Assembly: GCF_963853765.1 (NCBI RefSeq) | Contig: NC_088854.1 | Location: forward strand, 8,680,001-8,744,000 | From: Magallana gigas | Taxonomy: Eukaryota | Direction: 5' to 3' | Length of the DNA stretch: 64,000 nucleotides | In this document: one piece after another, positions 1-64,000 of the stretch | Layout: each line of letters starts with the position of its first letter | How positions within the stretch are numbered: position 1 is the stretch's first letter | Made by a program: the position numbers and the translations under genes | Notes under the pieces: generated by a model | What the model was told of the DNA's origin: nothing | The model's input: only the letters and a program-made list of their open reading frames with translations | Database searches by the model: none

Positions 1-201
1 GTATGATATTCTTGTATTATGCAATATCCAAATAAAACTGAATATGTTACTAAAAATATTTTACAGTCTCAAATCATTATTATTAAATTCCTGTATGTGA
101 TATGATGTATTGTATTGCCAAAGGCACGTTTCGATTGAAGACTTCGCTCAATATGCAGTTTTCCTGACTCTTATTAATAATGATTTTAAATAAATACTCA
201 C

Positions 202-3200
202 TGACCACCGAATGGCCGTGTATTGCCCTGTGTGCATGTCGTTATATTGCACCCGTGCGGCAACTCCCCTTAGAGACAGAGCATTGGCCCCGACCCCTGT
301 TTCTCGGCTGAATCTCCAAATAAGGTTATCTGTCACCAAGTTTCCTGAGGGAGTCAGCGTGACGCGATCGCCCCCTGGTCAGTTATAAAAAATAATGTAA
401 AATTAACAGATTTTGACGAAAGTTTATAAATAAAAGGAAAAGGGGCATGGTCAGGATTTTAGTTAAATTTTATTTCTCCATTTTTCTTGTTGACAATGCA
501 TATGCTTCCGTACTGGTCAACCAAAGTTTGAGGGTAAGTCGTGGAGTTATAAGCAAGATACATAACAGGCTTGTGAAACGTTTACATCGGTTCAATACTA
601 GTACATCGGCAAACGTTTTTGTTTTAAAGATGATATTTCTATATGTGTTTTGGTTTTAAACACAAAAAACAGTTCCTAGCGTTTAACACATTCATTTTAC
701 ATCTAAACCTGGAATTTCTTTTTTTCATTCAAAATTTTGAAAGGTGACCTGGGCTTTGTTGACATATCCAAAAAGTTTACAATAGTAATCTCTGTATATC
801 GCTTTTAACTCGACGAATGACACTCAAATTTTCGATTGACTATGAGGTGTGCCTTACTAAAGCATTGTAAACATTATAAATGGAATATTAAATTTTTACG
901 AAAGTCGTGACCATTTAACTTTTACACCTAAGCACCACCTTAGACAGATGTAACAAAGCCATGTCCAATCCATAAATTGAGTTTTTTTTAAGAGAGAAAG
1001 GTAAATTCTTACCGTCTAAACTGACGCCCCCGTCCCCGTCATGTAGATTACAGCGGCTGATTGTGACGTCACGTGAATCTCCCGAAAAGAAAACATTGTA
1101 AGACCCTGTTGATGTAAATTGAAAGTATTTTTGATATACTATTTGAATGCAATTTAATTTAACTTTTTCGATGTCCACGACCGATTAAAACTTTCGGCTA
1201 TAGATATCGTTTAAGCACCCTATTTTGATGTACACGAACTTGAATATAGACACTACAATTCTCCTTATCAGATTTTACTAGATAAATAATCAGTAGATAT
1301 TTCAATTCATTGAACACAAACCTGTGTTTTTGATTTCCATTTGTTCAACAGTTACGTTGTGAGCATTGTTTCCTTTAATCCCAAACCTTCTACATGCCTC
1401 CAGTGTAAATCCCCGAAATACCACATTAGTACATGTACTTGTTCCATCAAGGCTGAAAAAAAATGAATAACCTGAGGTATTAATATATGAACTTTACTAA
1501 ATACTAGATTACTGCTTATTTTGCCACTATCTTTGATAAATAGGCAAAAGGGGGCCTTCTATGGAACGTATTCCGTAGAACACAGGAAACACTCTAGTAA
1601 GTGTTGGCTTTGTTAACTAAAACGTGTTTCATGTAAACATATCACAAAGAAAAAACATCACGATCGCTGTGTTGCTGTCTCTCACTTGCTATTCGCTGTC
1701 TTTAAAATTAATACAAACGAGAAAGGCGAAGCTAATTGTGTTCTGTTACCTGAAACAATCGTTGATGATAGATGTGTATATGACGTCATGACTGCTGAGA
1801 TGACCAGAAGATGTAGGCGGCCATAAGTAGAGGACTCCTGAGGATCTGTCTATGTAATACTCGCCCTAATGAACAAAGAATGGTCTGTGTCATTTGTTAT
1901 AAACGAACATACTTGTAGTGTATGAAATCTTCAAAGCAATATTTTCTGCATACATCCACCAATGCAATCATATGGTTATGAACATCATTAAGCAATCATC
2001 AGGTCCAGGTAGACACTGAACTGTACCGGTTCATCGATCTCTCCAAGGACGTTCAGGAATCTGAAATATCCACCTTGTTGCGAAAATTTTATCCCTTCAT
2101 TTGATTGGTTGTTATAATGTCCTGTAATGAAAAACAGAAACAGACATATAGTTAATTTTTTAGCAACAACAAAAATATTAATTCGAGTAGATTTCTAAAC
2201 CGTATGAAAGATTACCTTCCTTCAGACCATACCAGGTGTCACGTTCAAGTTCTACCAAGTGATTCGTGACATCTAAAGAGTGAATTTTCACACCCATGTC
2301 TGCCCAACTCCAGAACCTGCATATGTTAATTATTACAAGAATAGTTTCAAGAGTGTCACACTTAAGATATCTATTTGGCCTGGGTAATAGGACCCTTTCA
2401 CTGTACAGTACTATTGCTAAAGTTTATGATTGAACTTTGGAAAAATATTACAATCCAAGGTTTGTTCAATTCAGTTAAACTATTTTAAATGTATACAAAC
2501 ATTTTTTTTTACCAATAACCGTACGCCCACAGATCGTTTTCAGACGACCATCTCTTTGGTCGCTCGCTGTCGTACGAGAATCGTCGTCCGTGAGTACCAC
2601 TCAGCACTTGTCTAATGTTGATGAACCCCTCGTTTGGCCATCTCGCAAGACGTAGAGGTGCGCCATTATAAAACACCTCGAGGGGCGCTTCTCTGTTGTG
2701 ATAAAATCCATATGAGGTAAGATGTCCCAAATCTGTGATTCCAACATCGGAAAGGTTCATTTGGTACACCTTTAATAGGTGATAATGGTTTTGATGAACA
2801 AACAAACATGATTGTATTAAAACAAAAATTTGAATTATCATACTAGTATGTTACAAATGCACAGGGCTTTACCAATCGGTGTATTAAAAAGACTTTTTAA
2901 CGAAGTTAACGCGTGCACACTGCAAAATACATATTTTAACTTTCACTCTTCATTCAAATTTCGCGCGCTCTCTTTAAGAGCCTATCAGAACTCACCTTGT
3001 GTCGAGACTCCGGCGGAAGCCTGTGGAGTATGGCTGTATCTGTTACTTTGTGGAACATGTTGCTGGGTATTCTCTTTCCCCCTGTCTTCAACAAAATGAT
3101 ATAAAAGAACATTGCATGTTCCATTCAACACGATTGCCTTGTTCTCATGTAAAATATTAAGTAATAAATGTCAGCGAATTTATAATATAAAAATAATACA

Positions 3201-5405
3201 AAAGAGACATTATAAACAAACAAATTGTTGTTGCTAATATGGGACACAAATACAGAGGAAGCAAGGAAAAAGGTTCCATGCGCAGTCCTTGTCTTCAGTA
3301 ATTAAATCGTAGACTTATACTAAATTACTGATAAATTGTACTCGTATATTATTCAGCTATGTTTTCTTGCCTTATAATTTCTTTTCCATTAAAATGTTCT
3401 TTATAAATCCCTTTGAATTTTTTACGGTAAAGGAAGTTTAAGGTTCAATTGATACCACGTGAACTTCTTCATCTTTATGTGCTTGAATTGTGATCGTGTG
3501 AGGGGATCTGTGGGTAATGTGCACAGTTGCATCCAAATCATGGTACCCTTGCATCAGGTTAATGGTAACATCTACAGCAAAGGACAGAATTATAAAAAGA
3601 AACCAAGAATAATTATATAAAAATAACATGGAATCGGTATTCGTTCTAAGACTGACCTCTATTGGAGTAAGTGGACAGTTTGAGTTGGGACAAGGCCTGC
3701 GACAGGGTTCTCACTGGATGGTGAATATCGTGTCTGAAAAAAATAAGAATTTTAAAATCATAACTTAACATCTTAAAAAGAATTTCTAACTCTGACAAAA
3801 CAAAATGGTACGGACCAAATGTGACAAGATCGGGCTTTGTGATTTGTACTTTGATATAACCACCTATCAGTGTTTAGTCTAAAACTAAAAAAGTTGAGCT
3901 TTTTAAAAAGTTTTCCGTCTTTAGAGAAAATACCTAACAGCAAACAAAAATTGACTCTTTTTTTACATATATATCGCCTTCTCTACATTTTTACAAATAC
4001 CTTTTAAGCTTGCCTGTCTAAAACTAAGAAATGTGGACAACGTACTTGTTATAAGTAGGTAGAAAGAAATCGTATAATGAAGGAGTGTATTTTTAAAATA
4101 AAATCAAAGTTAATACCACGCAATAGCATCTGTTTGACTTATATTACATGTACTTTTACCGTATCTAATATTAAAACAAACTTATTTACAGATATTAGCC
4201 ATACCGTATCAAATTTTAACATTTTTGTATACATTTGAATAAACGTTACAAAAACAAGAACACATCATATAAAAGGATATTGTGTACGAAAATTATGCGC
4301 GTACGGTTCGCTGTAGAATTCACGTTATTCCTATATAAAAGCAGTAAAATTTTCTTTAAAATTTTAAAAAAGACATTCAGTATAACAAAATAAATAGTGC
4401 CTGTTTGGGAGGATAACAGTTGAAATTGACACCCCGAGAAAACCATTGTCAACCTCCGCTTCGCGTCGGTTGACAATGGTTTTCTCGGGGTGTCAATTTC
4501 AACTGTTACCCTCCCAAACAGGCACTATTTATATAATATTGCTTTCAACTAGTTGTACTGACAAGTTAAAACCTAGATTTCATTCATATCAATTTTTATT
4601 GGGTTTTTTCGTTTTATCACTTTTTAAGATTTGAAATCTACGAAAATCATTGTCTTGCATAAATAAAGATCACCAGAAAATTATTTCCTTAGTGCCGAAC
4701 AGAATTTTATCCAATAAAATAGATGATTTTAATAGTAATCTTTGGTGCAAATGATTGTACATGTAATAGTAATATTTGATGCATGATGCAAAAATGATCT
4801 TAATAAAAAAGAACAGTTTCTTTAACTCTATTTAAAATATATCGTTATTCTATGTATTAAAATGAGTTTTACACAAGTCCTTGATGGCATGGCCGTTACA
4901 CTTACTACATATTTATGATTTTATATCGCAATTTTAATCGTCACAGTCATTGAAACACTGCAAAGCGACATTGTTACCGTCTTTTTTGGAAAACTGTATA
5001 AAGAGTTGATATAATTTACAGTCTCCGCATTGTGCACTTCCTCTCCTTTGTGATTGGTAGAAATTAAATGATGTGATAATCTACATTTAGTTGCGCAAAT
5101 TTGATTCATTAAAAAAGGCATTTACATTTTAAATTTGTACGATTTAAAGAAATGAAGTGCTGTCATTTGATAGATATAATTTTGACAACTGACCTTAACA
5201 GACCGACGGACTGACAGACACTGTTATTAGGCATGGAACATCACGTAGTTCTTTAACTTGTGTATTCAAATCAACACAGTGTATACCCGTTATTGTGGTC
5301 CCTTCCGTGCGTTGACACGTACAGATTGGCGGGTCCCGAAAGTCCGTCCAGAACGAACCCCCCACAACAGAGCACGTGTAAAAAGAGCAACACGGCGTAC
5401 AACAT
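202..5405 (-). CDS. Secreted right-handed parallel beta-helix protein (bacterial-type, GH141-like); 5' part, gene continues off the left edge
   Basis: About 11 in-phase GT-AG exons (approx 5287-5405, 3658-3735, 3457-3572, 2996-3085, 2513-2770, 2216-2316, 2026-2122, 1750-1866, 1321-1452, 1012-1108, 202-374). They give a signal peptide MLYAVLLFLHVLCCGG, then LYVSTHGRDHNNGHDIHHPVRTLSQAL, LRLARWPNEG, YGYWFWSWAD, IDEPGEYYIDRSSGVLYLWPP and GGDRVTLTPSGNLVTDNLI, motifs typical of bacterial beta-helix repeat proteins. Confidence 0.85.
4391..4531. mobile_element. Near-perfect hairpin element (arms about 65 bp), 3' part of a dispersed repeat also present at about 35500-35725
   Basis: taaatagtgcctgtttgggagg...ccattgtcaacc / ggttgacaatgg...cctcccaaacaggcactattta are reverse complements with about 1 mismatch. 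The upstream flank (from about 4290) also matches 35510-35600. Confidence 0.8.
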
Positions 5406-6173
5406 CCCTGTAACAGTTAAAACACTCTTCTACGGCCAAGATTTACTCTACATCAGCTCTAGGACTAAATGGAATTAAGTAAACATATAGGTAACTATTT
5501 AGTTAGACACTCCGATAGATTATGTACCATGTGAACTGTTCTACAATATGAACTTTTCCAGGGTTGCCTTATCGTATTTATTCAACATAGCGCGATTTAG
5601 TCATGATTCCCAACGCTTAAAATGTTGACGGATAAAATCTAAAATAACTATCATGACTAAAAAAATCATGAAAGTTATTTTCATTTTTTTTAATTTCACA
5701 TGGTATGATTTGATAAATTCGTCAAAATAACTTTTTTGAGATGCATTTGTGACACATCTGTCTTTTGGCGGCGACGAACGACAATTCAAAAAGCTCGTAC
5801 AATGTATCGGTACAATGTAACAGTAGCTACATGGGTGTTTTCAAAAGACAACTAGAACGCAAAATCCAGCATTATCAATCATCATTTTAACAAGAATATT
5901 TTGCATACAGCTTTGTGATTGCAAACAGTCTAAAAGTTTCACACAGCTTAGTAATCAGAGGTAAATTCACACAAAAGCATTTGCCTGCTTGACTCTCGTT
6001 AAAAAAAGGCAATGCTGTTCGTTACCAAAGCATTACTTGTCTCGCATATTTTTGTGAAGAGATTTAGAGTATCTCTTGAAGTGTGTGCAACTTTTTACAC
6101 TGATTTTCTTTTTATCAATAATTCGTTATCTATCAATACAGAAAAAACGTGTCCGTTCGTTCAACCAGAGACG

Positions 6174-7988
6174 TCATAGCCTAGTTGTATTATTTTCTGG
6201 ATTATTCTCAACGTTGACTACTTGTATTTCCTTTTCCACAACATGTCTGTTCTTGTACACGTGGACCTCCACACCGGCGTACATCGCCGAACCAACGACC
6301 AGAAGAACGATGACAAGCAACAACTTGACTTTGACGCATACGTATAAACTGATAACGAAGTACACAGTAAAACTAGCAGCCTTCGTGCAGTGGTAGTTGG
6401 CAAAGGCTGCTTCCGTCCTCTCTGGGAACAGTAGCGCTATCAATGCTGTAAATTGCAATGGATTAGAATTATAAAACCAATTTACAATTTTTGTATTTCT
6501 TTATATCTTTTCAGTAAAACATGTCACCTACCATTGAATTGTGTTGCCCAAATTCCTTCGCCCAAACCCCACACGACAGCCATGGAAAACAAGTGAACCT
6601 CTTGGTCTGCTGTCGGAGCCCAGAAATATAAAACAATAAATATGGTCAAATCAATGGCAACAGCAGTGGCGAAAAGCACGTAACGTCCCGTGTATTTGGC
6701 TATCCGTGACGTCACAATGGCACTGGCGGTTGTGGCACATCCATAACTGGCCATCACGAAGCCTACCATATGTATCCCAAATGTGCAACTGGCGTAGGAC
6801 TATGAACAAAGAAATATGTATAACTAACTACAATCAAATTAAATTGTTTAATAGGGCTAAATGGTCGTCGTCACTTTAATTTAAGACTGTATTGATCTCT
6901 TTTAGAAGAAAAGCTCTCTATATAAAAAATATATAGGAAAATACCCATATTCAAGGATAAATTTTTCTATAAACTAGATAATAGTTTATAGCCAAACAAA
7001 TCATATCTTAAATTTTAGATAGATCTGGTGTGAGTTTGTTGACCAACGGGTCTCCTTCAGCCTCTTAGAAGTTCTTAAAAAATAATATTCAAATTCAAAC
7101 CTTTGTAAAATCTGTCCATACAACGGCTTTTTGCATTGCAACAATGGAAAACAGGGGCAGAAGAAAGACAAGCTTAGGATCTGTGCGTAGGACAGAGCAG
7201 CAGGCTGTTACGGAGTCCTTACCATTTGCTTTTTCTGCCCATTGTGTTTTTTGAATTGCAGGCAAAAATATTACAGTACACAAAATTCCAAGAACATCAA
7301 AAGCTAGGAAAATCGACATAAGAAGATACCTTGCCGAATTCGCAGGCTCCGTGATTTTGCTTGTTGAGTTACCATGCACATCAACAGGGCAGTCATTACA
7401 GCCGCACGCTGAAGCGGAAGACATAGTCGTATTGAATGCAGTATCCTTGTTTAAAACAAAGGATGAAATCAAGTTTCCCGTTATCTGTGTAAGTTCGAAG
7501 AAGGTGAAGAAAATTCCATTCAAACGACTGAGAGTGGCGTGGATTTCCGCCTTGTTCTTTTCACTGATAGAGTATGCATTTGTCGAAATAAAGACTCCCT
7601 GTGACGTCCACAGTAGCCCGGATATTAGTCCCAGTAGAATGGATGTCGGTATCAAGGTTGCAAATGTTGGATAGAAATTGCTACACGTGTACAGAATATG
7701 TGATACCCAGGAAATAAGCAAAGAAATCTTAATTCCAAGCGTCTTTATCATCCAGGGAGCTAAGATGGCGGATACGATGACAAATGCATAGAGACACGAC
7801 AGCGATGTTATTCCTAGCCCGTCGTCTTGGTTCAAACTACTCTGGAGATTCTGTAGAGCAGTGTAGGCAGTAAACACAGCGAAAAAACTCAGGGAAATGA
7901 TCACGACGTTCCAGGTTTCCCGTCCGGTAATTCCAACCTCATTCTCAGTTGTTTTACACCCAAAACAGATCTTCATTGTATGTTTCAT
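6174..7988 (-). CDS. UNC93A: UNC-93-like protein A (MFS-type membrane protein), copy A, 3 exons
   Basis: Exons approx 7097-7988, 6530-6810, 6174-6434 are in phase. UNC-93 family motifs NVVIISLSFFAVFTAYTALQNLQSSLN, YPTFATLIPTSILLG, FFTFFELTQITGNLISS and EAAFANY are present. Confidence 0.9.
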
Positions 7989-8939
7989 TTAATGGTTGAC
8001 CTTCTGTGACTATGCTCAATCACAAGTAGTGATAGATAATAATATGCATTCCTGTATATCCAACCATTTTGTTTTGTTTACTCTGTCAGGTGAATTTTGA
8101 AAAATGTCGTCGATAAATGTCGCCCTGGTATGCTCTTTCCTTTATTATAAATGGAGCTAAGATGGCGGATAGGATAAGGAGGTCCGTCAAAGTTCTATGA
8201 TGATAAGATTGCCATGAAACACCTTAAAAAGAACTCTTGCACTGGAGAAAATAAGGGGTTCTTTGCATTCAATGACAAGTAGCCTACAGCTTTCAATATC
8301 AATATTTCATTGGCGTTGCTAAAAAAAATCTGCTGTCGTCATTCTGAAGTAGAATATGAGATTTTCATTTTATAGTCAAATGCGCAATTTAATTCACATA
8401 TTCTAGTCCACCGTTTGTTGCTATGAATGACATTGCATCATATTTGTTCATTTTCTGAAGAACGAATTACTATCAAATTATGTTCTTCTCTACTACATGT
8501 ACATGTATGTATGGTTAATATGATTTAAGGTTGTAACGCGTTTTCTGATTTCCTAAAAAACAGTTTAAATAGGATATAGTGAATGTTGCCTGCGTCACTG
8601 TATCACTGACGTAAAAAACGTATTATTTCATCTAACGCTACGTTTGAATTTTGGTATAAGTTCATGTTATTTCAAAAGTCAAATGACTGGGGTTTTTTTT
8701 AACAATCAATAACAGAAAACCAAATTATACGGAATTAATTCAATACTAGTAGTTACCAAATTTATACTAGTATAAACTGGGTTGGAACAATTTACACGGG
8801 AATAAGTTCGAGCAGTAAAAACTAATTTGAATTTTTCAGTTCTTTATTAACAAGAAGTCTCACTTTGAATACACAGTTGTAAAATGCATCTAGACGTTAC
8901 ATTTTCAGTTTTTCTTGACGGTCACACGGTCCTGTGCAT

Positions 8940-11791
8940 CTATCCTATTATCGATCCACTATTAAAATTAGACTGACGAGCCTTCTGGTCAAACGTCATC
9001 TCGCAGATGAACGCATGTTTCTCGGAGCACGACACGTCCCCCCACTCGTAGTCATACCTCGGATACTCGATCAACAGACAGTTCTGGTTTCCAGCCACGT
9101 TGTTGGGCTGCCCGGGGTGCCAGTGGGTGTAATTGAGAGGGACAGGGTGAGCCTGACCAGTCCACGTGAACGAATTCTCTTGGTCAAGGTCGTTCCCATT
9201 CGTCCACAGTCCGAAGTCGGCGGCAAGCCTCATGGCTGAAAAATTATATTTTTACATGACATTTTTCCATCTATCAACAGACTTATCCATTAATGTTAGC
9301 GGTTTCCTAATTAACGAATACGATCTCTGTTGTTATTAACTATTTTGGAAAAGTTAATGTACAAGAAATAATAAATTATATTTATATATTTTCTTTACCG
9401 TTTGAGTTCTTGATCATGTTTGAAATAAACGTTTGTTCAGCTGCAGTTTCTATGGCTATTAGGCTTGCCTGGGGCCATCTCGCTTTACACGCTTTCATGG
9501 CATCTAAGTAGGTTTTTGGTTCAACGTGGAACACATAACATGTGGTCGTTCCACTGACATTGTATATCACAGACCCGTTAGGACACCGCGGAAATCGGAT
9601 TCCTGGAACACAGATACGCTTATGAACTTTTGTTTTTAACTGTAGTTGAAAACAAGAGGCCCAGGGGCCACATCGCTCACCTGAGCAACAATTGCCTTAA
9701 TTCTAATCAAATTAGCATTACAGTATCAATGCTTTCCCAGAATATTTTTTAAGATTTTCTCTATATATTACTATGTAAAAATTCAAACCGCCATAACGGT
9801 CCCGCCCTACCACTAGGGACTGTGATTTTGCAAACTTGAATTTACACTTCCCGAGGATGCCTCTACACAAGTTTAAGCTTTTCTGGCCAAATAGTCTTTA
9901 AAAAGAAGATTTTTAAAGATTTTCTCTATATATTCCTAAGTAAAAAAAATTCATCCCCCATTGTGGCCTCACCCTACCCCTGGACTATTATTTAAACAAA
10001 CTTGAATCTATATGATCTTGGGATGCTTCCCCTCAAATTTGGGCTTTCCTGGCCTAATAGTTTTGAGAAGAAGACTTTTAAAGATTTTCTCTATATATAA
10101 AAATTTATCCCCCATTGTGGCCCGCCCTACCCCCAAGGACCATGATTTGAACAAACTTGAATCTACATTATCTGAGGATGGTTACACGCCAATTTGAGCT
10201 TTCTTGGCCAAATAGTTTTTAAAAGAAATTTTTTTTAAAGATTTTCTCTATATAATCCTATATAAAAATTTATCCCACAACTATGGCCCCACCCTACCCC
10301 CGGGGACCATGATTTGAACAAACTTGAATCTTCACTTCCTGAGGATGCTTCCATTTTAATTTGAGCTTTTCTGGTCTAATTGATTTTGAGGAGAAGATTT
10401 TTAAAGATTTTCTCTATATATTCCTATGTAAAAATTGACCCACTAATTGTGGCCCCACAATACCCCCGGGGACTATGAGTTGAACAAACTTGAATCTACA
10501 CTATCTGAGAATGCTTCCACTCAAAGTTGAGCTTTCCTGGCCTAATAGTTTTTGAGAAGAAGATTTTTAAAGATTTTCTCTATATATTCCTATGTAAAAA
10601 TTGATCCCCCTATTGTGGCCCCACCCTACCCCCGGGGACCATGATTTGAACAAACTTGAATCTACACTTCCTGAGGATGCTTCCATTTTAATTTGAGCTT
10701 TTCTGGCCTAATAGTTTTTGAGAAGAAGATTTTTAAAGATTTTCTCTATGTATTCCTATGTAAAACATGATCCCCCAATTGTGATCCCACCTTACCCCCG
10801 GGGACCATGATTTGAACAAACTTGAATCTTCACTTCCTGAGGATGCTTCCATTTTAATTTGAGCTTTTCTGGTCTAATAGTTTTTGAGAAGAAGATTTTT
10901 AAAGATTTTCTCTATATATTCCTATGTAAAAATTGACCCACTAATTGTGGCCCCACAATACCCCCGGGGACTATGAGTTGAACAAACTTGAATCTACACT
11001 ATCTGAGAATGCTTCCACTCAAAGTTGAGCTTTCCTGGCCTAATAGTTTTTGAGAAGAAGATTTTTAAAGATTTTCTCTATATATTCCTATGTAAAAATT
11101 GATCCCCCTATTGTGGCCCCACCCTACCCCCGGGGACCATGATTTGAACAAACTTGAATCTACACTTCCTGAGGATGCTTCCATTTTAATTTGAGCTTTT
11201 CTGGCCTAATAGTTTTTGAGAAGAAGATTTTTAAAGATTTTCTCTATGTATTCCTATGTAAAACATGATCCCCCAATTGTGATCCCACCTTACCCCCGGG
11301 GACCATGATTTGAAGAAACTTGAATCTACACTATCTGAGGATGCTTCCACTCAAAGTTGAGCTTTCCTGGCCTAATAGTTTTTGAGAAGAAGATTTTTAA
11401 AGATTTTCTCTATATATTCCTATGTAAAAATTAATCCCCCTATTGTGGCCCCACCCTACCCCCGGGGACCATGATTTGTACAAACTTGAATCTACACTTC
11501 CTGAGGATGCTTCAAATTTAATTTGAGCTTCTCTGCCCTAATAGTATTTGAGAAGAAGATTTTTAAAGATGTTCTCTATATATTCCTATGTAAAACTTGA
11601 TCCTTCTCTTTTGGCCCCTCCCTACCCCCGGGGACCATGATTTGAACAAACTTGAATATACACTACCTGATGATGCCTCCACACAAGTTTTAGCTTTTCA
11701 GGCCAAATAGTTTTTGAGAGGAAGATTTTTGAAAAATACCAACAAATGTTCAATAATTCTCAATTATCTCCCCTTTAAAGAGGGCGTGGCA

Positions 11792-11823
<32 letters not shown>

Positions 11824-11939
11824 TAGTGGTGCTTTGTGCCAAATTTGGTTGAAATCTGCCCAGTGGTTCTTGAGAAGAAGATGATAATGAGAAAAGTTTA
11901 CAACAACGTCGACGACAACGACAACGACAGACAACGGAC

Positions 11940-11971
<32 letters not shown>

Positions 11972-14728
11972 TGGCTCAGGTGAGCTAAAAAAGTAATTGT
12001 TGTTTACTCTTTTAAATTAAGCAAATATATAGTTTAGAACAGATTAATTTTACCTTCAGTACTACAAGGTGCGTTATAAACACTCAGGTCGTCAACATAC
12101 ACGTACTGATTCAGATGGTCAGCCTCAAACACAATCTGCAAATCAAAGTAATTAATTTCAATTCCCTGCTTTTAGTGCTAAATCCATCAAGAATTGTCCA
12201 CAAATNNNNNNNNNNNNNNNNNNNNNNNNNNNNNNNNNNNNNNNNNNNNNNNNNNNNNNNNNNNNNNNNNNNNNNNNNNNNNNNNNNNNNNNNNNNNNNN
12301 NNNNNNNNNNNNNNNNNNNNNNNNNNNNNNNNNNNNNNNNNCCCTCTATTTCTCACGGATTTTTTCAGAAAATGCATCAGGAATAACTTTTCCAATATAT
12401 ATTAAACCATTATTTTCTGTATTTGAGAAAATATTTTAAATAATTATTTTCGCGGTTGTTTCGTACTACCTTGAGTAGTCTTTAGATAGCTATAAGGTTT
12501 TTAAATCATATATGTATAACGAGGCCGAGTCTAATCATTTGTACCTTAGATATTTTGATGATCTTGCGTGTAGATTTATTACTCTATCAATTATTTTAAG
12601 ATAGAAAATAATATGTTAACCACCCCGATTTCCTATGGGTCTCAAATGCGTCTCAAAAGTTCACATATTTTTTTACTATCGGGACCTTTTAAACTTCAAT
12701 GAAAACGCACTAAATTTTCGTATTTCCCCCATATTTTTGTATTTTTGTCTCTCACATATATGAAAACTATTGTAAAAAGTCCCCAAATGGTAATTTTTTT
12801 AATGTTTTCCTCGTGGTTTGGTCAAGAGATGATATCAAAGTTGATTTTTTTCTCTCCAAAACGTTTGGACATTGAAGTATAATTGGCATATGAATTAATT
12901 ATTAACAAAATTCTAGGAACTCTTTAAAATTGCTATTATGTTTCTCTTAATTATGCAGATAAGATTACGCGTAAGCACCATTTTAGCATTTCATCCTATC
13001 AAATTCATAAAACAATTTTCCAACTAATAAACTTTACATATAATGTTAATTTTGTACAAAATTACAACTCAAAAGAAAGTTTATAACTTTTGAGCTACTG
13101 CCTCATGAAAATAAAAAGATGCGCAAAGCCCCGCGCTTTCATAATGTACTCGGCCTCGTCAAAATAATCTGGATAGTACAACATAACAAAAAGACCAAAA
13201 CAAAGAGTTATTTTTAAGTTGGAAGGATTTTGCAGAAAAAAATGAAAATAATAAATGGCTTAGATTTTCAATCCTGTTGTATATTTTCATGTATGTATAT
13301 AGGTGTTATGGTTTGCAATGGGAGAAAAAACATCCCTACATCAAGACGATCTTTTAAGAAGACTTTATCGTACTCACTTGGAATGGCCTTCTAAGATATT
13401 CCGGGTCGGGAGTTATTTCAGCGAGTGTCCAGTCATGCGCAGGAATATTTGTCACCGTGAAGACCGGGTAACCCCTCTGATTACCCTCCTACAAGGAAAC
13501 AGATTTTTAAAAAATGTATTTAATTCAAAAATTTTACTAGTGAACAGCTCATGAGCAAATTAAATACGACTTATTGACTACCTGCAAATAAACACTAAAT
13601 TTTCCAGCAGTGTTCTGATTACTTTCTGCTTTGTAGAAAAATCGTATGCAATACGCATGTGCAGGATTAAAAGGTCTAGACGTAACACGCATTACATAAC
13701 TAGGATGTTGAGACCTTAAACTGTGTCCTGTAATAAAAAGAAGGCGTTATAAACATATACTCAGAATGCAAAATTAATATAAAATGAACATGTCAAATTT
13801 AAAATCATGTAAAATTTGATAATATTTCAGGTGTTTGAGTTAATAAATTGGCTCACCCAGTTTTGAGCCTAAGGTATGGTCAGGGAGTGCGTTGTCTAGC
13901 AACCAATTATATTGGTCGTCGGTGTTTTGAGTAAAATTGCACATATGGACCCCATCCTCGAAATCACAGTGCGTTAAATTGTACGAGTACATGTTGCTGG
14001 CAGCTTGCAGATAAACAAACACATTTAGGTAAACATTCATATTATTTTTTAAAAATCACAAACAGACGCACATGTACACAAGGATACACATTCATAATAT
14101 TCATTTAGGATCTCTCATGATTTGCGATGTTAAAGGATTTTTATCCAACAAGTTGTGTGTTTTTGACGTTAGTCTTACTATGACGTAGGCAATATTCTTT
14201 ATACAATATAAAATAATTTTTAAGCCAATCAGAAACCGCGTTACAACCAGAATAAAATTATTGTAAAATAATGCGAGAAAAATAATCATGCATTATATAC
14301 TCGTGTGGGATCGTAAAATTCCACCTCGGGGCCAAGACTCACGGTCTAGGACTCGACAGAGCCTCTTCCTCGACCGTGAATCTTGTCCCCTCCTCGGAAT
14401 TTCACTATCCCACACTCGTAATAATGAATGATTCTATTAATCCCATGAGTGATATCCACCGTATATTGAGATAAACATGTGATAAATTTTATTCTTTTAT
14501 AATCAAGCGCCTACCATTAGCTCCAAGATCGCCACAATTACTTTCGATCGTGTTGTCGAGTTGGACTTTAAGCGTCTGTACCAAAGCAGCAAGTTCCTCG
14601 GCCTTGTTGCGGACATCGTTGTACGTGGTCTGAAATGTATGCATTGCCAGACACTGTTGTTCGTTCGCCAGACCCAATCCCATGCAGCTTAGGCCGCACA
14701 GCAGGGACAGAAAATGTATATAACGCAT
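8940..14728 (-). CDS. Secreted coiled-coil + MAM domain + C-type lectin protein, copy A, 7 exons (about 410 aa)
   Basis: Exons approx 14515-14728, 13858-14004, 13582-13728, 13373-13488, 12057-12138, 9398-9602, 8940-9235 join in phase. Signal peptide MRYIHFLSLLCGLSCMGLGLA; MAM motifs CDFEDG, PDHTLGSKLG, IVFEA..YVDDLSV..PC; CTLD motifs TCYVFH, LWTNG, WHPGQPNN..NC, WGDVSC..KHAFICE. Confidence 0.88.
9652..11992 (+). mobile_element. Helentron-like non-autonomous element (HINE) carrying a Cg170-type 166-bp satellite array, inside an intron of MAM-CTL copy A
   Basis: Starts acaagaggccc..ggccacatcgctcacctgag, contains about 12 tandem 166-bp monomers (about 9730-11750) and an acg/aca microsatellite, and ends gctcacttgagcc..ggctcaggtgagctaaaa (subterminal inverted repeat plus 3' hairpin). 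This is the known architecture of oyster HINEs. Confidence 0.85.
12206..12341. other. Assembly gap (run of N) in an intron of MAM-CTL copy A
   Basis: 136 consecutive N. Confidence 1.
14300..14420. repeat. Imperfect hairpin element
   Basis: gtgtgggatcgtaaaattcc...aagactcacggtc / gaccgtgaatctt...ggaatttcactatcccacac are inverted arms. Confidence 0.65.
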
Positions 14729-15199
14729 TTTTTACTTGGTCCAGACCAAGTTTGATATTTCGGTAAAACTTTTTTACAACAATGATTGTTACCTCGTCTA
14801 GAGACTTTTCAAAAATGAAAAAATGGCGTTCGTTGCAAATTAAAATAAAAAGATGTTTATCTTTCGGGGAGGTGTTCGAGGTGATTGACAACTATTCTTC
14901 TTAACATCTAAAATATTCCATATCAGTTTGCAAAGAAAAAATGTCATTTTCCTGCAAAACAAGAATACCGTGCACGATATAGACATGATACTAGGTGTCA
15001 AGTTAAAGACTTATGCATCTCATTGTTTACACATGCAATATAAATTACCACAAATCTGTAATGTTGCGCTATGCTAACAGTTCCCATTGTGGAATAACTA
15101 GTACATACCGATATATTTATCTTAAGGGTTGATAATCTGGTATATATCAAGCTAGGCGACGATTAAATATCTCTGCCCCTTGTGTGCAAGTTATTTTTC

Positions 15200-15295
15200 T
15201 ATCAAATATGTCGACATGCAAGATAAATATGTTGACATGCAAGATAATTATGTCAACATGCAACATAATTATGTTGACATGCAAGAAAATTGCAA
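15200..15295. repeat. Short array of about 21-bp palindrome-like units (ttgacatgcaagataattatgtc)
   Basis: Four to five degenerate copies visible. Confidence 0.7.
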
Positions 15296-16141
15296 TCAAA
15301 TAATTTTTAAATTTTTAAACTTTTAATTTTTTTTAGAATTTGTTCGTAATGAATTAGGCTAATTGCGTGCGTTTAGAAGTCCGTGCAATCTTAATGCATC
15401 GAAACCTTTTATGAATCAGTCTTCGCTGATCATTGGCAAGACACGATGTACTGCATTATTGGTGATTAAATCTAGTCAACATGGTCATCTGCATATAATC
15501 CGAGTAATATTTGATTCTAGCATTACAAAATTATTGAGGCTATAATGAGTAATAAACAACACAACTTTGTTGGTTTTTGATAGTGTTATACCAAGCACTC
15601 TCTTGTTAGTTAAAATATCTGATATTTGCCATGACATTAAACGGTACAACATTTATTAGGAGGTAAGAGTATACAGTTGAACCATTGAGGGAGTCAGCAA
15701 GATTCCAGTTCCCCGAGAGTTAGTCTATTTCCCGAGGCGAAGCTGAGGTAAATAGGCTTGCTTGACCTTTTAGCTGTTTTATTAAAACAATACAAACAAT
15801 TAATCCGGAAAAGTTCAAATTAAAAGAATTCTTCGTATATATAACAAGTTATAAAGTCAAAGTAAATGAAATCAAATTGCACGCGCGCCGTATTTTGACG
15901 TAGAAAATTTATATCATAGGATAAAGATGAATAATAGCCAATCAAAAAAGGATGTTGCAACTAGAATTTAATATCATATGGCTATGAATATTTATGATTT
16001 TATTCGGAATAATTCGGAACTTCTCCTTTCACTCGTTTATCGAACTGACAAATCTTTTTGCAGGGAATCATTCTGTTTTGCAGGGAATCAATTTGTTTAC
16101 GGAGATTTCCAGGAAATCAGCGAAATATATGGAATTTCTCT

Positions 16142-16364
16142 TACTGGAAACCAACTTTTATTCGCGTACAAGGAATTTTCGCGAGGTAAGCAAGAGCCTT
16201 GTCGTCGCGAATATTTCTCGCCGCGAACCAATCCTTTGTCTAATGTTTTAATAACAATATTCAGCCTGAATAAGGCTTGGTCGCGAACATTAGTCGTCGT
16301 GAACTAGTTAATCGGCAGTTCATCGCGAAATGAAGTCGCCGGGAATAAAAATTGGTTTACAGTA
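16142..16364. mobile_element. MITE-like element with tactg(t/g)aaaccaa terminal inverted repeats
   Basis: Left end tactggaaaccaa, right end ttggtttacagta. Confidence 0.6.
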
Positions 16365-16526
16365 TATAGAGAAAAATAAGTAGATGTATAATAAAATAAC
16401 GCCAAAATAATCAATAAGATAATAGTTATTCCTTGATTGATTTATCATTTTATTGAAAATTGTTAATTAGTAAAATACACCAGCTCGCATTTGTCTATCA
16501 GTAATCGACAATCCAACCCATTATTT

Positions 16527-19326
16527 TCACTTGTTTACAGTAGTTTTGTTCCTGTATACGTGAACCTCCACAACGGCGTACATCGCCGAACCAACGACCA
16601 GGAGAACAATAACAAGCAACAACTTGACTTTGACGCATACGTATAAACTGATGACGAAGTACACAGTAAAACTAGCAGCCTTCGTGCAGTGGTAGTTGGC
16701 AAAGGCTGCTTCCGTCCTCTCTGGGAACAGTAACGCTATCAATGCTGTAAATATTCCAATAAAATTACACCTCAGTTTATTTTATTCTTTTTTGTCATTA
16801 ATTTCAAACACGTTTACATAAAAATATATATAACCCCGAGTACCCAAACTCCGTCACCATAAGCAGAAAACCTCCCGCGTTTCTATGTAAATTATTTTTT
16901 GTGGTTTTTATCATTTGCAATCACTAAATATAATCTGAAACAATATAATTTATAAAATTATTACCAAAATATTTTTTATTTTTATTCAAATAAGCCCTCT
17001 GAATACGACGCTTATCACACGTGCTATCATAACTTATGAACCTAACTCCGTCACCCACATGCTCTATGATATGGCAGGGAATGAAGACACATTAACAATT
17101 TAGTTAAAACTCCATTTGTATCTAGGCCAAGTTATAGTAAGTAAAAATGGTGCATACAATTTAAATTGTATTTAATTTCATCGAAATGAAATGATCGCCC
17201 GATTAAAGAATGGGTCCATGTAACAACAATCACAATGGCCTTTTCAGAATGTATGGATGCCGTTTGATTTATGTCCTTACATATTTAAAATATTTTATAT
17301 CATTAATTAATTAATTACTTATTATATTATTTATTTATTACATTTTTAGAAATGTAGCATATTCTAAATAGCGATAAACCGGATATATCTATACCCTGTA
17401 TAAGGCAAAAGTATCGGCATGAGCGATTTGACGTTATCATCAAGAGTAGTGCATAAAGGCTATTGCGGACTGAAAAAAATGTATTAATTACCTTAATCAA
17501 AAATGTATTACATGTTAAATGTTTCATCTTGACCTCTCTAAAAATGGCTGACCACCGTAAATGATCGAATGGGCCCGCATGTCAGAAATATCGATATTTT
17601 AGTGCACCCGTGAAAAAGTGTTAGCCGATTTCCCACAATTAATGGTGCATAAAATGAACAAGGTTTAATTCTGTTATTTTTTGACACATTCTTAACTTTA
17701 ACCGTTGCAAATTGTTGACATTTGATTAAAGATTTTTGACATGTAAAAAATGACGTCATAATCGCACTTGATTTCAAACGGCGAGGAGTTTCCCGAAAGT
17801 GACGGAGTTTGGGTAGTGACGGAGTTAGGGGGCTATGCGATATAAAGTGTATATAAAACGGCATTTTCCTTTGAGAAAAAGAGAAAATGAAAATTTCACC
17901 TACCATTTGATTGAGTCTGCCAGATACCTTCTCCTAGGCCCCACATAACAGCCATAGCGAATACATATGCTTTTTGGTTTTCCGTAGGAACCCATACGTA
18001 TAAAAGGATAAAAATTGCCAAATTGACAGCTGCCGCGAAGGAAAAGAGAATATAACGCCCCGTGTATTTAGCTATCCGTGACGTCACTAAGGCACTGATG
18101 GTGGTGGCACATCCATAACTGGCCATAACAAAACCTACCATCTGTATTCCAAAGATGCAACTTATGTATGACTGAAAAGAGAATTAAGAGACTCTAGATT
18201 ATTTACGTTCATCAACATTTTTACTATTGCAGTATCAGTATGTCAGTCATATAAAAATATTGGAAAGTTTAAAAGGTTAAATCTATGGATTATTTTCTTT
18301 ACAGTATCATTGTTTAGAGCTTAACAATTCATATCTTAAAATTTTAGGAAGATTTTGATGGTTAATTTGTTGAACATCCAGTCTCCTTAAAGCAATGTAA
18401 CGAAATACATGTAGGCCTACAGTTAATTTAATGTTTTGTAACATTGAAGCACAAACCTTTGTGAAATCAGTCCACAATACGGCTTGTTCCATTGCCATAA
18501 TTGAAATAAAGGGTAAAAGAAAAGCAAGTTTTGGATCCCGCAAAGCGGAGAAACAGGCTGTAAATGATTCTTTTTTGTTCGATTGTTCTGCCCATTCACT
18601 TTTAGGAATTGAGGGCAAAAAGGCGGCAGTGCAAAGAAATCCAAGCACATCAAAGGCCAAGAAGATCGACAACATTAGGTAGACTGTTGGCGCCGCAGGC
18701 TCCACGATTTTGCTCGTCTCGTTACCGGAAGTGGTTATGGGACAGTCATTGCAACCGCATGTTGACGTAATAACTGACGTCATATTATATTCATCCTTGT
18801 TTAAAACAAAGGATGAAACTAAATTTCCTGTTATCTGTGTTAGTTCATAAAAGGTGAAGAAAATTCCATTTAAACGACTGAGAGTGGCATGCGTATCGGC
18901 TCTATTTAGCTCGGAAGCCGAATATGCATTGTTAGATATAAACACACTCTGAGAAGTCCATAATGGACCAGATATCAATCCAAGTAGAATAGATGTCGGT
19001 ATCAAGGTTGCAAAGGTTGGATAGAAGTTGCTGCACGTGTACAGAATATGTGATACCCAGGAAATAAGCAGAGAAATCTTAATTCCAAGCGTCTTTATGA
19101 TCCAGGGAGCTAAGATGGCGGATACAATGATGAATGCATAGAGACATGACAGCGATATTACTCCTAGTCCGTCCTCTTGGTTCAAACTACTCTGGAGGTT
19201 TTGTAAAGCAAGATAGGCAGTAAACACAGCGAAAAAGCTCAGGGAAATGATCACAACATTCCAGGTTTCTCGTCCACTTATTCCAACTTCTTTCTCGGTA
19301 GTTTTACACCCAAAACAGATCTTCAT
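16527..19326 (-). CDS. UNC93A: UNC-93-like protein A, copy B, 3 exons
   Basis: Exons approx 18459-19326, 17902-18172, 16527-16746. Same intron positions and motifs as copy A, with a shorter C-terminal tail (YRNKTTVNK*). Confidence 0.9.
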
Positions 19327-20531
19327 CGTAAACTTTGTGGTTGCTAGCTGGACTTCTGTGGCGATGCTACAATATGATGGTGTGATAGGTGATAGTTTAA
19401 CACCTAAAGCAAATTCCCATGATGACCTTCGGACAATAATACTCCACGCTTGTTTATTTTAATCTTAATTTTGTGAGCGTCCCGGATCCACTAGACAACA
19501 ATGATAAATTGGACATTCTTGGATTTCTACCCAACCCTACCACTTGTTCATACAATATCGTTTTCATCTCAACGAATATTGCTAGGCACCTGTAAGGGTT
19601 CATGTGCGTTCAGTAAGTAGGACAAGACATGTAGCTGAAATAATTCATCTAAATATCTTTAAGATCAGTATCTGGCCGATGTCAGCAGTTTTAAATCAAG
19701 GTAGAATCAACCCTAATTATGTAACATTCATCGTATTCGATGATTTGTAGATTTGCTAAGAACTGCGGATAATAACGGTGAACATTTCTTTAAGGAAGTC
19801 TACTCATAATGATTATTTTTCATATCTAATAGATTGCAAGTTTAATCGCTAAACTATAAGTGTGATTTTAATAGGTTTATTTGATAGTAAGATTTATCTT
19901 AAACATTTCGAACATTAACAAAGTTAACATTGACATCTATAGGAACACACATTTTTACTACAAGCAATTTTCTCACAAAGGACTATATAAGAATTAACAC
20001 AAAATCCTACTGTAGTTAATTCTAGTTTATCAATCATGAGCTTACAATAAGAATATTATGATTGTTTTATATCAATAAAGTGCAAAGGAAATCAGTTGTA
20101 AACACTATTTTTTTTTTTTTTGAAAAGGAGAAACTTGTTTCGCCATTTCGGCATTCTTGACGCAGATCGCTTATACGCTTTCATTAAAAACCATGTATCA
20201 GAATGGTGTGATGACCTTGGTTTGCAAAGATTTCGCTGTCGCGTATTGTGATTTACCCTGTCAACAGTATTAAATCAGAACGTCTGGCTGTCAGCATTGA
20301 TATACTTTATTATTTATAAATAATTACAATGTAATTGTACTATGATTCTCATCATAAATATCACAAGAGTTAGTTCTAGTTTACCAATCATGAGCTTACA
20401 ATAAGAATATTATGAATATTGTTTTATATCAATAAAGTGCAAAGGAAATCAGTTGTAAACACTAATTTTTTTTTGGAAAAGGAATAACTCGTTTCGTCAT
20501 TTCGGAATTCTTGACTCAGATCTAAGTACGC

Positions 20532-23453
20532 CTATCCGATTATGGTTCCAATGTTTTGACTGGCAAGAGTCTGTACTTTCGGGTCAAAGTTCATCTCGCA
20601 GATGAACGAATGCTTCTCGGAGCACGACACATCCCCCCACTCATAGTCGTACTTTGGGTACTCGATGACCAGACAGTCCTGGACGCCCGCAATGTTGTTG
20701 GGCTGCCCGGGGTGCCAGTGGGTGTAGTTTAGGGGGACGGGGTGAGCCTGACCACTCCACGTGAAAGAGTTCTCGTGGTCAAAGTCGTTCCCGTTTGTCC
20801 ACAGTCCGAAGTCGGCGGCAAGAGACATGGCTGAAAGGTACCGATATTGCTAGGTTATACATGTACAATGCCGATATTGCTAGGTTATACATGTACAGTG
20901 CCGATATTGCTAGGTTATACATGTACAGTGCCGATATTGCTAGGTTATACATGTACAGTGCCGATATTGCTAGGTTATACATGTACAGTGCCGATATTGC
21001 TAGGTTATACATGTACAGTATATACATTTCCCTACAGTATATGTCATATTTGCAACTCGCGAATCAATATTTGACATCAGTTATTTGCGAAATAAAGAAT
21101 TGTCTTATAAAAGCGGATTAAAATGTTCGCTTTTAATACATATTGTACAAGTATTTATCACATGTAGTACTTCTATGATATTTTACATTCATGTAAAAGT
21201 GCATGTCGTAAATACGTTTTTGTTGCGTATCTATAGTAAAAAAAAATTGCCTGTAATTTACAACGTGATTTTATAAAAAGCAAACTTAATTACCATGTGA
21301 AGTGTTGATCATGTTTGAGATGAACGCTTGTTCGGCAGCAGTTTCTATGGCTACTAGGCTCGCCTGGGGCCAGATGGCTTTACACGCTTTCATGGCGTCT
21401 ATGTAAGTTTTTGGCTCCATGTGGAACACGTAACACGTGATCTGTCCACCGATGTTGTTCTCCACTGACCCGGGGGGACACCGCGGAACTCGGATGCCTT
21501 CGCGTAAAAAAATTAATGAATATGTATGTAATTTTAACGATTTTAGACATTTCAAACATTCGTCAACCTAATTGGCTACTACTAGTATTGTGTTAAATTG
21601 TTTGAAGAATAACATTTTCTTCCTACCTTCTGTACTACAAGGTGCGTTGTAAACACTCAGGTCGTCGACATATACGTACTGATTCAGATGGTCAGCTTCA
21701 AACACAATCTATGAATCAAAGCCCATGCACACACTAAGATGTGTCAGTTTAAAGAAAAAAACAAGTGCATATATATTCTTTATTGATGGTTATCTTTGTA
21801 TTTACAAAATAAATTCGCGTTTTTGTTTACTTGTTGGAACATCACCAATAATTACCAATACCCCATTTTAGTTCCTCATTTACAGTAAATTTATTATTAC
21901 ATGACATATGGTGGAATCTCCCTTAAATGTAATCCAATGTTCAGGACAATTTCAAAGAAGCAAAACATTCATTATAATATAGTAGGCATTAACTGGCTTA
22001 ATCTTAGACATAACCATTAATAGTTATGCTTGGCTCAAAGTTTTTTTTTCTTTCGAATGTTCACAGGTTGTTCGACGGGGTCGCGTTAGGGATCGGACCT
22101 CGTATCCTATAACTGTACAATGGTCGAAAAATGCCATAAAACGTTAATATAACATATACTAGTATCTTCAAGAATTCCCTGTACTCACTTGAAATGGTCT
22201 TCTAAGATACTCTGGGTCAGGGGTAATCTCAGCAAGTGTCCAGTCGTGCGCAGGGATATTAGTAACCGAGAAGACCGGGTTACCCCTCAGATTTCCCTCC
22301 TACGGATGAAATAAAGTCCAATTAAAATTGTCCTAATTAGAAGTTCCTTGTTTCATGTTGTTGTCCAATATCGGTACATTTGTTACTTTTTTCAGTTTTT
22401 TTCGTCAATAATATCTTACCGTTTGTCTATTTGGCTTACTTTAGCATACTTGCTTAACCATCAATATCAAAGTCGCTATATTCTGTTTGCATACGAAAAT
22501 GTTTGAAATTGTAAAAATAAATGGTATTCCTCAATGTCTTAAAATTGTCAAATTGTACGCCCGCTCATAACTCGATTTTATATCATGATAAATTGTCTTT
22601 CATTTAAACTTAATATGGCATTACTTGCAGATAAACATTTAGCTTTCCAGCAGTATTCTGGCGAGTTTCTGCTTTGTAAAAGAACCGGATACAATAAGCA
22701 TGTGCAGGATTAAAAGGTCTTGATGTCACGCGCATTATGTAACTTCCGGGTCTGTAATTTCTTAAACTGTGACCTGAAATAAAAAATATATAAGAAATAT
22801 AATATATAATAAAATATAAAAAATAAAAAAAAAAACTATTTCTCACACAAACAGATTGAAAGGGGTTTTTTTCACAGTGGAAATTTTTTGTGACGATCCA
22901 TTAATTGTTCACCCATTTTGGAGCCCAAGGTGTGATCAGGGTAGGTGTTGTCTATCTGCCAGTCATAAGTATCGTCCCTGTTCTGGGTGAAGCCGCACAT
23001 CAGGCTGCCATCCTCGAAATCGCAATGTGTTAAATTGAACGAGTACAGGTTGCTGGCAGCTTTCATATAGGAAAAACAGAATGTAAGTTTATTTCACTCT
23101 TATATGTAACAACAAAAGACAAATGTATAAGCTGCATGCAGAAAGGTATTATTTTATTTCACTCTTTTAGAATACCAACAGAAGACCAAAGGACTATAAA
23201 CTGTGCTTGATAATTTTAGCGAGAAATTAGACCGCTCACCGTTAAGTCCTACATCGCCACAGTTCTGCTCGATCGTGGTGTCGAGTTGTGCCTTCAGCTT
23301 CTGTACCAGTGCCGCCATTTCATCAGCCTTGTTGCGGATATCGTTGTACGTGGTCTGAAATGTATGCATTGCCAAACACTGCTGCTCGTTCGCCAGACCT
23401 ACGCCCAGGCAACTTAAGCCGCACAGCAGGGACAGAACCCGTATAAAACGCAT
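20532..23453 (-). CDS. Secreted coiled-coil + MAM domain + C-type lectin protein, copy B, 7 exons
   Basis: Exons approx 23240-23453, 22913-23059, 22627-22773, 22191-22301, 21627-21708, 21294-21499, 20532-20830. Exon structure is identical to copy A; CTLD carries GQPNN and WGD. Confidence 0.88.
20841..21020. repeat. 30-bp minisatellite x6 (tgccgatattgctaggttatacatgtacag) abutting the last splice acceptor of MAM-CTL copy B
   Basis: Six nearly identical head-to-tail copies with no spacers. Confidence 0.95.
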
Positions 23454-25216
23454 TTTTACTTGGTCCAAATAGTTAGTTACCTCAGCAAAAGTCTTTTCAA
23501 AATGAAGAAAATTGAAGCAGTTTGAAATTCTGTCACTGACCAAATTTCTAAAGTTCTAGGAGGGACGATAACTGTTCAAGTAAAATAACGATCAGCTCTA
23601 AGAATATTTCGTATCATTTTCTCAAGTCGCATTACGATTCGATATTGAAGTTTTGTCTCATAAATGTGCCAAATAAAGGGTGTGTAAATAACAGAATATC
23701 GCATTTATTATTTACATACACAATATAAATTGTCTCTTATCTGCAATATAGCGTTGTATTAAAGCAAATTGGATGCAAGATCTTTAAAGGTGGTACATTA
23801 CGATATCTCCATCGTAAATTTTTGTAACGTTCGATTTCCTTTTGAACTAAAGCTACAGTAATTTTGATTTACTACATGAAAAGGTTTTTCACAGAGAAAA
23901 ATATTCGTTATATGCCCAATACATTATACTTTGTACATGTCTATGTAATAATTTCTATTAAATAAAGCGATGATTTTAATGTGTATTCCTTCTGAGTTCT
24001 CATTTTATTTCCTGGTAACAACATTTTTAAAATTCATGAAGTTGCAATCACGTTTTCTCTGGCATTCCAAAAGAGCTTTCCCCCCGAAGTGTTGGTGATT
24101 GTTCATTAGAATAGTCTTCATTGTCTTAAGATAAACAAGACTTAATATTGTCTTGAGCGACTCGAACACGTCGTACAAGCTACTGACTTTGTCACATCTG
24201 AAGCCTTATTGAGATAACGCATTTACAGATTTAGATACAGCAATCATCCCTACTAGTTTGACGTGCTTGAGAAGTATGCCATCTTCTTTGATTTGAACAT
24301 ATTTTATTGTGTAAATAACACAAAAGGATTGGAAACAAGTTCTTGCAACTTACAAGTTCCTCTCCTAATGATAATACATACAATATATACAATTGTCATA
24401 GTACATAGTCTTTTAGTTTCACATTCTCATTTATCCAGAAATGCTGATTAAATGCATCTAATAAAGATATCTGGGTAAATTTGTTCAAAATTTCAAAGAT
24501 GTATTATTATCGAGTCCTCAATTAAATAAGTGCCTATTTTCATCAAATCAAAATTCTAAACACAGTCATCATTTTGAAATGATTTATTAAAAATTACATT
24601 ATATATATTTATCATAAAAAATATGGTTGATTAAATTATATACATGATTTCACAGAGGTACAAAAGTAATGAACTATTTACAAATGAATGAGGTGGAATG
24701 GTCTGTGATACATAGTGTACACAATCCACAGCTGTGGTAAGTCTTGGTTAAAGAGTTCTTGGTAGAAACAATGATTACATCCATGTCCATATACACATGT
24801 CCATCAACAAAAAGATGATGGTTTCTGATATACATTATTTATGAATGAAACGATTATATGGAATATGATGCATGTATTTTTATTTTGGTAAACTTTGTCA
24901 CAGGTGTATTAAACAAATGGATGTAAACATCTCAAGATGATGGTCTCCACACAACAGTTTTGAGGGAAAACTGGTCTTACTATCTAAAATATCTTCTTTT
25001 CAGAATTCCTGAATTTTCCCTAACAACAATCCATATAATTACATTTAATTTTCTTTTTGGATATAAAATAACATAATACAAACATGGATTTAAAAATTTA
25101 GTAATCATAGTGAAATGCTGAGATTTCTATTTTTAGAGTAGTACATTGCTTGGTATAGATGGCACATGGAGGATAAATGTACTGTCAGTGTGTGTGTCAG
25201 CTAATGACCTTTGACC

Positions 25217-26409
25217 TCAATAATGGCCTCGTTTTGATTCTCCTGCGAACCTGAGTTCCATCTCCATTTGTTCGTTCATTTCCTGCCTCCTTGCTATCAG
25301 AACCACAACGAAGACAACCTAGAAAAAAAATCAAAGGTTTTCTCCGGTTACAATACTGTAGATTCCTAATTAAATGTGAGGAATTAATATCCCCGTAAAA
25401 TTGCGAGAAGCACCCTTCGCGGATTTTAAAATCTCGTCATTATTATCTGAGAGTTTAGAACTATAAGAAATAAGGAGAAAATTTCCACATTCGTGATTTT
25501 ATATTCTTGCGATTTGGTACAAACCAGCGGATCGGAATTAAGTACTCGCGTAATATAAGGAATTTACAGTAGATGATTATAGGTTTTATTTGCATGTGCA
25601 ATGAAATTAATGAAATGTTTGCTGTTTACACAAAGTTAATGATTGGAGATGTGATAAATGAACTTACATTGAGTAGAGTCCTGAACACCCAGAACAGCCA
25701 GGTAAACACCACAAAGGCCAGCCTCTGTAAGAAAGGTAAAACAATTTACTGATACTGCAGTGGTAAAGGGTGTAAATACATGTACTACAATGACTGCTTT
25801 ATATACATTGTGACTATAGAGGCCTGTTAAGCAGAGCGAGTGCTTATAAGCTGAGGCACCAATATTCACTATCCTTCCGATGCAAATGTTGAAGAGCAAT
25901 CATTCTGCTGAACAGGTCTCAGGAGTAGCCTTTTTTATTTCCTCTTGCAACTTGCTGAAGAGGGGATATATATGGCTGTGTGTACGTAAGTTAGTTGATA
26001 AGTATACAAAGCTGTCGGTACCAACAATAACTGGGGGAAAAACCTTTAGTACATGTATTAGGAATAATCAATTTTTTCTATACTTTTTAGCATTGTTGTA
26101 ATTAAAAAAACCCTAGTCTTTTTCAAAGATTTTGGCAAATTATTTTTTGAGATTTAAAACTCAAATTTCTGTACAACAAAAGAAACAAAGAAGCTACTTT
26201 TGCTCATAGTTCCAGTATTGAAGATGTTTTAACATTGCGAGAAGAGTAATAACTTTATTTATTTTAACATTGTAACCATGCAGAGGAGTTACTATTTTAA
26301 CATTGTGACAAGGGGAATAACTATGTTTTAACATTGTGTAAAGGAGATATACTTTGTTTTAATTAACATTGTGCCAAGGGAAGAACTTTGTTTTGCTATG
26401 TGAATTGGG

Positions 26410-26444
<35 letters not shown>

Positions 26445-29348
26445 GAACAATAGGTATGATAAAGTCAGCTTAATGGAGTCATAATACAAACAATCTGGAC
26501 AATGTACAATAATACATGTAGCTCCTGTATAAATAAAATCCATTTTTCCCCCTTGGAACTCGGATAGCCCTGATTGCTGCCAATATTTACAAGAGCAGAC
26601 TTTAGTTACCGCTCCTGCACATGTATAGGGACTCAACGTTACGCAGGCAGGGATGTCCGCACACCTACGCAACTCAACAGGTACCAATGTTAATGCAAGC
26701 AGGGATAACGCAAGCAGGAATGACCGCACACTTGCGCCAACAGCTCAACATAACGCAAGCAGGGAATGCTCCCTGCCGCACACTTACACTAGATAGGCCA
26801 AAACACCAGCAGAGATGACCATTTACTAGTGCTCCGCCACAACCACCACAAGCAAGTATTACCGCACACTTGTATTAATGCTATACAGGACAGGAAAGAG
26901 CACACACTATGTATCATAGGTTAGGATACACGAAGATAAGATAGAGCAGGGGTGTCCACACACTCTCTCTATCCATACCTGTTCAAGTTTAACCCCAAAC
27001 AGTCACTCGTTGTAATGGAAGAGACACTGTCCCTATATATGTGCCGGCCTAAAATAATTCATAGTATCTAAAAATTGGAAATCAAAAATAAACAAACTAA
27101 TCCGCCTTAACCCAAAACTACTTACGCAGAACAACTTATATACATTGAATATTTATTATTGTATAAAAATAATCATCACAATAATTGCTTAACAGTGGAT
27201 GCATTAATTAAAATAATCAAGAATCAATAAATCAAGGGCAATAACTCAATACAGAAATACAAAAAGATTTTAATGAAGAAATAGCTGCCTGCCTCAATTT
27301 TATAGTCATATCACATGTTGAGTATTGCAGTTTTCAAAAAGATCCTTTTCAATTGTTTATATATGGGATATTTTGCTGCATCAAACTCTGAACCTTCTTG
27401 TGAGGCTGAAGAATTGTCCTGGAGCCAAAGTCTTAACAATTATAAAGTATCATCTTGCTGATCCATTTCTAAGAAGAAGATTTTTAAAGATTTGCTCTAT
27501 ATATTCCTATGTAAAACTTTAACACCCCCCCCCCCAATGTGGCCTCACCCTACCCCCAGGGATCATGATTTTCACAACTTTGAATCTACACTACCTGAGG
27601 ATACTTCCACACAAGTTTCAGCTTTCCTGGCTTATTAGTTTCTGAGAAGAAGATTTTTAAATATTTACTCTATAAATTCCTATGTAAAACTTCAACCCCC
27701 CCCCCCATTGTGCCCCACCCTACCCCCAGGGATCGTGATTTTCACAACTTTGAATCTACACTGCCTGAGGATGTTTCCACAAAAGTTTCAGCTTTCCTGG
27801 CTTAATAGTTTCTGAGAAGAAGATTTTTAAAGATTTACTCTATATATTTCTATGTAAAATTTTAACATCCCCCCCCCAATGTGGCCTCACCCTACCCCCA
27901 GGGATCATGATTCACAACTTTGAATCTACACTACCTGAGGATGCTTCTACACAAGTTTCAGCTTTCCTGGCTGTTTAGTTTCTGAGAAGAAGATTTTTAA
28001 AGATTAACTCTATATATTCCTATGTAAAACTTCGACCCCCATTGTGGCCCCACCCTACCTTCCGGGGTAATGAATTTCACAACTTTGAATCTACACTACC
28101 TGAGGATGCTTCCACACAAGTTTCAGCTTTCCTGGCTGTTTAGATTTTGAGAAGAAGATTTTTAAAGATTTACTCTCTATATTTCTATGTAAAACTTCGA
28201 CCCCCCCATTGTGGCCCCACCCTACCCCCAGGGATCATGATTTTCACAACTTTGAATCTACACTACCTGAGGATGCTTCCACACAAGTTTCAGCTTTCCT
28301 GGCTGTTTAGTTTCTGAGAAGAAGATTTTTAAAGATTTACTCTATATATTTCTATGTAAAACTTCGACCCCCCATTGTGGCCCCACCCTACCCCCGGGGG
28401 TCATGAATTTCACAACTTTGAATCTACACTACCTGAGGATGCTTCCACACAAGTTTCAGCTTTCCTGGCTGTTTAGTTTCTGAGAAGAAGATTTTTAAAG
28501 ATTTACTCTATATATTCCTATGTAAAACTTCGACCCCCCATTGTGGCCCCACGCTACCCCCAGGGGTCATGATTTTCACATCTTTGAATCTACACTACCT
28601 GAGGATGCTTCCACACAAGTTTAAGCTTTCCTGGCTGTTTAGTTTCTGAGAAGAAGATTTTTAAAGATATACTCTATATATACCTATGAAAAACTTTGAC
28701 CCCCCCCATTGTGGGCCCACCCTACCCCAAGGGATCATGATTTTCACAACTTTGAATCTACACTACCTGAGGATGCTTCTACACAAGTTTCAGCTTTCCT
28801 GGCTGTTTAGTTTCTGAGAAGAAGATTTTTAAAGATTTACTCTATATATTCCTATGTAAAACTTCGACCCCCCCCCCATTGTGGCCCCACCCTACCCCCA
28901 GGGGGTCATGAATTTCACAACTTTGAATCTACACTACCTGAGGATGCTTCCACACAAGTTTCAGATTTCCTGGCTGTTTAGTTTCTGAGAAGAAGATTTT
29001 TAAAGATTTACTCTATATATTTCTATGTAAAACTTCGACCCCCCATTGTGGCCCCACCCTACCCCCGGGGGTCATGATTTTCACAACTTTGAATCTACAC
29101 TACCTGAGGATGCTTCCACACAAGTTTCAGCTTTCCTGGCTTTCTGGTTCTTGAGAAGAAGATTTTTGAAAATTTCTCGAAATTTTTCATTAATTTCTAA
29201 TTATCTCCCCTTGAAAACGGGTGTGGCCCTTAATTTTCACAACTTTGAATCCCCTTTGCCTAAGGATGATTTGTGCTAAGTTTGGTTGAAATTGGCCTAA
29301 TAGTTCTTGAGAAGATGTTGAAAATGTGAAAAGTTTACGGACAGACGG

Positions 29349-29383
<35 letters not shown>

Positions 29384-29409
29384 GACAACAGACAAAATGT
29401 GATCAGAAT

Positions 29410-29448
<39 letters not shown>

Positions 29449-31796
29449 CTTTAATTATGGAATAAGGGGGATACTTTAAAAACACATGATGATTTTGTTT
29501 TAACTTTGTGAAATAGAAAGTAAATATGTGACAAGTACATACATTAGTAACATATTGGAATCAAATATTCATTTTACATCGTGACTAGTTGAAGGCTATT
29601 GTTTAAATAATATGTTATTATTTTCTAATAAAGTTCTGAAATGGAATTTTACAACTAAAGTGAAATGATCTCTCCTATTAAAACTTCTAAAACATATCTC
29701 TTAAAAAAGATCTCAGTACTTACAAATGTGTTCATGGCGTAGAATGTGTACTCGAAAACAGAAAAGGCGAACTCGACAAGGATGTAAATGATGAGATAGA
29801 TGATGTAAATTTTGTGAGCTCTCATGTACATCACAAAATGCTACAATAAAAAATGCAATCATGGTAGATATACATAAATTAATCATGTTAATTATCCTAC
29901 CGTAATAAACAATATGAAAAAAAATAGATATAGACAATATTTTGAAATAATTTTGCATATACAATTAAAGAATGAATGAATTATAAAAACAAAATCATAA
30001 TAAACACATGCAGACATTTTACAGACTTCATTCATGTCCTTTAATAAGACACATACCCTTTCCATGGTTTGTAGAATCATGAAGCCACTGTACAGGATAA
30101 GGACCACATGACCAAATGTGAGCACTATGTCACTGGCCAAGAAACCTGGAACAGACAAAATTATAGTTAGTGGCCTAGTGTGTTATTGGACAAAGAATAA
30201 TTAACGCACACTGCACTAAACAGTACACCACAAAAGAATCCTATGTAAATTGAAGTGAAACACAAAGTTAAGGTTGTTATTCTAATTTTTAACATTTTTT
30301 AATTATCACAACTGTTATAAAACATATGAAATTTTGCTGAATATTAAATAAAAAAAGAAAACCTAAATATGATATCACGATATCAATATATATTTAATAT
30401 AATTTTATACTCTAACTGAAATATATTTATCAAAGTCTTTGACACGCTGGTTTTATATATATATATATATATATACTTACTCTGCCAGAAGTGAGCCCGC
30501 CACAACGTCTTAAATCCCATACTGATCTCAAAGTCCGTCCCTGTTGCTATCAGATCAACCAGTCGCAGAGTCAAGGCGAATGTGGCCGTAAACTACAAAC
30601 AGTAAAAAAATACATGTACATATACATTCATAGCATTATGTCAATTTTCATGGGCATGCAATAATTAAACCTTTATATTAAGGGAATCTTTTGAGAAAAA
30701 AAATTGACCTTTACCAACTTGGTAATTACTACGTAAACTTCGGATCACTATAGGGAGAATACCAGTCTTTATTGTTTGTATTCAAACTTTTTTGTATTTA
30801 AACTTCTTGAATTGAAGCTCAGATTGTGGATTAAAATATCTTGAGTCCTTTCTCATTATGAAAGTCAACTGGGTGAGGCAACTAAACTATATTCATTTTG
30901 TTTCTGATAACTGTGGTATTGCTGTCATCTACAGGAAAGTAAAGGAGTTACGGTCGGAACACTTCCATATTAATTGTGATATTATTCAAAGTTGTTTGCC
31001 AAGACTGCTCTGCTGTTTGAAATTGACTCTGTATCAGCAAAATATACATCCCATGATGAAGTCGGACGAGTGTCATTGCATTCTATGTATTCATTATATA
31101 TATTAGCCAATGACTGGACAGTTAACCATGAGTTATTTATAAGACCCAACCTTTATCAAATCAAGAGTTTCTCACATACTGCTAATTTTAAGGTTCAAGC
31201 TCTTGTTAAAACAGTTCTAAAAGGCATTTTCTGGTCAAATACTGTGCAATTTAAATTTTTTTTATAAATTGTGACATAATTGTACTAAACATTCTCGTTG
31301 ATTCCCATTCCCTAGCTGATATAACCACCTTAAATAAAGTACACAACAGAAATTGCTTAATCAACATCATTAAATTATCTCCTAGGTAAACAATCATCAA
31401 ATCGTCCCTAAAAAAGTGCAGTTAGTTACTCTCATTAATTTATGTAATACCATTTATAGAGACTTATTCTGTGTCTTTTACGTAAATTAATATACATACT
31501 TGTACCATATATGTGTACAAACATATATACTAATTGACCATTATGTATCAAAACAGCTGATACGTTTTAGATTCATTTAATGGAAATGTATTGACAATCC
31601 ATGACAAATACCGGAAGTAAATATACGGCGATTGATAGTTCGAATTAATCATTTTACCTTTTCTATACCTGGCCAAATAACTTTAAACATCACATTCTAG
31701 TTACTAGTATACTTATTAACTTACCACCACAAAAATATAGCCCACGAAGCATGCTGTTCGTAGATTCCAACAGAGGAACCTGTGCATCAACGCCAT
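25217..31796 (-). CDS. Uncharacterised four-transmembrane protein (about 190 aa), 6 coding exons
   Basis: In-phase exons approx 31725-31796, 30478-30592, 30056-30147, 29724-29840, 25668-25726, 25217-25319 give MALMHRFLCWNLRTACFVGYIFVVFTATFALTLRLVDLIATG...FLASDIVLTFGHVVLILYSGFMIL...IYIIYLIIYILVEFAFSVFEY...RLAFVVFTWLFWVFRTLLNVVFVVVLIARRQEMNEQMEMELRFAGESKRGHY*, with four hydrophobic segments. Confidence 0.8.
25354..25571. mobile_element. MITE-like element with tactgta terminal inverted repeats
   Basis: Left end tactgtagattcct; the right end aggaatttacagta is its reverse complement with 1 mismatch. Confidence 0.65.
26410..29445 (+). mobile_element. HINE carrying a Cg170-type satellite variant, inside an intron of the 4-TM gene
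   Basis: Same termini as 9652-11992 (acaagaggcccatgggccacatcgctcacctgag ... gctcacttgagctttcagctcaggtgagctaaaa), about 10 monomers of 166-168 bp at about 27470-29150, and a gacg/gaca microsatellite at 29338-29390. Confidence 0.85.
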
Positions 31797-33269
31797 ATTT
31801 GTTTTCTCTCGTCTCGTTTTAAACTCGTCACACCTGAGGCAGGTAAGGGAGAAATCAGTATATGCACCATGCACTAAATGACGAAAATATTTCCGATTTT
31901 GATGTTGCAAACAGAGTAATTAAAAAACGTCCAATGAATTTTGTTATTATTTAAAGTTAAAGAGCTGTACATTAAAACCATATTAAATTGATGATTATAT
32001 ATTTACATTTTCCACGCTCCGGTACAAAAATAACGAGTGCTCCCTCAGTCGCGTAACCAAGTGGCGGATATAAGACTTTTACAAGTAATAGATTTCCAAA
32101 ACACTTACCTTCATTCTAACTAGGCTATCTTATAAGAAAAAAATTTTAATTTCTCGATGTTGATCATAAATTCTAGTGCATGTATATCACTTAAAATTAA
32201 ATTATTTCATTAAATTTAATTCCCAACCATAGGAAAGGATATTCAAGCACGTGTTGTTTTCGAAAGTTGGGGGGGGGGGGGGGGGGGGACTTCATCTAAA
32301 ACATCTTGACAAGCAATTAATAAAAGGGCGAATTCTCAAAATTATGAAAAAAATCCTAATTGTAACTTCAATTAAATTAGATTCCTTATTTTCAGTTTCA
32401 TTTATTACATTCTCCGACAAAAGTGGAGGGGGCAAATCCATGATAATACCATTTATTATATATCTAAAGTAAAGGAAAGCGCCTGCTGCAAAAAAATTAA
32501 TATGCTTGTATCAAGTTTTATTCCCGTGTCACAAACTGTATTGAGAATATTTTCATTTGCAAGGAGTATATTTTTAAATTTGACCTTATGGTCCTGGTAT
32601 TGAGATATTGAGCCTACGTGATTTGTCCATAGTATTTTCATCATTAAATTTTGACTATATGATTGTGTCCTCAAAACATTACGGTCTTCTATTTTTCAGA
32701 GGGTGCAATACATGTATGTACAAGCAAAGGGTTCTTTAGGTATAAAGTGGGTGATAAATTTTTATGTCCAAAGAAGTGTGACCGTTAAACTTTAACCTTT
32801 AACTCTATGACCTATACTTCAATAGGGGTCATGCATCTACTTTTAAGAGGATACCGATCGAGTACCAAATTTGATTTCTTTTAAACAAAGGGTTTTCAAG
32901 ATATTGAGCAGGCAACTCCTACCTGTTGACTGAGCAACAGGTGCAAATTAGTTCTTAATTATCCAGAAAAATATTTATTAACTCGAGATATATCTTATAC
33001 AAAGTAATCATGTAAATTTCACTGAATGAAAACCAGATTACAAAATGACTGAGACTGTTATCACATCTAGCATACTTTCATATCACAATAGAAGATATAG
33101 TTGAGCCATATCACAGTTCAAGAAAAATAATGGAAGTATTTGCATACTCAATATAATTGATAACATACAAGTAAAATAAACATTTAGAATTCAAATTAAA
33201 AAAAACTTACAGTTCAGTTTATGCATTTGTGTGAAATTTTATCTCATTGCATTAAAATTTAAAAGAATT

Positions 33270-34486
33270 AACAAGATATCTGTGAGCCAATGCTCACTAG
33301 CGATACCCCCGCTCTGATGTGAATATGCAAAATAAGCATAGTCGACATTTAACAGAAAGCTGGCATCCGGTTGGTACAGAAATATTTAGCACAATATGGC
33401 ATGCCTAAACAAATAGTGTGTTAAAATTTCAAGCATCTGCGATAAATAGCTGCTGAGAAATCTTTGAGGAAAATTTGTTTGAAAATTTTGGCTAAAATAA
33501 ACAAAGTACTCATTTAACAGGAAGATGACTTCCGATTGGTACAAAAATATATCCCACGATATGGCATGCCTTATCAAAACTGTGTAAAAATTTCAAGCAT
33601 CTCAGATAAATAGCTGCTGAGAAATCTTTGACGAAAATTTGTTTGAAAATTTTGGCAAAAAATAAACAGTCATTATTTAACAGGAAGTTGACGTCCGATT
33701 GATACAAAAATATATCCCACAATATGGCATGCCAAAACAAATAGTGTGTTAAAATTTCAAGCATCTGCGATAAATAGTTGCTGAGAAATCTTTGAGGAAA
33801 ATTTGTTTGAAAATTTTGGCTAAAAAATAAGCAGAGTCGTCATTTAACAGGAAGTTGACGTCCGATTGATACAAAAATATATCCCACAATATGGCATGCC
33901 TAAACAAATAGTGTGTTAAAATTTCAAGCATCTGCGATAAATAGTTGCTGAGAATTCTTTGACGGAAATTTGTTTGAAAATTTTGGCAAAAAATAAACAA
34001 AGTCATCATTTAACAGGAAGTTGACGTCTGATTGGTACAAAAATACATCCCACGACATAGCATGCCAAAACAAATAGTGTGTAAAATTTCAAGCATCTGC
34101 GATAAATAGTTGCTGAGAATTCTTTGACGGAAATTTGTTTGAAAATTTTGGCTAAAAATAAACAAAGTCTTCTTTTAACAGGAAGTTGACGTCTGATTGG
34201 TACAAAAATATATCCCACGATATGGCATGCCTATACAAATACTGTGTAAAAATTTCAAGCATCTGCGATAAACAGTTGCTGAGAAATCTTTGACGAAAAT
34301 TTGTTCGAAAATTTTGGCTAAAAAATAAGCAAAGTCGTCATTTAACAGGAAGTTGACGTCCGATTGGTATAAAAATATATCCCACGATATGGCATGCCTT
34401 AACAAACACTGTGTTAAAATTTCAAGCATCTGCGATAAATAGTTGCTGAGATAAATGCGAAAGAAATTTTTGTTACGGACAGACAG

Positions 34487-34520
<34 letters not shown>

Positions 34521-34577
34521 AGACAGACACACAAGGGTAAAACAGTATACCCCCTCTCCTTCGGAGCAGGGGTATAA
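33270..34577 (+). mobile_element. HINE-like element carrying a second, different satellite of about 165 bp (x7)
   Basis: Starts aacaagat...gctcac; the monomer marker aaatttcaagcatctgcgataaata recurs about every 165 bp; gaca/gacg microsatellite; 3' hairpin tacccct...aggggta. Confidence 0.75.
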
Positions 34578-35132
34578 ATATGACATATTATACATGTAAA
34601 AGTGATATTATATCAAACAATAAAATAAACATGGACAAAAGCATGACTGTGTAAAAATACAAAGACTTCCTGTGACTAAACATCAGTGATCCCATCAGCA
34701 AATGATACAGACTGTAAAACTTTCAACGGCTACAGCTTCTACCAGTTGACAAAACAAACACATAAATATCATTAGGCTCATTTTTACTACTTTTTCAATC
34801 AGAATCACTATAAATCCATTAAAATTCAACAGTTTCAAATTTTTGACACACTTTAAAATAAGTTTTGAAACGTCCATTATACAGTTCATTGGCTGACACA
34901 TCTAGCAACTGAACTACTCAGTGCTGTCAATTTGATAAACAGATTGATATACACTTTTAAAAGTGCATTTGAGCACTCAAAAAAGAATTTATTGTGTACG
35001 AAATGTTAAAGAAACCAACTAGTATGGAGATTTCAACACAACTCTTTCCTCATTTCATACAGGATTTGAAAAAATAAATTTCCATTCATCACAAAATGAA
35101 GATTCTACAGACTAACTCTCACTACAGATCAT

Positions 35133-38100
35133 TTAAATTCTTTTGTATGTGATTAGATATTCGGGATAGCAGGCCTTGTTGTCATACAGAATAAATTCTC
35201 TAAAGTTCCAGCTTCCATCTACAACTATGGAATCAAACATGGCACTATGGGTAGGGTCCTTGCACCGATCATTGTGACAGCTCTTACAAGGAGGCCTGGT
35301 ATAGGGATGTTTGTTTGTGGTATCAGTTCTGATGAACATTTCGCCAAGGCAAGCTCGAACCAAAAGCATTTTCTTCTCATGGAGATCTCTTTGATCTTTT
35401 GGATCTGCAAAAACATAACATTCAAAACGCAATTGGTAATCCGTTCTATTACCCTCAGCGTTAGCAACACACTTGGCAACGGGTAACACAACGAATTATT
35501 ACATGCGCGTAAATCATGCACGTACGGTTTGCCGTAGAATTCACTTCATTTCTTTATAAAACAGTAAAATGTTCTTTAAAATTAAGACATTCAGTATAAT
35601 AAAATGAATAGTGCCTGTTATGGAAGGGTAACTGTTGAAATTGACATCCCTCGAAAACCATTGTCAATGGTTGTCTCGGGGTGTTTTCAACAGTTACCCT
35701 TCCAAACAGGCACTATTTATATATTAACCCCAAAGAAGTGGCTCAATTCAACTGATTAGAGCATTTTTATCCAATAAAATAATAGCAATACTTTATTACG
35801 ACAAAATTCACAAAGTTTACCTGCATACTGATCCGATTTACTCGAGCTCTCTGCACAGTATACTCCATTTCCAAAAACTGGATTGTTTGCTATCCTCCCA
35901 TCTAATCCCTGAGTTAAAATATTTGTAATGAGACTTGGTTGAGTCCCATGGAACAAATAATGCTCATTGATCCCTGGGTAAATCTCCACCTGAAGACATG
36001 GATCGGCTATCTGTGTAGTTGCCACATCTCCACTTTTCGCGTGCGGAATCTGCCCTAGTGCCTTGAATTGCCCCTTCTGTGAAGCTCGTAGGAAGATCTT
36101 TTCTCTGTACTTCCAATACTCCTCAAAAAGATGAGGACTTTCAAGACGTTCTATATTAGTGATCTGTATCTTTGTATAGTTTAACTGGGCTAAACCAACT
36201 GCATCAGTGCCTTTACCCACAAACTGGGACTTCCAAGTATTTAATGCCAACTTCTCTACAGCAGAATATGTTTGAGAGCTTGACTTTAAAGCTTCAAGTT
36301 TAAAGTCCTTTGATGAGACACGGGAATTCCAAGTTGCCAAGTCATTGGAGGAAGTGTAAAATGTCCAATAGGATGGAGTTACAGCCTTCATTTTGTACAG
36401 ATTCTCAAAATATGGCTTTGAATTCACTGGTGACTTGTTAGCATGTGCTGTAATAAATTAATTACTGTTTAATTTTATTTTATTCATTAGCATACCTCAT
36501 TGAAATAATCTTATACAAAGTGAAATTTGTAGGATGTTTAACATTGAAATACCTGTCCTTATGTTTGTGATACAATTTTAAAACTTAGAACACTTAACTT
36601 AAGAACATGATATATTGATGATAACTGGGCATATTGCTTATTAAATTAATTGTGTGTATGTTAAACAAATCAAGCACCTGTTGGTGGGTTAGGACTCTGC
36701 AGAGTTGCTGCTGGGGTCGACATCTTGAAAGCTGAGAGAAAGGCCTGTAATCGACCACAATCAAGCTACATGTGTTATATGGAAGAAGCTATATCATTAT
36801 ATGAAAATGTTGAAAATAATCTTTTTCCATAACTTTGTGTAGCCTATAAGACTTGAATAATCATGCATGCATATGGTAATTCCATCTCTAACACTGTGCA
36901 CCACTGACCTGCTCCACTGTTTTCCTATTCCTGTCTTGGTTGTATACAACAATAGTGATGCGAGCAAGTTCTGTTTGCGGATATTTCTGATCAAAGTCCT
37001 CGATGCACTCAGCCATTACTTGTGCCACTTGGTCGGGAGGGTAGTTCAGAGACCCTGTCCCCAGGGTGGGGAAAGCCAGGGTCTTTGTCATCTTGTGCTT
37101 GTTGGCCTCCTCTAGACATTTGGTCACAAAGTCTTTTAAGATCTGTTAAAATAGGTTTGATTTACACCAACATTTTTTACAAACACATGTTTAAATTTAT
37201 GCATGTTAAAATATGAAGGAACAGATTTGTAAAAATTGTATCAACAATTATACAATATACAAATACTGCATGAATAAAGTAGCTGATCATGATAACTAGT
37301 AAATACTATTTTTTTGCATGGAAAACTGATATACAAGTATACTAGTGGAATATAATAACAGCCATAGTTGATAAGATGTCATTTAATTGTCTACCAGTTA
37401 TAAACTCTCAAAACTAAATTAATTTGCCCCACAGAGGTGAAGTGCAAGCTAAGATGTGTGACTGTTTGTGTGAAAGGCGGGAGGCATGAATAAGGCAAGC
37501 CTTTTATCATTATTTTTTTACATTCTGATGTTATATACCCGTACATTTGTTTAGTTATTTTTGCTAATAATCTTAATTTAAGTTTCGGAATAAACAGTAT
37601 ACATGCAGGGAAATATTTGCCCCCATTTTTTTTCACCCCTTCTGCCCTTGTTGTCAGCGGGCACCTAATTTAATTAAGACTGAACAACCTCAAATTTCTC
37701 ATACTATCTCTCCTTAATACATGTACAACTGTGTGGATTCAAGAAAGGGCAAAACCATTTGCAAATGTAGAAAGGCAAAAAAAACCAAAAACCAGGGCAA
37801 GCATAACCCTGTATACAGAATAATCATTTATTATATTTTAATACATCAGAACAGAAGAACTTAACAACTTTAGTATACAGTTGGACAGTATAAACAAATG
37901 AGTCCTAGCAACTCTCTCACCCTTAAGCAGACTGTACCTGTTTAGGTGTAGGCGTCCCAGCAGTCCCCCACTTTGGAATGGCTCCGTGGTACACAAACTT
38001 ACACTGTAGATTATGACCTCCGGTAATGGCGAGGTCGCCGGACTGAATCCCCTGAGGATACTTCTGGTCACACTCTGTCTGTAGACCAGGCCCCGCGGCC

Positions 38101-41100
38101 TGTAATAGGCTCTCTGCCATTCCTCCATTCTTAAGTTTTAGATTTTCTGGTCCACTGCATACTATCACATCCACCTACATTTAAATTAACATAGATGACA
38201 CAGGATTGAGCTTTGTCACCTAGAGCACCCATTTTATCATTGTACAAACATTAGAACTGAACAAATGGATTTAGCATGTTAGGTTCATGTCCTTCCATCA
38301 ATACCTGCTGATTTGAAAGTTCTCCAGCTTTAAAAGATATCTGTATTTTTCCAATCTTTCCTTTGGAATTTGAAACATGTGTGACTAGAAAAATAAAAAA
38401 TAATGCATAAAGCAAGAACTTGATGTAATTAACTTAATAAGAACCATATACTTTTTTATTTTCTTTGAAAGGATGATAAATTTATGCATGCATAATAAAT
38501 TATTTTCCCATTTAACATGCAAAACAATGAAGTCAAACCTCATGATGGCTGCTTAGTTTCCATATATTATACTATCACGTCCACTTCAATAACAGTCAAT
38601 GAAAAGTATAAATTATAGCAGCTAGAACATTTTACAAAGCTACTAAATATTTCGTACATAGCAGAGAAACTATGACCTGGCATCATGTGTACCAGACCAG
38701 TAGTCTGAGATAGCTACATCTCCTCTTTTTTGGTTTATACAGTATATGGTTACCATATCTCACCTGCAGGTGGCACTGCAGCTGCCGGAGAACTCTGTGT
38801 TGCATTTGTCATGTTCAGAGCAGAAATAAATGCCTGTGAAGAAAATGGCTAAGAGACTCACTAATAAACCTTTACAGCATAACATTCATTCTTTTTACTG
38901 TGAATGATACTGTATTAAGTCTGCTGCAAAAAAAGCAAAATCCTAGTCTACCAATAACTTGTAACATAATTTGAGGTAAAAATCAAAATTGCTTGGTCCA
39001 CTTGTAGAGCAAAAAATACAAAGAACTGATGGGAATTATCGAATGTCCTAAAGAGTGATGGATCATTTAGCCCCTTATAAACAAGTGTACAACCACCATA
39101 TGTAATGACTTGATGGAAGCTGACCTGTTCTACTGTTTTCCATTTCTTGTCCTGATTGTATACAACAATGATAATCCTTTTGAGTTTCTTATTCTGATAC
39201 CTCTGGTCAAAGTCCTTGATGCAATCGGCCATCACTTGTGCCACTTGGTCGGGAGGGTAGTTCAGAGATCCCGTCCCCAGGGTGGGGAAAGCCAGGGTCT
39301 TTGTCATCTTGTGTTTGTTGGCCTCCTCTAGACATTCTGTCACAAAGTCTTTTAAGATCTAATAAAAAATGTTTGATCTACATAAATTTGGGGAGATATA
39401 CATGTACATATTAAATAAATATCAAAATTAATACATGCACTCTCAAAATAAAAACAAAACATAATCAAAGTGGAAAGGGAGAGAAAATTAAAAGCCATAA
39501 ATGGAGCAAACCTGGTTTCACTAGACATATTCTAGATTCTGGTGTACCATAAACTTATTATTACAAGTTCTTGAAGGAACTCTGTATACGGTACATGTAA
39601 TTAACCATTGATGTATACTGATTTGAAGAAGCAAACAATAAACAAAGTTGAACGTATTCAGTATAAAGAACTGAGTCCTTGCAACTATCTCACCCTAAAG
39701 CAGACTGTACCTGTTTAGGTGTAGGTGTACCTGCAGTCCCCCATTTTGGAATGGCTCCGTGGTACACAAACTGACACTGTAGATTATGACCTCTGGTTAT
39801 GGCGAGGTCACCGGACTGAATCCCCTGAGGATACTTCTGGTCACACTCTGTCTGTAGACCAGGCCCCGCGGCCTGTAATAGGCTCTCTGCCATTCCTCCA
39901 TTCTTAAGTTTTAGATTTTCTGGTCCACTGCATACTATCACGTCCACCTGGATAATATATATGTAATTTATATATCTCAACAGACAAATACAGCTTTGAA
40001 AAAAGACACTGATACTCAATGAATTATCAGTAGTCCTTTAAAGTTAATTCTAAATGATTCACATTTACCAGATATGTACAACCATTTACTTTGGACAATG
40101 GACATTAAACACAAACTCAATATAAGTTGATGAATAAATATATATATACCCTGGTATATATATTTTTGAAATATTCAAATGATTTTGATGTACAGTAAAA
40201 CACGGTTATAGCGAACACGCTTATAATGAATTGACGCTTACAGCGAAGTGATTTTTATTCCCCTTGACTTTATTTCTTGTTGTAAACTTAACGGATATAA
40301 CGAATTACGCTTATAACGAAGTAAAATTGCCCGTCCCTGGGACTTCGTTATAAGCGTGTTTTACTGTAATTGGTTTTTTTAAAGTGTGCTTAATATCTGT
40401 ATTGCATCCATAATCCCATTCCCAGTCCCAACCATAGCTTGCAAACTGTCATTATTGTGTTTTTGTACCTTCTGGTCTGGGAGATTTCCAATCTCCAAAG
40501 AAACATCAATATTTCCGACCTTGGAATGGCTTGTCTGTGAAGAGCCTGAATTTGAAAAAAAAAATGAGTTACCAGGTAAATAAAACAATAACAAAGCAAA
40601 CAGCATAGAATTAAACTCAATCAATCTATTAACCTTGATGACTGATACTTTATTCTTTTACTCTTAATGAATAGAGGTACCTGTTTTAGATATTTTTCTG
40701 GCTTTCTTCACGAATGCCTATAAAAATACAATCATGCACATGTAACTAAATACAATGCAATGCTATTCTTTTTACAGCTTCCCAATAACATACTAAAACA
40801 CTATGACTAATTTTCTTGTACATTGCACCAAATTATATCATACCGAATGAATCGAAGACTTAAACACACAAAATACAACTTGGCTGAGTGTGGGTCCAGC
40901 ATTTTCATTGCTAAATTCCTCCACAGCTTTGAACAGTAAATCGGCAAGGACTTTTGCTGGGTAACCAATGGTGGATCCAAGATCAGGAACAGCAATAGAA
41001 CTGAAGCCTTGGGAGTTTGCTCTTGTGAGACAATCTTTGACAATCTGTGTCACTGTCTTTATAAATTGAAATTGATAATTACTGACAACTTACAGATAAA

Positions 41101-43719
41101 AAAGTTTAATGTAAATGTCATTCATTTTTTGGAATTTATCAACTCTAGTAACAAAGAAAAAACTGAGTTCAATAGTTCATAAAAATCTTTAATGATAATA
41201 CAGAATAGAAAGCAATCATGAATATTTCTACCATATTTGGAAATTCAGAGGAAAAAAACCCCTCATAAAACTCATTACAAAGAGGCTCTTTCATGCTTTT
41301 AGATTGTATTCCAGTTATAATAAACACAGGTACAGGTATTATGAAACTATTTCTGAAAACTTAAATGTTTAAGATAAAGATTAGCTTGGGACAATTCAAG
41401 CTGCAAAACAGAACCAGTATTAAATCAATTGTTTTGAGAGGGAAAATACATCACTCAATGATCCATACTTGGTTTTGGCTGCCATCTTTCTGATTGTCTG
41501 GAAGGGTCACATGGTATACTCTCTGGCAGGGTAAGTTGTACCCCCCTGTGTCAGCTATGGCCCCCACACTCACACCGTGCGGAAACTTTTTCTCACACTC
41601 TGACTTTAGATTTGGTCCAGCAGCATCACTCAGCTCCTTGCTTGGAGTTCTACTGAGGTCAAAGTTAGGAGGTACCCCATTAACATACACATCCACCTGC
41701 AAACATTTTGTACTATGTTTATTCTAATGTGCTGAACATAACATATTGTATTGTGTTGTTAACATAAAAAATGTTATTTATACAGTATCACTAAGTGTAT
41801 ATAGTCTACTGTACCACGGTCACATTTATTGTTAAATATACAGTATTGCTATATGTACATTGACTACTGTACTACTGTCACACTGCCTGTTATGGAACCA
41901 ATATCACTAATCTATTTCGTATACAGTATTGCTAGGCGTACATTGACTATTGTACTATTGTTGCACTGATTGTTTTGTATACACTATTGCTATGCGTACA
42001 GTGTCTATTGTACTTCTGCCACACTGACTATTATGCATACTACCAGCAGTATCATTATGTGTACATTGTCTACTGTACTATTGTCACACTGTCTGTCATG
42101 TATACCCTACAGTATCACTATGTGTACACTGTCTATTGTCCTACTGTCAAACTTATTGTTATGTATACAGTATCAATAGTTGTGCATTGTCTATTGTACT
42201 ACTGTCACATTAAGAGTTATGTATACACCCTACAGTATCACTATGTGTACACTGTCTACTGTACTACTGTCACATTGACTGTCATGTATACACCCTGCAG
42301 TATTACTATGTGTGCACTGTCTATTGTACTACTGTCACATTGAGTGTTATGTATATATATGGTATCACTATGTGTACACTGTCTATTGTACTATTGTCAC
42401 ATTGAGTGTTATGTATATGGTATCACTATGTGTACACTGTCTACTGTACTACTGTCAGATTGACTGTCATGTATACACCCTACAGTATCACTATGTGTAC
42501 ACTGTCTACTGTACTACTGTCACATTGACTGTCATGTATACACCCTACAGTGTTACTATGTGTACACTGTCTACTGTACTACTGTCACATTGACTGTCAT
42601 GTATACACCCTGCAGTATCACTATGTGTACACTGTCTATTGTACTACTATCACCCTGTTATGTATATGGTATCACTATGTGTACACTGTCTACTGTACGA
42701 CTGTCACATTGACTGTCATGTATACAACCTACAGTATCACTATGTGTACACTGTCTACTGTACTACTGTCACATTGACTGTCATGTATACACCCTGCAGT
42801 ATTACTATGTGTGCACTGTCTATTGTACTACTGTCACATTGACTGTCAATTATACATCCTGCAGTTACTATGTGTACAATTTCTATTGTACTACTGTCAT
42901 ATTGACTGTTATGTATGCAGTATCACTATGTGTACACTGTCACTGTACTATTGTTTCATTAACTGTCATGTATACACCCTATAGCATCACTATGTGTACA
43001 ATGTCTACTTTACTTCTGACACATTGTGTGTTACTTATGTACTGTACCTGTTCATCTGTGAGTAGTCCCTTCACTACTGTCACACTGATTGTTATATAAA
43101 TAGCTTGCAGTATCACTATGGGTACACTGTCTACTGTACTACTGTCACACTGACTGCTATGTATAAAGTATTATTATGTTTACACTGTCTGCTGTACTAC
43201 TGTGACTACTGTCACATTGTGTGTACCTGTTCATCAGTGAGTGATCCATTTACTACTGTCACACTGACTGCGCCAACCTTTACCCACTGTCTGGCATTCT
43301 GATTGGCCCGGGCTTGGAACAGATTGAGAGATGAGGGTGTATGTGGTAGTGGCACTGTGGTGGCATTGGCTATAAGTGCAACATAATGAATCAAGATCAG
43401 GTTTTTTTATCACATTAATACAGCAATCTGATTCAATGTCCTTATTATATGTAATAAAATTAATTATTAAGTAAAGGTACTGTTGATGAAATATACATAT
43501 AAAGATATAAACATAACTTTTAGCACAAACTTTGATATTGTTTTCATGACACAACTGATGACAGTTGTTAAAAGAGCTTCTAAGCCTGTCAGCCTGTAAC
43601 CCAAATAGCAGAGAAAAAAAAATATATACATATTCATATTTGCCAAGACCAAAGCGAGCACCGTGTATTAAATACTTACCAACACTGGCATTAGACTTTT
43701 TAGTTTGTTGTCCCCCCAT
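35133..43719 (-). CDS. Macro-PARP: three macrodomains plus a C-terminal PARP catalytic domain with tankyrase-like H-Y-E signature, 15 exons
   Basis: All 15 exons join in phase (approx 43677-43719, 43228-43370, 41470-41697, 40843-41058, 40687-40723, 40471-40547, 39714-39948, 39124-39358, 38764-38834, 38307-38386, 37938-38176, 36907-37142, 36678-36744, 35820-36447, 35133-35404). Macro motifs VDVIV, AAGP, HNLQC..VYH, AFPTLGTG; PARP motifs YLFHGT, FGNGVYCAESSSKSDQY, FREFILYD..YPEYLITY. Confidence 0.92.
35600..35725. mobile_element. Degenerate second copy of the 4391-4531 hairpin element, in the last PARP intron
   Basis: aatagtgcctgttatggaagggtaactgttgaaattgac...ccattgtcaatgg...caacagttacccttccaaacaggcactattt. 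Confidence 0.8.
40193..40366. mobile_element. Tc1/mariner-pogo type MITE
   Basis: TIR cagtaaaacacg(g/c)ttata matches 17/18 and is flanked by TA on both sides. Confidence 0.8.
41790..43290. repeat. About 65-bp degenerate minisatellite filling PARP intron 2 and overlapping the end of exon 2
   Basis: Unit approx cagtatcactatgtgtacactgtctactgtactactgtcacattgactgtcatgtatacaccct, about 20 copies, most homogeneous at 42200-42850. Confidence 0.92.
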
Positions 43720-44113
43720 TTAGATGTTTAATATTGATTTTTATCCCCAGTCACTTTTTTATAAACAAAGTGAAAGTAATAAGTAGATTAATCTGAAGTA
43801 TATCTATTTTTGTCATTCCAGAGACATAAATAAATAATGTTATTTATGTCTCTGGTCATTCTAAATATAAAACCTGGTAATCTTAAAGTTGTTTATACTT
43901 CCTATTTTCCTATTTTCATTTTCTTAATCTACGTTCCACTACCTGGGAGACATTATTGTTGATTTTGGTAACACCGTTCGTTATATTTGTACTGAATTAG
44001 TTTAACACTGGTCTTGTTTAATCCCTCCAGCTATAATCTTTCGGTGACCCAGCTTTGATCGGGTTCGAAATTCGTAAAAAAAAAAAAAAAAAAAAAAAAG
44101 GCTAAAGGGGAAA
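43720..44113. promoter_or_regulatory. Probable bidirectional promoter between the PARP and the Scm3/HJURP-like gene
   Basis: Divergent ATGs are only about 395 bp apart, with a long poly(dA) tract at about 44076-44099. No TSS data. Confidence 0.5.
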
Positions 44114-47100
44114 ATGGCGGGGGCTTTGAAATATATGTCAGATCATGAGAATCGATTGCAAAGATTTAAGTCGAATCTTTTGTATATCTTCGATAAGGTT
44201 GGAACTGCATGAATAAAATTGACATTCCTTATCAAGTTTCTTTGTCTGGACGTAAGCAGTATTCGAATATGATTTGAACATGTCTAATTTCTGGTTTATG
44301 ATTATAGTACGAAAACTGTGAAGACGATGATACAGAAATAGACCTGCGTGATCTTTCTTTGCATCGAGGACGAAGTAAGACTTAACGTTTACTTTTTTAC
44401 AGTTCTTGTACATCTTCTAATATGCTTTATAGGGGGTCTAGTTGTTAATGTTACTGTCTAATGTTCATGATGTTTTATCATATTCCAATGCATTTCTTAC
44501 CATGACTGCCTTTAGCCCCCTTTCACCAGCTGTTCACAGTCAGGTTGGGACTAATCTCCCAAGTGGGTTATATAGAATGTATGTTCGTTGGCTGCATGCA
44601 AGGCCAACATAAAATGGATAATTTATTGATTATGAGTAAATTGCTTATTGGGCTTAATTATATTATATTATGGCAAACAACATGATACACGTACTGTGAG
44701 ATACATGTATGGAGTGAACAAGTTATAGGGTGAACGAACGATAATATGGGTGAACAGACACCGGGTGATCCGACCCAGGCAAACAGGTAGATAGGGCAAA
44801 TGAACCCAGTACCGGTTATATAAGCACGTTTGAGTTATAATAAATTTAAAATGAAAAGAAATAAATTTTTAATTTGGTAATTCCTAAAATAAATCAGCAT
44901 AAATACATATCATGCAATTGCAACCACTTTTCATATAAGGCAATAAAACAGTTCAGATTTCCAGTAAGGCAAATCTGTAACCTGGTTACAAATGAAACCA
45001 GACTAATGCAATAATCACCCTTCCTGATTTAATGCCTCAAATTCTGTGTAAAAGTGGTTTTCTCTAAAACAGGGTAACAAGGGTTACGAGGTTAAAGGGA
45101 CCTAAACACAGTTTTATATCAAAATTTTAATTTTTTTTATTATAAAATAGATGTAAAATATATGTACATGTTAAATAATTGACCAAACTTTATTGTTAGA
45201 AATCAAATTACATGCAAGATACAGAGGTAAGAAATCATGGACTCATTGTTATACAGTCAAACTTTGATATCTCGCACTAGATGGGACTATTTCAACACTT
45301 CGAGATATCCGAGTATTCGAGATGTCATGGGTAAAATACTTAAAAAATAAGTGGTTGGGACTTACAAATCACTTAGACATATCTATTGTATTCGAGATAT
45401 CGAAGTTCAACTGTATATGAAAACAAAGCTGGAGTCTGATATTCATTTACAAATAATGTGAAGTAAGGAAATTACCATATTTTTGACAAAATGACTTGTG
45501 GCATAAAAGATAAACTTATTCAATGTGTTCATAAATAAAATTATGAGCAAAAGAAAGCTCCATTTAATTGAAACTTATACCAGGGCCACTCTTAAAAAAA
45601 ATGTTTGTTTGGAATTGTCGCTTGGAGGTTTCTAGACTTGAGAGGGAGGGAATTTTTTTTTTCAAACTTGAAGTTTCACTAATTAAAAGTTGGTTTAAAA
45701 AAATGTTCTTCAGTTTTTGCTGATAAAATTTTATCAGTGGGGGGTATTTCAATGAGACGGGAGGCAATTCCAAACAAACAATAATTTTTTTTTGCCCAAT
45801 ACAACACATGTAAACAATAACAAAGACTTCAGCTTTGTTTACAAAACAAAGAGTTTCGAACTCTGGATCTTGCTTGTAACTCGATATTTGACCTACATTT
45901 TTGGGGAAGCATTAACGATACCCATATAAATCATTCTATACATTAAAAAAAAATGGAAAAATAAAATTTGAAAATGTAAAGCTCAAATCATGTCAAAGAT
46001 CCTTTAATAGACACTTGGAACAATGCTAATTTCTCTTTTGAAGCATATAACCATGGTTACAGACACTTAGATTAATACTAATCTCTCTTAAGAAACAAGG
46101 TAACAGTGTTAAGACTTGTGAGGGTAACAGACCCTTGTATCTATATGTATGTCTTTTAATTCTGAAACAGAGTAACAAGGGTTACGAGAGTTACAGACCC
46201 TTGTATCTATACTAATGTCTCTTTTGAAACAGGGTAACAAGGGTTACTAGGGTAACAGACTCTTGTATTTATGTGTATGTCTTTTCTGAAACAAAATTAT
46301 GAGGGTAACAGACCCTTGTATCAGTATGTATCAATATGAACTAGTACAGACTTTAGCTTGTGTGTTAACCCTTTAGCTCAATTGTTAGAGCATTAATAAT
46401 TGTTTTATTTTACCGAGGGGTCTGGAATTGTAGCCTACTGGTGGATATTCCTCCTATTCTGTTAATTGACTAATAAATCCACTCCATATGTGCAGAACTT
46501 TCCTGAACATGCTTAAGTTTATTTATACTTATTAATTAAAGAATAAAAACATTTATGATAACTTGTTTGACTTGTACATGATGACCAAATTTGAAAAAAG
46601 TCTTCTAGCTATATATACATGTTTTTCATAATACATGTATAGTAAATTCATAATTTTGTAGAACAATTTATTAGAAGCAAAACCAAGGGGTTTGGACACA
46701 GCAAACTTAGGAGTACACCAAGAGAGGGGAACCTAAATCTAGAGGACCATGGTACGTAATTCTGTTGTCATGACCTCTATATACCTGGTATATAGTACAT
46801 GTTTAAGTCCATGTACATCAAAAGTAATTTAAAATCAAAGAGGAAAATTTGTTTTAGTAAGGCATGACTAATGAGAGATAATGGTGACCAACGGTTCAAT
46901 ATGTCCATGGAAAATTGTAAATTAGCAGTTTGCCATCAGCGACATTATTTAGTCTTATATTTAGTATATGTATTAGATAATGATGTCATGTAAAGAAAGC
47001 AGTAATGTTTAAGCAATGTCCTGAGTTCAGTCACTGTCTGGATAACTCATATTAATGAGATACTAAGTTGAGATAATTGTCTTTTTATTACAAATTAAAT

Positions 47101-50100
47101 AATATTTGATTTCACAATCTAAAAACAAGTATATCCAACTTTTCTACTAAAAAACAATTTCTCTTTCATATTGAGCTGAAAACGGCAGAAGACTGTCTGA
47201 CTCGCATCAATTGCATATGATTGCATGCACAGTTGTAAAATGTTTTGTGAACAGTCATGAAGTCCATGATATTTTTTATTTGTATAAGTGTTCAAGGAAA
47301 GAATAACATCCCACTTTCATACAAATCATGTAACTTTGAAATATTAAAGATGATTCTTTTTAATCAATGAAACTGCCTTACCTGAACTTGGAATAAAATA
47401 ACCAAAACATGGTGGTACTTTATTGGATGAGTTCATTTCTGAAGGAAGTTTTTACAGGGCATGTGACATTTTTGTCTGTCTATAATCTCTAAATATAGCG
47501 ACTTGCATTTTTAGCTATATGTACTTAGATTACAACTTTTGTAATGGGGTGGTAAACAAGATGGGTCCAATAACAGAGGGATATCAGTTACGTACAGGAA
47601 TATGATCTAGCTATTAAATGAATACATTATATAATATATATAAGTTTATTTCATGTGATCAAGTTTTACATGATAATGTTTGAAAAATAGGTAAAAGATA
47701 TGTATGTGATATTGTAAGTACATTTAATTTTGTGTATAATATCTATATTAATATTTTGTATTATTTATCCCATGAGATAAGATTATATACAGCAAAGACT
47801 GCAAATTATACCATTATTTATCCTTTTCTGCATAATGACTGGATTAAACCTGTTTGTCAGTCCAAACTTCTTTCAGGATATTTTTTTGTTGTGCTTGTTA
47901 ACATTAGTCATTTTCATGCCAAAATGATATCTTTAGATGGGTATATATAATTTTTTATTCCCCCCCCCCCCCCTCTAAGAAGGGAAAGCATATTGCTTTG
48001 CTGCTGTCTGTCCACCAACAGTTTCAACTCATTTTCTTTGCAGAGGATGAACATATTGAAATGAAATTTGGTATACAGGTTTATCATGATAATATCTAGG
48101 TCAACTTCGATATTGGGTACGATCAAGCAATTTTCGACAGAGTTATGGCCCTTGGACTTAGAAAAATTCCAGTTTTTTGCAGTTTCCGCTCATTTTCTTT
48201 GCAGAGGATGAACATGTACATTGAAATGAAATTTGGTATACAGGTTTATCATGATAATATCTAGGTCAAGTGTGATATTGGGTACGATCAAGCAATTTTC
48301 GACAGAGTTATGGCCCTTGGACTTAGAAAAATTCCAGTTTTTTGCAGTTTCCGCTCATTTTCTTAGCAAAGGATGTACATATTGAAATAAAATTTGGTAT
48401 ACAGATTTATCATGATAATATCTAGGTCAACTTCGATATTGGGTACGATCAAGCAATTTTCGACAGAGTTATGGCCCTTGGACTTAGAAAAATTCCAGTT
48501 TTTTGCAGTTTCCGCTCATTTTCTTTGCAGAGGATGAACATATACATTGAAATGAAATTTGGTATACAGGTTTATAATGATAATATCTAGGACGAGTTCG
48601 ATATTGGGTACAATCGAGCAATTTTCAACAGAGTTATGGCTCTTGGACCTAGAAAAATTCCAGTGATTTGCAGTTTCTGCTCATTTTCTTCGCAGAGGTG
48701 CACATATTGATATGAAATTTGGTATACAGGTTTATCATGATAATATCTAGGTCAAATTTGATTTTGGGTATGATAGAGCAATTTTCGACAGAGTTATGCC
48801 CCTTGGACATAGAAAAATTCTCAATATTGGCATTTTACATTCATTTATTTGTGGATGTTTCCAAGGGAGGGGGGGGGGGCACATAAGTGTTTCACAAACA
48901 TCTCTTGTTAGTATTGCTTTCTAAAGCAAAGCACTTTTCCTTAACATGTACCATGCCATTTTTACAATATCATGCTTAAATTTCAGGACAGAATAATATC
49001 CCTGTCATTGATTACAGACAACAGACAGGGGATAGACAGGTAAAATATCTTAATTGATGATTTCTTCAAAATAGGAACATGTTATTTGAGATTTTCATTA
49101 TATGTTAACCTTGAATAAGCTATAACTTTATCATGATAACCCAAAATTAAACTACATTTAGTAACAACTGGAAAAGTTGAGAGTATTCGATACAAACAGT
49201 GTGTAATGCTTAAAGACAATGACCTTAGGTGTTCTTCACTGTAAATATTTTATTTTTGCTTTGATTTCAAAATTGATTTGCAATATTTAAAGCAAAGCAA
49301 TCTTTTTTCTTCAAGTTCAAAAAGTGAATAATTAAGTATTTCTTCTGAATTCATGAGTGTCAACTTTACACTGTACCCTTATTTCAACAGAGAGATGACC
49401 TACAGGCTACATATGTTGTGTCAAGGTCAGATGATCTGTGGAATTCTCATAGAAACCAACCTCTCCCACTGAATTATGATGAGCCAGATTGCTTGGATCC
49501 CCGACAGAGAATAGATGTGGATCCTAGTGATGTTGATCCCAGGGAAGTCGACCATTTCTCAGACGACAGCTCCAGGATACAGTGCCTCAATGGTAAATCT
49601 AAATCACACAGCAGAGCAATTCCTGCCAGGAATTGATCTGGGCCACAACATTTTGATTTTTACACATATTTAATTAAAATGGCGCAGTTTAGCAAACTGT
49701 CTGGGTACTAAGATAAAAAGAACATACAAAGAACTAACATAGATATTATTCGTTGTAAAGTGACTGAAACGGATATGCAACTAAACTGCTAATTTGTAAA
49801 AGTACATTTATTAGTCATGTGCACTTAAATCAGGTTATTACCGGTAAATGCTTATTGTGATGTTCGTAAAAATATTACATTATCCAGTGTGTGTGTGATA
49901 ATACTACAAATCGATTTTGTAATGTGTAGTCCAATACATTTCATCAATGACTATATTGATATTTAATTGTACAGTTGCTGAAAGTTATAAAAATTTAAGT
50001 TATAAGGAATCATTCTTTGATTATTATGAGGTGATCAAATATGGTTGGGCAAGATCAAATCTATCATAAAGCCTTTGGGCTTCATCTTCGATCATATTTG

Positions 50101-53065
50101 ATCACCTCATAATACACAAAGAATGACTTTTTATTCCTTAAGACAATGATTGTGAAGACATGACCTCCAAGTAAATTCTCGCAATCAACTTTCTGATCTT
50201 TCTTTGATCATTTGATAAGAAAGATGTACATGTAGTTGATGATTATGAAACAACCCATTCCAATGAAAATTAAATGAATCACTTCAAGTAATTAAAGTCT
50301 AGTATCAAACACTTACCGGTAAGGAACTGTTCTTAAGTTTCAATCATCCTAAATAGATGTAGCTTCGTGGTCATACACCCTGCAAAAAATTACAATGTGA
50401 AAAGAATGCTGCAACTTGTGGTACCCGGTATATCGATACAACTTGTCAAATTCTGAAAGTACTAAATATTTTAATTCAACTTTCCTAAATTTTAGAGACA
50501 TACAAGGACGTCTTGTCCTTGTTTGGTCCAGATGAGGAGGAGGAAATCAGTGATGCAGAAACATTGACCACTTCCTCGGACAGTGAGGAAAGTTTGGATG
50601 ACGACTTTGAGGACCTGACTTACAACCTGAGCTCATCAGAGGAGTCAGACAAAGACCAGGTAAAAAAAAAAAAAAAAGCTCCTCAGACGTGTTAGACAAA
50701 GAAAAGGTACACAACTAAGCTCCTTGGAGTCAGAACACAAATTTGCTTTCCTCAGAGTTGACAGGGAAAGTACAGTAACTGAGATCCTAAGAAAAGTCAA
50801 TAAAGGGATGTAAAAAGTAATGACAAGTTAAAGCCCTCTTTTATTCTGTATTGAATCAAACTTTATAAAAATGATTCACAAGGTTTAAGACATTAAATGA
50901 CAGTAGAATTTGTTTCTTATATTTCACAGAATATTTATGTTACTTAAGTCTATCTCTTTCATATTTTCTAGTATATTTATTTGCAAATTAAAAAAAAAAA
51001 TGATTCAAGACTAATAGATTTTAATTTTTCTTAGACTTGCAGGCCAAGGGAGATGAGAAGGGGTTACCATGGGGATTTACAAAGCAGTCCAAGAATGGAG
51101 TCTTATTTCGCATCCTCAGAGGACAGCTCTGGTTATCATAGCTCAGAAATCCAGTCCAGTCTAATCAAAAGAAGCCAAATCCACAAACAGTACCGCCAAC
51201 CTGAAACCAACATCAGCTACCGGCAGATTCAAAACCACTTCCTGTCTGGTGACGCAGGCTTAGTGAGCATGAAACGCCCCAATTACCGTCAACAAATTCA
51301 GAACCTGTACAAGTCAAGTAGCAGAGAAAATTCAGGGAAGTCTGATAGAGACCTTGAAAAGAAACAGAGGGGAAGAAATTCTCTGTGCTTAGATGAATTT
51401 GAAGCTTCATTTAAAATGTCTCAGAGTATGATGACAAATGGAGCTTCAGAATATTGCAGTCAACCAGAACTTAAAGTAGGAACTCCGGGACTGAGCAATC
51501 AGCCTATGTCTTCCATTGAAAAGGTTACAAAGTGGATTTTGCCACCTCAGGAAGGGGGTGGAATAGACAGATACACTGTGAAGGCCAAGCGGAAACTTTC
51601 CATTCAGAAAGTGCCAGAATCAAGTGCAGAGAGTTTCAATAGAGAGAGTGAGCTATCTTCAATTGTGTCTAGTTCTTGTGGAAATTCTACCATCACCACA
51701 GAGAACTTATTACACCAAAATCAGATGAGGAATACTGAGTTTGATCAAGAAAGCATGTCAATAGGATGTAACAGTGTCAATTGTTTTTGTCAAAACAGAG
51801 GTGTTTGTAACTGTACAGATTGTGTTAACAAGTGTGACTCAAGGCAGCCTCAGCAGTTTGGAGATGATGATTGTGATAGTGGAGAAAGTATTTCTCAGTA
51901 TAATGAGTTTGGAAGTAGAAGTAGGACTTCAATGACATTTGCTTGTCCTTCAGGGGGTAATAATTCAGCATACAGTTTTCCACCTCAAGCTATTCCACTT
52001 TCACCAAGAACATCCACTGAAATATCAACATACCGACCTCAGCCAAGAACATTTACTGAAATATCCACATACCAACCCCAACCAAGAACATCCACTGAAA
52101 TATCCACATACCAACCTCAGCCAAGAATATTTACTGAAATATCCACATACCAACCCCAACCTAGAACATCCTCTAAAATATCCGCGTCCCAACCCCAACC
52201 AAAAACCTCTTTCTTTTCTCCCCAGAGAGCTCACAGTTGCCCGTCATCTCCACAGTCTGTTGGACTGTTTCCTGATCCGAGCAGCTCTCCGTCTTCATCA
52301 CTGGCAAGACTTCGCCTCTCCTCACCCAGATCTTCACCCAAAGCGTCACAAAACTATTACAGAAGACAGGCTGTGGAGGAGCACTCACCCCGCATACAGG
52401 CAACATGCAATGTTCCACCGGTATTCAAAGTTCCAAATGCTTTTCCATATGAAAGATCTCCATCAACCAAAAGAGTTTCACAAAGAACACTGATAGATGA
52501 AGGGGAAGGAGGACAGCAGCAGGTTGAAAGGGCTCGAGATAAGCATGTGAGGTCGAACTCTTGTGACAACAGGTCAAATCGTAGATTTAGATCTCAATTT
52601 AATGACAAGCCTGATTGGATGAATTTTGATGGACAGTATCGAGTTTTCCATAGAAAAAATCTGGATAGCAGTCTTTCAAGAAGAGTTTGTGGTGAATATC
52701 AACAAGAAGAAATGGAGAGTGGACAACAACTGAAAACTGGCTATCCTCTCCAGTCACTGCCCAGAGAACTTGTGTCTGTCGGAAAGACCAAGCCTAAGTG
52801 TTTAGGAAGCTTATTTTCACCCCAGAGGCCCAGTTTCACTCTCAAAAATAGAGACACGCGTAATGAAATGATCTCAGATAGGGGGGATCACTGGAACCAA
52901 ACTAGGCAAGAGCATTCAAAGATTTCATCCGAGATTCCATGTCGCAAGAACTTACAAAGCACACCAAAGAAAAGGAACTGTGAACTTGTACTAGACACTT
53001 CTCTTTCAACTATTAATCCAAATGTAGATAGTTCAAGTGATGAAGATGAAGTCATTTTAATTTAA
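44114..53065 (+). CDS. About 896-aa mostly disordered protein with an N-terminal Scm3/HJURP-like (CENP-A chaperone) motif, 7 exons
   Basis: Exons 44114-44197, 44308-44374, 46662-46751, 48987-49039, 49391-49592, 50496-50659 and 51035-53065 all have GT-AG ends with matching phases (0,1,1,0,1,0). The N-terminus reads MAGALKYMSDHENRLQRFKSNLLYIFDKYENCEDDDTEIDLRDLSLHRGRKQFIRSKTKGFG. Gene model confidence is high; family assignment is moderate. Confidence 0.7.
45092..46007. mobile_element. Kolobok-like non-autonomous DNA element with TTAA target duplication, containing a nested MITE
   Basis: Ends ttaaaggga... and ...tcctttaa. The two flanks rejoin as gagg-ttaa-tagacacttg, matching the local repeat unit gagg-gtaa-cagacccttg. 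Confidence 0.6.
45251..45416. mobile_element. pogo/Tigger-type MITE nested in the element above
   Basis: Left end ta-cagtcaaactttgatatctcg versus right end cgagatatcgaagttcaactg-ta. Confidence 0.7.
46085..46325. repeat. Degenerate tandem repeat of about 60 bp (aaacagggtaacaagggttacgagggtaacagacccttgtat)
   Basis: About 4 copies, plus an interrupted copy at 45066-45091. Confidence 0.75.
47950..48909 (-). mobile_element. HINE-like element in reverse orientation carrying a third satellite of about 165 bp (x5)
   Basis: Right end is ...catctcttgtt (aacaagag on the minus strand), left end tttta plus a hairpin-like GC stretch and gtct microsatellite remnant; the monomer gaaatgaaatttggtatacaggtttatcatgataatatctagg recurs about every 165 bp. 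Confidence 0.75.
50003..50140. repeat. Long imperfect hairpin element
   Basis: aggaatcattctttg..tattatgaggtgatcaaatatg / catatttgatcacctcataata..caaagaatga..ttcct are inverted arms with a central aagcc-tttg-ggctt stem-loop. Confidence 0.75.
52004..52210 (+). repeat. Coding 39-bp tandem repeat x5 (PRTSTEISTYQPQ)
   Basis: Visible in both DNA and translation of the large final exon. Confidence 0.9.
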
Positions 53066-53614
53066 GGAATTGTTTTTCATTCTAGTGAAAGTATTGCAAA
53101 ATGAAATTACTGCTGAAATAAATCATGTTGAAACCATCAGGTGTTTTTTGTTTTCTTTTATCATCGACTATAAAATGACTTTTCTTTAATAGGTAGTAAA
53201 GCTGCCCATCTCTAAGTGACTGTAATTTATATGTAGTTAAATACTTTCATCCACAATAAAATTTCAAGATGTCACTTACCATTCTAAATTAATTGGAAGT
53301 CTTGTATTTCAAAAAGTTTATTGTGTAACTTAAAATTTTTAAAGGAGGTACATGAGTCTTTAGAAATTTGTTTTTAAAATAGTTAAAATGTTTTTATCCT
53401 AACAGAAAAATTTAAATGAAGCTAGAGTTGTTTCCCTTAGAGCTGCATCAAGTTTAAATGTCCTGACAGTGTTATATATAGCAACAGAATAAACAGAGTT
53501 ATGATATTGGTAAGAACACACAATGCCAAAATGGACTCTCATTTTGAAATGACTGGGACTGTGTAGTGGCCTTCAACAGAGACAGTAATGTGACACAAGT
53601 AAAAGTATCATGCA

Positions 53615-55522
53615 ATGGGCTGTTCCTGTTCCTCGAACTCGGGTATGAAGTAATCTATATTGTATTGATTGGCAGTTATATCTGTATTGATTGGCAGTTA
53701 TATCATACATCCCAATACTGACTTACTTGTGTAATTTTTGAGTGACTTTTGTTTGTATAAATTTCCAAATGAGTAACACTGAAAATGTAAATGTTTATAC
53801 ATTTAGATACCAGGTAATTAAATAATGGAATGGTTGTAATTCATATTTGAAAATAGCTAGAATACTTTAGACAAGTACAAAATGTTACATATATGTATAT
53901 TGAAGTAGCACCGTAAATAATTGATCATTTCCATGTATTTTGTGTTTACCCCATGTATTTTGGTTGTCTTTTTTCTGAATACCGGTAACTCCTTTATTCA
54001 TATAATTATGTAAACATACATAATGCATTTGTTCTGTAGATCCCACAGTTCCTCGTCCAGCAATGAACTCTTACCCCCGCAGTCAGGGAGTTGAAACAAG
54101 GTGGATACAGCCAGGTAAATGGGCATGTAACAGGACCAGCAAATACTCCCCAGTCCACACCCCACCCCCAAAAAAGTCCCCCTCCCAATGAGATCAGCCT
54201 TTTTTAAAATTTTCCCAATAATATAATGATTTTAGGGACTTGGAGTATGATATTATATATGTTTGTAGTTATCCATATGTTTAATTGTCTCTTATTAAAT
54301 ACAGTTCCACATAAACACAGTTTTAATCTCGAGTATAAACTTTGCCTTTAAATGGTAGATGTAATCTAGGTGACACAATCCCTACAACAATCCTTTTGAT
54401 TATATTGAGAGAAGAAGCATTGAACATTTCCTACTGGTAGATATTTAAAGAACAAACAAACATGTTTTAAAATCTTTTTTGATATTGTTTCGTTTATGAA
54501 ATAATTAAAATTTGAGTCAACACAAATTCTAACAAAATAAATTTGTAACAACTGAGTCTTGAAACTTCTCAACATTGATCAATGTTGTATCAAAAATTAA
54601 TCATAGAAATTAATATACCAGGTTTGCGCTTTGCTTATATCAGATTGAGACTAATTTTGATTATGGCAAGAGAAAAAAAGGTTTTTTAAATGCACAGACT
54701 GTACATTCATGTATGTTTGAATGTTTTTCTTCTTCCTGGTTTCAGATCAACCTATGACCTTGCCTCCATCTGGGCACAATATAAGAAACAGCAGAAATGA
54801 AGATATGGTTATAGCAGGTTTGTTACCCTTCATGTGGGCTTTTTGTGTTTAATCCGAAGTGTTTAGGGTAAATCCAGTTGATTGCAGCTTTTATACCCCC
54901 AACCCCCTCCTTTTTGAGTTAAATAGCTGAAATGTAAAAGTTTGTGATAATGGAATGCTTTGATTTATCAATGATATATTTTTGTTCGTGATTTATGCAG
55001 TAACTAAGGTCGCAATATTGGAGAGGAAATACATAACTGGTACATGTATAAGCATGTGATGTAATTTTATTCTGCAATGATTTCTACCTTCATAACCTGC
55101 ATGAATCATCAAAGAAAGCATTTTATTGTTTATATTTACTTTTTTCTTTTAACAAAATTGTTAATGTACATCAATACGTTAGATAGAAGAAATAGCCAAT
55201 TATTCTTACATGGGAATTAGAGTCTGGGGCATCAACTTGAATATTTCCTACAGTCTGTGAAATTGTTTTTAGCCTGCTGAAGGTTTCAACCGACCAATAA
55301 ACTGGTTAGAACTGGATCATGTATATTTCAGCCCTGTCAGTTTTTCTAGAGCTCAGTGAATGTAAATATTACACATATTTCAAATTATTTGTCAGTTTTA
55401 CATAGCGGCAATTTTTTTCTATTTTAGCGGCGGCAATGATGCATCATGGGGGTTATGGACACATGCATGGATTCGGTCCAAGACTGTACAACCCCATGGA
55501 AGGAGATTATGGACTTCTGTGA
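53615..55522 (+). CDS. 89-aa microprotein with an N-terminal MGCSCSS acylation motif, 4 exons
   Basis: Exons 53615-53642, 54040-54114, 54746-54817 and 55428-55522 are all phase 1 with canonical sites. They give MGCSCSSNSDPTVPRPAMNSYPRSQGVETRWIQPDQPMTLPPSGHNIRNSRNEDMVIAAAAMMHHGGYGHMHGFGPRLYNPMEGDYGLL*; AATAAA overlaps the stop. Confidence 0.7.
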
Positions 55523-58500
55523 ATAAACAACCTTTAATAAACATGCTTACAAGCTGAAGCATATTGCAAATTACCTCAGAACATCATATGTATCATGTTA
55601 TATAGAAAGATTTATAATACGTTACATGGATCATGCAGTCACCCACATAACTGGAAATGGCAATGCATTCTTACTAATTTGTTTCGAACAATCATGTGTT
55701 ATTTGCATCATGAATACTGGTAGATTTAATTTGATATGAGTTAGCAATTATTTGAGATTATGTAAGTCTTAACTTTCTTTTGATTTACCATATTTTTTGT
55801 TGTGGCAATAACTGAATGTTATTGAAAAATATTTTTCAATATGATATTATTTGCAGTATGTATGTGTCAAGTTTTCAACATTGATCAGTATTAAAATCAT
55901 GTTTTGACATGAAAGATGGAATTCAAAATTCAACACACAATATGGAATTTATAGATTAACACAGTAATTAAATACCAATGTGACATGAGAAATGATAAAT
56001 ATTATGATGCTGACAACATATAGAGCTATTTGATATATCCAAATCAACACCTGTACTTTAGCACATCAAACCTTTGTTGTGATTAAAGCCCATTTGCTAG
56101 TAATATATATTATAACAATGTGTAAGGTTGACAGAACAGAAATACCTGTCTTGTTTATGTCAAATTATGTAACTGCAGTCTGACAATCACGTGTTGTGTT
56201 AGCTAGTCTCTAAAAAATGACGGGAAAAATTATAAACCATTCCTTGATGCAAAGCTGTCTTATTTCTTTTACATTTATTTCTGTTTTCAATGAAGAATAC
56301 TTAAAACAGTTACATATGTTTTCTTTCTTTCATTTGATTTAAGTTTTGGGTTTTTTTTTATATATCAGGCTTACAAGTTATTCAATTAACATATGGACTC
56401 AATGTCTACCAAAGTTGTTCAAGTATAACCTGGGTTGGGGAAGTTTATGCTTTATGCTGAACAATATGTGTTAGACATTAAAGTTATGAAAGAAAAAGTG
56501 AATAAAATTGTTGAGGGTTTTTTTTTGTTACTTCTGGAGAAAGTTTGTCCAAAGATGTAGATTTACCACCCATTTTCAGTTTTTCTTATATCAATTTTTT
56601 GAGTTTTTGTTGTTGAAAAAAGAAAAATATTAGACTCTGTATAATTAATCTGTTATCATGAGTTTTTCTGGATTAAAGTGTGTAGGTCCATTTCATATGT
56701 ATCACTGACCTTGCTCAGGTAATTATAAAAGGTCATGGTCATACAGGTAATGAGGTATCTTGTCCTTTTGCTATGAATCATGGTTGCCATTATAATTGTC
56801 TTAATTTCTCCACATAGCATTCCAATAATGTCTTGGGGATAAAATTGATATCTGCATATCGGGAGTTTTTTAATATGAAAATTGAGAATCATTGGATGCT
56901 CCTTGTTGGATGCTTTCATATTTTAATAGGAAGCTATCTTCAATCTCTTGGATCTAACAGGCTTTGATAATTTGTATTTACGCAGTACTGTATCTTTTTT
57001 TTTTAATACCGGTATTTGAGAAGATGAATGAATTTGAGATCCAGAATAAGACAGATATTAGATGACTATAAACATTAATGGTAATTCATCGGACCAATCA
57101 AAAACAGCAGAAAGAGAGTAATGTTTTAAAATCAATGTAATATAAAATCTCAACAAAAAAATAGATTATGTAAACTTTCAATGTTATCAGTAGAGAAATG
57201 TCTGTCTTGAAGATATTGCCCAGGATGGTTTAATAAGATCATATCCAAGAGGTTGAATATTTCATTTTTTATATCTCCCTCTCAAAAAAAAAATATAATT
57301 ACATTTATTTCATAATGTATGTTCACATATTGGCAAGATGCCAAAAATTTTCATTCTTTTGACTTTGGATATAAAGAGGGGTGCCTTTAACTAGCCTGCA
57401 CATCAATCAAACATTGTGAATTGTAAAATGCCTTTTCATATGCTGAGTTTAATTAAAGGAATAAGCCATGCAAGAACACATTTTGTATCCTACAACAGTT
57501 TTTGCATTGGCATGGGTTACAGCAATGATCCATCATTATCACATGGAATGAAAAGTTCACTTGGAAGTGGGTAATGTTAACTGTATACTTAAATGATGAT
57601 TTCTTCAAGAATACCGGTAGATAGCTTGAAGGTTAGATGAAGAATTAAACTCGGTTCAGATATGAAATACCAACTGATGCGTATATTCATACACATATAT
57701 GTCAGAGCCCAATTAATTGTCTTCCCTCTCAATAGTCAGAAAATAAATGTTATTTATATATATGTGAAGGACGGTCTAAGTGCTGATGTTTTTGTTTGTG
57801 AATGATATTGCTGTGTTGGTCTATTAGTACAGGCACCTGTTGCTTACAGACATAAGTTCCTTACCCTTCTGCCACCACTGAACTTTGGTTGCAGGTCAAG
57901 AGCCTCAGTTTGGAATTAACCCAGGTTTTAATGCATTAACTCTGAAGAAAGGATGTTCACTTGAGGAAATAAGACAGTTATGGGGGGTTTTAATTTCAAT
58001 TTTGTGTTTGTTGATACATATATGTATAAAGCGTTGTTGAATGAATAATGTATATAATTACTCTTGTACATGAACATTGTACAAAAATAGGTGATTGCAA
58101 TTTTTATACTAGCTTAATACAGATGCATGTACATACACAAATAAACCAAAAAACCCATCATTTTCCAGCTTAAGTTCATTGAGGCATTCAATCCATGAGT
58201 CGATCATTCAGGCAATTTAATAAAACAAATCAATAAGTTCATCTTTAGGTCAACAAATAGAGTAGCAGAATGATCTTGGTTGCTTTGCTTTAATAAGGCA
58301 AACTTGATTTAAACAGTCATTTAAAAGAGGCCTGTGGGTCTTATCACTCACTTGGGTAACAGTTGTACTTCTTAAATTCAGCTCCATTTGTTGTTGATAC
58401 CTTGCCTTTGAGGAGTTGGAACAGCTAGAGGTTTCATGTTTGGTGTAACTGAGGTTTAATGATACCAAAGAATAACTTGAAATGAACTGTATTAAAATTT

Positions 58501-59129
58501 ATAAGACCTAGCGCTGTTTACATAGGATCACTATAGTATATCATTATAACTAAGGTGATGAGTTATGGTACACTGAAAAGGTGATATAAGAAGTCAAAAG
58601 TTTCATTACTAGGGAGAAAATGCTTGGTAAATTAAAATTTACTCTTCAAGATGCATTAATTGTCAATTTCAGCTGGGTGGACTGAGACAATATACTACTC
58701 ACTCAGATAAAGTGCCTTGTCTCAGGTCACAGCTCAGAACACCAAATGACCACAGCGGTGCTTACACCAGCGACATTTGGGTTATCGCCTATGGCAACTA
58801 AGCTTTGTGCTCTCAAGATGCATTAAAATAAAGGAAAAGTCATCAATTGTTAGAGCAGCAATGAAAAGTTGGAGGTTTTCTCCTTGTAGGAAGATATAAA
58901 GGAAGAATGAAACATATTTAGTGTCATGTTTTACCAACTGTGAGATGGTGAGAGATGTTGATAATCTATTCAGATGTGGTGTAGACAGAGTTTCATTCTC
59001 TAGGCATGACATAAAGACAGAGGATCATTCTTTAGCTACATGGGATTGAAGTTAGGGTCATACAATAGCAGCACCACTGAGATAATAGATAGTAACTCTC
59101 TAAAAGCAAAGTATATCTAGAGGTTATCC

Positions 59130-60620
59130 TCTAGCAATGAGATGTAAACAGCTAGAACCATGAAATAAAAACAAAGGATTATTTTCCAGCCATGAGGTGG
59201 AGAACAAAGGTTCATTTTCCCTCTCTCCATGAGTAAAAAACCATGGTTCATTGACTCTAGCCGTAAGGTGAAGACGGGTTTATTTTCTAGCCATGAGATG
59301 AAGACAAAGGTTAATATTTTGGCCATGAGATAAAGATGAAGGTTCATTCTCTAGCCATATGTTAAAGATAGAGGTTCATTCACTAGTCGTTAGATGAAGA
59401 TGCAGGCCCCTTCTATAGCAATGAGGTGAGGACGGAGGTTCATTCTCTAAATTTATGGGATGAAGATCGAGGTTCATTCACTAGCCATGAGATAAAGATT
59501 AAAGTTAAGTTTCTAGAAATGAAGTGAAGATGGAAAGATAGAGGTTCATTCTCTAGCCATCAGGAAAGGATGGATGCTCTTTCTCTAACCATGAGGTGAA
59601 GATTAATGTTCATGCTCTAGCTATAAGGTGAAAAAGGAGGTTCATTCTGACGATGGAGGTTCATTCTCTAGCCATGAGGTGGAGACAGAGGAGACACTGA
59701 GGTAACAGTGGCTAACTCTAGCAGTAAGGTGGATACAGAGCTATCCTTGATGTGAAGATGGGGGTTCATTTTCAATCCATTATAGATAAAAACAGAGAGT
59801 TTTTTAGTCTAGTCATGAGGTGAGGATGGAGGTTCATTTTCTAGCTATGAGGTGAAGAGTGGGGTTCATTCTCTAGCCATAAGGTAAAAATCAAGGTTCA
59901 TTCTAATGATGGAGGTTCATTCTCTAACCATAGGGTTAAGAGTGAGCTTCATATTTTATTCATAAGGTGAAGGGTGTAAATGGAGGTTCATTCTCTAGTT
60001 ATGATGTGAGGATCGAGGTTCATTCTCTAGCTATGAGGTGTAGATGGAATTTCATTCTCTAGCAATGAGGTGAAGAGTGAGGTTCATTCTCTAGCTATGA
60101 GGTGAAGATTAATGTTCATTCTCTAGCCATAAGGCAAACATGGAGATTCATTCTAACAATGGAGGTTCATTCTCTAGTCATGAGTTGAGGATGGAGGTTC
60201 ATTCTCTAGCTATGAGGTGAATAGTGAGGTTCATTCTCTAGCTATAAGTTGTAGATGGAAGTTCCTTCTCTAGCCATGAGGTGAAGATTAATGTTCATTC
60301 TCTAGCCATTAGGTGAAAATGGAGGTTCATTCTGACGATGGAGGTTCATTCTCTAGCCATGAGGTGAAAATGGAGGTTCATTCTGACGATGGAGGTTCAT
60401 TCTCTAGCCATGAGGTGGAGACAGAGGAGACACTGAGGTAACAGTGGCTAACTCTAGCAGTAAGGTGGATACAGAGCTATCCTTGATGTGAAGATGGGGG
60501 TTCATTTTCAATCCATTATAGATAAAAACAAAGAGTTTCATATTAATAGTTCTAGCCATGAGGAGATTAGAGACAGGTTCATTCACAAGCCGTAGCAATG
60601 AGGTAACAGAGGTTAACTTA
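59130..60620. repeat. Degenerate minisatellite of about 31 bp (gatggaggttcattctctagccatgaggtgaa) with an internal higher-order duplication
   Basis: More than 40 degenerate units; block about 59645-59805 is repeated almost exactly at about 60385-60540. Confidence 0.88.
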
Positions 60621-61429
60621 GCAGTAAGGTTCCCTAGCTTTGAGGTGGATATACTTATAAGTAAATTTTCTAGCAGTGAGGTGCCAGTCGAGTCATTTTT
60701 CGCAACAAGGTGAGTCAGGTTTTAATCTTTAACCAGTGAAGGGGAGGCAGGAGAAAAAATTCCATAGCAGTGAGGTGACTGAGAGATGTTATTGCAGAGT
60801 GTCATCATGATTAAGTCTAAAAGATACAATTTGGTAAAAACTCAAGATCTTTTGTCTAAATAAAACAATTGTCAATTGACAATTTATACTTCAAGATGTA
60901 AATTGTTGCATAGTAGTGATGGAGACATAATGATATAAGGTAAGAGGAATTAGTAAGTCTCTTGCATATGTACAACACTGTGTGTAATGGTCATGCAATC
61001 ATATCACATAATTGATTCATGTTAAATATAATTTCTTTTTTTTCTTGTACATCTGAAATAAAATTAATTTATCAAAATACTAACTCCCTCATTCCCCCAA
61101 GTATTTATACAGACGGACATATCCATGTTTTTACTCGTCCACTACTTATGTCCAGAAAAAATACCCCCCACAATCTCTTCCGAGATTCGCACATGTATGC
61201 GCAAATACAAAAAAATTGTATAATACTGTCATTTAATTATTATAAATAAAAATGTAAAATTCTACATGTTGAATACCTCACACTCGCACACGTGCTCTCA
61301 AAGTCTGTGACGTAGCGGAAATTTTCCCGGCGAGTGAATAAAGGAGATCGATTTCGTTGAGCTATAGTTGGTGAGCGAGGAAGGAAAGCACACGTGTTTC
61401 TTGGCGCTCCTTTAAACTGAAAAATAATA

Positions 61430-64000
61430 ATGAGTGTTTCAGAGAAAAATGTATTTACTGATAATCAGGAGTATCTAAAAGAAAAAGAGGTTCGTGTTTA
61501 GTTTGTTTTAATACAAAATATTTGCTGATGTTGATGATTTATCGATTTTTTTCTGGGCATCTTTTTTTCTTGTATAGTCTGAAAATATTCCCTCATTACG
61601 ATAATTTATTCGATATTGTTGTTTTAAAGGAGTATTTTCTTAGAATTTACAGTTTTATAGATGTTTTCTTCGCCTCGCTGACAATATCGTTACAAGTAGT
61701 ACCTATAGAATTTAGCATAGAAGACATCTGCAGTGTCTTGCGTAAAGTGGTTTTTAACATTAAATTTGATATGCTATGCAACCTCTTGGTTAATTGCCAA
61801 CAATTGTTCGGTGCAAGTGGATCAATAAATATTTTCTTGTATCCATGAAGTATTTTACAGACACCATTTGTTATGCCTAATTTTGATATGAATCAACCAT
61901 GCAGTTAAGGCGATTTAGGAGGGGGGTGGGGGTGGGCATAAAAGAATTTATGAAATGTAATTTTAAAAAGACATTTATGACATCATGACATGTAACCCCT
62001 TTACAGCTAGCATTGGAGGAAACGGAATCTTCTTCAGCTGGTAGCAGTCAGAGTAGTTTAGAGAGTGGGGATGAAAATGTGGGTCGAGGAAATTGGTCCG
62101 GCCGTTTGGACTTCCTATTGTCTTGCGTTGGGTTTGCCGTGGGGCTTGGCAATATATGGAGGTTTCCCTATCTGTGTTATCAAAGTGGAGGAGGTAAGAA
62201 AACAATTATATCTCAGTGCTTAAAAATATGTTTAATTATTTGGAATATAAGGGGTGTAAAGTTTATTTATCTTATGTGCTCTTTTCTTAATCATACATTT
62301 CTGATCTATTTTCAGGTGCCTTTTTGATCCCCTATGTGATATTCCTGTTTCTGTGTGGGGTTCCATTGTTCTTCTTGGAGATCAGTTATGGACAGTTTGC
62401 CAGTCTGAGCCCAATTACTGTTTGGAAAATTTCACCGCTCTTCAAGGGTTAGTAATCTCTTTTGCATCAAGCCTCTGGGCTGCGTAGCCATACTAGTACC
62501 TCACTGAGAGATTAAATTAAAGGTGAGATTCATGGAAAAGTTTCTCTCCATTTTTACTGAGTTCATGCATGTTTGCCAAGGTTAAAGGGTAAAGCCTCTG
62601 AATATTAGTGCTTATAGTACAGTACCAATCTTACAGTAGCTAGTATATAATTCTTTGTTGATCTCCTTGATATGAAAGACAGAGATCAATACTCCCAAAC
62701 AGTAATTGGCACTATTCCATGGTTAGCCCAGCTACTTTACAATAATTTAAAGGCCAAAAGTTATGAATTTCCAAAAACATTCTGAATGAATATTTAACAA
62801 AAGGTAGAGTTAATGCTGTAATATAAAACAACAAATGTTACAGGGGACCCTTTCTCCCTTTAGGTAGTAGATGTCAGCTGTCAGGGCTGACTGGTAGGAT
62901 AGATAGCCAGCCAGTCTCCCACCAGGGGAATTAATTATCTCACTCCTGAACCTGCATAATAACTGTCAGATAATTGCCTTTGGACAAGGAGAAACACTCC
63001 CTAGGAAATTATTTACTGACCCCCTAGGTTAGCGAAAAGTGTTGTGTCATAAGTGTCAGGTCAGTTTATGGAGGGAGGGAGATGATGAATAAAAACTGCT
63101 CATTGGTTGGAATGGACTTCTGTTGACCTTCTATAATGCTATTATTAGTTAATGGGAGTCTAATTTTAGAGCTTTGCGTCAAGAGAGTTGTAAAAGACTA
63201 TCAGAAGCTGCCTGTTTTGTGTTGTAAAGATTGGGTTTTTTCCCAGAATTAAAGGGGGGATGAAAATACCAAAAAATTAGCATGCAGAGTCACAATCAGA
63301 TAAAACTGAGGAAGTTGGGAATACTCACATGCATAATTGAAGAGATTTAAACAAATAGATTTTGAAGGGGAAATTAACACACTCACCCTCCCACAGATTT
63401 GATGTTTAGGTGGATCAAAGAAGGAAATTATTTAACAGACTACAAAGATATTTATATTGAAACATTGCATACAAATTGCAAAATAGGAAGCCTTATAAAT
63501 AACCATTTTACAAAACCTTTTAAATCTAGTTTCCCAAAAAAATAAAACGTCCCTGTGGAGTGAATGATGTGTAACAATTAAGTGGAAAAGATTGATGTTG
63601 ATATAAATTTTTAAGAATTTGAAATGTTTGAATCTTTCAATATGTCTAGAAATAAGTCTGTTCAAGTTAGAAGTTCATTTGTATGATTAGAAATACGATC
63701 TCTCTACTATAAATTGTTCATGTACCGTACATCAAGAAGTAGGGAAAAACATGAATTTTTTTTGCTTTATTTCAGGTGTTGGCTATGGCATGATCATAAT
63801 CTCTGGTATTGTGTGTGTGTACTACAACATCATCATAACATGGACCATCTACTTCCTATATCACTCCTTCAAAGCAGTGTTACCATGGAGCACTTGTGGC
63901 AATTCCTGGAACACGGAAAAGTGCTACATCCGCGGGGAAATTAATCTGACCCAAGTGGACAATGCCACAGCCAATGGGACGATTGGATACAACGTAAATA
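61430..64000 (+). CDS. SLC6 sodium/chloride-dependent transporter (amino-acid type; glycine/proline/taurine-like), 5' part, runs off the right edge
   Basis: Exons 61430-61489, 62007-62193, about 62316-62448 and about 63778 onward are in phase. Hallmark motifs [65 protein letters not shown] and [12 protein letters not shown]. Confidence 0.95.

What the first reader, a model, noticed from the sequence alone, without database searches (positions are those of the whole stretch)
44114..44374. Candidate mollusc Scm3/HJURP (CENP-A deposition chaperone) hidden in two tiny first exons
Seen: exons 1 and 2 (84 and 67 nt, separated by a 110-bp intron and invisible to the ORF track) splice to ENRLQRFKSNLLYIFDKY-ENCEDDDTEIDLRDLSL. 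This N-terminus joins in phase through five more exons to a long Ser/Pro-rich, SP/TP-rich disordered body. Established: the CENP-A-binding Scm3 domain is a long amphipathic helix ending in KY, then an acidic loop and a D/E-(I/V)-D-L strand, placed at the N-terminus of an otherwise disordered protein in HJURP. Comparators recalled from memory and needing verification: yeast Scm3 IISKYESIEEQGDLVDL, human HJURP RFQRRMQRLIEKYNQPFEDTPVVQM. Inference: this is the oyster centromeric histone chaperone, a family notoriously hard to detect outside fungi and tetrapods and likely annotated here as uncharacterised.
Basis: partly seen in the sequence, partly recalled or inferred. Interest (0 to 1): 0.92.

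Follow-up and report, generated by a model that had tools for sequence, protein, structure and literature searches.

The report
Oyster HJURP/Scm3 centromeric histone chaperone gene
Two tiny first exons really do start a seven-exon oyster gene whose N-terminus is a Scm3/HJURP-type domain, which loads the centromeric histone CenH3; this is a sound annotation, but a 2026 survey already showed such orthologues are widespread in animals, including a mollusc.

Summary
Exon 1 (44114-44197) and exon 2 (44308-44374) are joined across a 110-bp GT..AG intron in RNA contigs of two runs. The same contigs carry on through exons 3-5 and into exon 6. In-phase splicing gives a seven-exon, 896-aa protein.

The spliced N-terminus matches Pfam Scm3 (PF10384) at 28.6 bits as a 50-aa piece and 27.0 bits as an 80-aa piece, against a curated cut-off of 24.3. 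The match covers an amphipathic helix ending in KY followed by an acidic/short-hydrophobic strand.

The Saccostrea and Ostrea orthologues are named "uncharacterized protein". The two Saccostrea ones score just below the cut-off; the Ostrea isoform lacks the exon-1 helix and has no Scm3 hit. The rest of the protein is Ser-rich, predicted unstructured and fast-evolving, with no sequence relative found outside oysters.

A three-chain model was made from the Saccostrea N-terminus, the same species' CenH3 (orthologue of the published Cg-CenH3) and oyster H4. It scored 0.74 against a best control of 0.01, in the canonical Scm3 binding mode.

Not tested: preference for CenH3 over H3, and centromere localisation.

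Hollis et al. 2026 (PMC13322267) already reported Scm3/HJURP across Metazoa, including the snail Biomphalaria. This is therefore a new member of a known kind. Interest is moderate to low.

The parts
44114..44197 (+). Exon 1, coding part (84 nt, aa 1-28). Holds the start codon and the amphipathic helix of the Scm3 domain up to the K of the KY motif.
   Evidence: Sequence. GT donor at 44198. RNA contigs join 44197>44308 in X1 and X2. In-frame stop upstream.
44198..44307 (+). Intron 1, 110 bp, GT..AG.
44308..44374 (+). Exon 2 (67 nt, aa 29-50 plus 1 nt). Holds the Y of KY, the acidic run and the E-I-D-L strand.
44135..44349 (+). Span encoding the Pfam Scm3 match (aa 8-42, profile positions 2-37 of 53), interrupted by intron 1.
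   Evidence: Pfam PF10384: 28.6 bits as a 50-aa piece and 27.0 bits as an 80-aa piece; cut-off 24.3.
46662..46751 (+). Exon 3 (90 nt). Holds the conserved KTKGFGHSKLRSTPREG motif.
   Evidence: Joins 44374>46662 and 46751>48987 in X1 and X2. AG/GT sites. The motif is invariant in the oyster orthologues.
48987..49039 (+). Exon 4 (53 nt).
   Evidence: Joins in X1 and X2. AG/GT sites.
49391..49592 (+). Exon 5 (202 nt).
   Evidence: Join 49039>49391. The contig leaves the genome at 49592, followed by GT.
50496..50659 (+). Exon 6 (164 nt), an acidic Ser/Asp/Glu-rich stretch.
   Evidence: The loose end after 49592 matches 50496 onward with one mismatch. The donor at 50660 is inferred from phase.
51035..53065 (+). 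Exon 7 (2031 nt including the stop). Ser-rich, predicted-unstructured body ending in an acidic C-terminus.
   Evidence: Open frame in phase 0 from the AG at 51033-34. Colinear with P0003 and P0005. No Pfam family found. The join to exon 6 was not seen directly.
52003..52206 (+). 39-bp coding tandem repeat (5.2 copies, a 13-aa unit) inside exon 7.
   Evidence: Poorly conserved in the orthologues.

Best explanation
The gene at 44114-53065 (+) encodes the oyster (Magallana/Crassostrea gigas-type genome) orthologue of the Scm3/HJURP chaperone.

Proposed mechanism, inferred from the family. The N-terminal about 55 residues fold onto a soluble CenH3-H4 dimer. An amphipathic helix lies antiparallel on CenH3 helix alpha2 and on H4 alpha3, and ends in the KY dipeptide that meets a Glu of alpha2. 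The following acidic/short-hydrophobic stretch (T-E-I-D-L) pairs as a strand with loop L1 of CenH3. This would shield the dimer from DNA and from tetramerisation until it is delivered to centromeres.

The remaining roughly 840 residues are a fast-evolving, Ser-rich, unstructured tail with a few conserved islands and S/T-P sites. It would carry centromere targeting and cell-cycle control.

Shown here: the exon structure and its transcription, the profile match, conservation among oysters, and the predicted binding mode for the Saccostrea orthologue. Inferred: chaperone activity, specificity for CenH3, and the roles of the tail.
For: 1. RNA contigs join the two small exons to the downstream exons. 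The seven-exon frame is open for 896 aa.
2. Pfam Scm3 PF10384 scores 28.6 and 27.0 bits against a cut-off of 24.3. Scaled to the whole genome this is E about 1e-3.
3. The match is at the extreme N-terminus of a long polar protein, the architecture described for HJURPs (PMC13322267). In AF2, the S. cucullata orthologue has a mean pLDDT of 33, and the helix at residues 18-37 is the most confident element.
4. KY and the acidic/hydrophobic strand are present.
5. Residues 1-60 are about 70% identical between Magallana and Saccostrea, among the top conserved islands. The whole protein finds only oyster relatives among 1.84 billion representatives, in line with the rapid HJURP evolution reported in PMC13322267.
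6. Complex prediction used S. cucullata CenH3 45-152, H4 20-103 and candidate residues 10-85. Scores were 0.74, 0.76 and 0.73, with a best control of 0.01. That mark was reached by 51 of 78 solved complexes and 2 of 108 mismatched pairs. Partner pLDDT was 61-63 and the runs shared at least 77% of contacts. The helix runs antiparallel to alpha2, K35 touches E103, and residues 46-49 lie against L1 residues 91-96.
7. The genome has one divergent H3. It contains the exact antigen peptide of the published Cg-CenH3, so the client histone exists.
Against: The Saccostrea orthologues fall just below the Pfam cut-off: 19.7-20.4 bits as whole proteins and 23.8-24.0 bits as 110-aa pieces. The full-length window protein was not scored.

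Neither a single sequence nor an oyster-only profile retrieves any HJURP, Scm3 or CAL1 chain from the PDB.

The complex was modelled with the Saccostrea protein, not the window's own. The tool warns that a pass for a family with solved complexes may reflect memory of those complexes.

Preference for CenH3 over H3 was not tested. 16 of 28 predicted interface positions differ from H3, against 36 of 81 over the histone fold, which is no clear enrichment.

The vertebrate HJURP mid and C-terminal domains are absent. There are no experimental data.
Confidence: 0.8

Rival explanations
1. Chance resemblance. A disordered nuclear protein of unrelated function happens to start with an amphipathic helix followed by an acidic stretch that scores marginally against a short (53-position) profile.
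For: The profile is short and the score is only 3-4 bits above the cut-off. The orthologues are below it. A second, unrelated-looking ORF in the genome also gives 17 bits. There are no PDB sequence hits.
Against: The genome-wide expectation at 27-28.6 bits is about 1e-3. The match has the right position, the KY motif and the strand motif. It is conserved among oysters. The complex model gives the canonical geometry at 0.74, with a best control of 0.01.
Confidence: 0.1
2. A Scm3-fold histone binder that is not CenH3-specific. The domain would bind H3-H4-type dimers in general, or the protein would have a role other than centromeric deposition.
For: Specificity was not tested. The predicted interface is not clearly enriched in CenH3-specific residues. 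The tool notes that close relatives of a true partner also pass.
Against: All characterised Scm3-domain proteins are CenH3 chaperones (PMC13322267). The predicted strand contact is with L1 and alpha2, the CATD region. No stronger candidate was seen in the genome scan, although that scan misses intron-split domains.
Confidence: 0.07
3. Gene-model artefact. The two small exons would belong to a separate short or non-coding transcript and not to the Ser-rich protein.
For: The exon 6>7 join was not seen directly. Raw reads of X21 over 44050-44650 lie in the opposite mate orientation to those on exon 5 and cover intron sequence, hinting at another transcript there.
Against: One 1668-nt RNA contig runs from exon 1 through exon 5 and into exon 6. 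The frame stays open across all joins. NCBI models of two Saccostrea species have the same colinear N-terminus on proteins of 1035 and 1080 aa.
Confidence: 0.03

Closest known systems
Human HJURP (Scm3 domain, PDB 3R45 chain C)
   Same: An N-terminal Scm3 domain on a long, mostly unstructured protein. A helix ends in KY and is followed by an acidic/hydrophobic stretch (human ...LIEKYNQPFEDTPVVQM, verified; oyster ...YIFDKYENCEDDDTEIDL). The predicted helix runs antiparallel to CenH3 alpha2, with a Lys-Glu contact (geometry described in PMC13322267).
   Different: No detectable pairwise similarity by phmmer or hmmsearch. No HJURP mid-domain or C-terminal repeat domains. The body is not alignable.
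Fungal Scm3 (Pfam PF10384; PDB 2L5A, 2YFV)
   Same: The window protein matches the Scm3 profile above its curated cut-off over profile positions 2-37.
   Different: The last third of the profile (positions 38-53) is not matched. In oyster the domain is at the extreme N-terminus of an 896-aa protein.
Mollusc candidate HJURP of Biomphalaria glabrata (KAI8798300.1), with the other protostome candidates in Hollis et al. 2026 (PMC13322267)
   Same: The same claim, a remote Scm3-domain orthologue in a mollusc, reached by the same kind of evidence: profile search plus a multimer model with the species' CENPA and H4.
   Different: It is a gastropod, not a bivalve. I could not fetch that sequence to compare it. 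Full-length phmmer with the oyster protein finds nothing outside Ostreidae. No oyster is named in the paper's main text, and its table S1 is not readable here.
Drosophila CAL1 (PDB 6XWS, 6XWV)
   Same: According to PMC13322267 it is a highly diverged Scm3/HJURP orthologue. It shows that the fold persists with little sequence identity.
   Different: Not compared here. The oyster domain is close enough to the canonical family for Pfam to detect.

Membership tests
Scm3/HJURP (Pfam PF10384) | Sequence match to the Scm3 profile at or above the curated cut-off (24.3 bits) | tested here: met
   28.6 bits (50-aa N-terminus) and 27.0 bits (80-aa N-terminus). Saccostrea orthologues score 19.7-24.0 bits, just below. 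The full-length window protein was not scored, because no reference exists for the spliced product.
Scm3/HJURP (Pfam PF10384) | Amphipathic helix ending in a KY dipeptide, followed by an acidic/short-hydrophobic (E/D, I/L/V) strand motif | tested here: met
   ...LLYIFDKY then ENCEDDDTEIDLRDL. AF2 predicts the helix at residues 18-37 in the orthologue. The features are those listed in PMC13322267.
Scm3/HJURP (Pfam PF10384) | Domain near the N-terminus of a long, polar, largely unstructured and fast-evolving protein | tested here: met
   aa 8-42 of 896. Mean pLDDT of the orthologue is 33 with no folded domain, from a shallow alignment. Only Ostreidae relatives were found among 1.84 billion representatives.
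Scm3/HJURP (Pfam PF10384) | Predicted Scm3-like trimer with the species' own CenH3 and H4 | tested here: met
   S. cucullata proteins: score 0.74, best control 0.01 (mark reached by 51 of 78 solved complexes and 2 of 108 mismatched pairs). Partner pLDDT 61-63; runs agree in at least 77% of contacts. The binding mode is canonical. The model was made with the orthologue, not the window protein, and may partly reflect memory of solved complexes.
Scm3/HJURP (Pfam PF10384) | Reciprocal sequence or profile hit to a published Scm3/HJURP/CAL1 protein, or an HHpred hit to 2L5A, 2YFV, 3R45 or 6XWS | tested here: inconclusive
   phmmer and an oyster-only HMM against PDB sequences gave no HJURP/Scm3 chain at E up to 10. 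HHpred is not available here.
Scm3/HJURP (Pfam PF10384) | Co-occurrence with a CenH3 gene, and a single strong candidate per genome | tested here: met
   There is one divergent H3, at G000:C6 (L034). It carries the published Cg-CenH3 antigen peptide. The genome scan with PF10384 gave only two sub-threshold hits elsewhere. That scan cannot see intron-split domains, so 'single' is not proven.
Scm3/HJURP (Pfam PF10384) | Selective binding of CenH3/H4 over H3/H4 | not tested
   Only one complex job was allowed. The residue comparison of the interface is uninformative.
Scm3/HJURP (Pfam PF10384) | Centromere localisation, and a requirement for CenH3 deposition | not testable with these tools
   Needs experiments.
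Vertebrate-type HJURP architecture | HJURP mid-domain and C-terminal repeat domains (Pfam HJURP_mid, HJURP_C) | tested here: not met
   No Pfam family was found in the 670-aa ORF within exon 7 (51053-53062) or in the whole orthologues, apart from Scm3 and, in the two Saccostrea proteins, a sub-threshold AIMP2_LysRS_bd hit. According to PMC13322267 these regions are not shared outside vertebrates, so their absence does not bear on Scm3-family membership.

The most novel reading that the evidence does not exclude
The oyster-specific conserved islands downstream of the Scm3 domain may be previously undescribed centromere-targeting or regulatory modules. They would replace the vertebrate Mis18-binding and DNA-binding regions. 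The islands are:
- the invariant KTKGFGHSKL.STPREG motif;
- the predicted helices around aa 150-190;
- the invariant MESYFASSEDSSGYHSS block;
- ...PMSS.EKVTKW...;
- the SP-rich ...SPSSSLARL.L.SPRSSP... block.

An alternative first exon, as in the Ostrea edulis X2 model that lacks the helix, might produce a non-chaperoning regulatory isoform.
Probability: 0.15. Interest if true: 0.5.

Novelty: new member of a known kind. Interest (0 to 1): 0.35.

Why it matters
It gives a functional name to an oyster gene whose orthologues in related oysters are labelled "uncharacterized". It also pairs that gene with the already published oyster CenH3.

Oysters are reported to have almost no classical heterochromatin (PMC8268682, abstract listed). 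Having chaperone and histone in hand would allow CenH3 loading to be studied in a bivalve.

It adds a bivalve data point to the recent conclusion that Scm3/HJURP is retained across Metazoa. It does not change that picture.

Tried and rejected
- **PDB sequence and profile searches.** Searches with the oyster N-terminus gave only spurious weak hits: ICOS, a tRNA methyltransferase, and a K. lactis protein unrelated to Scm3.
- **ESM Atlas.** The feature search of residues 1-90 gave no usable hit.
- **Word-based homologue search.** Searching with the N-terminus found only three oyster proteins.
- **Full-length phmmer.** It found only Ostreidae plus low-complexity matches, so no broader mollusc alignment could be built.
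- **Six-frame PF10384 scan of the genome.** It missed the window locus itself, because the intron splits the domain. It returned two sub-threshold places. L001 is broken by a stop and looks like noise. L002 is an 87-aa ORF at 17 bits, at a score where about 3 hits per genome are expected by chance.
- **AF2 of the isolated domain.** It gives just one helix, so a fold search would be meaningless and was not run.
- **SANTA (Mis18BP1) scan of the genome.** No match, but the search is exon-wise and its controls were silent, so this is uninformative.
- **Yippee/Mis18 scan.** Three loci pass the cut-off, but they cannot be told apart from Yippee-like genes.
- **CHR-like TTYGAA motifs near the start.** They also occur in the intron, so they were dropped as chance.
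- **Table S1 of Hollis et al.** It is not held as text, so I cannot say whether an oyster entry is listed there.
- **Cluster look-up of the Crassostrea ORF-only proteins.** It showed only unnamed Logan ORFs.

Full report
**Observation.** The sequence is as described. ATG at 44114 opens an 84-nt exon that ends at 44197 before a GT. A 110-bp intron ends in AG at 44307. Exon 2 is 44308-44374 (67 nt) and is followed by GTAAG. An in-frame stop lies just upstream of the ATG. No + strand ORF of 40 aa or more covers the region. The spliced product begins MAGALKYMSDHENRLQRFKSNLLYIFDKY|ENCEDDDTEIDLRDLSLHRGR.

**Transcription and gene model.** Contigs of public RNA runs laid on 44050-50049 show the joins 44197>44308, 44374>46662, 46751>48987 and 49039>49391. 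All are GT..AG, and they appear in two runs of different studies. One of these is a declared RNA library (X2), where depth falls on exon-bearing bins and repeat bins. A single 1668-nt X2 contig carries exons 1 to 5 and leaves the genome at 49592. Its next letters match 50496 onward, directly after an AG.

With a donor at 50660 and the acceptor at 51033-34, the frame stays open. This gives seven exons, 2691 nt and 896 codons. The last join is inferred from phase and from colinearity with the Saccostrea proteins. 'Ser/Pro-rich, SP/TP-rich' is only partly so: Ser 14.6%, Pro 6.5%, 13 S/T-P sites.

**What the N-terminus is.** Against Pfam, the first 50 residues hit Scm3 (PF10384) at 28.6 bits (E 1.1e-6), and the first 80 residues at 27.0 bits. 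Both exceed the curated cut-off of 24.3. The match covers residues 8-42 and profile positions 2-37 of 53. The 670-aa ORF within exon 7 has no Pfam family.

A six-frame scan of the whole 564-Mb assembly with the same profile gives E 0.085 at 22 bits. By scaling, 27-28.6 bits corresponds to roughly 1e-3 to 3e-3 genome-wide. That scan did not see this locus, because the intron splits the domain. Its two other hits are sub-threshold: one is broken by a stop, and the other is a 17-bit ORF at a score expected about three times per genome.

**Relatives.** Searching with exon 7 finds 'uncharacterized protein' entries of Saccostrea echinata, S. cucullata and Ostrea edulis, none with a precomputed Pfam domain. 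The two full-length Saccostrea proteins start with the same MAG.LK, helix, DKYENC, acidic run, TEVDL and KTKGFGHSKL.STPREG. Their Scm3 scores are 19.7-24.0 bits, just under the cut-off, which explains the missing annotation. The O. edulis X2 model has another first exon and lacks the helix.

Residues 1-60 are about 70% identical between the window protein and Saccostrea. That places them among the best-conserved islands, together with about 151-180, 241-270, 361-390 and 631-660. They are therefore not the only conserved part. phmmer of the full S. cucullata protein against 1.84 billion representatives finds only oysters and low-complexity matches. The protein thus evolves fast, as Hollis et al. 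report for HJURPs in general.

No Crassostrea/Magallana protein with this N-terminus was returned by any search, only ORF-only Logan fragments. I cannot tell whether the reference annotation has it.

**Structure.** AF2 of the 1080-aa S. cucullata orthologue, from a shallow alignment, has a mean pLDDT of 33 and no folded domain. The most confident element is a helix at residues 18-37, which is the Scm3 helix. The isolated N-terminus gives the same single helix at pLDDT 75-85, as expected for a domain that folds on its client.

**The client histone.** The genome has canonical H3/H4 clusters, H3.3, and one divergent two-exon H3 at G000:C6 (L034 550-855 plus 2240-2389, 152 aa). It is 99% identical to a Magallana gigas entry but only 75% identical to the Saccostrea orthologue. 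It contains the peptide SKVTGGIKEPRNW, which was used to raise the antibody against the published Cg-CenH3 (PMC7348941).

**Complex model.** The chains were S. cucullata CenH3 45-152, oyster H4 20-103 and S. cucullata candidate residues 10-85 as partner. Scores were 0.74, 0.76 and 0.73, against a best control of 0.01. That mark was reached by 51 of 78 solved complexes and 2 of 108 mismatched pairs. Partner pLDDT was 61-63, and the runs shared at least 77% of contacts.

The contacts follow the canonical Scm3 mode:
- Helix residues 25-36 run antiparallel along CenH3 100-111 (alpha2) and touch H4 84-92.
- K35 of KY touches E103.
- Residues 46-49 (E-V-D-L) lie on CenH3 91-96 (L1).

This corresponds to the KY-Glu contact and the CATD strand pairing described in PMC13322267.

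Caveats apply. The model uses the orthologue rather than the window protein. Solved complexes of this family exist, so the pass shows likeness rather than proof. H3 was not tried as a comparison. 16 of 28 interface positions differ from H3, against 36 of 81 across the histone fold, which says little about specificity.

**Comparison with the literature.** Hollis et al., Sci Adv 2026 (PMC13322267), combined PSI-BLAST/HMM searches, HHpred and AlphaFold-Multimer. They concluded that Scm3/HJURP orthologues exist in most metazoan lineages and name, among others, a Biomphalaria glabrata (mollusc) and a Capitella candidate. No oyster or bivalve is named in the main text, and their table S1 is not readable here. 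No paper in the library links HJURP to Crassostrea in substance.

**Verdict.** The gene is the oyster Scm3/HJURP orthologue. It had escaped annotation because its defining domain is split over two tiny exons and scores at the edge of the Pfam threshold. It is a new member of a known kind and a useful annotation, but after the 2026 survey it is no longer a surprise. Specificity for CenH3, centromere localisation and the function of the conserved islands in the tail remain to be tested.

Noticed in passing
window 48019-48820 (intron 3 of the gene): A tandem array of a 165-bp unit (326-bp higher-order unit, 4.9 copies, 90-92% matches). Copies at 84-94% identity form short arrays on nine of the assembly's contigs (1288 first-look candidates). 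RNA-run contigs pile up on it at depths in the thousands. It looks like a dispersed satellite or TE-borne repeat, of the kind described for oyster satellitomes. It was not compared with named oyster satellites.
   Followed up: partly
L002 1450-1692 (G000:C8:37016173-37016415, +): An 87-aa ORF starting with Met that carries ...LMESLMDKYDHNFDESSIVD... It hits Pfam Scm3 at 17.4 bits, below the cut-off, at a score expected about 3 times per genome. It is probably chance, but it is the only other Scm3-like place seen.
   Followed up: partly
L034 550-855 and 2240-2389 (G000:C6:22160149-22161988, +): The two-exon CenH3 gene of this genome (152 aa). It contains the antigen peptide of the published Cg-CenH3 and is 75% identical to the Saccostrea orthologue, whereas canonical H3 is highly conserved across eukaryotes (PMC7348941).
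   Followed up: yes
window 44050-44650: Raw poly(A) RNA reads of run X21 lie here with the first mate on +. On exon 5 the first mate is on -. These reads also cover intron 2 sequence at about 2x depth. This may be an antisense or unspliced transcript over the gene's 5' end. The strandedness of the library is unknown and depth is very low.
   Followed up: no
window 44077-44099: A run of about 23 A directly upstream of the start codon, apparently inside the 5' UTR. One RNA contig extends 159 nt upstream of 44115.
   Followed up: no
P0006 residues about 55-200 (Ostrea edulis orthologue): The conserved STPREGD motif after the Scm3 domain is expanded in O. edulis into about ten tandem copies of a roughly 15-aa unit (..PREGDIQSSGQGWSR..). 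This isoform model also starts from a different first exon that lacks the Scm3 helix.
   Followed up: no
window 7095-7988 (-), 18307-19326 (-), 35756-36427 (-), 62013-62327 (+): Neighbouring coding pieces: two UNC-93-like (PF05978) ORFs, a PARP catalytic-domain ORF (PF00644), and the first coding exon of a sodium:neurotransmitter symporter (SLC6, PF00209).
   Followed up: partly
window 46120-46293: A 62-bp tandem repeat (2.7 copies) in intron 2.
   Followed up: no

What the first reader, a model, noticed from the sequence alone, without database searches (positions are those of the whole stretch)
53615..55522. Unannotated-looking 89-aa microprotein with an Lck-like dual-acylation N-terminus
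Seen: four small phase-1 exons, none in the ORF track, splice to MGCSCSSNSD... and end in a His/Gly/Met/Tyr-rich tail (MMHHGGYGHMHGFG); AATAAA overlaps the stop codon. Established: MGCxCS is the myristoyl plus palmitoyl SH4 motif (Lck begins MGCGCSS). Inference: a small raft-anchored disordered adaptor or metal-binding peptide with no family I recognise. Three consecutive in-phase junctions plus the motif are unlikely to be chance.
Basis: partly seen in the sequence, partly recalled or inferred. Interest (0 to 1): 0.7.

Follow-up and report, generated by a model that had tools for sequence, protein, structure and literature searches.

The report
Conserved lipid-anchored oyster microprotein gene
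This is a real, separately transcribed four-exon oyster gene for an 89-residue disordered protein under strong purifying selection, whose conserved Met-Gly-Cys start predicts a fatty-acid membrane anchor; it is already in databases as an uncharacterised protein and has no known family.

Summary
Four phase-1 exons (53615-53642, 54040-54114, 54746-54817, 55428-55522, + strand) splice to a 270-nt CDS of 89 aa. All three junctions appear in RNA contigs from three studies, and the third also in stranded raw reads. The transcript (about 53501 to 56472 or beyond) is separate from the upstream gene.

It is coding. dN/dS is 0.04-0.05 against Ostrea edulis and against another oyster, and 0.14 between two distant relatives. 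Only the CDS exons align between species. Intron positions, phases and the upstream neighbour are conserved.

- The gene is not unannotated. The identical protein is UniRef A0A8W8KQQ9 (Magallana gigas), and O. edulis has XP_048778331.1; both are "uncharacterized".
- The AATAAA over the stop is not the main poly(A) site; the 3'UTR is about 1 kb.
- The Lck-like second Cys and the His-rich tail are oyster-specific.

Family-wide invariants are Gly2 with Cys3 or Cys4 (the PROSITE N-myristoylation pattern is met in all five lineages), DPxVP, NxYPR, a short hydrophobic VIxAxA segment and a C-terminal YxxPhi. There is no Pfam or PDB hit and no paralogue, and the protein is predicted disordered.

Best reading: a myristoylated and palmitoylated, membrane-tethered disordered adaptor, comparable in kind to calcimembrin. 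Acylation and function are inferred, not shown. Interest is modest.

The parts
53473..53480 (+). TATA-like box (TATATATA), about 27 nt upstream of the most 5' RNA contig end
   Evidence: Sequence read. X2 contig record 2 begins at 53501. Depth is zero at 53155-53456 in all four runs. Promoter function is inferred.
53501..53614 (+). 5'UTR (minimum extent); it holds several upstream ATGs
   Evidence: RNA contigs begin at 53501 (X2), 53520 (X8) and 53542 (X3). The sequence was printed.
53610..53612 (+). Out-of-frame upstream ATG, 5 nt before the main ATG; it opens a 19-codon overlapping uORF that ends in exon 2
   Evidence: Read directly. The same -5 out-of-frame ATG is in the related oyster transcript L001.
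53615..53642 (+). Coding exon 1: Met-Gly-Cys-Ser-Cys-Ser-Ser-Asn-Ser plus 1 nt (phase 1). The start context gcaATGG has a purine at -3 and G at +4
   Evidence: Junction 53642|54040 is in contigs of X2, X3 and X8.
53643..54039 (+). Intron 1 (397 nt, GT..AG, GC 0.275); contains a perfect 22-nt tandem duplication at 53661-53704
54040..54114 (+). Coding exon 2 (75 nt): conserved DPxVP and NxYPR motifs
   Evidence: Aligns to O. edulis L004:10975-11049.
54115..54745 (+). Intron 2 (631 nt, GT..AG)
   Evidence: Its position and phase are conserved in O. edulis and in a distant relative (L013).
54746..54817 (+). Coding exon 3 (72 nt)
   Evidence: 82% nt identity to O. edulis L004:14245-14331.
54818..55427 (+). 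Intron 3 (610 nt, GT..AG); holds a dispersed repeat at about 54967-55268
55428..55522 (+). Coding exon 4: hydrophobic AAAMM stretch, His/Gly-rich stretch, GPxxYNP, C-terminal GDYGLL and the TGA stop
   Evidence: Aligns to O. edulis L004:17058-17146.
55523..56472 (+). 3'UTR (minimum extent, about 950 nt). Candidate poly(A) signals follow it: ATTAAA 56477-56482 and AATAAA 56501-56506
   Evidence: X3 contig record 8 runs 55426-56472 and X8 record 14 runs 55426-56341. X21 raw-read depth continues to about 56476 with the first mate on the minus strand. Sequence. The exact 3' end was not observed.

Best explanation
This is an independent, TATA-associated, four-exon protein-coding gene of the Pacific oyster. 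Its mRNA is about 1.3-1.4 kb and it encodes an 89-residue, intrinsically disordered microprotein.

Proposed mechanism. After removal of the initiator Met, Gly2 is N-myristoylated co-translationally. The adjacent Cys3 (plus Cys5 in Magallana/Crassostrea) is then S-palmitoylated, which fixes the peptide to the cytosolic face of a membrane. From there the disordered chain presents a few conserved short motifs to partner proteins: DPxVP, NxYPR, a 9-residue hydrophobic helix-prone VIxAxA segment, GPxx(Y/H)NP, and a C-terminal G-x-Y-x-x-hydrophobic motif that fits the YxxPhi sorting-signal pattern. It would therefore act as a small membrane-tethered adaptor or regulator.

Shown here: the gene structure, transcription, splicing, strand, coding constraint, conservation of the acylation consensus, absence of a fold, and absence of a family.

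Inferred: that acylation actually occurs, where the protein localises, and that it has an adaptor role.
For: Splicing and independence:
- All three junctions are in RNA contigs of X2, X3 and X8 (three studies) and in raw stranded poly(A) reads of X21.
- Contigs of the upstream gene stop at 53086-53110, and depth is zero at 53155-53456.

Coding constraint:
- dN/dS is 0.047 against O. edulis.
- dN/dS is 0.039 against a second oyster, with differences by codon position of 4/1/30.
- dN/dS is 0.138 between two distant relatives.
- Only the CDS exons align at nucleotide level between species.

Orthology:
- The O. edulis locus has the same four phase-1 exons and the same upstream neighbour.
- The positions and phases of introns 2 and 3 are conserved in a distant relative.
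- The gene is single-copy in its own genome.

Acylation signal:
- M1, G2 and a Cys at 3 or 4 are invariant across 10 sequences, although residues 4-9 vary.
- The PROSITE PS00008 pattern is met at the N-terminus of all five lineages.
- Every Met-Gly start has a purine at -3 and G at +4.

Disorder and lack of family:
- AF2 with the alignment gives mean pLDDT 49.8, with only a low-confidence helix at 52-67.
- The ESM Atlas model has pLDDT 0.31.
- The maximum 19-residue hydropathy is 0.46, so there is no TM segment.
- There is no Pfam hit and no PDB hit.

Motif: a C-terminal YxxPhi is the only known-type motif conserved in all five lineages.
Against: - No direct evidence of translation (no Ribo-seq or peptide data) or of lipidation.
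- The 5'UTR has upstream ATGs, including an out-of-frame one 5 nt before the start with A at -3, which could reduce initiation at the Met-Gly codon.
- The O. edulis RefSeq model begins three codons earlier (MNN-MGC), which would bury Gly2 if that ATG were used. Its context (T at -3, A at +4) is weak.
- The PS00008 pattern is permissive.
- None of the conserved internal motifs matches a characterised ligand motif, so the partner and the compartment are unknown.
- The taxa of the two distant relatives could not be identified.
Confidence: 0.68

Rival explanations
1. The exons are non-coding: a spliced lncRNA, or the untranslated tail of the upstream gene, and the ORF is there by chance.
For: The ORF is short. 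The 5'UTR carries upstream ATGs. There is no protein-level evidence.
Against: dN/dS is 0.04-0.14 in three independent comparisons, with most differences at third codon positions. Conservation is confined to the CDS exons. The frame, length and intron phases are kept in five lineages. Upstream-gene contigs end at 53086-53110, followed by a zero-depth gap.
Confidence: 0.02
2. It is a real coding microprotein but is not lipidated. It would be a soluble cytosolic or nuclear disordered peptide, and the Met-Gly-Cys start is conserved for another reason, or initiation occurs elsewhere.
For: The O. edulis model has an in-frame ATG three codons upstream. An out-of-frame uATG sits at -5 in two oysters. 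PS00008 is a low-specificity pattern.
Against: Gly2 plus an adjacent Cys is invariant while the neighbouring residues vary. The Met-Gly ATG has the strong context in every species, and the extra O. edulis ATG has a weak one. The distant relatives have no in-frame upstream ATG next to the start.
Confidence: 0.15
3. Its main role is metal (Zn/Cu/Ni) or pH sensing through the His/Met/Gly-rich tail, as a hisactophilin-like myristoyl-histidine switch or a small metal buffer.
For: MMHHGGYGHMHG in M. gigas and LMHYGGHHHG in O. edulis. Oysters handle large Zn and Cu loads (general knowledge).
Against: Only one His of this stretch is conserved in the distant relatives (…LLSHGGFGVPG…), and total His is 4-6 of 87-89 residues. 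There is no fold, unlike the beta-trefoil of hisactophilin.
Confidence: 0.07
4. It is a membrane-embedded micropeptide. The conserved VIxAxA(L/M)(L/M) segment inserts as a short in-plane helix or a hairpin and modulates a channel, pump or transporter, as sarcolipin-type micropeptides do.
For: This segment is the only predicted helix (52-67) and the most hydrophobic 9-mer in all five lineages (KD 2.4-2.6). It is strongly conserved.
Against: The hydrophobic run is only about 9 residues. The maximum 19-residue hydropathy is 0.36-1.26, below the usual threshold for a TM segment. The helix has low confidence (pLDDT about 50).
Confidence: 0.08

Closest known systems
Calcimembrin / C16orf74 (human; PMC12612047)
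   Same: A short, intrinsically disordered microprotein that is N-myristoylated at Gly2 and S-acylated on nearby Cys, and that works by presenting short linear motifs at a membrane (paper read). This is the same kind of architecture and the same proposed mode of action.
   Different: No sequence similarity was detected. The defining composite LxVPxIxIT calcineurin motif is absent in all five lineages. The acylated Cys residues are at 3/5 here, not at 7/14.
SH4 region of Src-family kinases (Lck MGCGCSS, Fyn MGCVQC) and Galpha-i/o N-termini (MGC...); these sequences are recalled from memory
   Same: Met-Gly-Cys start with Ser or Gly at position 6, which is the classic myristoyl-Gly2 plus palmitoyl-Cys3 signal. 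The M. gigas form MGCSCSS resembles Lck closely.
   Different: There are no SH3, SH2 or kinase domains and no G-protein domain. The whole protein is 89 aa and disordered. The second Cys is not conserved beyond Magallana/Crassostrea. The resemblance is a convergent signal, not homology.
LAMTOR1/p18 (Ragulator anchor; N-terminus MGCCYSS recalled from memory)
   Same: A dual-acylated N-terminus followed by disordered sequence that carries sorting motifs. The distant relative's MGSCYSAS start is very similar.
   Different: No Pfam LAMTOR hit even at E <= 10. It is about half the length of LAMTOR1 and lacks the helices that wrap the Ragulator roadblock dimers (only one weak helix).
Hisactophilin (Dictyostelium myristoyl-histidine pH switch)
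   Same: A myristoylated small protein with a His-rich sequence (in the oyster forms only).
   Different: Hisactophilin is a folded beta-trefoil in which about a quarter of the residues are His. Here His makes up 4-6 of 87-89 residues, is mostly not conserved, and no fold is predicted.

Membership tests
N-myristoylated proteins (NMT substrates) | Gly at position 2 after the initiator Met, and the PROSITE PS00008 pattern G-{EDRKHPFYW}-x(2)-[STAGCN]-{P} | tested here: met
   The pattern matches at the N-terminus in all five lineages. M1 and G2 are invariant in 10 sequences.
N-myristoylated proteins (NMT substrates) | Myristate is actually attached | not testable with these tools
   This needs metabolic labelling or mass spectrometry.
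Dual-acylated (myristoyl + palmitoyl) N-termini, SH4/Galpha-i type | Cys within about 3 residues of the myristoylated Gly | tested here: met
   Cys3 in the oysters and in L007, and Cys4 in L005.
Lck-type SH4 (MGCxCS, two palmitoyl Cys) | A second Cys at position 5, conserved | tested here: not met
   Present only in Magallana/Crassostrea-like sequences. It is Ala in O. edulis and absent in L005 and L007.
Src-family kinases | SH3-SH2-kinase domains after the SH4 region | tested here: not met
   The protein is 89 aa in total, with no Pfam domain.
Calcimembrin / C16orf74 | Composite LxVPxIxIT calcineurin-docking motif | tested here: not met
   Regex scans for LxVP and for a relaxed PxIxIT found nothing in any of the five lineages.
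Calcimembrin / C16orf74 | Detectable sequence homology | tested here: not met
   The exhaustive profile search and the word-seeded searches returned only family members, fragments of them and two repetitive proteins (P0016, P0018) judged spurious; none was identified as a vertebrate protein.
LAMTOR1 | Match to the Pfam LAMTOR family | tested here: not met
   No Pfam family at E <= 10.
Single-pass or tail-anchored membrane micropeptides | A hydrophobic segment of about 18 residues or more | tested here: not met
   Maximum 19-residue Kyte-Doolittle mean is 0.36-1.26. The hydrophobic core is 9 residues.
YxxPhi tyrosine-based sorting signals | Y-x-x-[LMVIF] in a cytosol-exposed, unstructured segment, conserved | tested here: met
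   YGLL, YGDV or YGDM within the last 5 residues in all five lineages. Binding to AP mu subunits was not tested.

The most novel reading that the evidence does not exclude
This gene is the founding, so far undescribed member of a mollusc-restricted family of dual-lipidated, disordered microproteins of about 87-89 aa. Their conserved motifs (DPxVP, NxYPR, VIxAxA, and GPxxxNPxxGxYGxPhi at the C-terminus) would recruit a specific, still unknown partner to a membrane and use the C-terminal YxxPhi for endosomal or lysosomal sorting. That would make it a lophotrochozoan counterpart, by convergence, of vertebrate lipidated microprotein scaffolds such as calcimembrin.
Probability: 0.4. Interest if true: 0.45.

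Novelty: new member of a known kind. Interest (0 to 1): 0.33.

Why it matters
Microproteins under 100 residues are under-annotated and rarely characterised in molluscs. Here is one with unusually clean evidence: spliced transcripts in several studies, dN/dS of about 0.04, and conserved intron phases and synteny. It also carries a conserved lipid-anchor signal but has no known family, which gives oyster cell biologists a compact, testable membrane-adaptor candidate.

The finding is not a surprise in kind. Dual-acylated disordered microproteins are known, and the gene is already present in public annotation as an uncharacterised protein. The value lies in the curated model, the family definition and the separation of family-wide features from oyster-specific ones.

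Tried and rejected
Searches that found nothing:
- Rfam scan of 50000-60000: no RNA family.
- Pfam on P0001 and P0002 at E <= 10: nothing.
- PDB profile search: only a chance tail-fibre hit at E 0.65.
- ESM Atlas feature search with P0005 and P0020: no usable hit. The structure-based rows rest on a pLDDT 0.31 model and are meaningless.
- JGI metagenome scan with the family alignment: 100 pattern matches, none confirmed.
- Paper search for the run, assembly, gene and protein accessions: 0 papers. The species behind P0001 (SRR326223xx), P0020/P0021 (ERZ272292xx-293xx) and P0023 (SRR138917xx-8xx) therefore remain unidentified.

Look-ups and hits set aside:
- The look-up of encoding contigs for P0002 found nothing because only the longest isoform is on record. 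P0015 gave the locus.
- Exhaustive-search hits P0016 and P0018 are repetitive proteins, judged spurious by inspection of their sequences. P0003, P0004, P0017, P0019, P0022 and P0024 are single-exon read-throughs of genomic or unspliced contigs, not separate family members.

Ideas considered and rejected:
- A calcineurin-docking (LxVP/PxIxIT) reading prompted by calcimembrin: motifs absent.
- DxxLL GGA-type and PDZ-ligand C-termini: each is present in only part of the family.
- A transmembrane reading: hydropathy is too low.

Method notes:
- My first exon-3 end (54818) broke the frame; this was corrected.
- The 89-aa query was typed from the output. From then on the identical stored protein P0005 was used.
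- Complex prediction was not used because there is no candidate partner.

Full report
**1. The observation**

Reading 53000-56200 and splicing by script gives four + strand coding exons:
- 53615-53642
- 54040-54114
- 54746-54817
- 55428-55522

All are bordered by GT..AG and all junctions are phase 1. They make a 270-nt CDS and an 89-aa product that starts MGCSCSS and ends GDYGLL. Exon 3 must end at 54817; my first attempt with 54818 broke the frame. Exon GC is 0.49 against 0.28-0.32 in the three introns.

**2. Transcription and splicing**

The run search identified the organism as an oyster. RNA libraries held about a quarter of the words of the 2.3-kb stretch, which is what a spliced mRNA would give. 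Four runs were laid on 52400-56900.

- All three predicted junctions are present in assembled RNA contigs of X2, X3 and X8, which come from three different studies: skips of 397, 631 and 610 nt. The last two, and the first in X8, are reported as GT..AG; for the 397-nt skip the X2 and X3 contigs are cut two letters off (ends GG..GT).
- Junction 3 is also in three raw reads of the poly(A) library X21.
- Single contigs carry the whole mRNA: X8 record 14 (1178 nt) covers 53520-53641, 54039-54111, 54743-54815 and 55426-56341. X3 record 8 (1294 nt) reaches 56472. An X2 contig begins at 53501.
- In X21 the first mates lie on the minus strand, which in most stranded libraries means the RNA is from the + strand.
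- Contigs of the upstream gene end at 53086-53110, and no run has any depth at 53155-53456.
- A TATATATA box at 53473-53480 sits about 27 nt before the most 5' contig end. Promoter function is inferred.
- The 3'UTR is at least 820-950 nt, so the AATAAA over the stop is not the main poly(A) signal. ATTAAA (56477-56482) and AATAAA (56501-56506) lie just past the last covered base.

**3. Is it coding?**

Protein searches and cluster look-ups gave the following:
- an identical 89-aa protein, P0005 = UniRef100_A0A8W8KQQ9, 'Uncharacterized protein', Magallana gigas;
- a set of 93-99% variants from transcriptome assemblies;
- Ostrea edulis XP_048778331.1 (LOC125682005 isoform X2), 75-78% identical;
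- two distant relatives of 87 aa, about 40-44% identical: P0020/P0021 from ENA assemblies, and P0023 from Logan assemblies. P0023's listed C-terminal extension is a gene-caller read-through of TGA.

Evidence for orthology and a conserved gene structure:
- The O. edulis locus (L004) has the same four exons with the same phases, but introns of about 3 kb.
- Its upstream neighbour matches the 670-aa exon that lies upstream in the window, at 31-41% identity over two segments.
- A genomic contig of the distant lineage (L013) shows exon 3 with both intron positions and phases conserved.

Evidence for purifying selection:

| Comparison | dN/dS | Note |
|---|---|---|
| M. gigas vs O. edulis | 0.047 | dS saturated |
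| M. gigas vs oyster of L001 | 0.039 | differences by codon position 4/1/30 |
| L005 vs L007 (distant relatives) | 0.138 | |

. At nucleotide level only the CDS exons align between M. gigas and O. edulis, and only the CDS aligns between L005 and L007; UTRs and introns do not. The gene is single-copy in its own genome. Together this is strong evidence for a translated ORF under purifying selection.

**4. What the family conserves**

Across 10 sequences the invariant positions, in M. gigas numbering, are:
- M1, G2 and a Cys at 3 or 4;
- D10-P11-x-V13-P14;
- N19-x-Y21-P22-R23;
- V56-I57-x-A59-x-A61;
- G66 and G69;
- G75-P76;
- N80-P81;
- G84-x-Y86-G87.

Residues 4-9 vary while Gly2 and the Cys do not. 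The PROSITE N-myristoylation pattern is met at the N-terminus of all five lineages.

Every Met-Gly ATG has a purine at -3 and G at +4. The extra in-frame ATG that makes the O. edulis model start MNN-MGC has T at -3 and A at +4, so leaky scanning to the Met-Gly codon is plausible.

Two features are lineage-specific. The second Cys (C5), which makes the start look like Lck, is confined to Magallana/Crassostrea-type sequences. The His/Met/Gly/Tyr-rich stretch is confined to oysters: the distant relatives keep one His and the Gly residues.

**5. Fold and family**

- No Pfam family at E <= 10.
- No PDB relative.
- No ESM Atlas neighbour.
- AlphaFold2 with the family alignment gives mean pLDDT 49.8 and pTM 0.14. 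The only element is a low-confidence helix at 52-67 over the hydrophobic VIAAAAMM stretch. The Atlas model has pLDDT 0.31.
- There is no transmembrane segment: the maximum 19-residue hydropathy is 0.46, and the hydrophobic core is 9 residues.
- About 65% of residues are polar or disorder-promoting.

**6. Mechanism**

The best-supported reading is a cytosolic-face, lipid-anchored disordered microprotein. Met removal and N-myristoylation of Gly2 would be followed by S-palmitoylation of Cys3 (and Cys5 in M. gigas). This is established biochemistry for Met-Gly-Cys N-termini such as Galpha-i and Src-family kinases, which I state from general knowledge. The rest of the chain would then act through short conserved motifs.

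This is the pattern of tyrosine-based sorting signals, so endosomal or lysosomal trafficking is a testable guess.

Motifs found in only part of the family, or not at all, are discounted: LxVP, PxIxIT, SH3 class I/II, WW, EH, PTB, clathrin-box, acidic di-Leu, GGA DxxLL and PDZ patterns.

Acylation, localisation and partners are all inferred; nothing here shows them.

**7. Comparison with what is known**

The nearest described kind is calcimembrin/C16orf74, a disordered microprotein shown to be myristoylated and S-acylated, which recruits calcineurin to membranes through a composite LxVPxIxIT motif (PMC12612047). The oyster family shares that architecture but neither the motif nor any sequence similarity. 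It is an analogue, not a member.

It is also not a Src-family protein (no domains), not LAMTOR1 (no Pfam hit, and only one weak predicted helix in an otherwise disordered 89 aa) and not hisactophilin-like (no fold, few conserved His).

**8. Verdict**

The gene model and its coding nature are confirmed. The acylation reading is strengthened by conservation. The 'unannotated', 'Lck-like', 'metal-binding tail' and 'AATAAA at the stop' points are corrected.

It is a new, uncharacterised family of a known kind. It is a worthwhile candidate for mollusc cell biology, but it is not surprising in principle.

Noticed in passing
window 54967-55268 (intron 3): A dispersed repeat. RNA-contig word depth jumps to 1,250-1,640 in X2 (about 125-555 in X3 and X8), with many loose ends at 55084-55138. 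An own-genome search gave 2,107 first-look candidates, and many loci matched on both strands, as a MITE-like or palindromic element would.
   Followed up: partly
window 53610-53612: An out-of-frame upstream ATG lies 5 nt before the main start (A at -3) and opens a 19-codon uORF that overlaps the CDS. The same -5 arrangement is in the related oyster transcript L001 (ATGTCATGG against ATGCAATGG). It may be a conserved translational damper.
   Followed up: partly
window 53661-53704 (intron 1): A perfect 22-nt tandem duplication, TGTATTGATTGGCAGTTATATC x2.
   Followed up: no
window 51053-53065: A 670-aa open exon of the upstream gene. It is Ser/Pro-rich, has internal TEISTYQPQPRT-type repeats and no Pfam domain. 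Its orthologue is the upstream neighbour in O. edulis, 31-41% identical over two segments.
   Followed up: partly
L004:10869-11049 (O. edulis): RefSeq isoform X1 (P0015, 113 aa) replaces exon 1 with a hydrophobic 5' extension of exon 2 that is not conserved in any other species. It is either an alternative promoter or an annotation artefact, and it lacks the Met-Gly-Cys start.
   Followed up: no
L007-L009; P0023, P0017: The gene callers behind the Logan and ENA records read TGA as Trp. This gives spurious C-terminal extensions (…GDMF-W-IL, …GLL-W-HPL…). The true products end at the TGA.
   Followed up: yes
window 53615-54039: An X2 contig (record 3, 417 nt, depth 8 against 19 for the spliced form) runs through intron 1 with several small indels. 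It could be unspliced pre-mRNA, an intron-retaining isoform, or DNA carry-over from a different haplotype.
   Followed up: no
window 55464: A polymorphism, T>C, in the X2 contig changes Met71 to Thr. It matches the cluster variant P0008 (…GHTHG…). The other three exon-4 SNPs (55462, 55474, 55516) are synonymous.
   Followed up: partly
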